Below are positions 1 to 64,000 of a stretch of 64,000 bases of DNA, in pieces. Position 1 is the stretch's first letter, and each line of letters starts with the position of its first letter. The notes under the pieces are model-generated. The model had not been told where the DNA came from, did no database searches, and worked only from the letters and a program-made list of their open reading frames with translations. The position numbers and the translations under genes are program-made. Source of the stretch: Candidatus Uhrbacteria bacterium (lineage in GTDB: Bacteria; Patescibacteriota; Patescibacteriia; UBA9934); NCBI GenBank assembly GCA_018664485.1, contig JABJOE010000006.1, forward strand, positions 71,294 through 135,293, read 5' to 3'.

Positions 1-19
1 TTTTCTTAGGCAACAACAT
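1..19 (-). CDS. rplP: 50S ribosomal protein L16 (N-terminal codons only, gene runs off the window start)
   Basis: Reverse complement of 1-19 reads ATG TTG TTG CCT AAG AAA (MLLPKK), matching the L16 N-terminus; position immediately downstream of rpsC as in S10 operons. Confidence 0.5.
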
Positions 20-25
20 ACAGTA

Positions 26-727
26 CTAGTTACGCTTTCGTGGTTTTGGTTTCTCAATTGAGCTACCTTTTTTATCAGAAGCACTCTCTTCGAACACTTC
101 ACCTCTGTAGATCCAGACTTTAATTCCAATTGCTCCGTAGATAGTTCTTGCAGGAACACGAGCATAACTCACGTCTGCACGAAGGTTATGCAATGGGATT
201 GATCCATCGTGAACAATTTCCTTACGAGCAATATCTGCACCGTTAAGACGTCCAGAAACCTGAATCTTTACACCTTTCGCACCAGATTTCATAACGCGTT
301 CACGCGCCATCTTCATTGAGCGACGGAATGGCAAACGACGTTCGATCTCTTGAGCTACCCCTTGAGCTACAACACGTGCAGATAGTGAAGGGTTCTTGAT
401 TTCCTGAACATTGATGATGATATTCGTTCGTGTACCACGATAGAAGCGCTTTTTAAGCTCCTTCTTCAGGTCATTGATTCCAGCACCAGAACGTCCAATC
501 ACAACTCCAGGCTTAGCCGTGAAAATAGCGATCGTGATCTTCTCAGCGTTACGATCAATTTCGATATGATCAACACTTGCCTCTTTCAAACGAGTCATCA
601 AATACTCACGAATTCCAACATCGGCTCGCAAATTACTAATGTAATTATTGCGGTTACCAAACCATTTGGAATCCCACGAGTAAATCGTAGCCAAACGGAA
701 CACTTTTGGATGTATCTTTCGTCCCAT
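26..727 (-). CDS. rpsC: 30S ribosomal protein S3 with lysine-rich C-terminal tail
   Basis: 233-aa ORF; KH/S3 signature segments (GHKVHPKVFRL-like N-term, GVKIQVSGRL); conserved order rplV-rpsC. Confidence 0.93.
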   Translation of the reverse strand: MGRKIHPKVFRLATIYSWDSKWFGNRNNYISNLRADVGIREYLMTRLKEASVDHIEIDRNAEKITIAIFTAKPGVVIGRSGAGINDLKKELKKRFYRGTRTNIIINVQEIKNPSLSARVVAQGVAQEIERRLPFRRSMKMARERVMKSGAKGVKIQVSGRLNGADIARKEIVHDGSIPLHNLRADVSYARVPARTIYGAIGIKVWIYRGEVFEESASDKKGSSIEKPKPRKRN

Positions 728-730
728 AGG

Positions 731-1171
731 TTATTTCTTCGTTGTTTTCTGTACTGGAGCCTTTTTGGCAACAGACTTCTTAGCTGCTTTTTTCTCTGCT
801 GGCTTTTCAGCCTTTTCTACCTCTTTTACACCCTCTCCTTCCGGAGCTCCAACCTCAATCATAATGTGAGACATTCGCTTTCGGATCGGAGCTGAACGAC
901 CATGCGCACGTGGGCGGTGACGATAGAATGTTGGTCCATCATCAACGGTCGCTGCAGTAATAACAAATCCAGTAGTATCAAGCTTGTTGTTATTTTTTGC
1001 GTTTGCCATTGCTGAGTTCAATGCTTTCAAAACCGGTTCAGCGGCGTTCTTCTTTGAAAACAACAGTTGGTGACGAGCCATCTCGACCTCCATACCGCGC
1101 ACCAAATCAACCACAAGACGCGCCTTGCGTGGAGATACTCGAATATATTTTGCTGTTGCTTTAACGTTCAT
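731..1171 (-). CDS. rplV: 50S ribosomal protein L22 with basic C-terminal extension
   Basis: 146-aa ORF, L22-like core (ARYIRVSPRKARLV..), gene order rpsS-rplV-rpsC. Confidence 0.88.
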   Translation of the reverse strand: MNVKATAKYIRVSPRKARLVVDLVRGMEVEMARHQLLFSKKNAAEPVLKALNSAMANAKNNNKLDTTGFVITAATVDDGPTFYRHRPRAHGRSAPIRKRMSHIMIEVGAPEGEGVKEVEKAEKPAEKKAAKKSVAKKAPVQKTTKK

Positions 1172-1176
1172 ACTTT

Positions 1177-1437
1177 TTATTTACCTCCTTTTCCACCGTG
1201 ACGAACAAATTTTCGTGTTAGTGCGAACTCACCAAGTTTATGTCCAACCATGTTCTCAACGATTTTAACATCGATGAATTTCAATCCGTTATGCACAGAT
1301 ATGATCAATCCAACCATCTTTGGAGAGATTGTTGATGAACGTGACCAGGTCTTAATCTTTGTACCTGGAGTCGCTGCAGCAACCTTCTTTTCCAATGAAG
1401 GGTAAATGTATGGTCCTTTTTTTAGGCTTCTAGACAT
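1177..1437 (-). CDS. rpsS: 30S ribosomal protein S19
   Basis: 86-aa [23 protein letters not shown], classic S19. Confidence 0.93.
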
Positions 1438-1440
1438 AGG

Positions 1441-2277
1441 CTACTTTCGCTTTTTACGGCGGCTGATAATCATCTTGTCTGACTTACGCTTTCGGCGGGT
1501 CTTAACACCACGAGCCAGTTTTCCGACATAAGTCTTAGGACCACGTCGTAGACCAATTGAGTTGCGACCTTCTCCACCACCATGAGGGTGGTCTACAGGG
1601 TTCATCGCCTTTCCTCGAACTGTTGGTCTCTTTCCACGATGTCGTGAGCGACCAGCCTTTCCCCAGCGAATCAATCGCCAGTCAGGATTTGATGTTGAAC
1701 CGATTGAGGCCATACAAGTTGCAAGCACACGTCGCATCTCACCAGAAGGTAGGCGTAATGTTGCCCACTTCCCTTCAACCGCCAAAAGTGATGCGCTTGT
1801 TCCAGCTCCTCGCACAATCTGACCACCTCGGCCAGGCTGTAACTCAATGTTGTAAATGTTCATTCCAAGAGGGATCTTATCAAGTGGGAATCTACATCCT
1901 ACTTGAGGATCTCCTTTTTCCTTTGAAGTAACGATCTTCATTCCGACTTCCAATCCCTGCGGTGACAAGATATATCGTTTCTCACCATCAGCGTATGAGA
2001 TTAGTGCAACACGTGCACCACGGTTCGGATCATATTCGATCGTCTTTACTGTTGCTGGTACGTCGATTTTATCGAATTTCCAGTCAATCTGACGAACATG
2101 TCGCTTTGCTCCACCTCCACGGTGACGAACAGCGATTTTTCCGTGACTTCGTCCAGCCATCTGCTTCTTATGCTTAAGAAGCTTCTTGTGAGGCTTTGAC
2201 GTAGTAACATCATCAAACGTTTGGACACTCGACTTACGTCGTCCAGGTGTTGTTGGTTTGTGTACTCGGATACCCAT
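1441..2277 (-). CDS. rplB: 50S ribosomal protein L2
   Basis: ORF track extends to 2394, but the L2 N-terminus MGIRVHKPTTPGRR begins at the ATG at 2277..2275, preceded by GAAGGAG RBS; this placement removes the overlap with rplW. Confidence 0.92.
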   Translation of the reverse strand: MGIRVHKPTTPGRRKSSVQTFDDVTTSKPHKKLLKHKKQMAGRSHGKIAVRHRGGGAKRHVRQIDWKFDKIDVPATVKTIEYDPNRGARVALISYADGEKRYILSPQGLEVGMKIVTSKEKGDPQVGCRFPLDKIPLGMNIYNIELQPGRGGQIVRGAGTSASLLAVEGKWATLRLPSGEMRRVLATCMASIGSTSNPDWRLIRWGKAGRSRHRGKRPTVRGKAMNPVDHPHGGGEGRNSIGLRRGPKTYVGKLARGVKTRRKRKSDKMIISRRKKRK

Positions 2278-2278
2278 A

Positions 2279-2719
2279 TTATACTCCTTCAAAGATATCA
2301 ATGTGTGATCCTTCAGGTAGTGTGATGATCGCTTTCTTCCAGTCGCTACGTTTTCCCATAGTTTTTCCAAAACGCTTGCGCTTTCCACGAACATTCATCA
2401 CATTCACTTTTGTTGGGACAACATTGTAAAGTGCGTTAATCGCGTTACGGATAGCGACACGATTTGCGCCCGTTGCAACACGCAACACTAGAATGTTCTT
2501 GTCAGACAACATTGCAGTCTTTTCCGTAACAAGAGGTCCAAGCAAAACTTCATGAGCTTTTGCAAGCGCCTCAAGTGAAGAGTCGTTCTTCTTTTTTGCT
2601 GTCTTTTTTGTAACCGAAGCCTTCTTCGCAACCTTTTTGGCTGCTGGCTTTTTAGCTACCTGCTCTACCTTAGGAGGTCGAGCTTCGTTTTTTTCAGTTT
2701 TCTTATTGAAAATTCCCAT
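2279..2719 (-). CDS. rplW: 50S ribosomal protein L23 with ~45-aa lysine-rich N-terminal extension
   Basis: C-terminal 95 aa match L23 (KNILVLRVATGANRV..); position between rplD and rplB. Confidence 0.85.
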   Translation of the reverse strand: MGIFNKKTEKNEARPPKVEQVAKKPAAKKVAKKASVTKKTAKKKNDSSLEALAKAHEVLLGPLVTEKTAMLSDKNILVLRVATGANRVAIRNAINALYNVVPTKVNVMNVRGKRKRFGKTMGKRSDWKKAIITLPEGSHIDIFEGV

Positions 2720-2721
2720 AT

Positions 2722-3351
2722 CTATGCGAAGTGTGAAACCATTTTTTCAATCGCTGCCTTTGAAGCAATGATGTACTGGTAACGAGCAAGATCACGAACA
2801 TTCAAGCTTTCTGCACCGATCGTTTCGGTTCGCTGAAGATTCTGTGCTCCACGAATCATAGATTCGTCACCCTTTACAGTAACAATAAGAGCCGTATTCT
2901 TTGCTCCTGGCAACTTCTGTCGCATCTCTGCAACAACCTTTGTCTTTGCCTCAGCCATGTCAAACGTATCAAGTGCAATGAACCTATCGTCTGCAACCTT
3001 ATCAGTTAGCATCATTGCCAACGCCTTTCGCTTAGCTTTCTTGTTGATCTTCTTTGAAAAGTTACGCAAAAGGTTAGGACCAAAAGTCACACCACCACCA
3101 ATCCAAATCGGTGATCGTCGAGAACCGTGTCGCGCACGACCTGTTCCCTTCTGCTTCCAAGGCTTACGTCCACCACCACGCACAGCAGATCGATCTTTCG
3201 TATTCGCACGAATGATTCGGGCGTTTGCACGCTGCGCAATAATAGCCTGGTGAACTAGCTCAGGAGATACCTCTACACCAAACAATGTATCAGGCAGTTC
3301 CTGTACTCCAGCTTTGGTTCCGTCCATTTTGTATAGATCTACGCTCGCCAT
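2722..3351 (-). CDS. rplD: 50S ribosomal protein L4
   Basis: 209-aa ORF, L4 family (GGGRKPWKQKGTGRAR). Confidence 0.92.
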   Translation of the reverse strand: MASVDLYKMDGTKAGVQELPDTLFGVEVSPELVHQAIIAQRANARIIRANTKDRSAVRGGGRKPWKQKGTGRARHGSRRSPIWIGGGVTFGPNLLRNFSKKINKKAKRKALAMMLTDKVADDRFIALDTFDMAEAKTKVVAEMRQKLPGAKNTALIVTVKGDESMIRGAQNLQRTETIGAESLNVRDLARYQYIIASKAAIEKMVSHFA

Positions 3352-3959
3352 ACGTCTCCGTTAGATGCTGCAATAATTACGTAACCTCCGCGTGCACCTG
3401 GAATTGCTCCTTTTACAGCAATAATGTTTTCTTTTTCGTTTACTTGAACTACTTCAAGGTTTTGAACCGTTACCTGTTGTCCACCCATGCGACCTCCCAT
3501 GCGAGTCCCTTTAAAGACACGCTGAGCACCGGTAGCACCAATAGAACCAGGCATACGTAGCTGATCTTTGTGACCATGAGACGCAGGTCCACCTTTGAAC
3601 CCATGACGTTTCACAACACCTTGGAATCCTTTTCCTTTAGCTGTTCCAATAACATTGACCGTTTCCCCTACCTCAAAGGCAGAAGCGACAACCTTGTCTC
3701 CTCTTGCTGGAGCTTCTCCGTCAATCGGAAACTCTTTTACAAAGGCAAATGCTCCAAGCTCCTTCCAATCCTCAAGCTGAGGTTTTGAAACGCTCTTCTT
3801 TGAACCAAATCCCAATGTAGCTGTTTGGACACCAGCTTGGTTTGTACGTACTTGCGTAATCGTACATGGCCCAGCCTGAATCAACGTGACCGGTACAACC
3901 GTTCCGTCTTCTCCAAAGACCTGAGTCATTTCAATTTTTCGTCCTAAAATTGCTTTCAT
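3339..3959 (-). CDS. rplC: 50S ribosomal protein L3
   Basis: 206-aa ORF, L3 family (GKGFQGVVKRHGF). Confidence 0.92.
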   Translation of the reverse strand: MKAILGRKIEMTQVFGEDGTVVPVTLIQAGPCTITQVRTNQAGVQTATLGFGSKKSVSKPQLEDWKELGAFAFVKEFPIDGEAPARGDKVVASAFEVGETVNVIGTAKGKGFQGVVKRHGFKGGPASHGHKDQLRMPGSIGATGAQRVFKGTRMGGRMGGQQVTVQNLEVVQVNEKENIIAVKGAIPGARGGYVIIAASNGDVWRA

Positions 3960-4277
3960 ATTCTCATGCTGACAGTGGAATCGCGGTTACTCCCCAATTC
4001 TTGATCAGTAATATTTGTTCGAACTTTTTACACGATCACAACTGATAATGCAAATGATGCGAACAAAAAACGAGAAGGCGTTCAATGAACGACACTCCCG
4101 CCTTACACAAATATAGTGTTAGGCATGTTTTAATTTCTCAAATGGCGGGTCCCTTTCTAGTGCACCTTACGGCGCCCCTCCGTACGAAGCGGCGAGAAGG
4201 TTTTCCTCGGCAATGCCTTGGATCTTTCTTCTCGGTCCGAGTTGGGAGAGTGTGTAGTGAGTATAAATCTCTTTGTA

Positions 4278-4397
4278 GGACTCACAGATTTGAGTTCAAT
4301 TTCGGTGCACAGGATGTCAGCGCCGGAGCCGTACTCAAGGTACGGTGACTAAATGAAAGGCTCCTGTAAGCCGGAAGTGGACCAAAGCTGTGAGTCC
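4278..4397 (+). ncRNA. Structured RNA element (copy D of a multi-copy family) in the 440-nt rplC-rpsJ spacer, oriented antisense to the ribosomal operon
   Basis: 10-bp closing helix ggactcacag/ctgtgagtcc; inner helix GGAGCC/GGCTCC; apical hairpin CCGTAC-TCAAG-GTACGG; 3' tail GAAGTGGACCAAAG homologous to copies at 22389, 29861, 45462; promoter-like TTGGGA..TATAAA at ~4239-4268 on the + strand. Confidence 0.45.
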
Positions 4398-4402
4398 TAA
4401 CT

Positions 4403-4732
4403 TTACATTTTGATTTCAATGTCTACTCCTGCTGGTAGATTGAGTGACATCAATGAACTGATTGTGCTTTCACTAGGACTGAGAATATCAATCAATCGCT
4501 TGTGAATACGCATCTCATACTGATCACGAGACTTTTTGTGCACAAAGGTCGAACGGTTAACCGTGAAACGACGCTTTTCAGTTGGCAATGGAACAGGCCC
4601 TAGGGTCTGCGCTCCAGTGCGCTGTGCAGTCTTCATGATCGTCTCACAAGCCGTGTCGATCAACTTGTGATCATACGCACGGATCTTGATACGAATGCGC
4701 TGTTTTGTTTCTTTGTCTGTTTTTGCGGTCAT
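4403..4732 (-). CDS. rpsJ: 30S ribosomal protein S10
   Basis: ORF to 4771, but the S10-like N-terminus (MTAKTDKETKQRIRIKIRAYDHKLID) begins at the internal ATG; this leaves a ~60-nt gap to tuf. Confidence 0.88.
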   Translation of the reverse strand: MTAKTDKETKQRIRIKIRAYDHKLIDTACETIMKTAQRTGAQTLGPVPLPTEKRRFTVNRSTFVHKKSRDQYEMRIHKRLIDILSPSESTISSLMSLNLPAGVDIEIKM

Positions 4733-4793
4733 AGAAGGTACGATTTCAACGATAAGTGGGGAAGGCCGCAAGCGGACTTCCCCAAAATATCTC

Positions 4794-5972
4794 TTATTCT
4801 ATAATCTTTGTTACAACTCCAGCTCCAACTGTTCGTCCACCCTCTCGGATAGCGAAACGCATCTCGTCTTCCATAGCAACAGTCTTACCAAGTTCAACAG
4901 TAACGTTAACTGTATCTCCAGGCATAACCATCTCAGAACCTTCCGGTAGAGCTACGATATCTCCAGTAACATCCGTTGTTCGAATGTAGAACTGTGGCTT
5001 GTAACCTTTGAAAAATGGCTTGTGTCGTCCACCCTCTTCCTTTGTCAAAGCGTAAATCTTTGCTTCGAACTTTGTGTGTGGCTTAACAGTACCAGGAGCA
5101 GAAAGCACCATTCCGCGCTCAATGTCATCCTTCTTAACACCACGCAATAGGATTCCAGCGTTGTCTCCAGCCATACCTTGGTCGAGGTTCTTGTTGAACA
5201 TCTCAACTCCAGTAACAACTGTCTTTGAAGTTTCTCGCAAACCAACGATTTCTACTTCTTCGTTTACGTTTACGATTCCACGTTCAATTCGACCAGTAAC
5301 AACCGTTCCACGACCTTCAATAGAGAAAACGTCCTCAATTGGCATCATGAATGGCTTTTCAGTCTCACGCTTTGGCTCAGGGATGTACTCATCCAAAGAC
5401 TTTACAAGCTCTTTGATTGGTCCCTCAGCGTCTCCACCGTCCTCGATAGCCTTTAGAGCAGATCCACGGATGATTGGTGTCTCATCTCCAGGGTATTCGT
5501 ACTGCTTAAGAAGATCGCGAACCTCCTCTTCAACTAGGTCGATCAACTCAGGATCGTCAACCATGTCAACTTTATTCAAGAAAACTACGATTGCCGGCAC
5601 TCCAACCTGACGAGCAAGAAGGATGTGCTCACGCGTCTGAGGCATAGGACCGTCAGCAGCTGATACAACCAAAATTGCACCATCCATCTGAGCAGCACCT
5701 GTAATCATGTTCTTCACGTAGTCCGCGTGACCTGGACAGTCAACGTGAGCATAGTGACGAGCCTCTGACTCATACTCCACGTGTGAAGTAGAAATAGTAA
5801 TACCACGCTCCTTCTCTTCTGGAGCATTGTCGATTTGGTCAAAAGCCTTCGTCTGAGAATCAGGTGAGAAGATCTTTGACAAAGCAGCCGTCAACGTAGT
5901 CTTACCGTGGTCAACGTGACCAATAGTACCAACGTTTACGTTTGGCTTACTGCGAACAAACTGTTCTGCCAT
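4794..5972 (-). CDS. tuf: Elongation factor Tu
   Basis: 392 aa; [22 protein letters not shown] GTPase motifs. Confidence 0.97.
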
Positions 5973-6198
5973 ATAAAATAGTTATTACCCTAGGGGGTGG
6001 GTTTTTAATGGTATCAGCGCCTAAATCAGCCCTGATACAAGCGCGGAGACTATAACAAAATCTAGCTTTTCTTGCAAGTCCCTGGCGTACATATCCTGTG
6101 GAAGAACCCTGCGTTTGGAAAAATGGCCAATATAAGCAGAATACACAACCTGTAATGTAGCCATTTTCAAATTGCCTAAAAACCGGCTTTTTAAGTCT

Positions 6199-6621
6199 TT
6201 ACTCAATCGGTTCAAGATAGAACTGCTCTTCACCTAGATCATCCGCTTTTGCAGACCCTTGATCTGGTGCCTCGGGTATTGGAGGGTCAAATGGAACGTC
6301 CTCAACAGTCACTTCAGGGGCTTCAGATACAGCCTCTTCTCCAGGGAATGGAAGGTCTTGGTCCATTTCTTGCAAAGGGACCTCGTCAGGCACGCTGTAC
6401 TCAGTGTTTTTCATCGTTTCTTCCGAAGAATATGGCCAATCTTCGTCAATAAATTCACCATCAACCTCTTCTTCACCCATAATGAGGCCGTCAACCATGG
6501 CTTCATAGGTCTCCAAAGGAAGCAAAACAGCCGGTTCATCACCATCTTGATCGGTAACAATTACTGGTGAGCCGGTTTTCTTTGCTAGGCGAAGTAGTCG
6601 TTGCATTGTTTGTTTATCCAT
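6199..6621 (-). CDS. Hypothetical highly acidic protein; N-terminal ~50 aa resemble a Phd/YefM-type antitoxin fold (weak)
   Basis: ORF 6199..6657; probable start at MDKQ; segment SPVIVTDQDGDEPAVLLPLETYEAMVDGL followed by a long D/E/P-rich tail. Confidence 0.4.
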   Translation of the reverse strand: MDKQTMQRLLRLAKKTGSPVIVTDQDGDEPAVLLPLETYEAMVDGLIMGEEEVDGEFIDEDWPYSSEETMKNTEYSVPDEVPLQEMDQDLPFPGEEAVSEAPEVTVEDVPFDPPIPEAPDQGSAKADDLGEEQFYLEPIE

Positions 6622-6756
6622 ATAGCCGCATCTTAATCGAAGGAGAGATAACGTCAAGACGTAAAGTTACTTATATGCACAAATCCCCCAGCGCAAGCGC
6701 CGAGGGAAGAACGTGCCATTTAATGGCAAAGTTGTGACTCAGATACTAGGTCGATC

Positions 6757-6793
6757 GTTTTCGCATATGCAGTTACGCTGCGTATGCGAAAAT
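6757..6793. terminator. Hairpin gTTTTCGCATATGCAG-ttacg-CTGCGTATGCGAAAAt downstream of the response-regulator gene
   Basis: ~15-bp stem with one mismatch, flanked by T/A runs. Confidence 0.4.
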
Positions 6794-6822
6794 TACCGTT
6801 CTATTCCGATTTGGGCCTGGAC

Positions 6823-7299
6823 TCAGCTCTTTGGAGCCTGAATTGACGGCTGTTTCGGGAGCCACTCAGCAAGAGTGAGAAGAACGAACGGGGGAAGCTT
6901 CCCTCTCGTGACGAGCATGGTGACGATCATCGCCACCAAGACAGCCCGGGCGATCGGCTTACTTCCGAACAGCACACCAGCAGGAACCAGCGTACTGTGA
7001 AGCCCTGTCTGCATGAGAAATGGAATCCCGTGACGTCCGATCACGCCAGACGATTCCCTGAGAAACTCAGGCCCGCCCATGCGGTTCATACTGACGTCAC
7101 ACAGGATGAAATCGATCTCCGATCCTCGATCGGCCACGACCGCCATAGCATCCGTTCCGTCTTCCACCAGAATGACCTCGCCAATGGCGATGTCCAAAGC
7201 CTCGAATGTACGACGCAGCATGCGTTCCATGCCGCGCAGAATCGCCCCCTCATCGTCAACGACGAGAAAACAGATAGGTCTGGGTTCACCAGTATTCAT
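6823..7299 (-). CDS. Single-domain CheY-like response regulator (REC) with hydrophobic C-terminal tail
   Basis: VVDDE, phospho-acceptor-like FILCDVSM, KP motif (GSKPI); C-terminal ~40 aa hydrophobic; locally GC-rich; start chosen at MNTGEPRP. Confidence 0.6.
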   Translation of the reverse strand: MNTGEPRPICFLVVDDEGAILRGMERMLRRTFEALDIAIGEVILVEDGTDAMAVVADRGSEIDFILCDVSMNRMGGPEFLRESSGVIGRHGIPFLMQTGLHSTLVPAGVLFGSKPIARAVLVAMIVTMLVTRGKLPPFVLLTLAEWLPKQPSIQAPKS

Positions 7300-7395
7300 T
7301 TCTCTACCTCCAGATTCGCATACACCAACACGGCGCATGACTGAGCATAATGCCATATTATATGGCTTTTGTCAATCCCCACCCTACAAACAAAA

Positions 7396-7426
7396 AACAG
7401 GCCCGCTTTCGCGAGGCCTGTTTTTA
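7396..7426. terminator. Bidirectional intrinsic terminator after fusA
   Basis: AACAGGCCCGC-tttc-GCGAGGCCTGTT hairpin flanked by A-run and T-run. Confidence 0.55.
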
Positions 7427-7441
7427 ATTTCTACTTTGTAA

Positions 7442-9547
7442 CTATGACTTCTGACCAGTTCGTTTTTCCTTAATTTCTTTTGCAACGTTTCCTGGCACCT
7501 CTTTATACTCATGGAATTCCATTGAGTAACTTGCACGACCCTGTGTGATGGATCGAAGGTTTGTTGCATATCCGAACATCTCAGCAAGTGGAACGATAGC
7601 TGCGACCGTCTTTACATCTCCACGATCACCCATCTCCTGAACCTGGGCACGCTTTGAGTTTAGGTCACCAACAACAGTTCCCATGTAATCTTCTGGAGTT
7701 ACAACTTCGACTTTCATAGTTGGCTCAAGAAGTACTGGTTTTGCCTTGAGTGCAGCCGCTTTAAACGCCATCACACCTGCCATTTTAAAGGCTGATTCGT
7801 TTGAGTCAACATCATGGTATGAACCATCGTAAACAGTGGCCTGAATGTTGATAAGTGGGTAGTTAGCGATAACACCACGCTCGAGAGCCTCTCTACAACC
7901 CTTTTGCACAGCTGGAACATACTCACGTGGAATAGCTCCACCCTTCAACTCATCAACGAATCGGAAGTTATCCAACTCACCATCTTCATTTGCTTCTGTA
8001 ATAGGTTTGATACGAAGCCGACAATGTCCGTACTGACCACGTCCACCTGACTGCTTAACGTACTTTCCTTCACCCTCAGCTTCCTCACGAATCGTTTCAC
8101 GGTAACTCACCTGCGGTCGTCCAACGTTTACTCCAACGTCGAACTCACGCTTCATTCGATCAACAATAATTTCCAAGTGAAGCTCACCCATTCCTGACAC
8201 AATAGTCTGCATTGTCTCCTCGTCCGATCGAACACGGAATGTAGGATCCTCTTCAGACAACTTCTGCAAAGCAAGTGACATCTTCTCCTGGTCCTGCTTT
8301 GTGATCGGCTCAAGTGCCAAAGAAATAACAGGCTCAGGGAATGTGATTGACTCAAGTGAAATCGGGTGTTCCGGATCACACAATGTGTTACCAGTTGTAG
8401 TTTCTTTCAATCCAACAACAGCAGCAATTTCACCAGCGTATACCTCGCTCACTTCCTCTCGGTTGTTTGCGTGCATTCGCACAATACGAGAAATTCGTTC
8501 TTTCTTTCCGGTAGATGCATTCAATACGTAAGATCCAGATTTCAATGTTCCAGAATAGATTCTAACAAATGCCAACTTTCCAATGAACGGATCAGTTGCG
8601 ATCTTAAAGGCAAGTGCAGCCATCGGTACATCGTCCTTAGCCTCACGCGAAAGTACTTTTTCTTCGTCCTCAATATCAGTTCCTTCAACAGCCGGAATAT
8701 CCAACGGAGACGGAAGATAATCAATAACAGCGTTCAACATTAGCTTCACACCCTTGTTCTTCAAGGCTGTTCCACACATAACTGGGAAAATATCCAAACC
8801 GATAACGGCCTTACGCAAAATTCGTTTCAAATCCTCGTATGAAGGCTCTTCTCCAGCAAGGTACTGCTCCATTGCAGCTTCGTCATTTTCAACGATTGCT
8901 TCGATAAGCTTTCCGCGCCATTCCTTTGCTGCGTCCATGTATTCAGCTGGAACATCAACCTCATCGATATCCTTTCCAAGCTCGTCGCGATACATGAATG
9001 CCTTCATCTTTAGAAGGTCGATAATACCGTCGAAACCAGCCTCTTCTCCGATTGGAAGCTGAATTGGGTAAGCCTTCTTTGTAAGACGATCAGTAATTGA
9101 CTGAAGGTCTTTGAAAAAGTCTGCTCCAGTTCTATCAAGCTTATTGATAAAACAAATACGTGGCACGCTGTACTTATCAGCCTGGCGCCAAACCGTTTCT
9201 GACTGAGGCTCAACTCCTGCAACACCATCAAACACAGTCACACCTCCATCAAGCACACGCAATGATCGCTCAACTTCTACTGTGAAGTCAACGTGTCCAG
9301 GTGTATCGATGATGTTAATACGGTGGTCCTTCCAGAAACATGTAGTCGCTGCAGACGTGATAGTAATTCCACGTTCCTGCTCCTGCTCCATCCAGTCCAT
9401 CTCAGCCTCACCTTCATGCACCTCACCAATCTTGTGCTTTTTTCCAGTATAAAAGAGAACTCTTTCTGTAGTAGTAGTCTTTCCTGCGTCAATGTGGGAA
9501 ATGATTCCGATGTTTCGAACATTGTCTAGAGAATATTCACGAGCCAT
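7442..9547 (-). CDS. fusA: Elongation factor G
   Basis: 701 aa; [20 protein letters not shown] domains IV/V. Confidence 0.97.
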
Positions 9548-9627
9548 ATAATATTTGATTTGATTGTTTGTAGAAAGATCACAGCGGAGCTCAATTTCTG
9601 CGCGCCGTGATAAGCGGAGTCAGTAGC

Positions 9628-10095
9628 TTAACGAGCGAAGTGAGCGAAAGCGCGGTTGGCATCTGCCATACGCTGAACATCCTGTCGTTTCTTCACTGAA
9701 TCTCCCTCTCCCTCAGCACCTGCGATAAATTCTGCTGCAAGACGTTCCGCCATTGGGCGCCCCTTCTTTCCACGAGCTGCTAACAAAATCCATCGGTATG
9801 CCAATGCATAGCGACGATCTCCACGAACAGGTGTTGGGATCTGGTAGTTTGCACCACCAACACGTCGTGATCGAACTTCAACAGCTGGAATAATATTTTT
9901 CATTGCAAGATCAAAAACATCCATCGCTGGTTTTCCGGCCTTCTTCTCCATTATTTCGAAGGCATCATAGACAACACGCTGAGCGGTGGACTTCTTTCCA
10001 TCAAGCATAACGTAGTTAATGAGCTTGCTCACTAATACGCTTTTATACTTTGTATCTGGTTGTAGAACTCGTTTTACGGCTTGCTTACCTCGCAT
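9628..10095 (-). CDS. rpsG: 30S ribosomal protein S7
   Basis: 155 aa S7 family; between rpsL and fusA. Confidence 0.93.
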   Translation of the reverse strand: MRGKQAVKRVLQPDTKYKSVLVSKLINYVMLDGKKSTAQRVVYDAFEIMEKKAGKPAMDVFDLAMKNIIPAVEVRSRRVGGANYQIPTPVRGDRRYALAYRWILLAARGKKGRPMAERLAAEFIAGAEGEGDSVKKRQDVQRMADANRAFAHFAR

Positions 10096-10257
10096 ATTTA
10101 TATGGTTTAAGTGTGACTTCCCGCCGCGTTCTGGCGGTACTCACTATTTATAATTTACTCAGTTGGCACATTTGGACCAATTTCAGAGTATGGAAGCGTC
10201 CGCAGAGTGCAGGGCAATCCATTTGCTGAAAATGATCCAAATGTATTGATCTTAAAT

Positions 10258-10677
10258 TTACTTCTTTGGCTTCTTTACTCCGTACTTTGAACGACCACGA
10301 TTTCGTCCTTCAACTCCAGCCGTGTCATATCGTCCACGTACAACAGTGTAACGAACACCAGCTAGGTCCTTAACTCCACCTCCACGTACCAATACGATAG
10401 AGTGCTCCTGAAGGTTATGACCCTCACCTGGAATGTAAGCGATCACTTCCTGACCGTTTGAGAGACGAACACGCGCCACCTTTCGTAGAGCCGAGTTCGG
10501 CTTCTTTGGTGTAGTTGTATACACACGAACGCATACTCCACGCTTTGCCGGAGCTCCACGACGCAACTCAGTGCGCTTTCGGTGAAGACTGTCCGTTGTA
10601 AACTGCAAAGCAGGCGCATCAGACTTTTTAGTCTTTCGCTTGCGTCCCTTTCGAATAAGTTGGTTGATTGTAGGCAT
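10258..10677 (-). CDS. rpsL: 30S ribosomal protein S12
   Basis: 139 aa; [12 protein letters not shown].. and [10 protein letters not shown] motifs. Confidence 0.95.
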
Positions 10678-11017
10678 GTTTTACACGTAAATTACGAAAT
10701 TGGACGCTAAAGGCCCTTTGAAAATAACGCGCGAAGAGTAACATGTGGGCCAAAATACGTCAAGAATGCTCAGGGTTATGAATATGGAGCTGAGTCTGCG
10801 CTGTCAAAGGATAGATCCATCAAAGTAGCTATCAGGATTGGGCGTCCGTTATTATATTTTCTCATTAGAATATAGGGAAAGGTTATAACGGAGACAATCC
10901 TGCATTCTAGCTACTCTTGCCGGGCCATAACCTATAACGTGCTCGGAAGACCTTATTTGAGCAGAATCCTTCGTTAGAGGTGAAGGGTGAAAGTTTTATA
11001 TTTTCGGTCCCGATGGA

Positions 11018-11434
11018 TTGACGTGGCGTATAAAATACGATAATAAAGGTAGTAGTTACATATTTCACACTCCGGGAGCAGATATATTCATTCCAGGTTC
11101 TAAATACCCGCTCACAATCTCTCTACCGCCAGCCCAGCAAGGCAAACCAGCCCGCACTGAGCTAATTGTGCTCACCTTCATTGCCCACAAGATCTACTGG
11201 GACGTCGTCATCCAAAACGGCAAAACCGAACACCACCTCAAAGTGCAAGTGATCGGCGTCAGGTTAGTTCCTGATGTTGAAAAAACGATCCACCCGGATC
11301 TCACCCATGGCATTAAGATCAAGATGAGGCTCAAGGACGATCGTCCAAAGATGCTGCCAGCCACCATAGAAGTCTCATGCATACTGAAAAAGGACGGGAA
11401 ATTCCACGGGTCTCTTCTCGTTAACGGTAATTAG
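11018..11434 (+). CDS. Hypothetical protein (138 aa)
   Basis: ORF only; its start coincides with a promoter-like TTGACG-17-TAATAA sequence, so the ORF may be spurious. Confidence 0.3.
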   Translation: MTWRIKYDNKGSSYIFHTPGADIFIPGSKYPLTISLPPAQQGKPARTELIVLTFIAHKIYWDVVIQNGKTEHHLKVQVIGVRLVPDVEKTIHPDLTHGIKIKMRLKDDRPKMLPATIEVSCILKKDGKFHGSLLVNGN

Positions 11435-11557
11435 CCATGAGCACAAACAACTTGCCTCGCTCCGACCCTCGTGTTGGAAAGCGGGGCTTTGTTTTAAACC
11501 AAAAAGAACCCGGCTAGGCCGAATTCTTTTGTATTTGTATGTTGCTTTTTGTGGCCT

Positions 11558-14500
11558 CTACTTCGACTTGAGTGACAGATCGACTCTCTTTATCAGCTTG
11601 GACAAGTCAACGTCCATTAGTGTTGCGTCGTCTACCGCATCACCTACATCAAAGTGTGAGAAGAATGCCGGGTTCATGTCTACAACATAGTCAGCCCAGT
11701 CTGCACCGAAGAGATCAATTGCTACCTCTTCATCTGTAATCCAACGCAGCTGTGGTCGTAGTACTTCCCCTTCCTGCTCTGTGAGCATATATACATATGG
11801 AATGGACTGGATCTTTACCAATACAGAACCAGGCTTTGGAAGCATTAGTCCGTCTACTGACATTGAAACCATTTCCTCATATTCTATCTCTTCAATCTCG
11901 TCGAATGAATCTGCCCATGTGAAGTATGCAAGTGAGTTTACAAACGGTCGACGTGTTCCAATGTTTGTTACACAATATACAGTTGAGAACTCGTGGTACT
12001 TCACAAATCTATCTGTACAGTACACTCCGCTCTTTGCATTTTCCGCCTCCTCCTCTTCCACAACCTCTTCTTCCTCACCAAATAGATACTCGGCAGATGA
12101 CGCAGTACTTAATATATTGGCGATATCGTTGAGCTCTACTTTGAAAATAATTTCATCTCCTTCCTCTACTCCTTCTGGAGTCCAGTTGTAAGTACTGTTG
12201 TTAAACATGTACTGCTCAATGACTGTGTAGGTAGAGCCACTATTTAATGAGTAGGAAAGATCGACCAAATTCTCAGGACCAAGAGTAGTCCATGTGAGTT
12301 TAATCTTCTCATCAATACTAAGTGACGTTACTGTCTTTGAGGAGTCCACTGGCTGGTACACACGCAAGCTTCCAACTGACGGATCTACACTGTCATATAC
12401 AGTGGAAGATGAAGAAGCGCTTGCAGTTGTAAACGTTGCAGGGTGTGTAACTCCAGCTGCCGGACCAATGAGTGCATTTCCAGTGGTGTCGTTTGCAGTT
12501 GTTGTTGTAAACGTTATGTCAGAAGATCCGGAGAACTGACCTGAGTGTGAAATTGTAAGAGTTGTGTCTGACACACTCCAAGCGTTTGAGAGTCCTGACG
12601 GTGAGTCATCGAAGGAATATGCAGTGGAGCCAGTGTTAATTGCCTCGGAGAAAACAACGACTACGTCAGCCGAACGGCTAACATCTGTAGCCCCATCTGC
12701 CGGGGTAATGCTGACAATGACAGCACCAGCGGCGTCTGCAATTGCAACGGCGCTAATGTCGACGACAGCGTTAGCGTCTGTGTCATCCAATGAGTCGGCA
12801 GTTCCGTTTGCAGCAGTATATGCAAATGTAAGTGTTGGACCAGTTGTGTTTGCAACTGTGTTTGTAAGTGTTAATCGGAGATCTGTTGTAGACGCCACAC
12901 ATGCAGACACGGCAATAGATCCGGCGTCAGCACCACCAATGGTGTAGTCCCCGGCTTCGCATTCTCCAACCTCGATCGTTTCTGAGAAAACAATATCAAG
13001 GCGGTCAATATCACCGTCTGTATCTAAATCTTTGTATGACTGAGAAACATTCACTGGACTTGCCTCGTCAGACAGTGACGTTGCACCAATGGATGATATA
13101 GCGTTTGAAGTACCATCTAGAATAGATCCGGTAGACGCGGTAAAAGCGAGCGTCGGCTCCGTTCCACCTGACACACCCGTGAGGTTCGCGGCTGCAGACC
13201 CCGTAAGGACAATGGCAGTTGACCCGTTTCCAGATGAGTATCCACTCACGTCGAAGCTTGTAAGTGTGTTTGCAACTGCAGTCCAATCTCCATCGCTGTA
13301 TGTAACGGTGACAGGCTCTGTGAAGGTAAGTGTTACCTGGTCGATGGTTCCGTCAGCGTTTGCGTCACCGTACGCAGGAGCGTTTGCACCATCTGTTCGC
13401 ATGACTGCGGCGGCACCGTCGGTCAGTGACGCCGCTGACAAACTAGCAAGTACATTGGAGTTTGCATCCACGAGTGAGTTTGCGGTGTCATTTGATGCGT
13501 CGTAAGCAAAGGTTAGTGTGAGAAGTGTGTCCAAACTTGGAGCGGTGGTAAGCGTATATCGAACATCCGTTCCACTCACAACACAAGCGCTCACAGCCAT
13601 AGATCCAGCATCTGCGCCGGCAATTGCATAGTCCCCAACCTCACAGGTAGCAACTGTAATTACCTCGGTGAATGTGAGGTCAGCGCGGTCTACAGTTCCG
13701 TCACCGTTTGCGTCAACATATGTTTGAGATACAAGTTGTGGTAATGCTAAGTCAGTCAAAGTAACAGCTGGCACGGACGTCACAGCAGAGCTCGCAGCGT
13801 CCAAAAGTGACCCGGCAGTTTCATTGTTTGCATAGCTCCATGTAAAGGAAAGGCTCGTGTCGTTGGAAGGAGCATTGGCAACAGTAAAGGTAATTGTTGA
13901 TCCACCAACAGAGCACCCTGAGCTGTCTACAACGGCGATCGTACCTGCGTCAGTACCAGCAAACACAAAGTCTTCCGTTTCACACTCATCAAGCGTAATG
14001 CTCTCCGAGAATGAAACAGTAACTCGGTCTACTTTTCCATCGGTATCATTATCTAAGTAAGTTTGACCTGTTGAAACTGGAGCAGCCAGGTCTGTCAAAG
14101 CCGCAGCTGTAAGGTCAGCGACTGCGTTTCCGGCAGTGTCATCTAGCGAATTGGATGTTCCGTTTGCAGCAGTGTATGCCAAGGTCAATGTGAGGGCCGT
14201 ATCATTTGAGGGCGCTGAAGATACCGTAAGTTGCAGACTCGTAGTTGATGTTGCACAAGATGCAATTGAGATTGAACCCGCATCTGCCCCACCGACTGTA
14301 TAGTCACCAGCCTCACATTCGTCGTATGCGATATTTTCTGTAAATACGATGTCAAAACGATCTACCTGCCCGTCAGCATTCACATCTTTATATGCTTGCG
14401 ATACTTTGATCGGAGCAGCCTGATCAGTGACCGCCTTATCACTAAAGGAAGCCGCATCTTCGCTTCCACCATCTTGAAGTGAACCACTGGTACCCGATGA

Positions 14501-17500
14501 CGCCGTATAATTCCACTCAATATCAATATTAGTATCGCTCGACGGAGTATTTGAAAGTGTTAGTCGAAGATCTGACCCTGATGTTGCACAAGCGCTCACA
14601 GCGATAGTACCTGAATCATCTCCACCGAAAGTGTAGTCTCCGAATTCGCACTCATCGAGCGTTGGCATCTCAGAGAAAGTTACATCTAACCGATCAATGG
14701 TTCCATCTGAATTTATATCTTTGTAGCCAATAGCCAAGATCGCCATCGCAGCACCATCTGCAACACCTGATTCCGGTAGCGAAGGTACGGTTGTGGTTCC
14801 GTCAGAAATCGATCCTGTAGTTGCGGTAAATTCTATAGTTGGCTCTGTTCCGCCAGCAACTCCAGTTACACCAACATCTGCTGTGGCTGTAAGGATAATT
14901 GAAGCCGATCCGTTTCCAGAGTCATATGCAGACACATCAAAGCCTGATAGATCGTTAGCAGTTACAGCCCAGTCTCCATCGGCATATACAATCGTGACAT
15001 CTTCCGTAAACACAGCGGTCACCTGGTCAATAGTTCCGTCTCCATCATCATCTTGATATGTAAATGACATGAGTACTGGAATAGCCCCGTCAGTAAGTGC
15101 CACCGTCGTGATATCTGTAGCATCGTTTCCTGCAGCGTCATCCAGCGAGTTTGCGGTTCCGTTTGATGCGTCGTATGCAAAAGTTAATGCCAGATTTGTG
15201 TCGTTTGAAGGCGCTCCGGTAAGCGTTAGTCGCAGATCAGTTCCAGACACTGCACAAGCTGAGATTGCAACAGATCCGATGTCAGCGCCAGCTAGCGTGA
15301 AGTCAGCAGTCTCACATTCGTTTACCGTAATCGTTTCAGAGAAAACAACATCAAGTCTATCTATCGTTCCATTTGCACTCGCATCCTTATATGAGCGAGT
15401 CATATCGACAGGAATGGCTTCGTCAACCAATGTAGTTGCAGATATTCCACTCAGTGAAGCACCTCCCCCATCAACAATAGAACCACTTGAAGGTGTGAAT
15501 GCTAAAGTTGGCTCCGTTCCACCCGAGACACCGGTCAAACTAGCGTTTGCAGATGCTGTGAGTAGAATCTGTGTTGTACCGTTTCCAGAAAGATACGCTC
15601 CAGTATCAAAACCTGTGAGGTCATTTGCTGTAGCAGACCAATCTCCATCGCTGTACGTTAGAGTTGCAGCTTCAGTAAAGGTAAGTCGAACTCGATCAAT
15701 CGTACCGTCTTCATTATCGTCTAGATACGCCATCTTATTTGAACCGTCTGTTCGAAGTGCAGGGGCTGCAGCGTCATCAACAGTCTCGGCGCTAAATGCA
15801 GCGTCGGTATTGGAATTCGCGTCAGTAATAGATCCACCAGATGCCGTGAAGGCTAGAGTAGGTTCCGTTCCACCTGCTACACCGGTAGTATTCGATTGAG
15901 CTGTTGCCGTTAAGTAGATTGTTGCAGTACCATTTCCAGATGAGATAGCTGACACATCGAAACTTGTGAGGTCGTTTGCCGTTGCAGTCCAATCCCCATC
16001 TGTATATGCAATAGTTACAGCCTCTGAGAACTTCAACCGAACCCTGTCAACCGTTCCGTCTGTATTATTATCCTCGTATTGAATGTCATTTGAACCATCA
16101 GTTCTAAGGAATGGGTTTGCATTGTCAACTATCGACACGCTGCCATCCGGGTTTGACGTTGCATTAGTACCATCGGTCCACTCACTTGTAATTCCAGAAA
16201 CAGCAGCAGATCCAGCCCCCGTATTGATAGCCACCTGACCAACGACGCTGGACAAAGTCACCACAGCCGACGACCCCGCTGGGTCAGAAATTGTTGCGGA
16301 ACTCACAGTCTGCCCATCAGGTAAAAGAATAGTTCCAAAGTCAGCCAGAACAGGTGCAGCAGAATCGTTAGTATCCACATCCTCAGACCAGGTCATTACA
16401 ATTTGATCGATCAATCCGTTTCCTCCAGTATCATCTATCGCCAGGCTCGCAAGTACGGGTGCCGCAGCGTCAGCTAAAGTCAAAGCACTAATATCAGCCA
16501 CAGCATTTGCGGCAGAGTCATCAAGTGAGCCTGCTGTACCATTCGCTTCTGTATACGCAACTGTAAACGTCAGAAGAGTATCATTAGCCGGAGCGCTTGA
16601 AAGTGTAAGTTGAAGATCAGCTGAAGACGTCGCGCAAGATGCGACAGATATTGATCCAGCATCCGCTCCACCTATCGTAAAGTCCCCTCCCTCACATTCA
16701 TCAACTGCGATATTCTCAGAAAACGTAATATCAACACGATCTACCTGTCCGTCCAAATCTGTATCAAGATAGCTCTGCGTTCCGATTGAAACTGGAGCCG
16801 CCCCGTCAGCAAGGGCAGTTGCGGAAATATCTGCAACAGCATTTCCGGCGCTATCGTCAAGTGAACTCGCTGTACCGTTTGCCGCAGTGTAAGCAACCGT
16901 AAGCGTAAGATTTGTGTCATTGCTTGGCGCGTTTGAAATGGTGAGACGTAAGTCATCTCCACTTGCCACACATGAAGCAACCGCGATGCTACCCGCATCT
17001 GCACCACCTGCCGTGTAGTCACCTGCTTCACATTCATCAAGTCCAATGTTTTCACTGAAAGTAATATCAATCCGGTCGATGGTTCCATCTGAATTTGTGT
17101 CTTTATAGGCTCCAAATGTTGCTGCAGGAGCAGCTTCATCTGTCGCTGTCACGGAGTCAGACGTGAGCTCACCTCCTAGAGTTGTTTCAACTGACCCAAC
17201 AACCGAGACTAGTGGTAATGCGTCAGTATCTCCTGATCCCGACTCCGTTAGAATAATAGTCACTATACCCGCCGACGTCTCAGATGCAGAGGACACAGTA
17301 AACCCAGCGACTGTAAAATCAGAACCTGCTACGGTTGAAGCATTTAAATCTAAATCGAATGTAGCAATAATCTGATCAATTTGACCATTGCCATCATCAT
17401 CCTTTGTTACCGATGAAGTTAAATCCGGAGGAGTGGCCGAAGCACTGGTATACAGTGTACCTGCAGTACCATTCTGACCTGTTCCTGAACCAGAACCGGC

Positions 17501-19504
17501 TGCAGCAAGAACGGTATTTCCGTCTGAAATGAAAGTAGTAAGCGTGTCTCCAGATGTTGAAGAGTACGTAATTGAAACACGCCCACCTCCTCCACCACCA
17601 GAATCTTGTGTATCTCCACCGTTAGCGTCTCCACCGGTTGTAGTCAAGGTTCCACTAGAGCCCGCATACGGACCAGATGTAATATAAATTGAACCACCAG
17701 AACCTCCACCAGGAGATCTATTGGTGAGGGCATTGGTCGGGTCTCCACCGTTAGCACTAATCGTACCAGCGTGCGTCAATGTACCGGACACATCCAAACG
17801 AATAATTCCTCCACCAGGTCCTGCAACTGAATTTGATTCATTTGTATGTCCTCCAGTAGAACCATACAAAACCGGCGCAGTATTAGAACCATAGGTTCCA
17901 CCACCAGCACCACCAGAACCTCCATTACCGGTACCACCAGCACCACCATGTCCTCCTCCACCAGCATTTGAGTTACCCCCACCAGCACCCGTTTCGCTCC
18001 TTGTACACGCGTTTGAACCATCAGGCCCCTTACCGTCTACTGCTGATCCAGGAAAGTTTTCCGTACAGCCATATTCATCTGCATTTATAGAAGTACTTGA
18101 ACCAACCGAAAGAGCTACCAGATTAGTCCAGCTAACATTAGACCTAATACTAGTTGTTCCGGTTAGATCAATTGTTGCGGCATCATCTATAACAAACGTT
18201 CCACGAACACCTCCAGTAATTGTAACGTCATCCCATGTAGTGGTAACGCCTGCTGGAACAGTAAAATCAATATCGACACCTGTATTATTAACATTGATAG
18301 TTGATCCGCTGGCAATATCAAAATCATTTCCACCAGTAAATACAACGTCAGTTAAAGAAGCGTCAGTACACGTAAGTGTTCCTCCAAAATAAAACTCATC
18401 GGTAGCCGTTAGAGTTACATCTGCAGTTCCAGACTCACATGCAATAACAGATGTATCAAATCTCAATCCACCTGAGCTGGTTACGTTCGTAGCGTCGACA
18501 TAAAGTTGATAATAGTAAACAACGTCACTAGTTGCGGAGCCTAAAGTGTAAGCTGAACCATCAGTTCCATCAGCTGCGGACCCCGGCCCAGAACCACCCG
18601 AAACAAGAAAATCATTGGCAGCCATACCTCCCCCTCCGTTGAAAGAGTCTGTCGTGTATAACAATGAAATAATCCCTCCACCTCCACCTCCACCGTCAGC
18701 GGAGCTGTTATCACCTCCAGCACCACCGATCGCGGAGAACGTACCGGTAGAACCAGCGAGAGTACCCGTCGAGATAAATATAGACCCACCCGATCCACCA
18801 CCTCCAGCACGGTTCGTACTATTTGTACCACCAACAGCACCGTCTGATTCGATAATTCCATTATTAGTAAGCGTGGTCGTTACATCGATTCGAACAACAC
18901 CTCCTCCAGCACCACCTACTCCAGCGTTTCCAGACCCACCAGACGTACCGAATAGTAGCGGACCAGTCACTGTATCGTAATGAGATCCTGCAGCCTTAGT
19001 CGTTCCCGCACCACCGTTCCCACCATGACCTGACCCACCCGCACCCGTCGTACTAGTTGAGGCACCGATTCCAGCACCTGCAGTTGCAAGCGTACAGACA
19101 TTAGAACCGCTAGGCCCATAACCTGTATTGTTATTTGTAGATGTACAACCCTGACCATCTCCAGAAATAGAAGAACCGCTATCAATTTGAAGGTTGTCAG
19201 TTTTGAGGTATGGGTACCATCCATTAACTTGGTCTCCATCAAATGTAAGAGTAGAGGTTGAAGTTACAAGAATATCTACACCAGTACAGTCCCAATAATC
19301 CCCGAGTGCAGCATATCCAGTTGTATTCCAACTAGTGCTAGAGCTAATCGTAATAGTACCATCAGCGGTTGCGTCATCGTCACCGGCCCCACCGTCTGTT
19401 GCGGGACATGAAACTGCCGCAGCAGACACACTTTGAAAACCAAAAAAGATTCCCAACAAAGAGAAAATGACGATAAACAAACTCAGTCGTAAATAACGCG
19501 TCAT
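11558..19504 (-). CDS. Giant secreted cell-surface protein (2648 aa): signal peptide, Gly-rich beta-helix-like N-terminal third, then >=15 tandem ~95-100-aa Ig-like repeats, Big-like domain and acidic C-terminal domain
   Basis: N-terminus MTRYLRLSLFIVIFSLLGIFFGFQSVSAAA; GGxGGxG-rich tracts; recurring DGTIDR(V/L)D(I/V)TFSE..ECE(A/G)GDYT.GGADAGSIAV.SC..DLRLTLS.APSNDT.LTLT.AY.A.NGTA.SLDD unit, alternating with a Cys-free variant; ITPADGATDV Big-type segment near the C-terminus. Confidence 0.85.
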   Translation of the reverse strand: MTRYLRLSLFIVIFSLLGIFFGFQSVSAAAVSCPATDGGAGDDDATADGTITISSSTSWNTTGYAALGDYWDCTGVDILVTSTSTLTFDGDQVNGWYPYLKTDNLQIDSGSSISGDGQGCTSTNNNTGYGPSGSNVCTLATAGAGIGASTSTTGAGGSGHGGNGGAGTTKAAGSHYDTVTGPLLFGTSGGSGNAGVGGAGGGVVRIDVTTTLTNNGIIESDGAVGGTNSTNRAGGGGSGGSIFISTGTLAGSTGTFSAIGGAGGDNSSADGGGGGGGIISLLYTTDSFNGGGGMAANDFLVSGGSGPGSAADGTDGSAYTLGSATSDVVYYYQLYVDATNVTSSGGLRFDTSVIACESGTADVTLTATDEFYFGGTLTCTDASLTDVVFTGGNDFDIASGSTINVNNTGVDIDFTVPAGVTTTWDDVTITGGVRGTFVIDDAATIDLTGTTSIRSNVSWTNLVALSVGSSTSINADEYGCTENFPGSAVDGKGPDGSNACTRSETGAGGGNSNAGGGGHGGAGGTGNGGSGGAGGGTYGSNTAPVLYGSTGGHTNESNSVAGPGGGIIRLDVSGTLTHAGTISANGGDPTNALTNRSPGGGSGGSIYITSGPYAGSSGTLTTTGGDANGGDTQDSGGGGGGRVSITYSSTSGDTLTTFISDGNTVLAAAGSGSGTGQNGTAGTLYTSASATPPDLTSSVTKDDDGNGQIDQIIATFDLDLNASTVAGSDFTVAGFTVSSASETSAGIVTIILTESGSGDTDALPLVSVVGSVETTLGGELTSDSVTATDEAAPAATFGAYKDTNSDGTIDRIDITFSENIGLDECEAGDYTAGGADAGSIAVASCVASGDDLRLTISNAPSNDTNLTLTVAYTAANGTASSLDDSAGNAVADISATALADGAAPVSIGTQSYLDTDLDGQVDRVDITFSENIAVDECEGGDFTIGGADAGSISVASCATSSADLQLTLSSAPANDTLLTFTVAYTEANGTAGSLDDSAANAVADISALTLADAAAPVLASLAIDDTGGNGLIDQIVMTWSEDVDTNDSAAPVLADFGTILLPDGQTVSSATISDPAGSSAVVTLSSVVGQVAINTGAGSAAVSGITSEWTDGTNATSNPDGSVSIVDNANPFLRTDGSNDIQYEDNNTDGTVDRVRLKFSEAVTIAYTDGDWTATANDLTSFDVSAISSGNGTATIYLTATAQSNTTGVAGGTEPTLAFTASGGSITDANSNTDAAFSAETVDDAAAPALRTDGSNKMAYLDDNEDGTIDRVRLTFTEAATLTYSDGDWSATANDLTGFDTGAYLSGNGTTQILLTASANASLTGVSGGTEPTLAFTPSSGSIVDGGGASLSGISATTLVDEAIPVDMTRSYKDASANGTIDRLDVVFSETITVNECETADFTLAGADIGSVAISACAVSGTDLRLTLTGAPSNDTNLALTFAYDASNGTANSLDDAAGNDATDITTVALTDGAIPVLMSFTYQDDDGDGTIDQVTAVFTEDVTIVYADGDWAVTANDLSGFDVSAYDSGNGSASIILTATADVGVTGVAGGTEPTIEFTATTGSISDGTTTVPSLPESGVADGAAMAILAIGYKDINSDGTIDRLDVTFSEMPTLDECEFGDYTFGGDDSGTIAVSACATSGSDLRLTLSNTPSSDTNIDIEWNYTASSGTSGSLQDGGSEDAASFSDKAVTDQAAPIKVSQAYKDVNADGQVDRFDIVFTENIAYDECEAGDYTVGGADAGSISIASCATSTTSLQLTVSSAPSNDTALTLTLAYTAANGTSNSLDDTAGNAVADLTAAALTDLAAPVSTGQTYLDNDTDGKVDRVTVSFSESITLDECETEDFVFAGTDAGTIAVVDSSGCSVGGSTITFTVANAPSNDTSLSFTWSYANNETAGSLLDAASSAVTSVPAVTLTDLALPQLVSQTYVDANGDGTVDRADLTFTEVITVATCEVGDYAIAGADAGSMAVSACVVSGTDVRYTLTTAPSLDTLLTLTFAYDASNDTANSLVDANSNVLASLSAASLTDGAAAVMRTDGANAPAYGDANADGTIDQVTLTFTEPVTVTYSDGDWTAVANTLTSFDVSGYSSGNGSTAIVLTGSAAANLTGVSGGTEPTLAFTASTGSILDGTSNAISSIGATSLSDEASPVNVSQSYKDLDTDGDIDRLDIVFSETIEVGECEAGDYTIGGADAGSIAVSACVASTTDLRLTLTNTVANTTGPTLTFAYTAANGTADSLDDTDANAVVDISAVAIADAAGAVIVSITPADGATDVSRSADVVVVFSEAINTGSTAYSFDDSPSGLSNAWSVSDTTLTISHSGQFSGSSDITFTTTTANDTTGNALIGPAAGVTHPATFTTASASSSSTVYDSVDPSVGSLRVYQPVDSSKTVTSLSIDEKIKLTWTTLGPENLVDLSYSLNSGSTYTVIEQYMFNNSTYNWTPEGVEEGDEIIFKVELNDIANILSTASSAEYLFGEEEEVVEEEEAENAKSGVYCTDRFVKYHEFSTVYCVTNIGTRRPFVNSLAYFTWADSFDEIEEIEYEEMVSMSVDGLMLPKPGSVLVKIQSIPYVYMLTEQEGEVLRPQLRWITDEEVAIDLFGADWADYVVDMNPAFFSHFDVGDAVDDATLMDVDLSKLIKRVDLSLKSK

Positions 19505-19556
19505 GTAGCCGCATTATACACCCATTTACTTAGAAAAAAAGCTTACCTATGGACAA

Positions 19557-20210
19557 TTAGAAACATCGACCACCGATCAATAGATCACAGAGCGCCTCAG
19601 ACGGTACGCTGATGAAGAAAAATACGTTAAAGCTAGTCATGAAAGACAGGAATACTAATATAAGTAGCACTCGAGGCCCGTGCTGAGCGATAGCACGCCG
19701 AATTTTCTGATGCTCCGGCTTTGTAAGCAGTGCATCGAGCAATTTTGACCCGTCTAGCGGGTGAATTGGAATAATATTAAAGAAAAGAAGGTATAGATTG
19801 ATGATTATCAAAAGTATAAGAAAGAATCCCAGAGCGTTTCCGGCAACGATCATTCCGCCGGCATCCAAACCGCGAAATGCTATAGCTGAAAGAGTAGCTA
19901 CGATCAAATTTGACGCAGGGCCGGCAAGTGCAATCTTCACAGAATCCCATTTCGGGTCTTCTAAGTTGTATGGGTTAAACGGTACTGGTTTTGCCCAACC
20001 AAATCCCAGAAGAAGCAACGGAATAAACCCAACCGGGTCGATATGTGCTACCGGATTGAGTGTGAGTCGCCCCATAGCCTCGGCAGTCCGGTCGCCAAGA
20101 CGTTCGGCTGCGAGAGCGTGTGCGAACTCGTGCACAGTAAGCGACATTAAAATTACAGCTAACCAAACAAGGGCGAGAAACGGCTGTTGTGTAAGAAGAG
20201 AGATGAACAT
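19557..20210 (-). CDS. Peptidase M50 (site-2 protease-like) family membrane metalloprotease
   Basis: HEFAHA (HExxH) in the first TM region, multiple TM helices, NPxxxID-like segment. Confidence 0.75.
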   Translation of the reverse strand: MFISLLTQQPFLALVWLAVILMSLTVHEFAHALAAERLGDRTAEAMGRLTLNPVAHIDPVGFIPLLLLGFGWAKPVPFNPYNLEDPKWDSVKIALAGPASNLIVATLSAIAFRGLDAGGMIVAGNALGFFLILLIIINLYLLFFNIIPIHPLDGSKLLDALLTKPEHQKIRRAIAQHGPRVLLILVFLSFMTSFNVFFFISVPSEALCDLLIGGRCF

Positions 20211-20212
20211 AA

Positions 20213-21520
20213 TTATTCTACTCTGATATCAGCACCGATCGATGCAAGTTTTCCATAAAGATCCTCATATCCGCGATCCAAATGATGTACGCCATCAATC
20301 ATCGACTCCCCTTCCGCTACGAGTGCAGCAACTACGTACGCTAACCCGGCGCGAATGTCAGGCACTGTCATGTTTGCAGCCTTTAATTTGCTTGCCCCCT
20401 TGATCACTGCTGAATGCTGATAGTTCTGATCCTTGAATCGGCAAGGCAGCTCACCCAAACAACTACTGAACAACGTAATATCTGCGCCCATTCTCTTTAG
20501 AGCTTCCGTATAGCCAAATCGTTCTTGGTAAACAGTCTCGTGAACAACGGAAGTTCCGTCAGCTTGTGTTAACACAACTACGAATGGTTGCTGCCAGTCA
20601 GTTGAAAAACCTGGATGCGTATCTGTCTCAAGCTGTATACCTTTATAATTTCCGTTACCTCGGAATAGAATTCCATCAGGTTCAACGATGTATTCCCCAC
20701 CGATCATCCGTACGGCGTTTAAAAATGTAATCATCGAGCTGTGGCCAGCTCCTTCACAAAAAATCTCACCTTTCGTCGCAAGTGCTAACGCCGCAAAAGA
20801 CGCAGCCTCCAAACGATCCGCTAAAACACGATGCGTACAACCGTTCATCTTTTCCACTCCTACAATTTCGATGTGACGACCGGCTCCTCGCTCAACCACA
20901 GCTCCCATTTTCTGTAGCATCATTATCAGTGAAATGATTTCCGGTTCAATCGCGGCATTCTTAATAACAGTACGCCCCTTCGCCATCACCGCTGCAAACA
21001 AAATAGTTTCTGTTGCTCCAACTGATGGATACGCAAGCTCGATTCGAGCGCCCTTAAGTCCATCCGGTGCCGTTACGCGAATTGAATCTTCCCCCTCTTC
21101 AACTATCGCACCCATCTGCTTAAGCGCCTCAACATGAAAGTTTACAGGGCGTGGTCCAATATTGTCTCCATGTGCTCCACGGCCTGGCATTGGTACGTGA
21201 GCTTCTCCTACACGATGCAAAAGTGGTGCCACAGTTAGAATCGACAATCGATTTTTTCGTGTTAGCTCCATCGCACTTGTATTTTCGATCGTTGGAGTAC
21301 GTAGCTCGACCGTATGATCATGCACAGTAGTTGTAGCCCCGAACATTTCAACTAGCTCCCGCGCAATGTCGGTCTCCAGCTGAAGCGGCATGTTGGTTAA
21401 AATCACTGGCTCGTCAGTCAGAAGTGAAGCAATCATCATTTTAGATGCTGCATTCTTCGCTCCTGCGATTTTTACCTTTCCCTTGAGGGGTTTTCCACCC
21501 GTAATAAATAGTTTTTCCAT
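20213..21520 (-). CDS. murA: UDP-N-acetylglucosamine 1-carboxyvinyltransferase (MurA), Asp in place of the fosfomycin-target Cys
   Basis: 435 aa; GAKNAASKMMIASLL N-terminal motif; active-site loop PGRGAHGDNIGPRPV aligns to E. coli PGGCAIGARPV with Cys115 replaced by Asp. Confidence 0.88.
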   Translation of the reverse strand: MEKLFITGGKPLKGKVKIAGAKNAASKMMIASLLTDEPVILTNMPLQLETDIARELVEMFGATTTVHDHTVELRTPTIENTSAMELTRKNRLSILTVAPLLHRVGEAHVPMPGRGAHGDNIGPRPVNFHVEALKQMGAIVEEGEDSIRVTAPDGLKGARIELAYPSVGATETILFAAVMAKGRTVIKNAAIEPEIISLIMMLQKMGAVVERGAGRHIEIVGVEKMNGCTHRVLADRLEAASFAALALATKGEIFCEGAGHSSMITFLNAVRMIGGEYIVEPDGILFRGNGNYKGIQLETDTHPGFSTDWQQPFVVVLTQADGTSVVHETVYQERFGYTEALKRMGADITLFSSCLGELPCRFKDQNYQHSAVIKGASKLKAANMTVPDIRAGLAYVVAALVAEGESMIDGVHHLDRGYEDLYGKLASIGADIRVE

Positions 21521-21750
21521 ATCAGTACATACGTATTTGGACTATTTTCAGCTTATGGGGCCCCGCCACTCACTCAATGACCGAGTGGGGTTGTTTCGAG
21601 AGATGGCTCCCTGTGCACGCGACACAAGCCTCAAATACCTAAGTCCTTTACTAAGTCATGACAAGGATACCGCGAGGTGGCGGTAGTGGCAACCAATTGA
21701 CAACCCTTATATAAAGAGACATTGTATATAAACACTACAACTCGAGGCTG

Positions 21751-22146
21751 TTGATGAAGGATCCTCTCGACGAGATATTCAGTACTGGTGAAAAATGGGG
21801 CGTAACACCCTTTTCAATAATCGGCACGGTCTTGGCAGGCGTGGCATTCGGAGTCGCGGGCGAGATGGTTGGACTTATCAACGACCCCTTGGCAATATAC
21901 GTAGCTGAGCTTTGGGTCGCCGGAGCCGGCATCGCAGCTGGCGTCCATGGTGCAAAATTCGCTTCCGTCAATCCCTGGCAAAAAAATGTAGCTCACGCAC
22001 TACTCCTTACGTCATTCATCCTTGGCGTATTACCATTCGAGCCGGGAGCAACTATTTTGGCGTATGGAGGACTGGCCTTCGGCGCATCGTGGTTCGTAGC
22101 AACCATGCTATCTCCCCGTAAAGTGACCCCGCCGCACCCCCAGTGA
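21751..22146 (+). CDS. Hypothetical small membrane protein with GxxxG-rich helices
   Basis: 131-aa ORF with GAGG upstream; 3 predicted TM helices. Confidence 0.45.
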   Translation: MMKDPLDEIFSTGEKWGVTPFSIIGTVLAGVAFGVAGEMVGLINDPLAIYVAELWVAGAGIAAGVHGAKFASVNPWQKNVAHALLLTSFILGVLPFEPGATILAYGGLAFGASWFVATMLSPRKVTPPHPQ

Positions 22147-22388
22147 TCCCCAGCGATCACTCGTCGCCGCCCACGAGCCGCTCGCTTGTAGGGCGGTTCA
22201 TTGCATCCAAATTACTAAATATCAAGAACCAATTAACAAGTATCCAAACAAATCAATATAAAAAACTCTGAGGTGTATGAGATGTCGTTGAGACAAGAAT
22301 AAAGAAGATAAATAAAATTCACACAGGTGGATGAGATATCGATGAAGCAAAAAAGCGCAGCAAAAAAACATTCATATTTGTGGTCAAT

Positions 22389-22477
22389 TCTAGGCGCGGG
22401 GAAAGTGATGAGGAGACGTACTCATAGTACGTTGACGAATCACTGTGGCCCCGCAACAACGAAGTGGCCCAAATAGG
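22389..22477 (+). ncRNA. Structured RNA element (copy B of the multi-copy family) within an 800-bp ORF-poor intergenic region
   Basis: TAGGCGCGGGGAAAGTGATGAGGAGACGTACTCATAGTACGTTGACGAATCACTGTGGCCCCGCAACAACGAAGTGGCCCAAATAGG; nested helices GCGGGG/CCCCGC, AGTGAT/ATCACT, ACGTAC/GTACGT. Confidence 0.45.
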
Positions 22478-22962
22478 AATGTTTTTTCGACTCTTTGGTG
22501 CTTCAAGTAAACCGCTCGTAATATAGGTCTCCCTCTATATATGGGCAATACGTCCGAAATCGACGACCGATTGAGCAAGGGAACCTCTGCAAGCTGACAT
22601 GCAGTTTGCAAAAGGCCCTGGCCCAAGGCGACGTCACCCGACCGCGTGATAACCGCCGGATCCCCGCTGATCCCGCCCCCCTTACAACAATCGACTTCAT
22701 TCATCTTCTATAGGTAGACGAATTTAGTTTCGTACTACGTTTAGAATAAAAGGTAATTATTGGAAAAGGGGCGGGACAGCAAGACTACGTATTCTCGCAG
22801 ATAATTCAGTGTTAGCTGAACTCACGGATCCTTTCAATGTAAATTAGTCCAATTACGACACCATTTACCTGAAGCACTTATAGTATCCCACCCAAACTAA
22901 ACCTATGCAAGAAAAAACGGCAGATCTTATCCACCGTTTTTCCACTAACCGCACACAAGTTC

Positions 22963-23424
22963 TTACTCTCCGAAGTGGTACTGGTCAGTCAATTTCTTGT
23001 AGTCAAACAGCTCGTCAGCTTTGAAGAATCGATCAATCTCGATCTGAGCGTTCTCAGCTGTATCAGACGCGTGTGCAATGTTACCTGCAAGATCCATAGA
23101 GAAATCCGCTCGTACAGTTCCTGCATCAGCCTCACGTGGATTTGTAGATCCAAGGATCTTTCGCATCTCAGCGACAACATCGATCCCTTCAAAAACGATT
23201 GCAACCACTGGTGTCTGCATCATGAATTCTACAAGCCCCTTGTAAAAAGGCTTTTCTGTGTGGTGGCTGTAGTGCTCTGCCAAAGTCGTCTCATCAAGAT
23301 GAATCAACTTCATGGCAATAAACTTGAGACCTTTGCGCTCAAAACGGTGCAGTACGTCTCCAACTAGCTCACGCTGAACTGCGTCAGGCTTAAGTAGGAC
23401 TAGCGTTCGTTGAATATCAGGCAT
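22963..23424 (-). CDS. ndk: Nucleoside diphosphate kinase
   Basis: 153 aa; LVLLKPDAV, NIAHASD (NxxHGSD-like) motifs. Confidence 0.92.
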   Translation of the reverse strand: MPDIQRTLVLLKPDAVQRELVGDVLHRFERKGLKFIAMKLIHLDETTLAEHYSHHTEKPFYKGLVEFMMQTPVVAIVFEGIDVVAEMRKILGSTNPREADAGTVRADFSMDLAGNIAHASDTAENAQIEIDRFFKADELFDYKKLTDQYHFGE

Positions 23425-23502
23425 AAATAGTGCTTACAGACTTATGACCGTCCTTTTGGAAGGTCGAACTGATTAATCTTTGCGCGAATACTAGCAATGT
23501 AT

Positions 23503-24348
23503 TCAAAACAAGTCAATACGAATAGATCCGTCTAAATCTGTGCGCATAACCGGTATACCCAACCTCTCAAACCTATCTAAAATCACAGGATGAGGGTGGC
23601 CGTAACCATTTTCTCCCAGAGAGATGATCGCTAACTCTGGATTGATCGATTCGAGAAATGATAATCCAGAAGATGTCAGACTACCATGATGACCAACCTT
23701 TAAAATATCGACCTCCTGTAGTAGATTTTGAAAAATCGCCTCCTGCTCAACTCCAGCATCTCCTGTAAATAACATTGTACGATCACTAACCGTAAGAAGA
23801 GTTACAACAGAGCCATCATTTGGATCCTCGAGCCGTTCCCCGTCGTAAGCTTCTTCGGGGAAAACAACGCTCAATTCAATTTCCTCCCCCAACACAATTG
23901 AGTCACCAATTTCTACCGCGCGCATAGCCTCGAAAGACCACTCATCAAACAAAGAAGACGCCTGCGACGAATAAGTTTGCCCGGGAGTCCACACCTCACC
24001 GACATCATAACGCTCAAGTACCGGTAACAAACCATTCAGATGGTCAGCGTGTGGGTGTGTATTGACAACTAGATCAATTGAACGATCCCAAAAAGGCATA
24101 ACGCGAGTCAAATCTTCCACAATACTCCCAGATGGACCACCGTCTATTAAAACCTGACCATAGGGACAGTCCATAAAAATTCCGTCACCCTGCCCAACAT
24201 CAAAAACCCAAACGACACATCCGTCGACCCAAGGCATTCGCCCACCATCAAGCCACGGCGCAAGTGCCACAACACCAACGACAACTATACCGAGAAAGAC
24301 TTTAACAATACGCTTCGTGTCCATATACGTTTCATTAAAATTAGCCAA
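23503..24348 (-). CDS. ComEC C-terminal metallo-beta-lactamase domain protein (separate ORF)
   Basis: HPHADHLNGL and VGHHGS MBL motifs; N-terminal TM helix; overlaps the upstream ComEC membrane ORF by 64 nt in another frame. Confidence 0.7.
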   Translation of the reverse strand: MANFNETYMDTKRIVKVFLGIVVVGVVALAPWLDGGRMPWVDGCVVWVFDVGQGDGIFMDCPYGQVLIDGGPSGSIVEDLTRVMPFWDRSIDLVVNTHPHADHLNGLLPVLERYDVGEVWTPGQTYSSQASSLFDEWSFEAMRAVEIGDSIVLGEEIELSVVFPEEAYDGERLEDPNDGSVVTLLTVSDRTMLFTGDAGVEQEAIFQNLLQEVDILKVGHHGSLTSSGLSFLESINPELAIISLGENGYGHPHPVILDRFERLGIPVMRTDLDGSIRIDLF

Positions 24349-25574
24349 AGAATAAACAGAATTACTGAGAGCATCGCCGGCACATCAAAATATAGAGGCA
24401 GATCAGCGCCCTTTTCAACTATCCATAGCATCCAGTTCAAACCAGCCACTGTGGGGAGCGACGCAAGCCTTGCGATATCTACAGACAAGGGCGACACAAA
24501 AATAGATAGAGCGCCGCTTGCCATAACAAACGGCACAGCCGGAAGAATGAGTACATTTGTAAAAACGCTCACGAGTGAAATCTTCCCGAACTGAAATATT
24601 AAAATCGGAAAGCTCATTAACGTCGCCGCCAACGTTGAAGTTAAAGACTCCCGAATTAGAAATCTCTCTGGAATCCAGGTCCAACTAATTTTCCACTTTG
24701 GTGTTAGGCAAATAAGTCCGATCGTAGACAGAAAAGAAAGTCCGAATGCTGCGTCGTCTAAAAGAAGTCTTGGATTTATTGTGAGCATGATCGCTGCTGT
24801 AAGCAAAAGTACATTTGTCATCGTTGTCTTTCTTCCAACTTGATATGAAGTCATAACGAGCGCCCCCATCACTCCGGCGCGTATAACAGCCGTCTCAAAT
24901 CCTGCAAACAAAACGTAGCCCACGGTAGCCGCTATCAAAAATCCAAATGCCTTTCGACGCCGCATACCAAGTGTAGCTAGCACAAACGACGATATGATCA
25001 TCACCATTGATACATTGTAACCAGACGCTGCGACGATATGTGATGTGCCAGTGCGAATAAATAACTGCTCCCACCGATCTGAAAATCGTTTTTCGCCAAA
25101 CAGTAGCCCTGCAAGTAGCGATGCATGAGGCTCACCATAAGCTAGATCGATTGTCGCCATTACACCCGCCCTCCAATCCTGCAAAGTCCCCATCATAACG
25201 CCACCACGATCCTCTCCGATAACAATGGGCGTCTTGCGAGTAAAGCAAAGTCTATCGATACCTTTAGCTGCAAGATATCTGTCATATGCGAACCCTTCGA
25301 ATGGCTCGGGGGACGACATGTCACACATGAGTCGAACTCGATCACCGTAATGAACTAATGGGTAGCGAGGTATGAATGCCAAAAGACCATCTTCAAGCGT
25401 TATCTTCTGACGATCAACACCAACTTCCACCCGTAAAACTGTGCTCTCAACAAGGACTCCGTCTTCTTGCGGCACGCTCGATGCAACCGGAGAGAAAAAT
25501 ATCCCACGGACAGTCGCCACAACCAAAAACACCGCGCACAATGTACGCAGTGTCTGAGATGGTGTTAGGTTCAT
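24285..25574 (-). CDS. comEC: ComEC/Rec2 competence membrane channel domain (N-terminal OB + multi-TM competence region)
   Basis: 429 aa polytopic membrane protein with ComEC-like organisation; followed by the MBL-domain ORF. Confidence 0.65.
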   Translation of the reverse strand: MNLTPSQTLRTLCAVFLVVATVRGIFFSPVASSVPQEDGVLVESTVLRVEVGVDRQKITLEDGLLAFIPRYPLVHYGDRVRLMCDMSSPEPFEGFAYDRYLAAKGIDRLCFTRKTPIVIGEDRGGVMMGTLQDWRAGVMATIDLAYGEPHASLLAGLLFGEKRFSDRWEQLFIRTGTSHIVAASGYNVSMVMIISSFVLATLGMRRRKAFGFLIAATVGYVLFAGFETAVIRAGVMGALVMTSYQVGRKTTMTNVLLLTAAIMLTINPRLLLDDAAFGLSFLSTIGLICLTPKWKISWTWIPERFLIRESLTSTLAATLMSFPILIFQFGKISLVSVFTNVLILPAVPFVMASGALSIFVSPLSVDIARLASLPTVAGLNWMLWIVEKGADLPLYFDVPAMLSVILFILWLILMKRIWTRSVLLKSFSV

Positions 25575-26884
25575 AGCTTCGCGAAGTCCTCACCAACTTT
25601 AACGCGCGCAAAAACCGTAATTACTAAACTAGACAGACCTGCGATTATAAAGGCAACTGAAAGTGAAAAGTGTTGTGACAAAAAGAACATAGCAACCAGT
25701 AACGCTACGCGCCCGAAAGTTAACGAGACCTCACGGATAGTCGTGAATTCATCTATGTAATGTCCGCTATCAGCTGCCTTTTCATACATCATAGTATCAA
25801 GCGGTGTACGCATCATGATTGATCCGAACATGTGGAACGTTGACGCTGCGAACACACCACCTACCGACTGAACAAACGCCTTTACTATCCACCCCATCGA
25901 ATACAGATCAACACCGAATGCCAATAACTTCTTAGGGCGCTTTTTGTCTGTAAGATTTCCCATGAAAACCTGCAGCAACATTCCAACCAAAACAATTACA
26001 GATGAGAATATTCCTACATCCAAATAATCTCCATTGAAAATCATGAACAGAAATATTGGCCAAATAGCATACCCGACGATCGTCTCGATTCCAACGGCAA
26101 ACATCGACAAAGAGAGATATCTATACTTCTTAGCAAACACTTTTTGAAAAGTCTCTACAAAGCCAAACTCATACTGTACGTTCGTACGTGGAAAATATAG
26201 AAACGGGATCATGGACAAAAGAACAATCGCAATTCCAACGATAAATGCTGCCGAATAAGAATACTTTGCAATAATCAAACCTCCCGCTATCGGTCCAATA
26301 ACACTTATAAAACGTTGTGTTGCGTACAGTAGACCCAGCTGGTGCCCTCGTTTACCTTTTTTGGAAAACTTCGCGAAATCAATATGGTACGGAGACCAGT
26401 AAAATGCGTGACAGATAGCAAGCGCAAGGAATGACGCGAATAGAACAAGTGATGGATAGAATCCGGGCGCTACCTCGAGCACATACGCAGCACCATAGTA
26501 CATGGCCCACATCAATGTACCGACAACGAGAGAAATATTGAGACCCGTTTTTGAAAAGATTTTTGCTCCGATCGGAAAAAGTGGAATACGCATCCCTACC
26601 CCGATCGCGAACCATAAAAAATACATCTGCAGGTTCATCCCGACAAACTCATATAGAAAGATTGGGAAGAACATTCCAATGATCGCCGTTGCAGCATGAC
26701 CAATCACGCGATGTGATGCCAATGCAGAGAATGCACCAAGGTGACGTATATCGAAACGGTGACTCGACAGTGGAAATGATTGTTTATGATGTGAACGCAT
26801 AGAATGACCAAAGTATACCAGATACAAAACTCCCTTTGCAGGGAGGTCTGTATCTATTTTCTCAGTTGTAAACGAGTCGGTCAA
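25571..26884 (-). CDS. MFS-type transporter
   Basis: 437 aa, ~12 TM helices. Confidence 0.65.
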   Translation of the reverse strand: MTDSFTTEKIDTDLPAKGVLYLVYFGHSMRSHHKQSFPLSSHRFDIRHLGAFSALASHRVIGHAATAIIGMFFPIFLYEFVGMNLQMYFLWFAIGVGMRIPLFPIGAKIFSKTGLNISLVVGTLMWAMYYGAAYVLEVAPGFYPSLVLFASFLALAICHAFYWSPYHIDFAKFSKKGKRGHQLGLLYATQRFISVIGPIAGGLIIAKYSYSAAFIVGIAIVLLSMIPFLYFPRTNVQYEFGFVETFQKVFAKKYRYLSLSMFAVGIETIVGYAIWPIFLFMIFNGDYLDVGIFSSVIVLVGMLLQVFMGNLTDKKRPKKLLAFGVDLYSMGWIVKAFVQSVGGVFAASTFHMFGSIMMRTPLDTMMYEKAADSGHYIDEFTTIREVSLTFGRVALLVAMFFLSQHFSLSVAFIIAGLSSLVITVFARVKVGEDFAKL

Positions 26885-26906
26885 TACATTGTGTGGAGGG
26901 CTTAAG

Positions 26907-29843
26907 CTAAACTACGAAGTTCATCATCCTCCCCTTCACGTAGATAACCTTCTTTACCTCCCCCTCAACGAACTTTGCAACATTTTCGTTTGCTCTTGCA
27001 GCAGCCTCAACCTCTTGCTGCGGAGCGTCGGGTGCAACCTCGAGCGTTGCTCTTAATTTTCCATTTACCTGGACCGCGAGCGTAATAACATCATCAACCA
27101 CTTGTGACTCGTCATACGCAGGCCACTTTTGTTGCTCAACAAACCCTGTAGCTCCAAGGTTCTCCGCAACTTCGTTTGCGATATGAGGGGCGAATGGGCA
27201 CAGAGTATACATGAACATCAGCAAAGACTCTTTTGTAAGTGCCTTGTGTTTGTTTACGACATTAATGAACGTCATCATCTGGGCGACAGCTGTATTGAAT
27301 CGTAAATTCTCAATATCTTCTCCCACTTTCTTTACAGTTTTATGTAACGCCTTGGTCACTTCTTTATCTTCCGAGATTGATACCATGTCTGGAAGCCTTG
27401 CGACCTTATCCAAGAAACGTCGAGTACCGATCATACCCTTAGTATTCCATGGAGCCGGCTCTTCAAAAGGTCCAACGAACATTTCGTACATGCGCAGAGT
27501 GTCCGCACCGTACTTGTCGACTACCTCATCTGGATCAATTCCGTTACCCTTAGACTTGGACATCTTCGTACCATCTTCAGCAAGGATCAAGCCATGGCTA
27601 TGTCTACGAGCATAAGGTTCGCTCACCGGGACATGACCTCGGTCGAACATCACCTTGTTCCAAAAACGAGAATATAGAAGATGCAGAACCGTGTGCTCCA
27701 TTCCACCATTATATAAATCAATTGGCATCCAGTACTCAAGCTTCTTCATGTCTGCAAAAGCTTCGTCGTTATGTGGATCAATATATCGGAGGAAGTACCA
27801 AGATGACCCTGCCCAGTTTGGCATAGTATCAGTCTCACGTTTTGCAGGACCATTACATGTCGGACACTCCGTATTCACCCAGTCGGTAATCGCAGAGAGT
27901 GGAGACTCACCGTCGTCTGTTGGCTGGTACTGATCTACCTCTGGAAGCTCAACCGGGAGCTGATCCTCGGGAACCGGAATCCATCCACCAGTTTCGGGAG
28001 AACAAGAATCACAATGGATCAAAGGAATCGGTTCACCCCAATAACGTTGGCGGGAGAACACCCAATCTCGAAGTTTATAGTTTACTGTCTTTTTTCCATG
28101 ACCGTTCTTTTCAAGCCAGGCGATCATCTCTTCTTTTGCTTCGTCTACTTTTTTCCCATCCAAGAAGTCGGAGTTGACTGACAACCCTTCTCCAGCATAC
28201 GCCTCCGCGTCAACGGATCCGCCGGACACAACCTCAACGATCGGTAAATCAAACGCCTTTGCAAACGCCCAATCTCGCTCGTCATGCGCCGGCACTGCCA
28301 TAATTGCTCCCGTTCCATATCCCATCATCACATAGTCTGCTACCCAAACAGGAATCTGTGCACCATTAGCTGGATTTACAGCGTAAGCACCAGTAAATGC
28401 ACCTGTCTTTTCTTTTGTGCCATCTCCTCGATCAATGTCTGACTTTTTTGAAGCGGCCTTCACGTAGGCCTCAACTTCAGCGCGTTTGTCATCCGTAACA
28501 ATCGTACTTACTAACGGATGTTCAGGCGCCAACACCATGTACGTCGCACCAAACAATGTATCCGGCCGCGTTGTGAAGACTTCAATTGATGGAATCAGTT
28601 GCGACAAGATAACTGGCTCTTCCTTACCGTTAAAATGACCTACCTCAGCCTCTGCTACTACCAACTCTCCTCGAAGATTGTTTGCAATCTGTACCGGATG
28701 ATCTTGAGGAACTGCCGGATCATTTTTATCTGCCAAGACAGTAAACCGTTTTGCCATTTTACTTATCGCACCAAAATCAAACTTCCAGTCACAGCAATCT
28801 CGAAGTGCTGGGCGTTCTTTTCCGTCCAATAGCTCCACATTCACAGGAGGTGCCACCATAATCACATGGCTAACCGGCGTATCCAAAGTTGGAAGTAGCT
28901 TCATAGCTGCGACACCGCCGAGCGAATGCGTGATAACAATAGTCTTCTCATTAAACGTATAGCTTTCTTTGATAAACTTGATTTGTTCTTCAATGTTTGG
29001 CTCCGATGGATTTGGCAAGTCTAAAACAGTAACACTCGCTCCGCGCCCTTCAAGCTCAGCTGACAACCATGGCCAAAACGCTTCCTTAGAATCATCCCGA
29101 AAGGCATGCAATCCAAGGATATTGTAACCACTTAAATCTGTATCAACCGTAAAATCAACTTCAGCTCCTTCGCTCCGTCCAATCCAATCCTGCTGCTGCT
29201 TTTTAATCTTTGGAAGATAGTCCACTGTGTCTAAATCATCGAGTAACCGTTGAGCGTACTTTGTAATCGCAATCATCCATTGCTCTTTGTCGCGCTTTTC
29301 AACCTCTCCTCCGCAGCGCTCACAAGCACCACCTACAACCTCTTCATTTGAAAGACCGATCTTGCATGACACACACCAGTTGATAGCCATCTTATCTTTG
29401 TACGCAAGTCCTTCTTTGAAGAACTCCAAAAACTGCCACTGAGTCCACTTGTAATAAGACGGGTCGGTTGTGTTTACCTCTCGTGACCAATCAAAACTAA
29501 TTCCAAGCGACTGAAGCTGCCGGCGGAAGGTGTCGATATTTTCCTTTGTCACCTCCTGAGGCTTTCGACCAGTCTTAATTGCATAGTTCTCCGTTGGAAG
29601 CCCAAAAGCATCCCAGCCAATCGGGTACAGAACATTAAATCCCTCCATTCGTTTTTTGCGAGCAAGAATATCGAGCGCCGTGTAGCTTCGGGGGTGACCC
29701 ATGTGCAGGCCTGACCCTGACGGATACGGAAACTCAATCAAACAATAAAATTTCTCTTTGTCAGAAAAATCTTCGGCATGAAAAACGCCCTCATCCTCCC
29801 AGCGTTTTTGCCACTTCTTATCAATCGATGAATGGTTATACAT
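26907..29843 (-). CDS. leuS: Leucyl-tRNA synthetase with an inserted RBBP9/YdeN-like alpha/beta serine-hydrolase domain before the CP1 editing domain
   Basis: 978 aa; HMGH and KMSKS class I motifs, TTRPDT and AVPAHD editing-domain motifs, C-terminus ..KKVIYVKGRMMNFVV; ~180 extra aa (aa ~236-418) containing FWPWL, LPNP, ITHSLGG, KNDPAVP, VGHF. Confidence 0.93.
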   Translation of the reverse strand: MYNHSSIDKKWQKRWEDEGVFHAEDFSDKEKFYCLIEFPYPSGSGLHMGHPRSYTALDILARKKRMEGFNVLYPIGWDAFGLPTENYAIKTGRKPQEVTKENIDTFRRQLQSLGISFDWSREVNTTDPSYYKWTQWQFLEFFKEGLAYKDKMAINWCVSCKIGLSNEEVVGGACERCGGEVEKRDKEQWMIAITKYAQRLLDDLDTVDYLPKIKKQQQDWIGRSEGAEVDFTVDTDLSGYNILGLHAFRDDSKEAFWPWLSAELEGRGASVTVLDLPNPSEPNIEEQIKFIKESYTFNEKTIVITHSLGGVAAMKLLPTLDTPVSHVIMVAPPVNVELLDGKERPALRDCCDWKFDFGAISKMAKRFTVLADKNDPAVPQDHPVQIANNLRGELVVAEAEVGHFNGKEEPVILSQLIPSIEVFTTRPDTLFGATYMVLAPEHPLVSTIVTDDKRAEVEAYVKAASKKSDIDRGDGTKEKTGAFTGAYAVNPANGAQIPVWVADYVMMGYGTGAIMAVPAHDERDWAFAKAFDLPIVEVVSGGSVDAEAYAGEGLSVNSDFLDGKKVDEAKEEMIAWLEKNGHGKKTVNYKLRDWVFSRQRYWGEPIPLIHCDSCSPETGGWIPVPEDQLPVELPEVDQYQPTDDGESPLSAITDWVNTECPTCNGPAKRETDTMPNWAGSSWYFLRYIDPHNDEAFADMKKLEYWMPIDLYNGGMEHTVLHLLYSRFWNKVMFDRGHVPVSEPYARRHSHGLILAEDGTKMSKSKGNGIDPDEVVDKYGADTLRMYEMFVGPFEEPAPWNTKGMIGTRRFLDKVARLPDMVSISEDKEVTKALHKTVKKVGEDIENLRFNTAVAQMMTFINVVNKHKALTKESLLMFMYTLCPFAPHIANEVAENLGATGFVEQQKWPAYDESQVVDDVITLAVQVNGKLRATLEVAPDAPQQEVEAAARANENVAKFVEGEVKKVIYVKGRMMNFVV

Positions 29844-29860
29844 AGTCGTATTTTATATTT

Positions 29861-29950
29861 GGTCCATTTCGTTGTTGCGTGGGCCCTGTGTCTCGTCATC
29901 GTACGGAAAAGTACGATTTCTCGTCACTTTCCCCGCGCCTATAACTGAAC
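29861..29950 (-). ncRNA. Structured 5'-leader RNA element (copy A of the multi-copy family) immediately upstream of leuS
   Basis: In gene orientation: TATAGGCGCGGGGAAAGTGACGAGAAATCGTACTTTTCCGTACGATGACGAGACACAGGGCCCACGCAACAACGAAATGGACCAAATA, then ~18 nt to the leuS ATG; homologous to copies B, C, D. Confidence 0.5.
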
Positions 29951-30044
29951 TCAAATACCAAAACACGATACAAGTTCGCAGTCAGAGTACGGCGAAATAG
30001 CAAAAAGGGCAAGATTATTGGTATAAATCCGACCCTTCTTATCT

Positions 30045-30596
30045 TTAAGCAAAATCTCTCATTCGTTTGAGCTCCACAATCGCGTCCTTTGGTGATTCAA
30101 CGAACAGTAGGCTTGCATCCAAATCCATCCAGGCAAACCCTTCGTGATCAATGTGGCGAATGAGCTCCTTAAACTTCTTAAAGTACCCACCAACACATAT
30201 CACCGGGAACTTGCAATCGATTTCTCGAAGCCCTACTCGCGACACAATCTCTAAAATTTCATAGAAGGTTCCAATCCCTCCAGGTAGTGCCAAGTAAACG
30301 TCTCCCAGTTCTATCAGCCTTTGCTGGCGTGGCACCAATTCTTCAAACAATTCCTGCTCTGTGAAGTACTTATTGGCAATTGGAAAATCTTTGTTATGCA
30401 AAGCGATAGAAATCACTTCACCGTCTGCCTCAATCGTTCCTCGCGAAACGTCCTCCATCAAGCCAGTCGTTCCACCGTTAACACATGTGAAATCATTCTC
30501 TGCGAAAAGCTTTCCCATTTCTACAGCTAGCTTCCGGTACACCTCTCCATTCTCACCCCTTGGATGCGAGCCACAGAACACGGTTACATTTTTCAT
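30045..30596 (-). CDS. LOG-family protein (cytokinin riboside 5'-monophosphate phosphoribohydrolase-like / Rossmann-fold lysine-decarboxylase-like)
   Basis: 183 aa; GGTTGLM and PGGIGTFYE motifs typical of TIGR00730/LOG. Confidence 0.8.
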   Translation of the reverse strand: MKNVTVFCGSHPRGENGEVYRKLAVEMGKLFAENDFTCVNGGTTGLMEDVSRGTIEADGEVISIALHNKDFPIANKYFTEQELFEELVPRQQRLIELGDVYLALPGGIGTFYEILEIVSRVGLREIDCKFPVICVGGYFKKFKELIRHIDHEGFAWMDLDASLLFVESPKDAIVELKRMRDFA

Positions 30597-30597
30597 A

Positions 30598-31809
30598 CTA
30601 CAACTCTGGCTGTGCTTCGCTCAATCGCTCAAGTGCGAGGGCAAATGCTCCGCGTCGTAGATCCGTTTTATACTCACGTGCACGGTCCCAAGTCTGACGA
30701 GCGGCATCAGCCATAGCGGTCTTCAATTTCGCATCAACGTCAGGTGCCGTCCACTTCTCATCTTTCATGTTCTGCTCCCACTCAAAATAGCTAACCGTCA
30801 CACCACCTGCATTTGCCAATACATCTGGCACAACATGAATACCTTTTTCAAATAAAATGTCGTCTGCCTCCGGAGTAGTCGGGCCATTTGCAAGCTCCAA
30901 CACAACCTTTGCCTGGATACGAGGTGCATTCTCTTGCGTAATCACGTTCTCAAGGGCAGCTGGCGCAAGCAGTCCGCACTCAAGCTCCAAGATTGCCTCG
31001 TTAGTCATCTCTTGCGCCCCCTCAAATCCAACAACCGATCGAGTCTCATCCTTATGACGCTCTAAAGCCTCAACATCTAGACCCTCTGGATTGTAGACTG
31101 CACCTCGAGAGTCTGACACAGCTATAACCTTCCACTCATGACGAGTAGCGATCCGTGCGAATGTTCGACCAGCGTTTCCGAACCCTTGAATTGCAACCGT
31201 CTTCATCTCGGGTTCGAGTGAAAGATCCTCAAACAACTCATCTAAAACATAATAACCTCCTTGCGCTGTCGCCTCACCTCGACCTTCCGACCCGCCAGCC
31301 TCAATTGGCTTTCCAGTTGTCACAGCCGGGTTACCAAACTCGTCTGCAATCCACACCATCTCCTGTGGTCGTGTATTCACGTCTGGTGCCGGAACATCAA
31401 CTGTTGGCCCGATCACTCCGTCCATTGCCCGAACCCACGCTCGGGTAACGCGCTCGATCTCCGCTTGCGAATATTCTTTCGGATTAAACGTTACTCCGCC
31501 CTTTCCACCACCCATTGGAATGCCCGCGATAGCAGTTTTAAACGTCATCCATGTAGCAAGCGCCTTCACTTCATGAATATCAACGTCCTGATGATACCGA
31601 ATACCTCCCTTAAACGGACCACGCCAATTATTGTGCTGAACGCGGAAACCTTCGATCATCTCGAGCGATCCATCGTCACGCTTAAGCGGGATAGACACAC
31701 GAACTTCACGCATAGGATGCGAAAGGATAGAAATCACATCAGCCTTCACATCAGTGACATCGGCTGCACGACGGATTTGGTTTAGTGCATTTTCAAATGG
31801 ATTTTTCAT
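30598..31809 (-). CDS. gdhA: Glu/Leu/Phe/Val-family amino-acid dehydrogenase (glutamate dehydrogenase-like)
   Basis: 403 aa; IPMGGGKGG catalytic motif, Rossmann GFGNAG. Confidence 0.88.
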   Translation of the reverse strand: MKNPFENALNQIRRAADVTDVKADVISILSHPMREVRVSIPLKRDDGSLEMIEGFRVQHNNWRGPFKGGIRYHQDVDIHEVKALATWMTFKTAIAGIPMGGGKGGVTFNPKEYSQAEIERVTRAWVRAMDGVIGPTVDVPAPDVNTRPQEMVWIADEFGNPAVTTGKPIEAGGSEGRGEATAQGGYYVLDELFEDLSLEPEMKTVAIQGFGNAGRTFARIATRHEWKVIAVSDSRGAVYNPEGLDVEALERHKDETRSVVGFEGAQEMTNEAILELECGLLAPAALENVITQENAPRIQAKVVLELANGPTTPEADDILFEKGIHVVPDVLANAGGVTVSYFEWEQNMKDEKWTAPDVDAKLKTAMADAARQTWDRAREYKTDLRRGAFALALERLSEAQPEL

Positions 31810-31923
31810 ATGAATTCATATTACCACGCAGTATATTTGGTTGACCAATAACTACAGAATCACCGGTAAGAATCAAAAAGAACCGCGATTTACGCGGCTC
31901 TCTTTTTCTATTTCATGTTATTT

Positions 31924-32847
31924 CTATTCTTTTGCAGCCAAGTAACGTTCAGCCTCAAGCGCTGCCATACATCCGAGTCCCGCAGCCGTAATCGCTTGGC
32001 GATACCATGGATCAACTACATCACCTGCAGCGAACACCCCTTCGATGTTTGTCTTTGTAGAATCAGGCGCGTGCTTAATGTAACCCTTCGGATCAAGTTC
32101 CAAAATATCTTTAAACAATTCCGTTGTCGGTTTATGTCCGATCGCCGCGAAATATCCTTCGACGTCGAGTGTAGACTCATCTCCGGTTTCGTTATTTTTG
32201 ATCTTCACTCCTTGCACTCTTTCCTCTCCCAAAAGCTCAACGGCTTCAGTATTAAAGAGTACTTCAATCTTCTCGTTATCCATCACGCGTTTCTGCATGA
32301 TCTTGGAAGCTCGCATTTCGCCACGCCTTACGAGCAGCGTAACCTTTGACGCGAACTTCGTAAGGAACGTAGCTTCCTCAGCAGCCGAGTCACCTCCACC
32401 GATCACAACTACATGCTTATCGCGGAAGAAAAATCCGTCACAAGTAGCACACGCAGATACTCCCTTACCCTGTAATCGATCCTCTCCCGGAATATTCAAC
32501 CACATAGCACTCGCTCCTGTAGCGATAATCACAGCTTTTGCAGAAAACTCTTTATCTGCGGTCTTAACTATAAACGGTGATGACGAAAAATCAACTTCCG
32601 TTACCAAGTCATCGACCATTTCTGTGTCGAATTTCAAAGCCTGCTTCTTCAAGCGCTCCATAAGATCCGGTCCGAGCACTCCGTCAGGCTCGCCGGGCCA
32701 ATTCTCGACGTCGCTCGTCAACATAAGCTGACCACCAGGCTGTTGCCCTGCGATCATCAAAGGCTTCATGTCAGCACGACCACAATAAATCGCCGCTGTG
32801 TACCCAGCAGGACCAGACCCAATAATTATGACGTTGCGTTCTTCCAT
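31924..32847 (-). CDS. trxB: Thioredoxin reductase
   Basis: 307 aa; GSGPAGYTAAIY FAD motif, CATCDG redox-active disulfide. Confidence 0.93.
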   Translation of the reverse strand: MEERNVIIIGSGPAGYTAAIYCGRADMKPLMIAGQQPGGQLMLTSDVENWPGEPDGVLGPDLMERLKKQALKFDTEMVDDLVTEVDFSSSPFIVKTADKEFSAKAVIIATGASAMWLNIPGEDRLQGKGVSACATCDGFFFRDKHVVVIGGGDSAAEEATFLTKFASKVTLLVRRGEMRASKIMQKRVMDNEKIEVLFNTEAVELLGEERVQGVKIKNNETGDESTLDVEGYFAAIGHKPTTELFKDILELDPKGYIKHAPDSTKTNIEGVFAAGDVVDPWYRQAITAAGLGCMAALEAERYLAAKE

Positions 32848-32853
32848 ATAAAT

Positions 32854-33165
32854 TTACGCTGCGTGCTTTTCAAGCTTTTCTTTTAGCGCGTCTTTACTCA
32901 TCGATCCTGAAAACTGCTCAACAACCTGTCCTGATTTGAAAACAATAAAAGTTGGGATAGATAGAACGTTAAACTGTCGCGCCAATTCAGCGTTGTCGTC
33001 AACGTTTACCTTTCCGATCGTAACTCCATCCATTTCACTCGCAAGCTCATCCACGACAGGACTCATAACCTTACAAGGACCACACCATGGAGCCCAGAAG
33101 TCTACCAGAACAACATTCTGTGCTTGCAAAACAGTTGCGTCAAAAGAGTCAGCTGTAAGATCCAT
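32854..33165 (-). CDS. trxA: Thioredoxin
   Basis: 103 aa; WCGPCK active site. Confidence 0.93.
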   Translation of the reverse strand: MDLTADSFDATVLQAQNVVLVDFWAPWCGPCKVMSPVVDELASEMDGVTIGKVNVDDNAELARQFNVLSIPTFIVFKSGQVVEQFSGSMSKDALKEKLEKHAA

Positions 33166-33338
33166 ATAAAGTTATTAAGTCATTAAGTGGCTAAGTCGTT
33201 GAGTCGATGAGGACCCTATAGCTGTGGCATTGTAACAAGCGGATGATGGATTGACAAAGTTGCCGAATATTGGTAGAAAAAGGCGGTCTAAAAAGACAGG
33301 TCCCATACGTTCCTCCACAAATTTCAAAGAGTATTGTC

Positions 33339-33915
33339 ATGACCACTTCCGGTCTGAAACCTTGTTGGCACGATCCGCGTTACGACCTCTTGAAGCTCGC
33401 TACCATGACGGCAGCATGGGGACCGAGACTGCCCGGTATCGCCCTGTACGCACTTCCAAAAACCATCAACGGACTGGATCCGGAAGATGTGCTTGCTGTA
33501 GAGAAGGCGTGCTTCAAAGACGGTCTATCGGGAATGAGCGGAATTGAATCGTGCTGGTCAAACAAACCAGGACTCGAGACAATCGTCCCAATCCACGAAC
33601 TTCAAGGCAGTAGGCGAATCACCATCTTGCGCATTCAAGGAAGGCTCATCCGCATTCCTACATTTTTCAAAATGGGGGGGGCGACGCTGTCCGCTGATCC
33701 AATTTGGACGCAATCGTGACCTCATCGATATGGGTATTGATATGAAAACTCCCGAATGTGTGAATTTCATTCACCAGTGGGGCTGGGGATGGCGCAATAA
33801 GGCAAACGACGAAATCGCATACCGAGACACAGTACATCCGCTCATTCTTCCCAACTCTTTCACTGTCGACGACGAAGAGCCCACCCGAGAGACAACAATT
33901 CCCAGACCTGCGTAA
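33339..33915 (+). CDS. Hypothetical protein interrupted by a +1/-1 frameshift at a G8 homopolymer (two overlapping reading frames 33339..33719 and 33544..33915)
   Basis: GC-rich; frame A ends shortly after the GGGGGGGG run at ~33676-33683, frame B continues to 33915; start chosen at MTTSGLK. Confidence 0.4.
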
Positions 33916-33926
33916 TTCACGCTCGT

Positions 33927-34000
33927 GCCCCGCTCCTCACTCGAGGTGCGGGGCTGCTGCTTATAAGAAAAAAGAGCCCACGCAGGCTCTCTTTCTTTTA
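33927..34000. terminator. Bidirectional terminator region (two hairpins) between the frameshifted ORF and infB
   Basis: GCCCCGC..GCGGGGC hairpin, then AAAAAAGAGCC-CACGCA-GGCTCT-CTTTCTTTT. Confidence 0.55.
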
Positions 34001-34016
34001 TACTTTTGCTATAACT

Positions 34017-36047
34017 CTACGCTCCTGGGACTTCCAGTGTACGAGCGTGTTCTTCCTCAGTATAGATTTCAAGTACATCTCCCTCTTCGATCTTTGCCTT
34101 TCCGGTAAACCCGATTCCACATTGCTGACCTTCCAGCACATCCTTCACGTCTACCTTTCCGGCTTGAAGAGAGTTGATCCGTCCTTCGGCAATAACTACA
34201 TCGTCTCGCACGACACGAGCAGTAGCACCGACGGCAACAGACCCTTTACTTACAGCACCACCCACAACCATTCCCTTAACGAGCTTTTGGAAGATAGCGA
34301 GCACCTTTACTGATCCGAGCTCTGTGTAAACCTTCTCAGCAGGAATCAAAATCTTCAACTTTTCTACAACTTCTTCGAATAGCTTGTAGATCACCTTGTA
34401 CTCATGAATATCAACGTTTTTATCACGTGCTAACCGAGACGCAGCAGACGAGGGCTTAACACCAAAGGCAATAAGCATTGCATCTGTCGCCTCAGCGGAC
34501 AACACATCTGATTCGTTGATCGTTCCAAGACCCTTAGACACAACCTTCACACCGACGTGAGGGTTATCGATCTTTTCGATCATTCCAAGCAATGCCTCAA
34601 GCGAACCTAAAACGTCTGATCGGATAATAAGGTTTAAAATAACTTTCTGTTCGTCACCGCTATCTTCTTCACCATCCTGAACAGCCTTAGTTTTACGAAC
34701 AGTCATCTCCTGCACACCAACCTTGCGTGATGGCTGAGCCTTCAATTTTTGTAAATCTTTTGCCTTCACTGGAACTTCCAGAATATCCCCGATGGAAGGT
34801 GCTGATTTGAATCCTAAAATTCGAACCGGAGTCGACGGGGCAGCCTTTTTTGTATCCTGCCCATCCCAAGTCTTCATGGCACGCACTCGACCGTAGTTCA
34901 CTCCACGGACACCAAGCACGTCTCCGGTTGAAAGAGATCCGGTCTGCACCAATACGGTAGCTACAGGACCCTGCCCTTTATCAACGTGGGACTCAATAAT
35001 CGTTCCAATAGCACGACGCTTTGGATTTGCTACGATCTTCGCTTTTTCAATGTCAGCAACGAGTAGAAGCATGTCCAAAAGCTGGTCAATGTTCTCGCCA
35101 GTCTTTGCAGACACTCCAACCATCACAGTATCTCCTCCCCATTCCTCTGAAATCAAACCGAGTTCAGAAAGCTGGTTTCGAATCTTATCTAAATTCGCTT
35201 CAGGTTTATCAATCTTGTTAATCGCTACAACGAAAGGAAGTTTCGCCGCTTTAACGATGTCGATTGCCTCGCGAGTCTGAGGTTGTACTCCGTCGTCAGC
35301 AGCAACTACCAAAATAGCCATGTCAGCAACCTTCGCACCACGCGATCGCATCACTGTGAAGGCTTCATGTCCAGGCGTATCGATAAATGTCATGTCTCGG
35401 CCCTTTCGCAAAACCTGATAGGCACCGATATGCTGTGTAATTCCACCAGACTCAGTATCAACGATATTTGTAGATCGAATGGAGTCTAGCAAAAGTGTTT
35501 TTCCGTGATCAACGTGTCCCATCACAACGATAACCGGTGGACGGTCCAACAGATCCTTCTTGTCTTCAGCTGCTAACACCTCCGCGAGTCTATCAACCCC
35601 CTCGTCAGCTACATCCTCTTCTGTTCCCTCTTTTCGCTCAGCGATGAATCCGAGGTCTTCAGCAATAATTGCCGCTGTGTCAAAATCAATTTGCTCGTTT
35701 AGTGACGCTAGGATACCCGCACGCATGAGCTCCTGCATTACCTTGGCGATCGGAAGACTCAATGCCTCTGAAAATTCTCGCACTGAAACTGCTGACGGAA
35801 TATAGACCTTCTCAGCTGTTCCATCCTGCACCTTAGCTTTACGCTCGGCACGCGCTCGCTGGTCGGCACGCTTCTTATCCAAGTACTGACGCTTCTGGTG
35901 CTGGCGCCATGCATACATGATCCGTCCTGCATCACGATCTGGAATCTTGATTGCCTTTTCTCCAATATCAAAACCGAGCTCTGGCAACTTTGCTCGGAGC
36001 TCATCTGTGGAAATTCGCAGTTTGCGAGCCAGGTGGGAAATATTCAT
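34017..36047 (-). CDS. infB: Translation initiation factor IF-2
   Basis: 676 aa; [20 protein letters not shown] GTPase motifs, IF2 domain order. Confidence 0.96.
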
Positions 36048-36144
36048 GGCCGAAGGATAGCCAAAATTGGGCTAATCGTCAAGGAATGGTGGCATGACCT
36101 GTAAAATGGCTTATCAAAGAGAATCGTCTGCTATATTGGCAAAA

Positions 36145-36630
36145 TTACTCTATATACGACATTAAATTAATGCTCGACTGCCACTGGGGTGAACAGGCAC
36201 CAATCTCAAAAACACTTTCGCTGTACATCATGTAATAGCCGCTTGATGATTCTGAGTACCCAGCCACATTCGAATCACTCGGTAAAATATCTAAATAAGG
36301 TGCAAATAGCTCGCTCACATCCATACATGGCATCACGCTTGAACACTCACCCGCCACAACAGGCCCGCCACAACTCTCACCCGTACCAATCATCATAGTC
36401 CTCTCTCCCAAATCATCCATTAACGCCCAGAACTTCTCCGGAGACTCTTCACGCAACTCAAGCGCCGCTACCATCAAGCTCCGTACATCATCTTGTCTAA
36501 CCTCATCGTGCTGACGCTCAAGTTCTGTAAACGGATTTGAAAATAATAGACCCGACACAATAACGAGCACAAATACAAACAGACATGCTGCGATGACGTC
36601 GATCAATGTGTACCCCTGTGGTCTATGCAT
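36145..36630 (-). CDS. Type IV pilin / pseudopilin-like protein (class III signal peptide)
   Basis: N-terminus MHRPQGYTLIDVIAACLFVFVLVIV matches the prepilin G-(F/Y)-TLI-(E/D) cleavage/methylation motif followed by a hydrophobic helix; ORF track start at 36651. Confidence 0.6.
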   Translation of the reverse strand: MHRPQGYTLIDVIAACLFVFVLVIVSGLLFSNPFTELERQHDEVRQDDVRSLMVAALELREESPEKFWALMDDLGERTMMIGTGESCGGPVVAGECSSVMPCMDVSELFAPYLDILPSDSNVAGYSESSSGYYMMYSESVFEIGACSPQWQSSINLMSYIE

Positions 36631-36669
36631 ACAAAATAAGTATACTCTCATGTTGAAATAAATAAAAAG

Positions 36670-37407
36670 ATGGTAGGATCAAAATGTATGGATTCAAACA
36701 CAGGCTTTCTACTTATAAACAAACCGCCAGGCATGACGAGCCACGACGTTGTCGATGTTTTGCGCCGAGTAACTGGTATTAGGAAAATCGGACATGCCGG
36801 TACGCTTGACCCCTTTGCAACCGGACTTCTTCTGGTCGCCGTCGGCCGTGGTGCTACAAAACGGATATCTCAGTTCGTCGGACTTGATAAAACATACGAG
36901 GCAGAATTTGTTATTGGAGCTACAACAGAAACGCTAGACCCAGAATCTGAAGTACAAATCGATGAAAGGTTAAAAGATGATCACTCTTTGGTCATCAATC
37001 CTACCTGTGTCGTAAACGAATTTCATGGACCGATGAAGCAGGTGCCTCCAATGTACTCAGCTATAAAAATCAAAGGGAAGAAACTATATAATCTTGCTCG
37101 TGAAGGAAAGACTGTAGAACGTGAACCTCGAGACATCACCGTTCACTCATTTAAAATGCTCAAAGAGCCGTGGACGGAAGATGGACTTATGATTTTGTCC
37201 GTTCAAACCGAAGTATCAAGTGGCACCTATATTCGAGTTATGGCACAGGATCTGGCAGCACAGCTCAAAACGCTCGGATACGTCCGCACACTCAACCGAA
37301 GCACAATTGGGCCTTTTCTCCTTAAAGATGCTACTGATCTGAAAGACGTGACGCCTGAAAATTGGCCAAGTCTCCTCAAAAATCTAGAGGTTGAGGCGAT
37401 TGACTAG
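36670..37407 (+). CDS. truB: tRNA pseudouridine(55) synthase
   Basis: LLINKPPGMTSHDVV, GHAGTLDP catalytic-Asp motif; the likely true start is the internal ATG at 36688 (MDSN..), which has an AGGA RBS. Confidence 0.9.
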   Translation: MVGSKCMDSNTGFLLINKPPGMTSHDVVDVLRRVTGIRKIGHAGTLDPFATGLLLVAVGRGATKRISQFVGLDKTYEAEFVIGATTETLDPESEVQIDERLKDDHSLVINPTCVVNEFHGPMKQVPPMYSAIKIKGKKLYNLAREGKTVEREPRDITVHSFKMLKEPWTEDGLMILSVQTEVSSGTYIRVMAQDLAAQLKTLGYVRTLNRSTIGPFLLKDATDLKDVTPENWPSLLKNLEVEAID

Positions 37408-37544
37408 CAGCCGTTAGAGTGATAACCTGCGGTTGTGAATATTAACTATCGTTAGCTTCGAAATTGATTTCAAAGCGAGCGTAATAAGGATCCGGACGGA
37501 AAATAGTCGCCACCTGAGGTATAAAATCGAATTATCTTCGAATA

Positions 37545-37561
37545 TGCGTTTACTAAACGCA
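37545..37561. promoter_or_regulatory. Palindrome TGCGTTTA-c-TAAACGCA upstream of rny
   Basis: Perfect 8-c-8 inverted repeat; same half-site as the znuA operator at 42586-42612. Confidence 0.35.
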
Positions 37562-37590
37562 CTACTACCAAGCAATCAAGTTCAAGCGTA

Positions 37591-37620
37591 ACGAGACCTA
37601 GTCTCGTAAATTTTCTTTCT
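37591..37620 (+). terminator. Hairpin ACGAGAC-ctag-GTCTCGT plus T-rich tract ~20 nt upstream of the rny start (terminator/attenuator-like)
   Basis: Perfect 7-bp stem, followed by AAATTTTCTTTCT. Confidence 0.4.
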
Positions 37621-37636
37621 CCGGTCCAATAAGAAT

Positions 37637-39166
37637 ATGAATACTATTGGTTTATTTTTGGGTCTCATCGGTCTTGCCCTTGGAGGCGCTATCGGATACG
37701 TCGTACGACAGGCACTAGTTAAAGGAAAGGTAAAGTCAGCTGAATCAAAAGCTGAGTCCATCCTTAAAAACGCAAAAAGTGAGGAACAGGCAATCCTTCT
37801 AAAAGCAAAGGAGCAGGCCCTTGCATCTCTTGATGAAGGCCGGCAAGAGGCGAATGAGCAGAAGCAAGAAATCAAACAAGCTCAGAAGCGTCTTGAGGAA
37901 CGTGAAAATCGTTTCGACAAAAACCTCCTAGAGCTTGAGAACACTAAAACTCGTCTACAAGAAAAAGAACTCTCCTATCACGCAAAGGAAGAAGAAATTG
38001 AGGAGTTGCGAAAGCAGGAAATGGTTAAGCTTCAAGAGGTTGCGAGCCTTACAAAGGAACAAGCACAGCAAAATCTATTCGACATGGTTGAAGAAGATTC
38101 AAAGGAAGCTATCCTTGGCCGTATCAAAAAGCTAGATGAACAGGGTGAGGAAGAAATGGATATCCGTGCACAGAAAATCCTGTCACTTGTAATCCAACGT
38201 TTCGCTTCATCCCACGTGGTTGACGCAACAACAACACTTGTAAGTCTCCCCTCAGACGATATGAAGGGACGAATCATCGGAAAGGAAGGACGTAACATCA
38301 AAGCGCTTGAACGCCTTACTGGTTGCGAACTTATTATCGACGACACTCCTGAGATGATTACAATCTCTGGGTTCTCCCCCGTTCGCCGACAGGTTGCAAA
38401 GAAAGCGCTTGAGATGTTGATCAAGGATGGTCGCATCCAGCCGGCTCGCATTGAAACTGCAGTGAACGATTCAAAGAAGGGTCTTGCAAAAGAAATGAAG
38501 AAGGCTGGTGAAGACGCTTTGTACGAACTTGGAATTCCAGTTTCATCTATTGATCCAAAACTAACATCTATCTTGGGACGTTTGAAGTTCCGTACTAGCT
38601 ACGGACAGAATGTACTGCAGCACTCAGTAGAGGTTGCACGAATTTCGGGAATGATCGCCGAGGAGTTAGGGGCCGATGCTTTCGCATGTAAAAAAGGTGG
38701 ACTCTTCCACGACATTGGAAAAGCTGTTGACCACGACATGCAAGGAGCTCATCCAGAAATCGGTTACAACATTATGAAAAAGTTTGGTTGGCCAGAAGAT
38801 CTCTGTTACCAATCAATCGCCCACCACGAAGACAAGCCACGTACGCTTGAAGGTGTCATCGTGAAGGCAGCTGATGCAATTTCCGGAGCGCGGCCTGGAG
38901 CACGTCGAAATACCGTTGAGGATTACATTCAGCGATTGCAGAACCTGGAAGATACGGCTGCAAGTTTTGAGGGAGTTGATAAAGCGTATGCAATTCAAGC
39001 AGGACGTGAGGTGCGAGTATTCGTTTCACCTGGAAAAGTTGATGATTACACTGCCCATAACCTAGCTCGTGACATCGCAAAACGCATTGAAAACGAGTTA
39101 ACATATCCTGGAGAGGTCCGAGTTACAGTGATCCGAGAAACTCGAGTTACTGAGTACGCAAGGTAA
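37637..39166 (+). CDS. rny: Ribonuclease Y
   Basis: 509 aa; N-terminal TM helix, coiled-coil, KH domain (GRIIGKEGRNIK), HD domain (HSVEVA..FHDIGKA..DH). Confidence 0.95.
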   Translation: MNTIGLFLGLIGLALGGAIGYVVRQALVKGKVKSAESKAESILKNAKSEEQAILLKAKEQALASLDEGRQEANEQKQEIKQAQKRLEERENRFDKNLLELENTKTRLQEKELSYHAKEEEIEELRKQEMVKLQEVASLTKEQAQQNLFDMVEEDSKEAILGRIKKLDEQGEEEMDIRAQKILSLVIQRFASSHVVDATTTLVSLPSDDMKGRIIGKEGRNIKALERLTGCELIIDDTPEMITISGFSPVRRQVAKKALEMLIKDGRIQPARIETAVNDSKKGLAKEMKKAGEDALYELGIPVSSIDPKLTSILGRLKFRTSYGQNVLQHSVEVARISGMIAEELGADAFACKKGGLFHDIGKAVDHDMQGAHPEIGYNIMKKFGWPEDLCYQSIAHHEDKPRTLEGVIVKAADAISGARPGARRNTVEDYIQRLQNLEDTAASFEGVDKAYAIQAGREVRVFVSPGKVDDYTAHNLARDIAKRIENELTYPGEVRVTVIRETRVTEYAR

Positions 39167-39219
39167 CTATTGAGGCCAACACTAGACAAGAAACTCGATT
39201 AGATCTATACTTTCGCCGT

Positions 39220-39513
39220 ATGAATAAAGCTACACTTGCTCTGAAGATCGCTGAGAAGCTCGACATTCCTAAAAAGAATGCCGAAGACATGATCGCTGCC
39301 TTCCAAGAAATCGTCATCAATACGTTGAAAAACGATCAAGATGTAACGATTGCCGGATTTGGAACTTTCTCATCACGTGTACGTGCAGCACGTAAGGGTG
39401 TGAATCCACGAAAGCCAACTGAAATTATAAATGTACCCGCAGTAAAGGTACCAAAGTTCAAAGCTGGAAAGAGACTAAAGGACGAATTGAAAGCAAGTAC
39501 ACCAGCACAGTAG
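39220..39513 (+). CDS. hup: HU-family DNA-binding protein
   Basis: 97 aa; MNKA.L..IAEK.., GFGTFS.R.RAAR.GRNP.T, arm motif. Confidence 0.92.
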   Translation: MNKATLALKIAEKLDIPKKNAEDMIAAFQEIVINTLKNDQDVTIAGFGTFSSRVRAARKGVNPRKPTEIINVPAVKVPKFKAGKRLKDELKASTPAQ

Positions 39514-39527
39514 AATAAATAAAAATA

Positions 39528-39557
39528 CTCGCGAGAAATCGCGGGTGTTTTTTTTTG
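39528..39557 (+). terminator. Intrinsic terminator after hup
   Basis: CTCGCGA-gaaa-TCGCGGG hairpin followed by T9. Confidence 0.7.
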
Positions 39558-39579
39558 TTTTAACGCTACTCCGGCGATT

Positions 39580-39614
39580 GACAAAACCTTAATATAAGGC
39601 TATAGTCCTCGACC
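39580..39614 (+). promoter_or_regulatory. Sigma70-type promoter TTGACA-17-TATAGT for the 198-aa orphan gene
   Basis: ttgacaaaaccttaatataaggctatagt, with AGGAGA RBS before the ATG at 39646. Confidence 0.55.
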
Positions 39615-39645
39615 ATACTCAACCCGAGATGGACAGGAGACTAAC

Positions 39646-40242
39646 ATGACCACACCTTCCGACTCGGATAGAGTAAACAACGTATTCCCGCTCTTGATGT
39701 CGAGGACCCCAAGCGACGACACGAAGGAAGTTGAACAACCCGACGCAGCACCTCAATCCGTAGTGCCGCATCCCAACACAACACCGCTAAACGCCAACCT
39801 CAGTGGCGATGACGTCGTTGCACTTGTGAAGGTCCAAGCTGAAGCCCGAGGAGCCAACGGACAGAATTCTAAGTTCATCGACTATGATGGGTGGGAATGT
39901 TCAATCGGAGACATCACCCTTTCCGTCTTCACGCTGAAACGCGGGGAGCCTAGGGTTATTGACACCTTCGTCAATGTAACGAAAGGGACCGGCAAAAGCG
40001 CACGCAAGGTCTGTGGCGTAGCACGCTCAAAGCAAGGCGATGGCAGTCTTCTGTGGGAACTCACGATCTTCCCCCACACTCCCGAAAAGCTCAAGGCACT
40101 GAAAGACAAGTGGCCAGTAATACGAGGTGATGGAGGTATCATTTACGGTACCCATGACATCAACCCACGTGATGTCATCAGAGCACTCAAAGAACTTGTC
40201 ACCGCCTTCCTGTCCATCGGGCGAGGTAGTGACGAGGACTAG
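39646..40242 (+). CDS. Hypothetical protein (198 aa), GC-rich orphan
   Basis: Strong promoter and RBS; no recognisable motif. Confidence 0.55.
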   Translation: MTTPSDSDRVNNVFPLLMSRTPSDDTKEVEQPDAAPQSVVPHPNTTPLNANLSGDDVVALVKVQAEARGANGQNSKFIDYDGWECSIGDITLSVFTLKRGEPRVIDTFVNVTKGTGKSARKVCGVARSKQGDGSLLWELTIFPHTPEKLKALKDKWPVIRGDGGIIYGTHDINPRDVIRALKELVTAFLSIGRGSDED

Positions 40243-40523
40243 AAAACGCCACAACGCGACACGCGCTCCCCCTGACCTGCCGACTTTGGTCAGGGGCTCG
40301 ACTAAGATCTTCATTGAGATTTTTGAGAGCCTAAAGGCCGATGTGGACTCCCACCTTGTCATATCTTCAAATCGAGCTATACTACCTGCGTGATTGTGAC
40401 TGATCGCCAATAGCTTCGTTCCTTATAGGACGAGGTTATTGTTTTTCTGCAGTTAAATACAGCCCGATCGATACAAAAAACCCCACCAAAAGGTGAGGTT
40501 TTTATTTTGCTATATGTCTTCGT

Positions 40524-41783
40524 CTATTCTTCCATCCAAGCATCTACGCTTGCGACAATGTCGCTCAGCTTCACTAAATTCATATCCGTACTCGTTCTCT
40601 CTTTCCACTCAACCGAATCGTCAACAAGAGTCTTTTGTGAAATTACGAGACGCAGTGGTAACCCAATCAAATCCGCATCTCCAAACTTCGCTCCAGGAGA
40701 AACGCCAGGCCGATCATCCCACAGAACTTCTACTCCAACATCTTTCAAACCTTGGTATAGATCTTCAGATGCGTTATCAATTCTATTCTGAACTTCTTCA
40801 TCCTTAGATGATAGAGAAAGCAGATGAACTGCGAACGGAGCCACAGACTTTGGCCAAATCATTCCGCGTTCGTCGTTGTGAACTTCTACAATAGACCCCA
40901 TCACGCGCGACGGACCAATTCCATAACAACCCATGATAATATCTACCATCTTTCCATCAGCTCCTGGAACCTTCATTTTGAAAGCCTCCGAGAAACGACA
41001 TTCAAGCGGGAAAATATTTCCAACCTCGATGGATTTTTTAATCTCGTACTTCTCTTCGTTCTTCCAATCTTCCTCTGGAATAATTTCGCGGTTCATCACC
41101 TCACCAGATGCGCGATCAATATAAATATGATCTTCACCTGCATCCGTTGCAACCTGGAATTCATGCGAATGCTTTTCTGTAAACACACCACCTGATGCTG
41201 CAGTAACTACGGCGTCTAATCCACAACGCGTATACACGTTAAGATAAGCAACCTTTGCCTTCTCATAAAAATCTAGAAAGTCTGCTTCGTCAGCATGGAA
41301 GCTGTAAAGATCTTTCATTGAGAACTCTCGTCCACGCAGCAGTCCAGATTTTGCACGAGGTTCATTACGGAACTTATCTTGAATCTGATACACGGCAACT
41401 GGCAAATCTTTATAAGAATTTACGAACTCCTTCACAAGAGGCGTTACAACCTCTTCAGCTGTAGAGCTCAAACTATATTTTTTTCCACCGGCTCCATCTA
41501 ACTTAAACATGACATCGATCTTATCCCAGCGATCTGTTGAGTCATAAAGATGCTTTGGGTGAAGTGCCGGCATCAAAACCTCCTGAGCACCAAGAGCGTC
41601 CATCTCTTCTCTAACGATATTCTTAATCTTATCAAGTACCCGAAGACCAAGTGGGAGATATGTGTAGATCCCCGCAGCTAGCTGACTTATAAAACCAGCC
41701 TGTGTTAGCAAACGCGCGTTTGGCGAGTCTGCGTCGGCAGGTGCGTCCTTACGTGTTTTTGTAAATAGATGTGATTGCTTCAT
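40524..41783 (-). CDS. proS: Prolyl-tRNA synthetase, short bacterial-type lacking the editing insertion
   Basis: 419 aa; N-terminus aligns to bacterial ProRS (LRAG.I...A.G.YT.LP.G.RVL.K.ENIVREEM), class II motifs (REF.MKD.YSFH). Confidence 0.9.
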   Translation of the reverse strand: MKQSHLFTKTRKDAPADADSPNARLLTQAGFISQLAAGIYTYLPLGLRVLDKIKNIVREEMDALGAQEVLMPALHPKHLYDSTDRWDKIDVMFKLDGAGGKKYSLSSTAEEVVTPLVKEFVNSYKDLPVAVYQIQDKFRNEPRAKSGLLRGREFSMKDLYSFHADEADFLDFYEKAKVAYLNVYTRCGLDAVVTAASGGVFTEKHSHEFQVATDAGEDHIYIDRASGEVMNREIIPEEDWKNEEKYEIKKSIEVGNIFPLECRFSEAFKMKVPGADGKMVDIIMGCYGIGPSRVMGSIVEVHNDERGMIWPKSVAPFAVHLLSLSSKDEEVQNRIDNASEDLYQGLKDVGVEVLWDDRPGVSPGAKFGDADLIGLPLRLVISQKTLVDDSVEWKERTSTDMNLVKLSDIVASVDAWMEE

Positions 41784-41942
41784 ATGAAGAACTTACGTAT
41801 TTGGACCATTTTAGACTTATGGAGCCTCTATTGAAGCTCATCGTACAATATTAGTACGCCTGGTACAAACGCCTCCATGTATTGAAACCGATCTCAAATA
41901 TGAAAGTTCTTTCGAGCGAATGCTCGCTTTTTGACATTTGCT

Positions 41943-41981
41943 GCAAATGAAAGACCGCCCCTGAGACCGCGAGGCGGTCTC
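41943..41981. terminator. 17-bp perfect hairpin GACCGCCCCTGAGACCGC-gag-GCGGTCTCAGGGGCGGT downstream of the secreted-protein gene
   Basis: Perfect inverted repeat seen in the sequence. Confidence 0.55.
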
Positions 41982-42002
41982 AGGGGCGGTACGCGGTTGC
42001 GC

Positions 42003-42467
42003 TTACTGGACAGTGACTGCCGCACCTACGTTTCCGCAGGCATCCCTTGCGATCCTGGACGCCAGCATCTGTCGACGATATTCATCATGCCCTGTGTCGA
42101 ACGCCCAATCGACATAGTAGCCACCCAGACAGCGAGTGAGCACCCCAGGAGACCACGCGTCCGCAGGGTCTCCAGTGAAGCTGCCGATAGTGGGGACCAC
42201 GAAGGTTGGAGTGATCGAACCGTAGTCGACCATTGCCTGAGCGGGCGGGCTCGTAGGCAGAATTGGCTCAGCTACCCCGTACGGGAGCATGTAGGTAGTG
42301 GCCGTAGTGTCATTCGTGACCATGTCCAGGCTATCCAAGCCCTCAGGCCAGAAGTCTGGCAACACCACATAGACGTGATCAGGTGATTCAGCCGAGGCCT
42401 CATCGGGAGCGTCGCTAGGCCCACCACAACGGGGAACGAACATGAAAGCGAGAAATACAGTACGCAT
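42003..42467 (-). CDS. Hypothetical secreted protein (GC-rich orphan)
   Basis: ORF to 42527; start chosen at MRTVFLAFMFVP.. (AAGGA RBS); N-terminal signal-peptide-like segment. Confidence 0.5.
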   Translation of the reverse strand: MRTVFLAFMFVPRCGGPSDAPDEASAESPDHVYVVLPDFWPEGLDSLDMVTNDTTATTYMLPYGVAEPILPTSPPAQAMVDYGSITPTFVVPTIGSFTGDPADAWSPGVLTRCLGGYYVDWAFDTGHDEYRRQMLASRIARDACGNVGAAVTVQ

Positions 42468-42585
42468 GACTGTCCTTTTGAATTGGTGCGACAAGCCCTG
42501 CCGCAGGGGAAAATGATCTCCTATCAAGGTTCACAAAGACGCTTCAAAGTAGCACTAAATAGGCCCCATGTCAATCCATCGCTGC

Positions 42586-42612
42586 ACTAAACGCAAATGA
42601 GTTGCGTTTAGT
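42586..42612. promoter_or_regulatory. Operator-like palindrome ACTAAACGCAA-atgag-TTGCGTTTAGT upstream of the zinc-type ABC transporter operon (candidate Zur/Fur-family box)
   Basis: Perfect 11-5-11 inverted repeat, 28 nt upstream of the znuA-like start. Confidence 0.5.
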
Positions 42613-42639
42613 ACCCACATTCTGCTACGCTATAGAGGT

Positions 42640-43509
42640 ATGAAAAAGCTTCTAATGGTTCTACTTATATTCGGCGCAGTAATAGCTGCTCTAATATTAA
42701 ATTTGGACTCAGAGGAAATCGTCTCCGATGATCGCCCAGTTACCGCTACAACGATCTTCCCTCTTTACGACATAGTTCAAAATATAGCTGGAGACTCCAT
42801 ACGCGTTGAGCTCATCATGCCCGTCGGAGCAAGCCCACACACATTTGAACCGAGCGCTTCCCTACTGCGTGATCTTAAAGGTGTGTCGGTAATCTATGCG
42901 ATCGGTTATGGAAGTGATGACTGGGCATCGGTAATAGGTGAGAACCTAGGTGCCGAGATTGTGACTGTCGACTCAGACATTGACCTGCATCAAACAAACG
43001 ACGGTATTGACCCTCACTACTGGCTATCATTTACAAACGCCAACATCATCGCAAAGACCGTGCGTGACGACTTGAACGCACGTTTCCCAGAATACACCTA
43101 CGACTTCGATCATAACGCTTCGCTCTACACACTTTCCCTGCAAGAAGTGAACCAAGAGGCGTTACGGCTAATAACAGAGGAAGTAGATAGCAACAACATA
43201 ATCACACTACATGATGCATGGTATTATTTTGCAAACGACCTAGGACTAAATGTGGTTGGTACATTTGAACCAAGTGGTGGTCGTGAGCCAACTCCTCAAT
43301 ATCTTATCGACCTTATAGAGACGATCGATGAGTCTGACATCATTACCCTCTACACAGAACCTCAGCTATCAGAAGAAGCCTTCGATACTTTCGTACACGA
43401 CAACAATCTCTCCGTCGGATATCTCGACCCAATAGGAGGTACCGCCGACAAAATGAGTTTTATTGATCTGATGCTTTCAAATGTCCAATCAATTGCCAAC
43501 AACCAATAA
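42640..43509 (+). CDS. znuA: ABC transporter metal (Zn/Mn)-binding periplasmic protein, ZnuA/TroA family
   Basis: 289 aa with signal peptide, cluster-9 solute-binding fold features (HxxxDP, HDAWYYF-like). Confidence 0.8.
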   Translation: MKKLLMVLLIFGAVIAALILNLDSEEIVSDDRPVTATTIFPLYDIVQNIAGDSIRVELIMPVGASPHTFEPSASLLRDLKGVSVIYAIGYGSDDWASVIGENLGAEIVTVDSDIDLHQTNDGIDPHYWLSFTNANIIAKTVRDDLNARFPEYTYDFDHNASLYTLSLQEVNQEALRLITEEVDSNNIITLHDAWYYFANDLGLNVVGTFEPSGGREPTPQYLIDLIETIDESDIITLYTEPQLSEEAFDTFVHDNNLSVGYLDPIGGTADKMSFIDLMLSNVQSIANNQ

Positions 43510-44236
43510 CGTGAGTGAACGCGGCACTGCAGTGTCTGTAAAAGATCTACGCGTCAGCTATGACGATCATGTTATTTTAGAAAATATTTCTTTTGAAATT
43601 CCTGAGAATTCAATAACGGCAATCATCGGACCAAACGGTTCTGGGAAGTCAACACTCATCAAGGCGGTACTTGGACTAACTCGCACTGAGAAAGGTGATG
43701 TAAAACTTTTCGGACAACCGCTCAGTCACGTACGACGTACGATTGGATATGTCCCCCAACGATTCGAATTTGATCGGCAATTTCCAATGACTGTCCTGGA
43801 ATTCATGGAGCTCGCTCGCCACGAGCATACAGACAAAAAAGGCATCTCTCGTGCAATTAAGAATGTTGGTATTAAATCCGGAGTACTTCGCGAACAGCTT
43901 GGAAGCCTATCTGGCGGACAACTTCAACGTGTTCTGATCGCACAAGCTATTTTAAATCAACCAAAACTCCTTGTTCTAGATGAGCCTGCTGCCGGGATCG
44001 ACGTAGTTGGAGAGGCTGCATTTTTCCAGATGATCGATCAACTTCGAAAAGTTCATGGAACTACGATCGTTATTGTGTCGCATGATATAAGCTTCGTTGC
44101 CAACGCTGTTGACCACGTTGTCTGTGTGAACAAAAACCTAATGTGCTCAGGACCTCCTAAACTTGCTCTTACGGAAAAGAACTTGGAACGACTGTTCGGA
44201 GCATCGAACATATATCATCATCACAGCCACGATTAG
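43481..44236 (+). CDS. znuC: ABC transporter ATP-binding protein (ZnuC-like)
   Basis: GPNGSGKST Walker A, LSGGQLQRV signature, LDEP Walker B; C-terminal His-rich tail. Confidence 0.85.
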   Translation: MSNQLPTTNNVSERGTAVSVKDLRVSYDDHVILENISFEIPENSITAIIGPNGSGKSTLIKAVLGLTRTEKGDVKLFGQPLSHVRRTIGYVPQRFEFDRQFPMTVLEFMELARHEHTDKKGISRAIKNVGIKSGVLREQLGSLSGGQLQRVLIAQAILNQPKLLVLDEPAAGIDVVGEAAFFQMIDQLRKVHGTTIVIVSHDISFVANAVDHVVCVNKNLMCSGPPKLALTEKNLERLFGASNIYHHHSHD

Positions 44237-44286
44237 GGTGCATGTATTTTGGCCGCCACCCAACTACTTAACGACCTAGCGATTCT

Positions 44287-45102
44287 ATGGATGCGATTCT
44301 AACAATGCTCTCCTACCCGTTCATGCAGCGAGCTTTTTTAGCTGGTATATTACTTGGCTTACTTCTAGCAAGTCTCGGTGTACTTGCAACGCTCCGCAAG
44401 ATGGCATTCTTTGGTGAAGGAGTAGCTCATGCATCTCTTGCTGGAATCTCACTTGCCATTTTAGCTGGAGTCGCACCAATCCCGGTCGCTATCGCCTGGG
44501 CAGTACTTATCGCAATCGCAATTTTCTGGCTTGAACGGTCTACAAAACTTTCATCAGATACCTTAATTGGAATACTGTTCACCGCAAGCATGGCCTTAGG
44601 TGTAGTCATCATGAGTCAGACTGCCGGATTCCAACCTGAGCTAATTTCTTTCCTGTTTGGAAGTATATTGTCGATCAATCCGGGAGACCTCGTTATCATC
44701 GCAGCATTTACAGCAATAATCTTGGCCTGGTTTGGGACATCACTCAAGCAGCTTACCTACATAGCTTTCAATGAAGACGCTGCATCGATCGCGGGTATGA
44801 AAACAAAAACACAAACGCTGGTTTTATACATTGCGCTTGCGATTGCTACTGTCCTTGGTGTCAAAATATTAGGGATCATCCTAGTCTCCGCACTTCTTGT
44901 ACTGCCACCGGCTACCGGACGACTTCTTGCCAAGTCATTTAAGAGCTATCTTTGGATGTCGCTGCTGGTCTCTGAGATCGTGATTATATGCGGGCTCACT
45001 CTTTCATATTTTTATGACCTCCCTTCCGGTGCTACTATCGTACTCACTGGAACGGGTCTATTTTTCCTCACGACTCTCAGTCGACAGGTTATGAAGCGTT
45101 AG
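44287..45102 (+). CDS. znuB: ABC transporter permease (ZnuB-like)
   Basis: 271 aa, ~8 TM helices, ABC-3 family features. Confidence 0.8.
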   Translation: MDAILTMLSYPFMQRAFLAGILLGLLLASLGVLATLRKMAFFGEGVAHASLAGISLAILAGVAPIPVAIAWAVLIAIAIFWLERSTKLSSDTLIGILFTASMALGVVIMSQTAGFQPELISFLFGSILSINPGDLVIIAAFTAIILAWFGTSLKQLTYIAFNEDAASIAGMKTKTQTLVLYIALAIATVLGVKILGIILVSALLVLPPATGRLLAKSFKSYLWMSLLVSEIVIICGLTLSYFYDLPSGATIVLTGTGLFFLTTLSRQVMKR

Positions 45103-45293
45103 TAGCTGACTCCAAAGAAGTAGGCTACCAAACAAGCAATTCCGATCGCTAAAACTACCAAAGTTACGTTCACAACGTTCTTCGCGTCATCATCGTCACG
45201 TGTAAAGGCGAAAAAAGTGAATAGTGCGAACCCTAGGATTAGGGCCGCTGGTACAACGGTAAGTACGATTCCTGTAAGTAATACGATGGACAT
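45099..45293 (-). CDS. Hypothetical small membrane protein (64 aa)
   Basis: ORF with two hydrophobic helices; weak support. Confidence 0.3.
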   Translation of the reverse strand: MSIVLLTGIVLTVVPAALILGFALFTFFAFTRDDDDAKNVVNVTLVVLAIGIACLVAYFFGVSY

Positions 45294-45386
45294 ATAAATT
45301 GATCTCTGCGTAAAAACCTTAGAATTATTATAATATCGCTAGTGCCAGTCGAGCATCATGCCTTAATAATACGTTATTGTCAATAA

Positions 45387-45430
45387 TTGACCTAAACGTG
45401 CATATAATCTATACTCTTCTCGCAAAGTGA
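45387..45430 (+). promoter_or_regulatory. Promoter TTGACC-17-TATACT with overlapping palindrome TTGTCAATAATTGAC, upstream of the tRNA-Arg leader
   Basis: ttgtcaataattgacctaaacgtgcatataatctatact. Confidence 0.45.
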
Positions 45431-45461
45431 AATCAGGATATTTCTAGGTTTGATGTATACA

Positions 45462-45550
45462 AGGCGTGGGTGGCTGACAAGGAGTCGTACTAGAAGTACG
45501 GTGACGAAGTCCGACGGGCCCCACAACACAGTAGACGGCAAACCTAGGAG
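45462..45550 (+). ncRNA. Structured leader RNA element (copy C of the multi-copy family) upstream of tRNA-Arg
   Basis: AGGCGTGGGTGGCTGACAAGGAGTCGTACTAGAAGTACGGTGACGAAGTCCGACGGGCCCCACAACACAGTAGACGG; helix GTGGG/CCCAC shows compensatory change relative to copy B (GCGGGG/CCCCGC). Confidence 0.45.
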
Positions 45551-45638
45551 TGTCCTGCGGCGTTAGCTTCCACCTTCGCTGAAGCTACGGTCGACAAGCA
45601 GCTGGTAATACACCCAGCTTCGCAAACCACAAAATTAT

Positions 45639-45715
45639 GCGGCGTTAGCTCAGCTGGATAGAGCGTCTGGCTTCGGACCAGAAGGTCGGGGGTTCGAACC
45701 CCTCACGCCGCACCA
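45639..45715 (+). tRNA. tRNA-Arg (anticodon TCG), CCA encoded
   Basis: Cloverleaf: acceptor GCGGCGT/ACGCCGC, D-stem GCTC/GAGC, anticodon stem TCTGG/CCAGA with loop CTTCGGA, T-arm GGGGG-TTCGAAC-CCCTC, discriminator A, CCA. Confidence 0.9.
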
Positions 45716-45725
45716 TGAAACAAAT

Positions 45726-45750
45726 CACCGAAAGGTGGTTTTTTTCTTTG
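45726..45750 (+). terminator. Weak hairpin plus T7 run after tRNA-Arg
   Basis: TCACC-gaaa-GGTGG TTTTTTT. Confidence 0.4.
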
Positions 45751-45800
45751 GTGCAAATTTACCGCAGGTTAATTCTGGACGTAGTCCAGGTGTGAGGGGC

Positions 45801-46025
45801 TTACCGAGTGGCCAAACTGAAAGTTTGTTGGAACGAGGCTATACCCATAAGTGTGTAGACCGGGGGAGATTGCCGAGATATCGAACCGAAGGTTCATAGA
45901 TATCGAGGCTATACCCCTAAGCACGATAACGAGTTACTCGCATTTAAATACATTAAGTACTCATGTCGAAAGGGCTTGCCGAGTGGTCAAACCATAGGTT
46001 TGTTGGAGCAAGGCTATACCCCTTT
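45801..46025 (+). repeat. Three imperfect ~50-nt direct repeats, each ending AGGCTATACCC, with tRNA-Ser/Leu-like D-arm fragments (GCCGAGTGG)
   Basis: 45807-45856, 45876-45926, 45973-46022; units 1 and 3 are ~80 percent identical. Confidence 0.6.
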
Positions 46026-46042
46026 AGGTATCTTCAAAAACA

Positions 46043-46075
46043 AAACCGCCAATTGTTGGCGGTTTTATTGTTTTA
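46043..46075. terminator. Bidirectional terminator after rnc
   Basis: AAAACCGCC-aattgtt-GGCGGTTTT flanked by A- and T-runs. Confidence 0.65.
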
Positions 46076-46086
46076 CTTGTGTACTA

Positions 46087-46800
46087 CTACTTTGTCTTTT
46101 TTACCCAGCCCTTTGCAGTAAGAGCGTTTCGCGCTGCATCAATCTGTGCCTCCTGTTTTGATGTCCCCTTACCTTCTGCTGCCAACTCCTTTCCAAGATA
46201 CGCACCGATGCGGAATATCTTATCGTGATCTGGCCCAGACTCTTCAAGGACTTTATAGTTTGGTGTTGTAGATAAACGTGCCTGAGCCTCTTCTTGAAAC
46301 TGACTCTTGGGATCAATGTACAATTCTTTCTCCATTATCTCATCAAGCGTTGCGATAATAAACTTATGTACAAAGTCACGAGATTCATCCCATCCAAAGT
46401 CCAAATACAAGGCACCGATAATAGCCTCCATAGTATTTGCCAAGATGTAGTTGCGGGCCTTCTCATTACTGTCCTGAGACTCTCCACGAGAAAGGAAAAG
46501 GTACTGCTCAATATTCATGCTATGACCAACCTTCGCTAGGTTCTGTCCGTTTACAAGTGCTGCTCGGAAGTTAGTGAGCTCCCCTTCTGGTTTATCGAAC
46601 TTTTCAAATAAAAATTCGGTCACCACCAACTCCAAAACTGCATCTCCCAAGAACTCCAACCGCTCATTATGATGCAGCGGGAAGTCATGATGTTCATTGA
46701 GATAGGAGCGATGGACAACCGCTTGTTTCAGGTGCCCATCCTCTTTGTACTCTATCCCAATTATCTTTGCCAACTCCTCAACAGGTTTTCGTTCTGCCAT
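46087..46800 (-). CDS. rnc: Ribonuclease III
   Basis: 237 aa; ERLEFLGDAVLELVV RNase III signature plus C-terminal dsRBD. Confidence 0.93.
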   Translation of the reverse strand: MAERKPVEELAKIIGIEYKEDGHLKQAVVHRSYLNEHHDFPLHHNERLEFLGDAVLELVVTEFLFEKFDKPEGELTNFRAALVNGQNLAKVGHSMNIEQYLFLSRGESQDSNEKARNYILANTMEAIIGALYLDFGWDESRDFVHKFIIATLDEIMEKELYIDPKSQFQEEAQARLSTTPNYKVLEESGPDHDKIFRIGAYLGKELAAEGKGTSKQEAQIDAARNALTAKGWVKKTK

Positions 46801-46818
46801 ATACTATTGTTATGAATC

Positions 46819-47229
46819 TTACTCCTCTCCTGCCTCTTCACTTGCAACTTCCTCCACCTCTTCTTCACCACCTTTCTCTTCTTCCACATTCTTGTCAACT
46901 TCCTTTATTTCACCTCGAGCGAGCATGTCTCGGTAGACAGCACCCATAACTCCGTTGATAAATTTACCGGCAGGCTTCCCAGAAAATGTCTTACCAAGTT
47001 CGATCGCTTCGTTGATTGCAACCTTTGCCGGAATCGCTTCATCGTACTTAAGTTCAAAGACAGCAAGACGCAAAATATTACGATCTGCATTAGTCATCTC
47101 TGCGATCGGCCACTCTGGAGCAAAATGTGCGAGCGACTCATCGATATCTGCAAGATGTTCGATCACTCCTCCAACCTGTTTTTTCAAATAACCGGCATCA
47201 TCAAAATCAGGCGCGAATTCTTGCTTCAC
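46819..47229 (-). CDS. nusB: Transcription antitermination factor NusB-like protein with acidic C-terminal tail
   Basis: 136 aa; NusB-like helices (RLAVFEL.., KVAINEAIELGK.F). Confidence 0.65.
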   Translation of the reverse strand: MKQEFAPDFDDAGYLKKQVGGVIEHLADIDESLAHFAPEWPIAEMTNADRNILRLAVFELKYDEAIPAKVAINEAIELGKTFSGKPAGKFINGVMGAVYRDMLARGEIKEVDKNVEEEKGGEEEVEEVASEEAGEE

Positions 47230-47435
47230 GTGCTCGATGATTTAATCGATCTTAGAATTATCCTGACCATTAAAGTCCCACTCGAAGAGACATTGCATGG
47301 CCATGGTTCGGGCTAGGTGACGATTCGACATAACGTTAGGTAAAGGGAAAACAGATGAGTGTGAGGGGCTTAGCTTAAGCAATCTTCTTGCCCTAGTATA
47401 GCAAAAAGAAAAGCGAGTCCATAGGACCCACTTTC

Positions 47436-47732
47436 TTATTTTGTTTCTTTCTTTGTTTTCTTTGCAGCGACCTTCTTTTTTGGAGCTGCTTTCTTTTTTG
47501 GAGTTTCAGCCTTTTCTTCTTCCTTCTCCTTTTTCTTCATTTCTTTTACAACCTCTTTTGCAAGCTTTCCATCAGCCTTTTTCACTTTCGCCATTTTTGA
47601 CGGAGCGATGTGGTGCGGGAGACGTGGCTCACCAGTTTCTTTGTCGATCACAATATGCATCGGCTTGAGCGCGTGATGCGATCGTCGACGACGTACTTTT
47701 GATTTGGAATTTCGAAATTTTGGTACAGACAT
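47436..47732 (-). CDS. rpmF: 50S ribosomal protein L32 with lysine-rich C-terminal extension
   Basis: N-terminus MSVPKFRNSKSKVRRRRSHHALKP..DKETGEPRLPHH matches L32. Confidence 0.8.
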   Translation of the reverse strand: MSVPKFRNSKSKVRRRRSHHALKPMHIVIDKETGEPRLPHHIAPSKMAKVKKADGKLAKEVVKEMKKKEKEEEKAETPKKKAAPKKKVAAKKTKKETK

Positions 47733-47957
47733 AGAGTTTTAGAGGTAAAACAGACTGGATTGGAGATTACTAGAGGTAAAGACCCTACCCCAAATTACTG
47801 GGAGAGTGTACTTAAATAGCCATTTTCTGTCAATAGATAGAGTAAACTGCTGGATTCCAGCGTTTTGAAGTATATATAACAAATATCCATTAAACAAAGA
47901 GCCCCCTGAGCCAGATACAGCTCGAGGGGGACTTGAAGGACGCTTGAACGGCTGCTG

Positions 47958-48440
47958 TCAGCTCGCTTTTCTGTGGCTTCCACGCTTGTTTCCGCGGTCG
48001 ACGCGGGCAGGTGCCGACCGAGCTGTTCTTCGGCCAGGGAATCCACAGGAGTACGTGTAGAGCCTGGCGCCCAGTCGGGAAGACATGGAGTCGCCAACTG
48101 CATTCTGAAGAACACGCTGCATAGACACTCCATGATCACCTGCAAACAAGTAGGCACCACCGATCCGCTTGTTCTGCGTGACCCTGATACCGTTCTTCCT
48201 GCCAGTTGAGCAATTGATCAGAAGTACGCCATCAGCAAGATCGCGCTCAGCGAGCTCGGCGTCAGAAACTCCCTCCAAAAGGTCTTCATCGCCACCAGTA
48301 AGCTCGAGCCACGCGGCACGCGACAACTTCCTGGCCAAAAAGGCACCGCTCAAATGGCCCCTCGCACTGATCCAGAACCTGTTGAGATTTGGCGTGTTTT
48401 GTCCTTTGCGGACTTGAGCCGTAATCGAAATGAGAGCCAT
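47958..48440 (-). CDS. Hypothetical protein (160 aa) in a GC-rich islet; possible Rossmann-like core
   Basis: ORF with imperfect hairpin terminator downstream (47893-47925); central strand-like GVLLINCSTGRKNG; no secure family assignment. Confidence 0.5.
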   Translation of the reverse strand: MALISITAQVRKGQNTPNLNRFWISARGHLSGAFLARKLSRAAWLELTGGDEDLLEGVSDAELAERDLADGVLLINCSTGRKNGIRVTQNKRIGGAYLFAGDHGVSMQRVLQNAVGDSMSSRLGARLYTYSCGFPGRRTARSAPARVDRGNKRGSHRKAS

Positions 48441-48589
48441 GTATGACTTCCCCGGTGAATCGCGCCGGAAGTAGCGCGTCTGGAGGCTACCAAAAATCGA
48501 TCAAAATATCAAGGAATACCCTATGGATCTTGACAAAAAGCCAAAAATCTGGGATGCTCGAATTGGTCTGATCAACACAGGAGCACAGA

Positions 48590-48733
48590 CATGATCACCA
48601 ATAGCAACCTTTTGGCTGGCGGAAATCCGCAAGTCGCAAAACTACTACGCGACCTCGCACAAGATGCGGGCAACGTTTCACAACTCACGAAGGCCACCCC
48701 GCCAAGCAAACAGGAGCGGTCGACGGGCTGAGT
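48590..48733 (+). CDS. Small ORF (48 aa) with good RBS, immediately upstream of the GGDEF-like gene
   Basis: ACAGGAGCACAGAC-ATG; MITNSNLLAGGNPQVAKLLRDLAQDAGNVSQLTKATPPSKQERSTG; TTGACA-like -35 at 48529. Confidence 0.35.
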
Positions 48734-48794
48734 AAACACCTCTTCGTGATCGAGCCATGAGCCGATTCGAAGATACAAAACCATAGGGGGTCCT

Positions 48795-49784
48795 TTGAAC
48801 CCTGACGACAATGACGCGTTACTACAAAGCGCGCTTCGAGAAATCACCCGTCTGAAAAAACGGATTGAGAAACTGGAAACCGATGGAGTGACTGGCCTGT
48901 ACGTTGGAACCCTCCTTCGTGAAGACCTATTCCACGCAGTTTCCGGACCTCTCGCAAGCAGCGCTGCCGACGGCCTTCGCAGAGGTTGTCCAATCTCCAA
49001 CTACAGCAACGAGGAGTTGAAGGAACTCTGGGTATGCTTGGCAGCTATCGACGTCGACTACCTCACGCTCTGGAATCAGTTGCGTGGATCACATGCCGAC
49101 GGCAATCGAGCCTTTCGAGGAATCGGCTCAGCACTTCGCGAAGCCGGTAGCTCAGTCGAGTTGGCAAAGTTCTACCGAATCACCGGTGGGGACGAGCTCG
49201 CAGGACTCATCGTGGGAGACCAAAATGAGGCCATGGGCATCATGGACCAAGCTCAGAGGACGGCCAAGGAAACTCAGGTCTATGAAGGGCAACCACTTCC
49301 GGTGAATTTCACCTACGGTGTAGCGTCACTCATCGAGGCACTCGTGATTTACGGACGGCTGGACCCAAGTCTGATCCCTCCTGGCACGCGAGCACCCACA
49401 ACAGTGACCTTCCAGCTTCTGATGACGCTAGCCGACGCGCGGAGCTACAACTCCAAAGTCATTCGGCGAATGCTGCTGCTCACAGCCCTCTACAACCACG
49501 AGCGAGATCTTCTCGACAAGGTCTCCAAGTGGCTCACAAAAGGCATGCGCGGTAACGCCATGGCAACCGTTGCTGGGCTATGTGAACAGACCGTTGACCA
49601 ACGCGTAATCGCAATCGCCAATCTGATCGAGCGCGAAAGATCAGAAATGCTGACAAAGGAGCAGGTTGGAAGCCAATCACGGCTGATCCAAGAGGGCTCG
49701 GGACTTCCGCTCCAAGCAACTCTGGAAATCATGCGGATGGCTCGACTTCCATTCCCCGCGACACTCGTACCACATCTCTTCTAG
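48795..49784 (+). CDS. GGDEF/Cas10-palm-like nucleotidyl cyclase-fold protein with degenerate GGDEL motif and N-terminal coiled coil
   Basis: IDVDYLTLWNQLRGSHADGNRAFRGIGSALREA .. AKFYRITGGDELAGLIV .. AMGIMDQAQRTA .. FTYGVAS aligns to GGDEF-domain blocks (DxDxFK.iND.GH..GD, RyGGEEF, iR); GC-rich. Confidence 0.6.
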   Translation: MNPDDNDALLQSALREITRLKKRIEKLETDGVTGLYVGTLLREDLFHAVSGPLASSAADGLRRGCPISNYSNEELKELWVCLAAIDVDYLTLWNQLRGSHADGNRAFRGIGSALREAGSSVELAKFYRITGGDELAGLIVGDQNEAMGIMDQAQRTAKETQVYEGQPLPVNFTYGVASLIEALVIYGRLDPSLIPPGTRAPTTVTFQLLMTLADARSYNSKVIRRMLLLTALYNHERDLLDKVSKWLTKGMRGNAMATVAGLCEQTVDQRVIAIANLIERERSEMLTKEQVGSQSRLIQEGSGLPLQATLEIMRMARLPFPATLVPHLF

Positions 49785-49851
49785 TTTTTCCGATCCTCTT
49801 TCCGGACCTTCGTCAAACGAAGTTCTGAATAAGCCGATCGATAAAAACAAA

Positions 49852-49881
49852 AGCCCGCTGCCGTTTCTTCGGTAGCGGGCT
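49852..49881. terminator. Bidirectional terminator between the GGDEF-like gene and gyrA
   Basis: AGCCCGCTGCCG-tttcttc-GGTAGCGGGCT hairpin. Confidence 0.6.
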
Positions 49882-49893
49882 CTGTGCATCTAA

Positions 49894-52545
49894 CTATTTT
49901 TTCTTCTTTCCAGGCTTTGCCTTGCTGGATTTCGGAGATGCTTTCTTTTTAGCTTTTTCTGCAGGCTTTTTCGCCTTTGCAGTTTTCTTGCCGGCGCCCT
50001 TTTCAGGTGCTTGAGCGGCTTCAACGTTCTTTACCGCCTCCTCAACAGCCTCGGCAGCAGATTCGTTATCAATAAATGCAACACTTGATACCTGGTCATC
50101 ACCCTTCTTAAATCGCATGACTCGCACACCCTGTGTAGCGTGACCAAGAGATGAGATAGATTTCACAGACATTCGAATAACCTGACCTCCAGATGAGATC
50201 ACGAGAAGATCACGTGAATCCTTTTTCTTCACGATACGTCCTGTGATGATAGCTCCGGTTCGATCAGTGATCTTCGCAGTACGCACTCCAAGTCCTCCAC
50301 GGTTTTGCACGTTGTATTCTTTCAGAGCAGTTCGCTTACCGTAACCATTCTCGGTAATAACCATGAATTGGTCGCCAGCTTCACCCTCGCTCACAACTCC
50401 CATTCCAACAACGCGATCTTCACCCTTCATCTTAATTCCACGCACTCCAGATGCCACACGTCCCATTGGGCGAACATCACCCTCTGAGAACCGGATAGCC
50501 ATTCCACGAGCAGTAGCCAAGATAATCTCGTCATCACCCGTAGTTGTACGAGCCCACTCAAGTGCATCTCCGTTTTTAAGCTTGATCGCTATCAAACCGG
50601 TTGATCGTACATTTTCAAAATCAGAAATGTCGGTCTTCTTTACAGTTCCCTGCTTGGTCACCATTGTGATGTACTTCGCAGTCTCCAGATCTCCAGACTT
50701 CATCGTTGTAGTCACAGCCTCACCCGGAGCCAACTGTAAGAAGTTCACGATCGCTTGCCCCTTAGACGTTCTAGACGCCTCAGGAACCTCATACACCTTC
50801 AACTTAAACACGCGCCCACGAGATGTGAAGAACATGATATCTTGGTGCGTTGTAGTTGAGAAAATATCTTCAACTGTATCAGCTTCTTTTGTGGTGAGTC
50901 CCATCACTCCCTTTCCACCACGCGTTTGTGTCTTGAAAGTATCCGGTGCAATACGCTTGATGTACCCGTCCTTTGTCATCATCACGATAGTCTGCTCATC
51001 TGGAATAACATCCTCCATTGAGAAGTCTTTCACACCAGCTTTCACAATCTTCGTTCGACGATCTTCACCATACTTCTCGATCACCTCTTCCAACTCCTCG
51101 CGAATAACGCTCAGAATTCTCTTTGGTGACGCCAAGATAGCCTTCAGGTGCTTGATTAGTGCCATCTTATCGTTATATTCCTGCTCAATCTTCAAACGCT
51201 CGAGGTTTGCCAAACTTGAAAGGCGCATCTCCAAGATAGCAACAGCCTGCCGCTCACTCATCTTGAAAGACTTAACCAAATTCCCTCGCGCTTCTTCCTT
51301 GTCTTTTGATTTCTTGATTGTAGCGATAACTTTGTCGATCTTGAGAAGTGCGATACGTAACCCTTCCAAAATATGCGCACGCTCAAGAGCCTTATCCAAA
51401 TCATACTGAGTACGCCGCCTAACAACATTTTGACGATGTTTAATGTACTCTTCCAAAATCATCTTCAAGTTCAACGTACGTGGCTGACGTCCCTGCTCTA
51501 CCAAACAAACCATGTTGTAGTGGAATGATGTCTGCAACTGTGTAGCTTGGTACAAACGGTTAAGAACCTTCCGAGGATATGCATCGCGCTTAAGTTCGAT
51601 CACAACACGTACACCTTCCTTTGAAGACTCATCACGCAAGTCACGAATTCCTTCGATCTTCTTTGCTCGAACCAAATCTGCAATCTTCTCAAGCATCGCA
51701 GCCTTGTTCACCATGTAAGGAATTTCCGACACAATAATGCGGAAAGCACCCTTCTTGCCCTCAACGATCTCAGCTTGTGCGCGAACAACGACACCACCAC
51801 GCCCTGTCGAACATGCGGCTTTAATATCTTTCGCTCCATATGCAATTGCACCGGTTGGAAAGTCTGGACCCTTAACGTGCTGCAAGAGATCATCCATCGT
51901 TGCATCCGGATTATCCATCAATGTCAAAATAGCGGCACCGATCTCGCGCAAGTTATGCGGAGGGATATTGGTCGCCATTCCAACAGCAATTCCTAGAGTT
52001 CCGTTAACCAAAAGGTTTGGCAATCGGCCAGGAAGTACAGAAGGTTCTTTATGGGAACCGTCATAGTTCGGTCTAAAATCGACTGTATTTCGTTCAATAT
52101 CTAAAAGTAGTTCTTCGGCTACTGCCTGTAGCTTCGCCTCCGTATATCGCATGGCAGCTGCGGAGTCTCCGTCCATAGAACCGAAGTTTCCCTGACCACG
52201 AACGAGCTGGTGACGATAAGAAAACTCTTGCGCCATTCGAACCATCGCCTCGTAAATGGAAGAGTCTCCATGAGGGTGGTACTTAGCCATCACTTCTCCG
52301 ACAACGTTTGCAGACTTTCGGAATCGAGCGTTAGCACGCAGGCCAATAGACCACATCGCGTACAAAATACGACGCTGTACAGGCTTCAAGCCATCACGAA
52401 CATCCGGAAGAGCACGAGAAACAATAACACTCATTGCGTAATCCAAATACGCAGTCTTCATCTCCTCGGTAATGTCCTGCTTGATAATTCCACCAACCGC
52501 GAATTCGCTCTCTTCACCTTCTTCGGACTTTTTATTTTTTGCCAT
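49894..52545 (-). CDS. gyrA: DNA gyrase subunit A with lysine-rich C-terminal tail
   Basis: 883 aa; AAMRYTE active-site Tyr region, QRRILYAM, GyrA-box-containing C-terminal beta-pinwheel repeats. Confidence 0.96.
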
Positions 52546-52549
52546 AAAA

Positions 52550-52957
52550 TTACTCTGTTTCCCCTTCAGTATCGAGAACCTCTACTATATCGAGAGCCTC
52601 TTCAATTATCTCTACCTCTTCCGCTTTTTCTTCAAATCGCTTCATCAATTCACCCGCTAAAAGTTCCTCACTCTCTTCTTGAGCCTGAGCTTGTACGAAA
52701 GCCTCTTCCCCACCTTGGAATACAGATCCAAACTGACCTCCCAAACCAGGAATCAACTCTTCAATCTCTGTTAGATAGCCTGAAGTGTCCACGCCAGTTC
52801 CGTCATCAACCATTTGCGCTATATCTGACGCAGCTTCATTTGCGAACATCTGCTTGATTTGCATAGCCCAAACACCAAATACGATAATGATACCGACAAA
52901 AGTACCAATCATCACGATGCGATGCTTTTGAACGTGTTTTGGATCCTTGATGCGCAT
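52550..52957 (-). CDS. Hypothetical single-pass membrane protein with acidic C-terminus
   Basis: 135-aa ORF, one TM helix. Confidence 0.45.
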
Positions 52958-52967
52958 AGACTATCGA

Positions 52968-53618
52968 TTAACTTCGAGAGAGAACTACAATCTGCATATC
53001 TTCTGCTGGGAGCGCGCTCTTTTTGATCTTCAATGTACTGACATCTTCACGCGCACAAGAAAGTTCTTTACAGATACCTTCAACATCAGACGACTCTTTC
53101 TTCAATCCCTTTGTGTTTACGTATGTTGGGATAACCATCCGTGGCTCAACTTGTGAAACAACTTCTGACGCACCCTTTGCATCCAATACGTCACCGCCAC
53201 CTGACGGCACAGCTAGAATATCAATTGAACCTAAGCGCTCTATTTCCTGATTAGTAAGCGGACGGTCAATAGCTCCCAAAAATCCGATTGAAATTCCTTC
53301 TAAATCGAAACGATAAATTGTATGTGGTGTCTTATCCTTTAATGGAGCCGAAATTCCGGTCACAAAAATACCGCGAACTTCAAACTCACCTGCGTAGCGA
53401 ACGGCAAAAGGTTTTGTATTATGCAGCTCACCTTCTATAACTTCAAAATTGTCCGACTCTATCGAATCGTGAGACGAAACAACGATGCTCGCCTTGAGTG
53501 TGCGCGGAAAGCGCAATCCGGTCTCATTTTGATATGGGTTCGTGACCAATGTCACCTCGCCTTCAACTGGCTTTCCAGTGATTACTAGGCTCCCAAGTCC
53601 ATTCCAAGAAATTTTCAT
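52968..53618 (-). CDS. MBL-fold metal-dependent hydrolase (Lactamase_B_3-like small form)
   Basis: 216 aa; SHDSIESDNF His/Asp cluster and beta-lactamase-fold pattern. Confidence 0.55.
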   Translation of the reverse strand: MKISWNGLGSLVITGKPVEGEVTLVTNPYQNETGLRFPRTLKASIVVSSHDSIESDNFEVIEGELHNTKPFAVRYAGEFEVRGIFVTGISAPLKDKTPHTIYRFDLEGISIGFLGAIDRPLTNQEIERLGSIDILAVPSGGGDVLDAKGASEVVSQVEPRMVIPTYVNTKGLKKESSDVEGICKELSCAREDVSTLKIKKSALPAEDMQIVVLSRS

Positions 53619-53716
53619 AGCGGCTGTAGTTTAGCACGAGGGCCACTTTGGCTCAAGCCTATCTCAAAGCAAATTCAACCCAGATTAAAGTACTTTCTGT
53701 ATTCGTAAAAACAAGA

Positions 53717-54418
53717 CTAACCTTCGTCTACTTCGTTAAGTACTGTATTCCAATACTCCATTTCTTTCACAATCTCTTCTTCTGACGGATCACGCTCCAC
53801 GACAGACCACCCTTCCTCTAAACGATCTGCAACACTATCAATCTCCCCCTTCCACTGCTTGTCATCCTGCCCCATAGCGCGCAAGCGATCGATCAATGCC
53901 TGGAGACGAGCAGCTTCACTTGTCCAATGCTCAACAAGATCTTCGTATTTCTTTTCACGCGAATGCGCACGCTCATCACATTGATTGTCCAATATATCAT
54001 CACATAACAATATCGCTTGAGTAACCTGATAACGCTCGTCAGCGGTAAGCTGATCCTCGAACAAAGGACTCTTTATATAATCCTCTAAAATAACTCCATG
54101 CTTCGTCATCTCTTGCACTTTGCGCTTAACGCTATCTTCCAACCGATCAAAAACCGCAGTTTGCAATCGCTGTTCCTCATCTCCAGCACATAATTCTTCA
54201 TATGCTTTTCTATATGGAAGCTCCTTGCGTCCAATCAACGTCAAAGCCTGATGGATTTGTTTACTCGTAGTGTCTACGCTGTCGGAAAGCTCCTGATGCA
54301 ACTTTTTTGCCTCCTCAATAATCTCAGGCGGCGTGAGCGGCACGAGCTTATCGACGGCAAATTTGAACTGATCTAAGTACGATTGATGTGGATGATTCAT
54401 ATAGGACAATGATAACAC
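53717..54418 (-). CDS. Hypothetical all-alpha acidic protein
   Basis: 233-aa ORF, no motif recognised. Confidence 0.45.
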   Translation of the reverse strand: MLSLSYMNHPHQSYLDQFKFAVDKLVPLTPPEIIEEAKKLHQELSDSVDTTSKQIHQALTLIGRKELPYRKAYEELCAGDEEQRLQTAVFDRLEDSVKRKVQEMTKHGVILEDYIKSPLFEDQLTADERYQVTQAILLCDDILDNQCDERAHSREKKYEDLVEHWTSEAARLQALIDRLRAMGQDDKQWKGEIDSVADRLEEGWSVVERDPSEEEIVKEMEYWNTVLNEVDEG

Positions 54419-54607
54419 AGAAGAATTTAATATTTCGTTCTATATATGGATATAAATGCTCACTTTGGCCAACTGTCTAAAAACCTTACGGATATGGCCT
54501 ATTCTTGACAAATAGGGTCCAATTTACTATAGTTCTCGCGCTTACTAATTCTTAGCACCTGAAGGCCGTACCCGAGATTTCGGAGCCGCCGTCAGGAATA
54601 TATAGAT

Positions 54608-55870
54608 ATGTCTGATACATCAGAACTACATAAGCTGCTCGAAGAGCAGGACCAGTACCTAGCCGTTCCCGGACTAGGTGATTTAATTTCTGCGACAGTT
54701 TTGTCTACAAAAGGTCGAGAAATTCGATTGGACGTTAACGGTCTGATGACCGGAACAGTTCGAGGAAAAGAACTTTTTACAGAGAGCGGTGACTACTCTA
54801 ACCTTCAGCCTGGAGATAAGGTTGAAGCTACAGTCATCGATCTTGAAAACGAAAATGGAGAAGTTGAGCTTTCATTCCGCTACGCTGGAAACAAGAAAGC
54901 TTGGGAGGAGATGCGCTCACAGCTAAGCGACGGTGAAGTTATCGACGCCAAGGTGTTAGACGCAAACAAGGGTGGACTTATTATGAAGGTTCGACACTTG
55001 CAAGGTTTCCTTCCTGTGTCACAGCTTGCTCCTGAGCACTATCCACGAGTTAGTGGTGGTGACAAGCAGAAGATTCTAGATAAGCTTCGTGAGTTTGTTG
55101 GTCAGAAGCTTCGTGTGAAGATCCTTGACCTACACGAGTCAGACGAAAAGCTAATCGTTTCAGAAAAAGCTGTTTGGGAGTCTGAACAAAAGAATATTAT
55201 CGACCAGATTTCAGTTGGACAGGACATTGAAGGTGAAATCACAGCACTTGCTGATTTCGGAGCCTTCGTAAAGTTCTATCCAAAAGGAGATGGTGCTACA
55301 GCACTTGAAGGTCTCGTACATATTTCCGAGATTGCATGGCAGCGAATTGATCATCCGAAAGATCTTCTCAAGGTACACCAGAGTGCAAAGGCGCAGATCA
55401 TCGGAATTGAAGGTTCTAAGATCTTCCTCTCTATGAAGAAGTTGATCGCTGACCCTTGGCAGAACGTTGAATCAAAGTACCAGGTTGGAGATGTCGTTGA
55501 AGGAACGATCCTCAAGGTAAACCCATTTGGATTCTTCGTTGAGTTGGACGCTGACATTCATGGACTAGCTCACGTAAGTGAACTTTCAAGTAAGCCAGTA
55601 ACTGACCCTAAGACTCTCGGAAAGGCCGGAGAGAAGAAGGAATTCAAGATTGTATCAATCGAACCTGCTGAGCACAGACTTGGTCTATCTCTAAAAGCTA
55701 TGGAAGCTGGAGGTGAGACAACTGAGAAAGCTCCAAAAGCTAAAAAGAAGAAGGAAGCTGAAGTTAAGGAGGAGGCAGTGGAAGAGGTAAAAGCTGAGGA
55801 AGTAGTGTCTGAGGACGCTGCGACCGAGGAAGTGAAGACTGAGAAGAAGGAAGAGGAAACAAAAGAATAA
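54608..55870 (+). CDS. rpsA: S1 RNA-binding domain protein (ribosomal protein S1-like, 4 S1 repeats) with KE-rich C-terminal tail
   Basis: 420 aa; repeated S1 OB-fold units (G..V.G.V..I..FGAFV). Confidence 0.8.
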   Translation: MSDTSELHKLLEEQDQYLAVPGLGDLISATVLSTKGREIRLDVNGLMTGTVRGKELFTESGDYSNLQPGDKVEATVIDLENENGEVELSFRYAGNKKAWEEMRSQLSDGEVIDAKVLDANKGGLIMKVRHLQGFLPVSQLAPEHYPRVSGGDKQKILDKLREFVGQKLRVKILDLHESDEKLIVSEKAVWESEQKNIIDQISVGQDIEGEITALADFGAFVKFYPKGDGATALEGLVHISEIAWQRIDHPKDLLKVHQSAKAQIIGIEGSKIFLSMKKLIADPWQNVESKYQVGDVVEGTILKVNPFGFFVELDADIHGLAHVSELSSKPVTDPKTLGKAGEKKEFKIVSIEPAEHRLGLSLKAMEAGGETTEKAPKAKKKKEAEVKEEAVEEVKAEEVVSEDAATEEVKTEKKEEETKE

Positions 55871-56037
55871 GAAGAACAATAATAACCCACTTAGGGACGA
55901 CGGCTTGCTCCAGCGGCAATCCATCTAGCACGCAGAACGATTTCCCCGGAGGAACCGGGGACCAAGCAAATAGTTCTGCGAGCTCCCCAAGGTGGGTTTT
56001 TATTATTCTTTAAAGTAGGGAAAGAGGGAGTGAAAAC

Positions 56038-57639
56038 ATGGGTCTAGCGCTCTTGCTTTTTTTATTGACAGATACCTGTTTTTCAAGCAACCTACTTCGG
56101 TCGGGCTCGATAGGACGAAAGTCATCGAGTTTTGACATGGACGTTACGTATAAAAAGACGTTTCAGGATTTACCTGGGCGTTTGCGATCATCGCGCGTAT
56201 GTAACACATTGAAAGGCAAAGTCATGTCACAGAAGTCAGTAACAGTCGATTTCCTCCTCGCCCTTGGTAATGCGGGAGCGGACAGAGAGCTCCTGCAAAA
56301 GCTCACCGAGATCATCAGACGCGGACGCGTCGAACCCCTTGAAGATGGTGAAGTGAGCCGATTCAAGTGGCCGATCAAACTCCATGGAGAGTATCGCATC
56401 CGCGACATCAGGCTTTGCATCAATGGAAGTATGCAGGTGCTTGTGACAAACAAGGCCCGTAGGGTGCCTGAGCTATGGGTTGGACAGATCAACGACTCAA
56501 ATCCAGACAACTGGGAAAATCTACTGGACGGGAATGCCTCTTACGTGATCCTGCTCGGCTTCGGTGTCGACGGGACACACATGTACCTATGGCTGGACCA
56601 ACAAGATGAGGATGGTCAACGTCTATACCTGAGGTTCTATGATCGGGACCACGAGATCGACCATAAAATTGGAGGCCGTTTTGATGTAGATGCCCTGACA
56701 CGCAAGTACACCGCAAACCCGCCACTTACCTGGGTAGACGCAAACGGCGTGCAGTGCTCGTTACATCATCCGACACACAACCTGAGAGGCAATCTGTGCG
56801 TCAAAGTGAACGATCACTCAATTAAACCGGACCAGGCCGGACACATATACACCCCTCCGCGTGGGAGTGCGTGGATCGAATATTCCACACGATCCCATCA
56901 TGAGACGGTAGTAATACCCTCCCTTTCTTTCCGATCCAACGAACTTCGCGGATGCGTAGTTCCTGAGTCGGTAACGGACATCGATGATAAAGCATGTTTC
57001 CTGCAAGTCTCAGATCGTGGTGTCTTTCTCCACTATGGACAAACGAATCGCCAGCTACACGTAAACCTACGGCGCCACTCAGAAAAGATGTGGGTACGAG
57101 TCGTGGGCGACACTATGTTCATCAAGCACTGGGAACAGGACGACAGCACCGGCAACTGGAGCTGGGCACTGCAACTGATACGTGGTGGTGAACACCATGA
57201 GTGCATTGCGCTCGAGGCGATGTCGTTTGGACCAAGAAATCCAGACCCCATCATCCTTGGTGACATGGGATTTGCAATCATTTTGCATGACGGTCATAAC
57301 GATCCTCACAAGATCATGATCTTCGACAAAATGGGAGAACGTGTCCGCTACGAAACGAACGCTGTTACCAACCTACTAGAATATCGGCAAGAACGAGCAG
57401 AACTGAGCACCGCCGAGTGCAACGGCTGCCTGGTGATACGTAATCGAGATGAGGGCGGTAAAGCAAAGATCTCTGTCTTTGATCCGTTTGCGGACGAACA
57501 GACAATTCTCAACCAGATCGCATGCAGCGCGCCATGCCGCAACACCAAGGTCACAGACGTTGTATATGTTGAAGGCCAAGGATACCTGACGGTTCGTCAC
57601 ATCGGTGACGGAATCCTCTCGGTCATGCGCTTCGGATAG
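56038..57639 (+). CDS. Hypothetical protein (533 aa), His/Cys/Trp-rich, GC-richer than neighbours
   Basis: AGGGAG RBS 8 nt upstream of the ATG; hydrophobic N-terminus; hairpin CGCCCGCCCCGG..TGGGGCGGGC after the stop. Confidence 0.55.
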   Translation: MGLALLLFLLTDTCFSSNLLRSGSIGRKSSSFDMDVTYKKTFQDLPGRLRSSRVCNTLKGKVMSQKSVTVDFLLALGNAGADRELLQKLTEIIRRGRVEPLEDGEVSRFKWPIKLHGEYRIRDIRLCINGSMQVLVTNKARRVPELWVGQINDSNPDNWENLLDGNASYVILLGFGVDGTHMYLWLDQQDEDGQRLYLRFYDRDHEIDHKIGGRFDVDALTRKYTANPPLTWVDANGVQCSLHHPTHNLRGNLCVKVNDHSIKPDQAGHIYTPPRGSAWIEYSTRSHHETVVIPSLSFRSNELRGCVVPESVTDIDDKACFLQVSDRGVFLHYGQTNRQLHVNLRRHSEKMWVRVVGDTMFIKHWEQDDSTGNWSWALQLIRGGEHHECIALEAMSFGPRNPDPIILGDMGFAIILHDGHNDPHKIMIFDKMGERVRYETNAVTNLLEYRQERAELSTAECNGCLVIRNRDEGGKAKISVFDPFADEQTILNQIACSAPCRNTKVTDVVYVEGQGYLTVRHIGDGILSVMRFG

Positions 57640-58041
57640 ACCATGCGTCAATCGCCCGCCCCGGGTTCTCCTGGGGCGGGCAACTTGCATCCATATATTA
57701 AATTACTTCCTCCAGAACCCTTCGCGGAGGGTTTATAGAGCGTGGATGATAATGAGCACGTTCAAGGTCATGATCCGGCAAGAATAACCGAGTAGCAGAA
57801 TCGTCTCCATTATCACTACAAAATATACAACGGATGCCCGATTTTGCCAGTTATGATGACGGCTCTACCCTTGTACAGCGCAAGAATATCTAGATTTCTT
57901 AAACCCGCAGTATTATTGACATTACGAGCCCACCATGCAACAATCACGCGTGTAATAAAAGTGACCAGGTAATCAAGTGTTCAGGTATTAAAGCCTAACG
58001 CATCTCGCATACCCGATTACCCGCACCCCTGACCACTTACT

Positions 58042-59889
58042 ATGAAGCCATTATCAAAAAATATAATCATCGGTCTCCTAGTCGTAATCGCGCTAGGACT
58101 GATTTTCTCACAATACAATCTCTCAAATGAAGACCCTGAGGTTATCGGAACATCTTCACTCGTTGAGAAGATTGTTGCCAACGACGTAAGTCGTATTGAG
58201 ATCTTGCAAAACACTCTTGCGGTTTTCTCTGCCGACGAAACAGAATTCACAGTGAAGAAAGAATCTGGAGAATCACTTTCAGAACTTCTTACAAACTACG
58301 GTGTTACAAGCGAGCAACTTGCAGCCATCAATGTAGAGGTTGTTGAACCGAGTGCGTTAATGTCACTCCTTCGAAGTATTCTCCCAACATTAATCTTCTT
58401 GGTAGGTTTCGTAATCGTGTTCTGGTTCCTAATGAACCAGATGCAAGGCGCAAACAACAAGGCAATGTCTTTTGGACAGTCAAAAGCTCGTCAATTTATA
58501 AACAAGAAAAACAAAGTTACATTTAAAGACGTTGCGGGAGCCAAGGAAGTAAAAGAAGAGGTTGCAGAAATTGTAGACTTCCTCAAACATCCAAAAAAAT
58601 TCACAGACGTCGGAGCAAAGATCCCAACAGGTGTTCTACTTATGGGTCCTCCGGGAACTGGTAAGACCCTATTAGCACGTGCAATCGCTGGGGAAGCAAA
58701 CGCTCCGTTCTTTCACATCTCTGGTTCAGAGTTCGTTGAAATGTTCGTAGGTGTTGGTGCTAGTCGTGTACGAGACCTATTTGCAAAGGCAAAGAAAGCA
58801 GCGCCATCCATCATCTTCATTGATGAGATCGATGCTGTTGGACGTCAACGTGGAACTGGAATGGGTGGAGGGCATGACGAGCGAGAGCAGACACTAAACC
58901 AGATCCTAGTTGAGATGGATGGTTTTGAAACAAACGCTGGAGTAATCGTAGTTGCCGCAACTAACCGTCCGGATGTTCTTGATCCAGCTCTACTTCGACC
59001 AGGACGTTTCGACCGTCGCGTTACACTTGATCTTCCGTCACGTAAGGATCGCCTACAGATCCTCGAGATCCACGCAAAGAACAAGCCGCTTGAAGGCGAC
59101 GTAAACTTGGAACGTATTGCTGAGCGAACTATCGGATTCTCTGGAGCTGACCTCATGAACATCATGAACGAAGGCGCAATCTTAGCTGCACGACAAGACA
59201 AAAAGAAAACTTCACAGACTCACCTCTTAGACGCAATTGAAAAGGTTATTCTCGGACCTGAACGGAAAGAACGAGTAACTACAGAAGATGAACGAAAGCT
59301 CACAGCCTATCACGAAGCAGGGCACGCAATTGTAGGACATGTCCTCCCTCACTGTGATGAAGTACACAAAGTATCAATCATCGCCCGAGGGCGCGCAGCC
59401 GGTTACACCATGAGCCTCCCTTCAAAGGAAAAGAAGATGCACTTCCGTCAGGAATTCATCGACGATATGGCTATGATGCTCGGAGGGTATGCAGCTGAGA
59501 AGGAAATCTTCGGAGACATCACAACAGGTGCTTCAAGCGACCTTGAACGAGCTACAAAGACAGCACGTAACCTAATCACACGCTACGGAATGAGTTCAAA
59601 GATGGGACCACGAACATTTGGTCAGACAAATGATCTAGTGTTCATCGGAAAAGACATGAACACACAGCGCGACTATTCAGAAAAGGCAGCGCAAGAAATC
59701 GATAGCGAGATCCTTGAACTCGTGAATGCAGCTCTTGCAACAGCAAAAGAAATTATCCACTCACATCGAGCTAAAATCGATAAGGTGGTAAAAGAATTGC
59801 TAGAGAAAGAGACTATCGAGAAAGAAGAATTTGAAAAACTTCTTGGGCCGTCGAACAAAGCTCCAAAAATCCAAATCGCTGGAGCGTAA
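58042..59889 (+). CDS. ftsH: ATP-dependent zinc metalloprotease FtsH
   Basis: 615 aa; N-terminal [10 protein letters not shown] Walker A, DEID Walker B, SRH region, HEAGHA zinc site. Confidence 0.96.
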
Positions 59890-59961
59890 AAACTTAGAAG
59901 CAAAGAGAACGTTAACGCGTTCTTTTTGTTTTAGAAAAGATGAGTGCATGTGTTAGAATAA

Positions 59962-60984
59962 GTGCGTTATCATAAGGAGGATATGAAAGTTGGGAAAAGT
60001 ATAGACGCCTACGCAACACTCGTTGAGCGCGCGTGGACCACAACTTGGAACCATAAAGAATGGTGGATCGTAGCAGCCGTTGCAGGACTTGCAAATACGG
60101 GTGGTGTTTTTTCGAGTGTCTTCAATACTTTCTGGCATCTCCGACCTGCCGACACAATCTCTGCTGACACAATCGTTGACGTGTTCCCTATCGTTGGATG
60201 GTTCCTCGCGTACGTTCGAAACATGATCGCGCTTGATACCGGCGACCGGTTAATATCCGTTGGAATCCTTATAGTTGTACTACTCGCGATCCTAATCGCT
60301 ATCGTTACCTGCCAGCATCTTCTACTTCGCGCTATCAAAAAGGGACACAAGAAGACACAGGAATTCACAAGAAAGAACATCAAGAAGGACTTGAGTCACA
60401 TCCACATTGCACGGCTATTTTCCGTTGATGCATTTTTCAGCCTTTCACTTACACTTCTTGTAACAGGGTCTGCAATCCCACTATCACTTTTGCTTACTGA
60501 CTACGTCGGAGTAAACCTATTCTTGTACGCCGGCATCTACTCGATCATTCTACCTATCGCATTCCTTGTGAATATAGTAGGTATGATGGCGCTTATATTT
60601 ATCAGTCAAAAAGACCTCTCACTTTTCAGTGCACTACGAGAAGGCCTATACATAACACAAAAGCACTGGCTCTCAGCGCTTGAACTTTCCCTTGTACTAT
60701 TTTTTATCAACATGGTCGCAAGTATTATATTTTTCTTCTTCCTATTTATCGTAGCGATCGGAGCGGGCCTACTATTTGAACTCGCTTTTGCAGCAAACGC
60801 CTACCTCCTGATGTCTATCATCACTTTTGTCGGAATCCTTCTTGCAGGGGCTGTCGTCGTGATCTACGCCGGAGCAATCACAATGTTTAACTACAGCGTC
60901 TGGAGTGGCTACGCAAAGCTCGTACGTCGTGCTAAGCACTCACCTATCATGGAATACACGTTTAGACTGTTTTCCCGTTCATAG
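59962..60984 (+). CDS. Hypothetical polytopic membrane protein
   Basis: 340 aa, ~7 TM helices. Confidence 0.5.
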   Translation: MRYHKEDMKVGKSIDAYATLVERAWTTTWNHKEWWIVAAVAGLANTGGVFSSVFNTFWHLRPADTISADTIVDVFPIVGWFLAYVRNMIALDTGDRLISVGILIVVLLAILIAIVTCQHLLLRAIKKGHKKTQEFTRKNIKKDLSHIHIARLFSVDAFFSLSLTLLVTGSAIPLSLLLTDYVGVNLFLYAGIYSIILPIAFLVNIVGMMALIFISQKDLSLFSALREGLYITQKHWLSALELSLVLFFINMVASIIFFFFLFIVAIGAGLLFELAFAANAYLLMSIITFVGILLAGAVVVIYAGAITMFNYSVWSGYAKLVRRAKHSPIMEYTFRLFSRS

Positions 60985-61100
60985 CGACCATTGGTCGATT
61001 AAGGAACACCCTACACTGGTCGAAAAAACGTTTGCGCGTTAAACTAGGAGCATCAAGCCTCACTTTGCGGTGGCTATAGTAATGATTTTTAGTCTACCCT

Positions 61101-62879
61101 ATGTCTGGTGATCTACCGTCAATTGAAGATTTATTGAAAAAGTCTGCATCGCAAGGTGGAGACGGCGACGCTGTTGCGGCACCTGATGAGGACATAGTGG
61201 TTCCCGTTAAAAAGTCTCACGAGGACATGACTACCGAGGAGCTTCTCGACGAGAAGATGGGAAAGATGGACCTCAAGTCAAAAGAGCAAGAGGCATTAGC
61301 TATGTCTGCCACAGCTGGTGTTCCCTACGTCGACTTAAAAGGGTTCGCGATTAGTGCAGACGCCATTTCTCTTATCCCTCAGAAACGTGCAGAAGAGCTC
61401 AAGGCTGTTGTTTTTCTACATACCGGTCCTGAGTTACGTCTTGGTGCAGTTGATCCGGCTAATGAGGAGGTAAAGCAAGTACTTCACGAGCTTACTGAAC
61501 GCTACAAGACAAACGGTGAGTTGTACCAGATCTCACAAGAATCTTTGGACAAGGCGATAAAGCTATACGCTGCCCTTCCGCAGATTCGCGTCATCGTTAA
61601 AGGTGTCCAGATCAAAAAAGAGGAACTCGAGGCATATCAAGAAAAGATGAATAGCTTTGCCGATATACAAGCGATCTTGGACGGTGCGAGTATTACAGAT
61701 ATTCTTTCAATCGTTACAGCGGCATCCCTTAAACTTGGTTCGTCAGACATCCACATTGAAGCTGAAGAGAAAGAAATCGCAGTACGCTTGCGAGTGGACG
61801 GAATTCTACAAGACGTTGCAAGTATCGATAAAGCTCAGTGGAAGAAAATCATCAACCGAATCAAGCTCATCGCAGGGCTTAAAATGAATATCAACGATCG
61901 TCCTCAAGATGGTCGCTTCACAATTTTTCAAAAAGGTAAAAAGATCGACGTTCGTACATCTACCCTTCCAACTGCATGGGGAGAATCGGTAGTTATGCGT
62001 ATTTTGAATCCCGATTCTATCAAGCTTAAGTTTGAAGACCTCGGTTTCCGGCCAGCTTCACTCAAACGCTTACTGTCAGAGATTAGTAAGCCCCATGGAA
62101 TGATCGTTACAACCGGTCCAACTGGATCTGGTAAAACGACAACGCTGTATGCGATCCTTACAAAGCTCAACGAGCCTGACGTAAAAATCATCACGCTCGA
62201 GGATCCGATTGAGTACAAACTCGCAGGTGTAAACCAGAGTCAGATCAACCACTCAAACGACTACACGTTCGCAAAAGGACTACGATCTATCTTGCGTCAG
62301 GACCCGGACATCGTTCTAGTGGGTGAGATCCGTGACCTTGAAACAGCAGAGACCGCAATTCAGGCAGCGCTTACCGGTCACCTTCTACTCTCCACAATCC
62401 ATACCAACGATGCGGCCGGAGCAATCCCTCGATTTACTTCAATGGGTGTGAAACCGTTTTTACTAGCGCCTGCAATTAACGCGATCATGGGTCAGCGTCT
62501 TGCGCGTCGACTATGTCAGGAATGCAAAAAGCCGACAGAGATCGAAGCGGAACTTCTCGTGAAGGTTAAAGAACTACTCGACACAATCCCTGAAAGTTCC
62601 GGGGAGCAAAAAGTAGATACAACCAAGCTTCAGTTCTTCGGCCCTGGAGGGTGTGATAAATGTAATGATACTGGCTATAAAGGTCGAGTCGGGCTCTATG
62701 AGATCCTCACAAAAGACGCAGAGATTGAGAAGTTTATCCTAAGTGGTGAGATTTCAGAGTACAAAGTTCGAGAAGTGGCGGCAGCGCAGGGTATGGTCTT
62801 CATGGCTCAAGACGGCCTATTGAAGGCACTGGAAGGTCAAACATCTGTGGCGGAAATAAAACGAGTAACTGGGATGTAA
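61101..62879 (+). CDS. pilB: Type IV pilus assembly / type II secretion ATPase (PilB/GspE family)
   Basis: 592 aa; N-terminal T2SSE_N domain, GPTGSGKTTTL Walker A, Asp box, His box, CxxC..CxxC zinc tetracysteine. Confidence 0.92.
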   Translation: MSGDLPSIEDLLKKSASQGGDGDAVAAPDEDIVVPVKKSHEDMTTEELLDEKMGKMDLKSKEQEALAMSATAGVPYVDLKGFAISADAISLIPQKRAEELKAVVFLHTGPELRLGAVDPANEEVKQVLHELTERYKTNGELYQISQESLDKAIKLYAALPQIRVIVKGVQIKKEELEAYQEKMNSFADIQAILDGASITDILSIVTAASLKLGSSDIHIEAEEKEIAVRLRVDGILQDVASIDKAQWKKIINRIKLIAGLKMNINDRPQDGRFTIFQKGKKIDVRTSTLPTAWGESVVMRILNPDSIKLKFEDLGFRPASLKRLLSEISKPHGMIVTTGPTGSGKTTTLYAILTKLNEPDVKIITLEDPIEYKLAGVNQSQINHSNDYTFAKGLRSILRQDPDIVLVGEIRDLETAETAIQAALTGHLLLSTIHTNDAAGAIPRFTSMGVKPFLLAPAINAIMGQRLARRLCQECKKPTEIEAELLVKVKELLDTIPESSGEQKVDTTKLQFFGPGGCDKCNDTGYKGRVGLYEILTKDAEIEKFILSGEISEYKVREVAAAQGMVFMAQDGLLKALEGQTSVAEIKRVTGM

Positions 62880-62926
62880 TTGGCTAAAATAAGCGAAATT
62901 ACCGAATAAATTATGTAAATCGATAC

Positions 62927-62955
62927 TTGACAAAAGTGTCGATTTATGTTATTCT
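62927..62955 (+). promoter_or_regulatory. Strong sigma70-type promoter TTGACA-17-TGtTATTCT, flanked by inverted repeat AAATCGATA..GTCGATTT
   Basis: cttgacaaaagtgtcgatttatgttattct; extended -10 TG. Confidence 0.6.
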
Positions 62956-62961
62956 TTAAGG

Positions 62962-63113
62962 GTCAAAAGTTCACAACTTAATCTGGAGAGAGCCTGAGAT
63001 GCGCAGGTAAAAACGCATCAAAGCCCATGTAGGAGTAATTCCCTACATAGGTATTGAATACGGATGATTCTTCGTCTCTCGCTTTGAGATTAAGATTCAT
63101 CCGTATTTTTTGT
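62962..63113 (+). ncRNA. Candidate ~150-nt structured RNA (sRNA or attenuating leader) ending in an intrinsic terminator
   Basis: Hairpins GATGCG..CGCATC (62998-63019), ATGTAGG..CCTACAT (63027-63048), and terminator ACGGATGATTC..GATTCATCCGT plus ATTTTTTGT (63060-63113). Confidence 0.45.
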
Positions 63114-63215
63114 AAGGATATGGGACCCGCCATGCAATGCGTTACACAACGTATGCAGCGCGGGCTTCAAATCAAAGACAAGAATCAAAACCTCACCCAA
63201 AGCCCTGGAGACAAT

Positions 63216-63527
63216 ATGGGACTCGAAAACCTTCTCGCCTTCGTCGTACTCCTTACTGGAGGACTGTTCCTCCTGGTGCTGATCGCGTTTGCGATGCTGA
63301 CCATTCTCGGACTTGGCCTCCTTTGCCTGGTAGTGCTCATGGCCGGTGTGATCTTCTCAATCGCAATGCCTTTGGCAGCCTTCATTGCTACCGTATGCAC
63401 CATCGTGATGGGATTCTATTTCCTCCGGTACATCTGGTCTAGCAGTGAGATCAAGGTAGCGAATGCGCGAGCTAATGTGCCAGTCGCAGCGACGCCCGCT
63501 ACCCCAGCGGTTGCCGCGGCCGCCTAG
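63216..63527 (+). CDS. Small hydrophobic membrane protein (104 aa, 3 TM) with Ala/Pro-rich tail
   Basis: GGAGA RBS before MGLENLLAF..; GC-rich. Confidence 0.5.
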   Translation: MGLENLLAFVVLLTGGLFLLVLIAFAMLTILGLGLLCLVVLMAGVIFSIAMPLAAFIATVCTIVMGFYFLRYIWSSSEIKVANARANVPVAATPATPAVAAAA

Positions 63528-63579
63528 CTTCTACACAACTTCTTACTCCCCGTGATTGAAAATCACTGGGGACCCACCA

Positions 63580-63924
63580 ATGAACATGACTCGATCGTGT
63601 CCATCGGCGGGATTAACAACCTCCCGAACGGCAGTAATGCCAAGGACACCCATGCCCATGCTCCTCGCCGCCCTCGCCATCATTGCTGGCGTCGCCGCTT
63701 TCCGAACCTGGAGTGAGTTCCTCACTCGCAACTACGTGTGGAGGAATTTTACCTCCGTCACGATCTGCATCGCCGCGTTTGCGGCATTCCTCTCCCTCAT
63801 CCATTTCGATGGAAAGGCAGCGATCCACATGCTCACCGCCGTCCCGGGAACCGTCCTGCTCGGTGTCTGCATGGCCGAGATCTCGTCTAAGTGGTTGACC
63901 CCGAGCAACCCTGCGACAACCTGA
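63580..63924 (+). CDS. Small membrane protein, first of two tandem paralogs (MNMTRSCPSAG..)
   Basis: Start context GGACCCACCAATGAACATG repeats at 63951-63993 before a third truncated copy (MNMIRSCASVG..) running off the window. Confidence 0.5.
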   Translation: MNMTRSCPSAGLTTSRTAVMPRTPMPMLLAALAIIAGVAAFRTWSEFLTRNYVWRNFTSVTICIAAFAAFLSLIHFDGKAAIHMLTAVPGTVLLGVCMAEISSKWLTPSNPATT

Positions 63925-64000
63925 AACGTCGTCCCCGCGATCGAATTCGCGGGGTCCACCAATGAACATGATTAGATCGTGTGCATCGGTGGGAATCCTT

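Follow-up and report, generated by a model that had tools for sequence, protein, structure and literature searches.

In small-molecule riboswitches, a standard layout is a compact pseudoknot that has an A-rich loop 3 and precedes a terminator. The guanidine-III class (ykkC-III, RF01763), which is used here as a lead only, is a very small H-type pseudoknot with the strand order S1a-L1-S2a-S1b-L3-S2b; it is found ahead of genes that encode small, hydrophobic membrane proteins of ~100 aa and acts on translation. The fluoride (crcB, RF01734), preQ1-I and SAM-II classes are pseudoknotted aptamers of ~35-55 nt with A-rich tails, and the fluoride class also controls small membrane proteins. In the pbuE/ydhL adenine riboswitch a strong promoter precedes a compact sensor that is closed by a short P1 helix, the terminator overlaps the 3' strand of P1, and the downstream membrane-protein genes are expressed by read-through only. 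A structured 5' region also precedes a hydrophobic peptide of ~38 aa in the type I toxin mRNA timP (RyfA), where a pseudoknot activates translation (PMC11228461). For the Patescibacteria, a literature search returned no description of native regulatory RNAs or riboswitches, and where the literature consulted mentions riboswitches, it is as tools for engineering or in the title of a cited work.

The leader RNA described here shares features with several of these systems. As in guanidine-III, a small predicted H-type pseudoknot lies upstream of genes for hydrophobic membrane proteins of ~100 aa, but here it is accompanied by a terminator and by an extra GAGAGAG strand. With the fluoride, preQ1-I and SAM-II classes it has in common a compact, putatively pseudoknotted core with an A-rich tail, whereas its conserved nucleotides are different and no CrcB or transporter domain is encoded downstream. 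The overall arrangement is that of pbuE/ydhL, except that the sensor would be a pseudoknot instead of a three-way junction and that P1 is weak in two lineages. By analogy, the function of the leader appears most like that of the ON-type transcriptional riboswitches, and its topology most like that of guanidine-III, fluoride and preQ1-I. It nevertheless belongs to none of these three classes, because there are no Rfam matches, other nucleotides are conserved, and the downstream genes are unlike the usual targets of those families. At the gathering threshold, Rfam 15 identified only a tRNA (at 45639) in the whole window, in agreement with the preliminary description, which had not recognised a known riboswitch class. 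At E-values up to 10, the leaders of the window and of two relatives (L182, L003) gave only scattered, mutually inconsistent sub-threshold matches; none was to the purine riboswitches, and none of the three homologues matched RF01763. SRP RNA, 6S RNA, T-box leaders and self-cleaving ribozymes were discarded as candidates, as Rfam gave no support for them.

We suggest that this RNA forms the 5' leader of a small operon, where it would serve in cis as a conditional transcription terminator, i.e. as a riboswitch-like attenuator (with a probability of about 0.55). That it is a conserved, structured and cis-regulatory RNA is likely. The window, which is the whole 64-kb stretch of DNA analysed, belongs to a genome of the Patescibacteria (CPR). 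In this region ftsH is followed by a gene for a membrane protein of 336-340 aa, pilB/gspE (61101-62879), the leader RNA, several small hydrophobic ORFs and the convergent genes tsaE and tsaD. The G+C content of the small-ORF region is 0.54, compared with ~0.46 for the rest of the window. Homologous leaders were found downstream of pilB in four relatives, giving with the window five distinct sequences from one sparse clade of Patescibacteria. In all five the leader occupies one position, between pilB (preceded by ftsH and the gene for the 336-aa membrane protein) and the small hydrophobic ORFs, with tsaE/tsaD beyond. Since the whole layout recurs in four other species-level sequences, the arrangement goes beyond chance.

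The four relatives are metagenomic, species-level sequences, and the five sequences represent about four lineages. Most of the homologues were obtained from the contigs that encode the closest relatives of PilB (79-86% identity) and of the neighbouring protein: L001 and L002, L003 (to which L020 is identical), and L004, L005 and L006. The leader of L182 was added through a search with the downstream 103-aa protein family. Two further contigs, L142 and L180, are identical to the window and were not counted as distinct. Protein searches gave five clusters for the 336-aa protein adjacent to pilB and five for the downstream 103-aa family, and these exhaustive searches suggest that the clade is truly sparse in public data. 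A pilB protein scan of GTDB genomes revealed no close relatives. A DNA pattern scan of the GTDB genomes gave 43 matches, all of them due to chance except L020; among the matches listed for metagenome contigs, most were (GA)n repeats and the sole real one was L142; and only chance matches were seen in viral contigs. A covariance model built from the five sequences detected exactly one leader copy per locus in the ~107 kb searched, with no second copy in the 64-kb window or at any related locus.

The contig L020 (CAYFME010000008.1, 66.6 kb) belongs to a MAG that was deposited as "uncultured Gammaproteobacteria bacterium". Where compared, its leader and flanks are identical to those of the Patescibacteria-type L003, and it carries the same pilB, downstream ORFs, tsaE and tsaD; it is probably mis-binned. 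The top-scoring PilB/GspE homologues from Patescibacteria are mostly ~1000 aa in length, double the 590 aa found in this clade.

Transcription of the leader would start from a putative sigma-70-type promoter on the forward strand (62927-62955), with a -35 element TTGACA (62927-62932), a 17-nt spacer and an extended -10 element TGtTATTCT (62947-62955) that comprises TG (62947-62948) and TATTCT (62950-62955). This is the textbook promoter that the preliminary description had pointed out. It scores 10 of 12 in addition to the TG, and TTGACA, a 17-bp spacer and TGnTAnnnT are all present, as expected of an extended -10 promoter. The combination TTGACA-N14-TGnTAnnnT is found twice in 64 kb, compared with 0.06 expected occurrences, and none of 100 shuffled sequences contained two or more. 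From spacing, the transcription start is placed at approximately 62961-62963. The layout TTGACA-17-TGcTAtAgT is seen in L001, L003 and L004, with a different spacer sequence; in the alignment of all five sequences a perfect -35, the TGn and the -10 are retained, as is the 17-nt length of the variable spacer.

The only other exact TTGACA-N14-TGnTAnnnT site in the window is on the reverse strand at 42546-42574, in a segment that is locally G+C-rich. Downstream of it come a ~70-nt 5' UTR, an ORF of ~150 aa (starting at 42466 on the same strand) and, near 41990-41950, a strong terminator hairpin. The promoter region of the leader also contains an imperfect 27-nt direct repeat (62911-62937 and 62944-62970, 70% identity, 33 nt apart) that covers the -35 region and the transcript start, which suggests remodelling of this region in the window by a small tandem duplication. 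Ahead of the GUUCACAAC box, the RNA of the window is ~7 nt longer than that of the relatives.

An AT-rich inverted repeat, ATGTAAATCGATACTT / AAGTGTCGATTTATGT (62913-62949; arms at 62913-62928 and 62934-62949), flanks the -35 on the forward strand. Its core, AAATCGATAC / GTGTCGATTT, had been interpreted in the preliminary description as an operator. This interpretation, and with it an operator-controlled promoter, was rejected: the repeat is missing from all four orthologous promoters in the alignment, and it is found once only in the window, where near-matches are at chance level and no other promoter carries it. In the relatives, an ordinary pilB terminator hairpin lies directly upstream of the -35. 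The stretch 62880-62965, which holds the inverted repeat, folds at -23.5 kcal/mol, compared with -16.9 to -19.8 kcal/mol for the matching stretches of the relatives that contain the pilB terminators. In the simplest view, the inverted repeat is probably the terminator hairpin of the pilB transcript, overlapping the promoter.

The leader (62955-63113) has a minimum free energy of -52.7 kcal/mol, as compared to -32.9 +/- 3.8 kcal/mol for shuffled sequences (z -5.17), none of 200 shuffles being as good. Three hairpins are predicted, at 62998-63019, 63023-63052 and 63056-63108. These are the three stem-loops that were noted originally and they lie where they had been placed, but the functional core does not consist of three independent hairpins. 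The second (GCC-C-AUGUAGG ... CCUACAU-A-GGU, forward strand, between core and terminator) is an insertion specific to the window and is not present in L001, L003, L004 or L182. The core common to all five sequences has the consensus GAGAGAG-CCYG-A-GAUGCN-CRGG-AAAU-NGCAUC-AAAC. It is preceded by a conserved 5' box, GUUCACAAC (62969-62977, forward strand), which in the relatives is located at the 5' terminus of the RNA or close to it; the form GUUCACAAY is conserved in 5/5 and overlaps the 5' strand of P1 in the relatives but not in the window. The purine strand GAGAGAG (62986-62992, forward strand), which forms the junction J1, is invariant in 5/5, and in most predicted folds of the completed leader it is unpaired, with partial pairing in a few.

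Two interleaved stems follow on the same strand. In stem A (62993-63007), CCUG (62993-62996) pairs with CAGG (63004-63007), and the 7-nt loop contains the 5' strand of stem B (62998-63019), in which GAUGCG (62998-63003) pairs with CGCAUC (63014-63019). Loop 3 of the window is UAAAAA (63008-63013), and stem B is followed by the conserved A-rich tail (63020-63022). Both stems are 100% paired in the five sequences. In stem A, a C-G pair present in four sequences is replaced by U-A in the window. In stem B, direct reading of the sequences shows that the sixth pair, C-G in L003, is reversed to G-C in the window; the fifth is U-G in L001. Between the window and L003, all four stem substitutions are pairwise compensatory, and the compensatory changes in the core are limited to one lineage. 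Taken alone, stem B has an energy of -6.4 to -9.1 kcal/mol and stem A of about -4.8 to -5.8 kcal/mol. With a loop 1 of 1 nt, no junction nucleotides and an A-rich loop 3 of 4-6 nt, the dimensions of the core would fit a classical H-type pseudoknot under the established loop-length rules. The two stems might form simultaneously, as a pseudoknot would require, or could instead represent two alternative hairpins.

When P1 and stems A and B were scored together (the aptamer state, on the trimmed alignment A6), 94.9% of cells were paired with 3 double changes; 15 of 500 shuffles scored as high, and slid controls were 19-43% paired. RNAalifold independently recovered stem B and the terminator helix. 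Comparative alignment, which had been proposed as a check for covariation, is clear for the terminator, in which seven pairs have changed on both sides, and less so for the core, where the compensated changes are in one lineage and 15/500 shuffles do as well. From the alignment, the terminator is secure and the core stems are well supported, without statistical proof; the five sequences, drawn from some four lineages, record very few covariation events in the core, which have no formal statistical power. Compared with its close relative L182, L004 carries two insertions, one of ~33 nt just 5' of GAGAGAG and one of ~36 nt in loop 3. These are mutually complementary and would add a helix, leaving GAGAGAG and stems A and B unaltered. 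An invariant core surrounded by loops into which variable helices are inserted is typical of a folded, functional RNA.

The intrinsic terminator occupies 63056-63111 on the forward strand. It has a basal stem of 12 bp (63056-63067 / 63097-63108), rather than the 11 bp originally given for this canonical terminator, and two upper segments (63069-63072 / 63092-63095 and 63074-63078 / 63086-63090), followed by UUUUUUGU. The window has UUUUUU at 63106-63111, and in the relatives the homologous stem is followed by UUUUGUU or similar. The apical part of the 5' strand carries a conserved (A/G)UCUCU. Seven of the 19 pairs show changes on both sides; in the terminator state of alignment A6, 94.9% of cells are paired with 8 double changes, a level reached in 0/500 shuffles, and slid controls are 28-47% paired.

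In the window, the first credible AUG (63216, behind a GGAG) is 103 nt beyond the terminator, in accordance with the ~100 nt reported initially. In the four relatives only 13-26 nt separate the U-tract from the Shine-Dalgarno (SD) sequence and AUG of a hydrophobic peptide of 36-61 aa. A short hairpin, CCGYG-UUUUGYU-CRCGG, comes after the U-tract in these relatives (L001, L003, L004 and L182); it reuses the 3' end of the terminator stem, abuts the SD of the peptide gene and shows a compensatory change from C-G to U-A. No promoter-like site on the same strand was seen between the leader promoter and the downstream genes at any locus. Because the terminator precedes the SD and no promoter intervenes, downstream expression needs read-through; and because the gap is so short in the four relatives, the leader RNA is physically the 5' UTR of the operon. 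The preliminary description had left open whether the RNA is an independent sRNA or an attenuating leader. Its account of an RNA that has a strong promoter, is structured, ends in a terminator and lies ahead of genes for small membrane proteins is supported, and of its two options the leader is favoured, since read-through is the only evident route of expression.

In the proposed mechanism, a constitutively strong promoter would start the RNA, the first ~60 nt of which would fold into a compact sensor made up of the single-stranded GAGAGAG, the interleaved stems CCYG/CRGG and GAUGCN/NGCAUC, the A-rich loop 3 and the AAAC tail. The sensor domain would be an H-type pseudoknot, with the intrinsic terminator directly 3' of it. 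It would be closed by P1, a helix between the 7 nt directly 5' of GAGAGAG and the 5' strand of the terminator, so that P1 and the terminator would be mutually exclusive. If a small molecule, ion or factor stabilised the sensor, P1 would hold and RNA polymerase would read into the genes for the small hydrophobic proteins, making this an ON switch; if not, the terminator would form and an RNA of ~150 nt would be released. It is tempting to go further and propose a true ligand-binding riboswitch, but this is doubtful. Equally tentative is the suggestion of a new riboswitch class in a small lineage of Patescibacteria, with an aptamer of ~45 nt (GAGAGAG and the pseudoknot) that would bind a small molecule or ion and switch on the membrane proteins.

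The proposed 5' strand of P1 in the window is UAAUCUG (62979-62985, forward strand), which pairs with 63061-63067, also part of the terminator 5' strand. In the alignment, the helix joins the 7 nt 5' of GAGAGAG to the first 7 nt of the terminator 5' strand (columns 11-17 and 59-65), with 88% of cells paired and two pairs changed on both sides. Against shuffled flanks, P1 is better than expected in L001 (p 0.015) and L004 (p 0.028), and P1 also appears in the predicted nascent-transcript folds of these two. In the window (p 0.35) and L003 (p 0.87) it is at chance level, and for that reason its role as the switch helix is unproven. In L001 a change from G to A at column 60 loses the terminator pair and keeps the P1 pair. 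Altogether, the modelled role of P1 as a switch helix is partly supported and is the best mechanistic proposal. An 8-bp complementarity between 62978-62985 and the terminator 3' strand was also considered and was dropped, as the relatives do not share it. Both GAGAGAG and the GAGAU of stem B are complementary to the AUCUCU that is conserved at the tip of the terminator; pairing of GAGAGAG with AUCUCUC of the tip would be possible in all sequences, and it would not be coaxial with P1.

If validated, an attenuator that is native to these bacteria and has so small a pseudoknot sensor would add a new family of cis-regulatory RNAs. It would also lead towards a signal governing the clade-specific membrane proteins beside the pilus machinery, and would offer a compact, portable control element for organisms without genetic tools. 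A new riboswitch class, if true, would be a first handle on what ORFan proteins near the type IV pilus ATPase of an uncultivated episymbiont respond to. With five sequences in public data the leader is extremely rare, and its general importance is limited accordingly.

A stand-alone, abundant sRNA of ~150 nt that acts in trans, with incidental read-through, would account for the strong promoter and the strong canonical terminator of the window and for the 103 nt to the next ORF; a terminator this strong, 100 nt from the ORF, argues against the switch mechanism and is also in keeping with a mostly terminated stand-alone RNA. Such an RNA might pair through its CU-rich terminator tip (AUCUCUC) with purine-rich ribosome-binding sites, and AUCUCU at the hairpin tip is indeed conserved while its pairing partner varies. 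Both the sRNA and this mode of action are nonetheless unlikely: in four relatives the SD follows within 13-26 nt of the terminator with no promoter-like site, and the leader is present in one copy only (~107 kb searched), always upstream of the same gene family. A dual role, in which the terminated leader also acts in trans, is possible. There is a similarly small chance that the leader responds to a protein, GAGAGAG and the pseudoknot being bound by an RNA-binding regulator, or needs no ligand and sets dosage as a constitutive partial terminator or 5' stabiliser. The invariant purine strand, which most predicted folds of the completed leader leave single-stranded, would suit a protein-binding site, two lineages have no convincing conserved antiterminator, and so tiny a clade is unusual for metabolite riboswitches; on the other hand, no gene for an RNA-binding protein is linked to the locus, and the layout matches the standard design of small-molecule riboswitches.

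Rather less probable is a type I toxin-like module in which, as for timP (PMC11228461), the leader would govern translation or stability of the peptide, together with an antisense or divergent antitoxin RNA. It would explain why a hydrophobic peptide of 36-38 aa (61 aa in L003) is encoded directly after the leader in L001, L003, L004 and L182, and why the conserved CCGYG-loop-CRCGG hairpin with its compensatory change abuts the SD. The window lineage, however, has an intact leader and promoter without the peptide gene, which is dispensable there, and the transcript runs on into further, larger membrane-protein genes. In contrast to timP, a terminator lies between the structure and the ORF, and no conserved minus-strand promoter for an antitoxin is present in or near the leader or the peptide region: a consensus sigma-70 scan of the window, L001 and L003 found none close to either, and the sole one in L004 is situated ~100 nt before the leader promoter and serves an unrelated upstream insert. 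Of the two marks of a type I toxin-antitoxin system, the peptide ORF is seen in four relatives and not in the window, and the antitoxin promoter was not seen. Least probable, and rejected here, is a ribosome-mediated attenuator in which GGAGAGAG would serve as SD for the conserved AUG in stem B, translation of the mini-ORF deciding on the terminator. The AUG is conserved in 5/5 and does follow a purine-rich stretch, but the ORF has 3, 8, 15, 39 and >60 codons across the five sequences, its frame relative to the terminator hairpin is not conserved, L001 and L004 lack GGAG, which is 13 nt away from the AUG, and the change from Pro-Gly to Arg-Arg in the window is exactly what RNA pairing requires.

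With cis-acting attenuation as the preferred reading, the downstream genes become the presumed targets. All five leaders precede the same lineage-specific operon of small membrane proteins, which are mostly ~90-125 aa long and hydrophobic; L020 also has an ORF of 412 aa. The first gene in the window (63216-63527, forward strand) encodes a hydrophobic protein of 103 aa from a lineage-restricted family without a known domain, which has four matches, all in this clade, among 1.84 billion representatives. Pfam assigned no family to any of the downstream proteins, and no SMR/EmrE, CrcB or other known transporter domain was found. As the regulated proteins have no known family or function, no ligand can be proposed from gene context. 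The orthologous 330-nt genes of L004 and L182 are in the same frame; the codon changes between them are synonymous in 18 cases and nonsynonymous in 37, with many conservative exchanges among I, V and L, which is consistent with a fast-evolving coding sequence.

The peptide gene found directly after the leader in 4/4 relatives encodes 36-38 aa in L001, L004 and L182 and 61 aa in L003, with the consensus ML.xML.E...P...W..DI.MR..G.L. Comparison of 63113-63216 in the window with L001 (5286-5430), L004 (4440-4570) and L182 (95-225) places a deletion in the window from just past the terminator to just before the next hairpin, and by this comparison the window lineage appears to have lost the peptide gene.

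That hairpin is the first of several between the cistrons. Type 1 (GGGACCCGC...GCGGGCUUC, 63121-63169, forward strand, z -3.2) lies in the read-through transcript before the first ORF, and its homologues precede the ~100-aa gene in L003, L001, L004 and L182. A type 2 hairpin (63567-63612) is followed by the second small membrane-protein ORF, which ends at 63924 (63567-63924 in all, forward strand), and a third hairpin copy is found at 63951-63994. The two types, GGGnCCCGC...GCGGGnnUC and CCACCAAUG...CAUCGGYGGG, have variable apical stems and conserved bases. In the relatives, hairpins are located at 6777-6815 (L003), 5452-5500 (L001) and 838-889 (L182), and in L004 and L182 the type 1 hairpin contains a large insertion. 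The hairpins may serve in processing, stability or translational coupling. Since AUG codons occur inside the type 2 hairpins, the annotated starts of the ORFs that follow are uncertain.

One species (L004, and identically L005 and L006) has a G+C-rich insert of ~640 nt between pilB and the leader promoter (L004 3455-4130). It has no convincing ORF and no Rfam match. A near-consensus minus-strand promoter, TTGACA-17-TGnTATGAT (4128-4100), and a strong terminator (3495-3464) are present, and the insert folds with z -3.55; it is a candidate for a large non-coding RNA.
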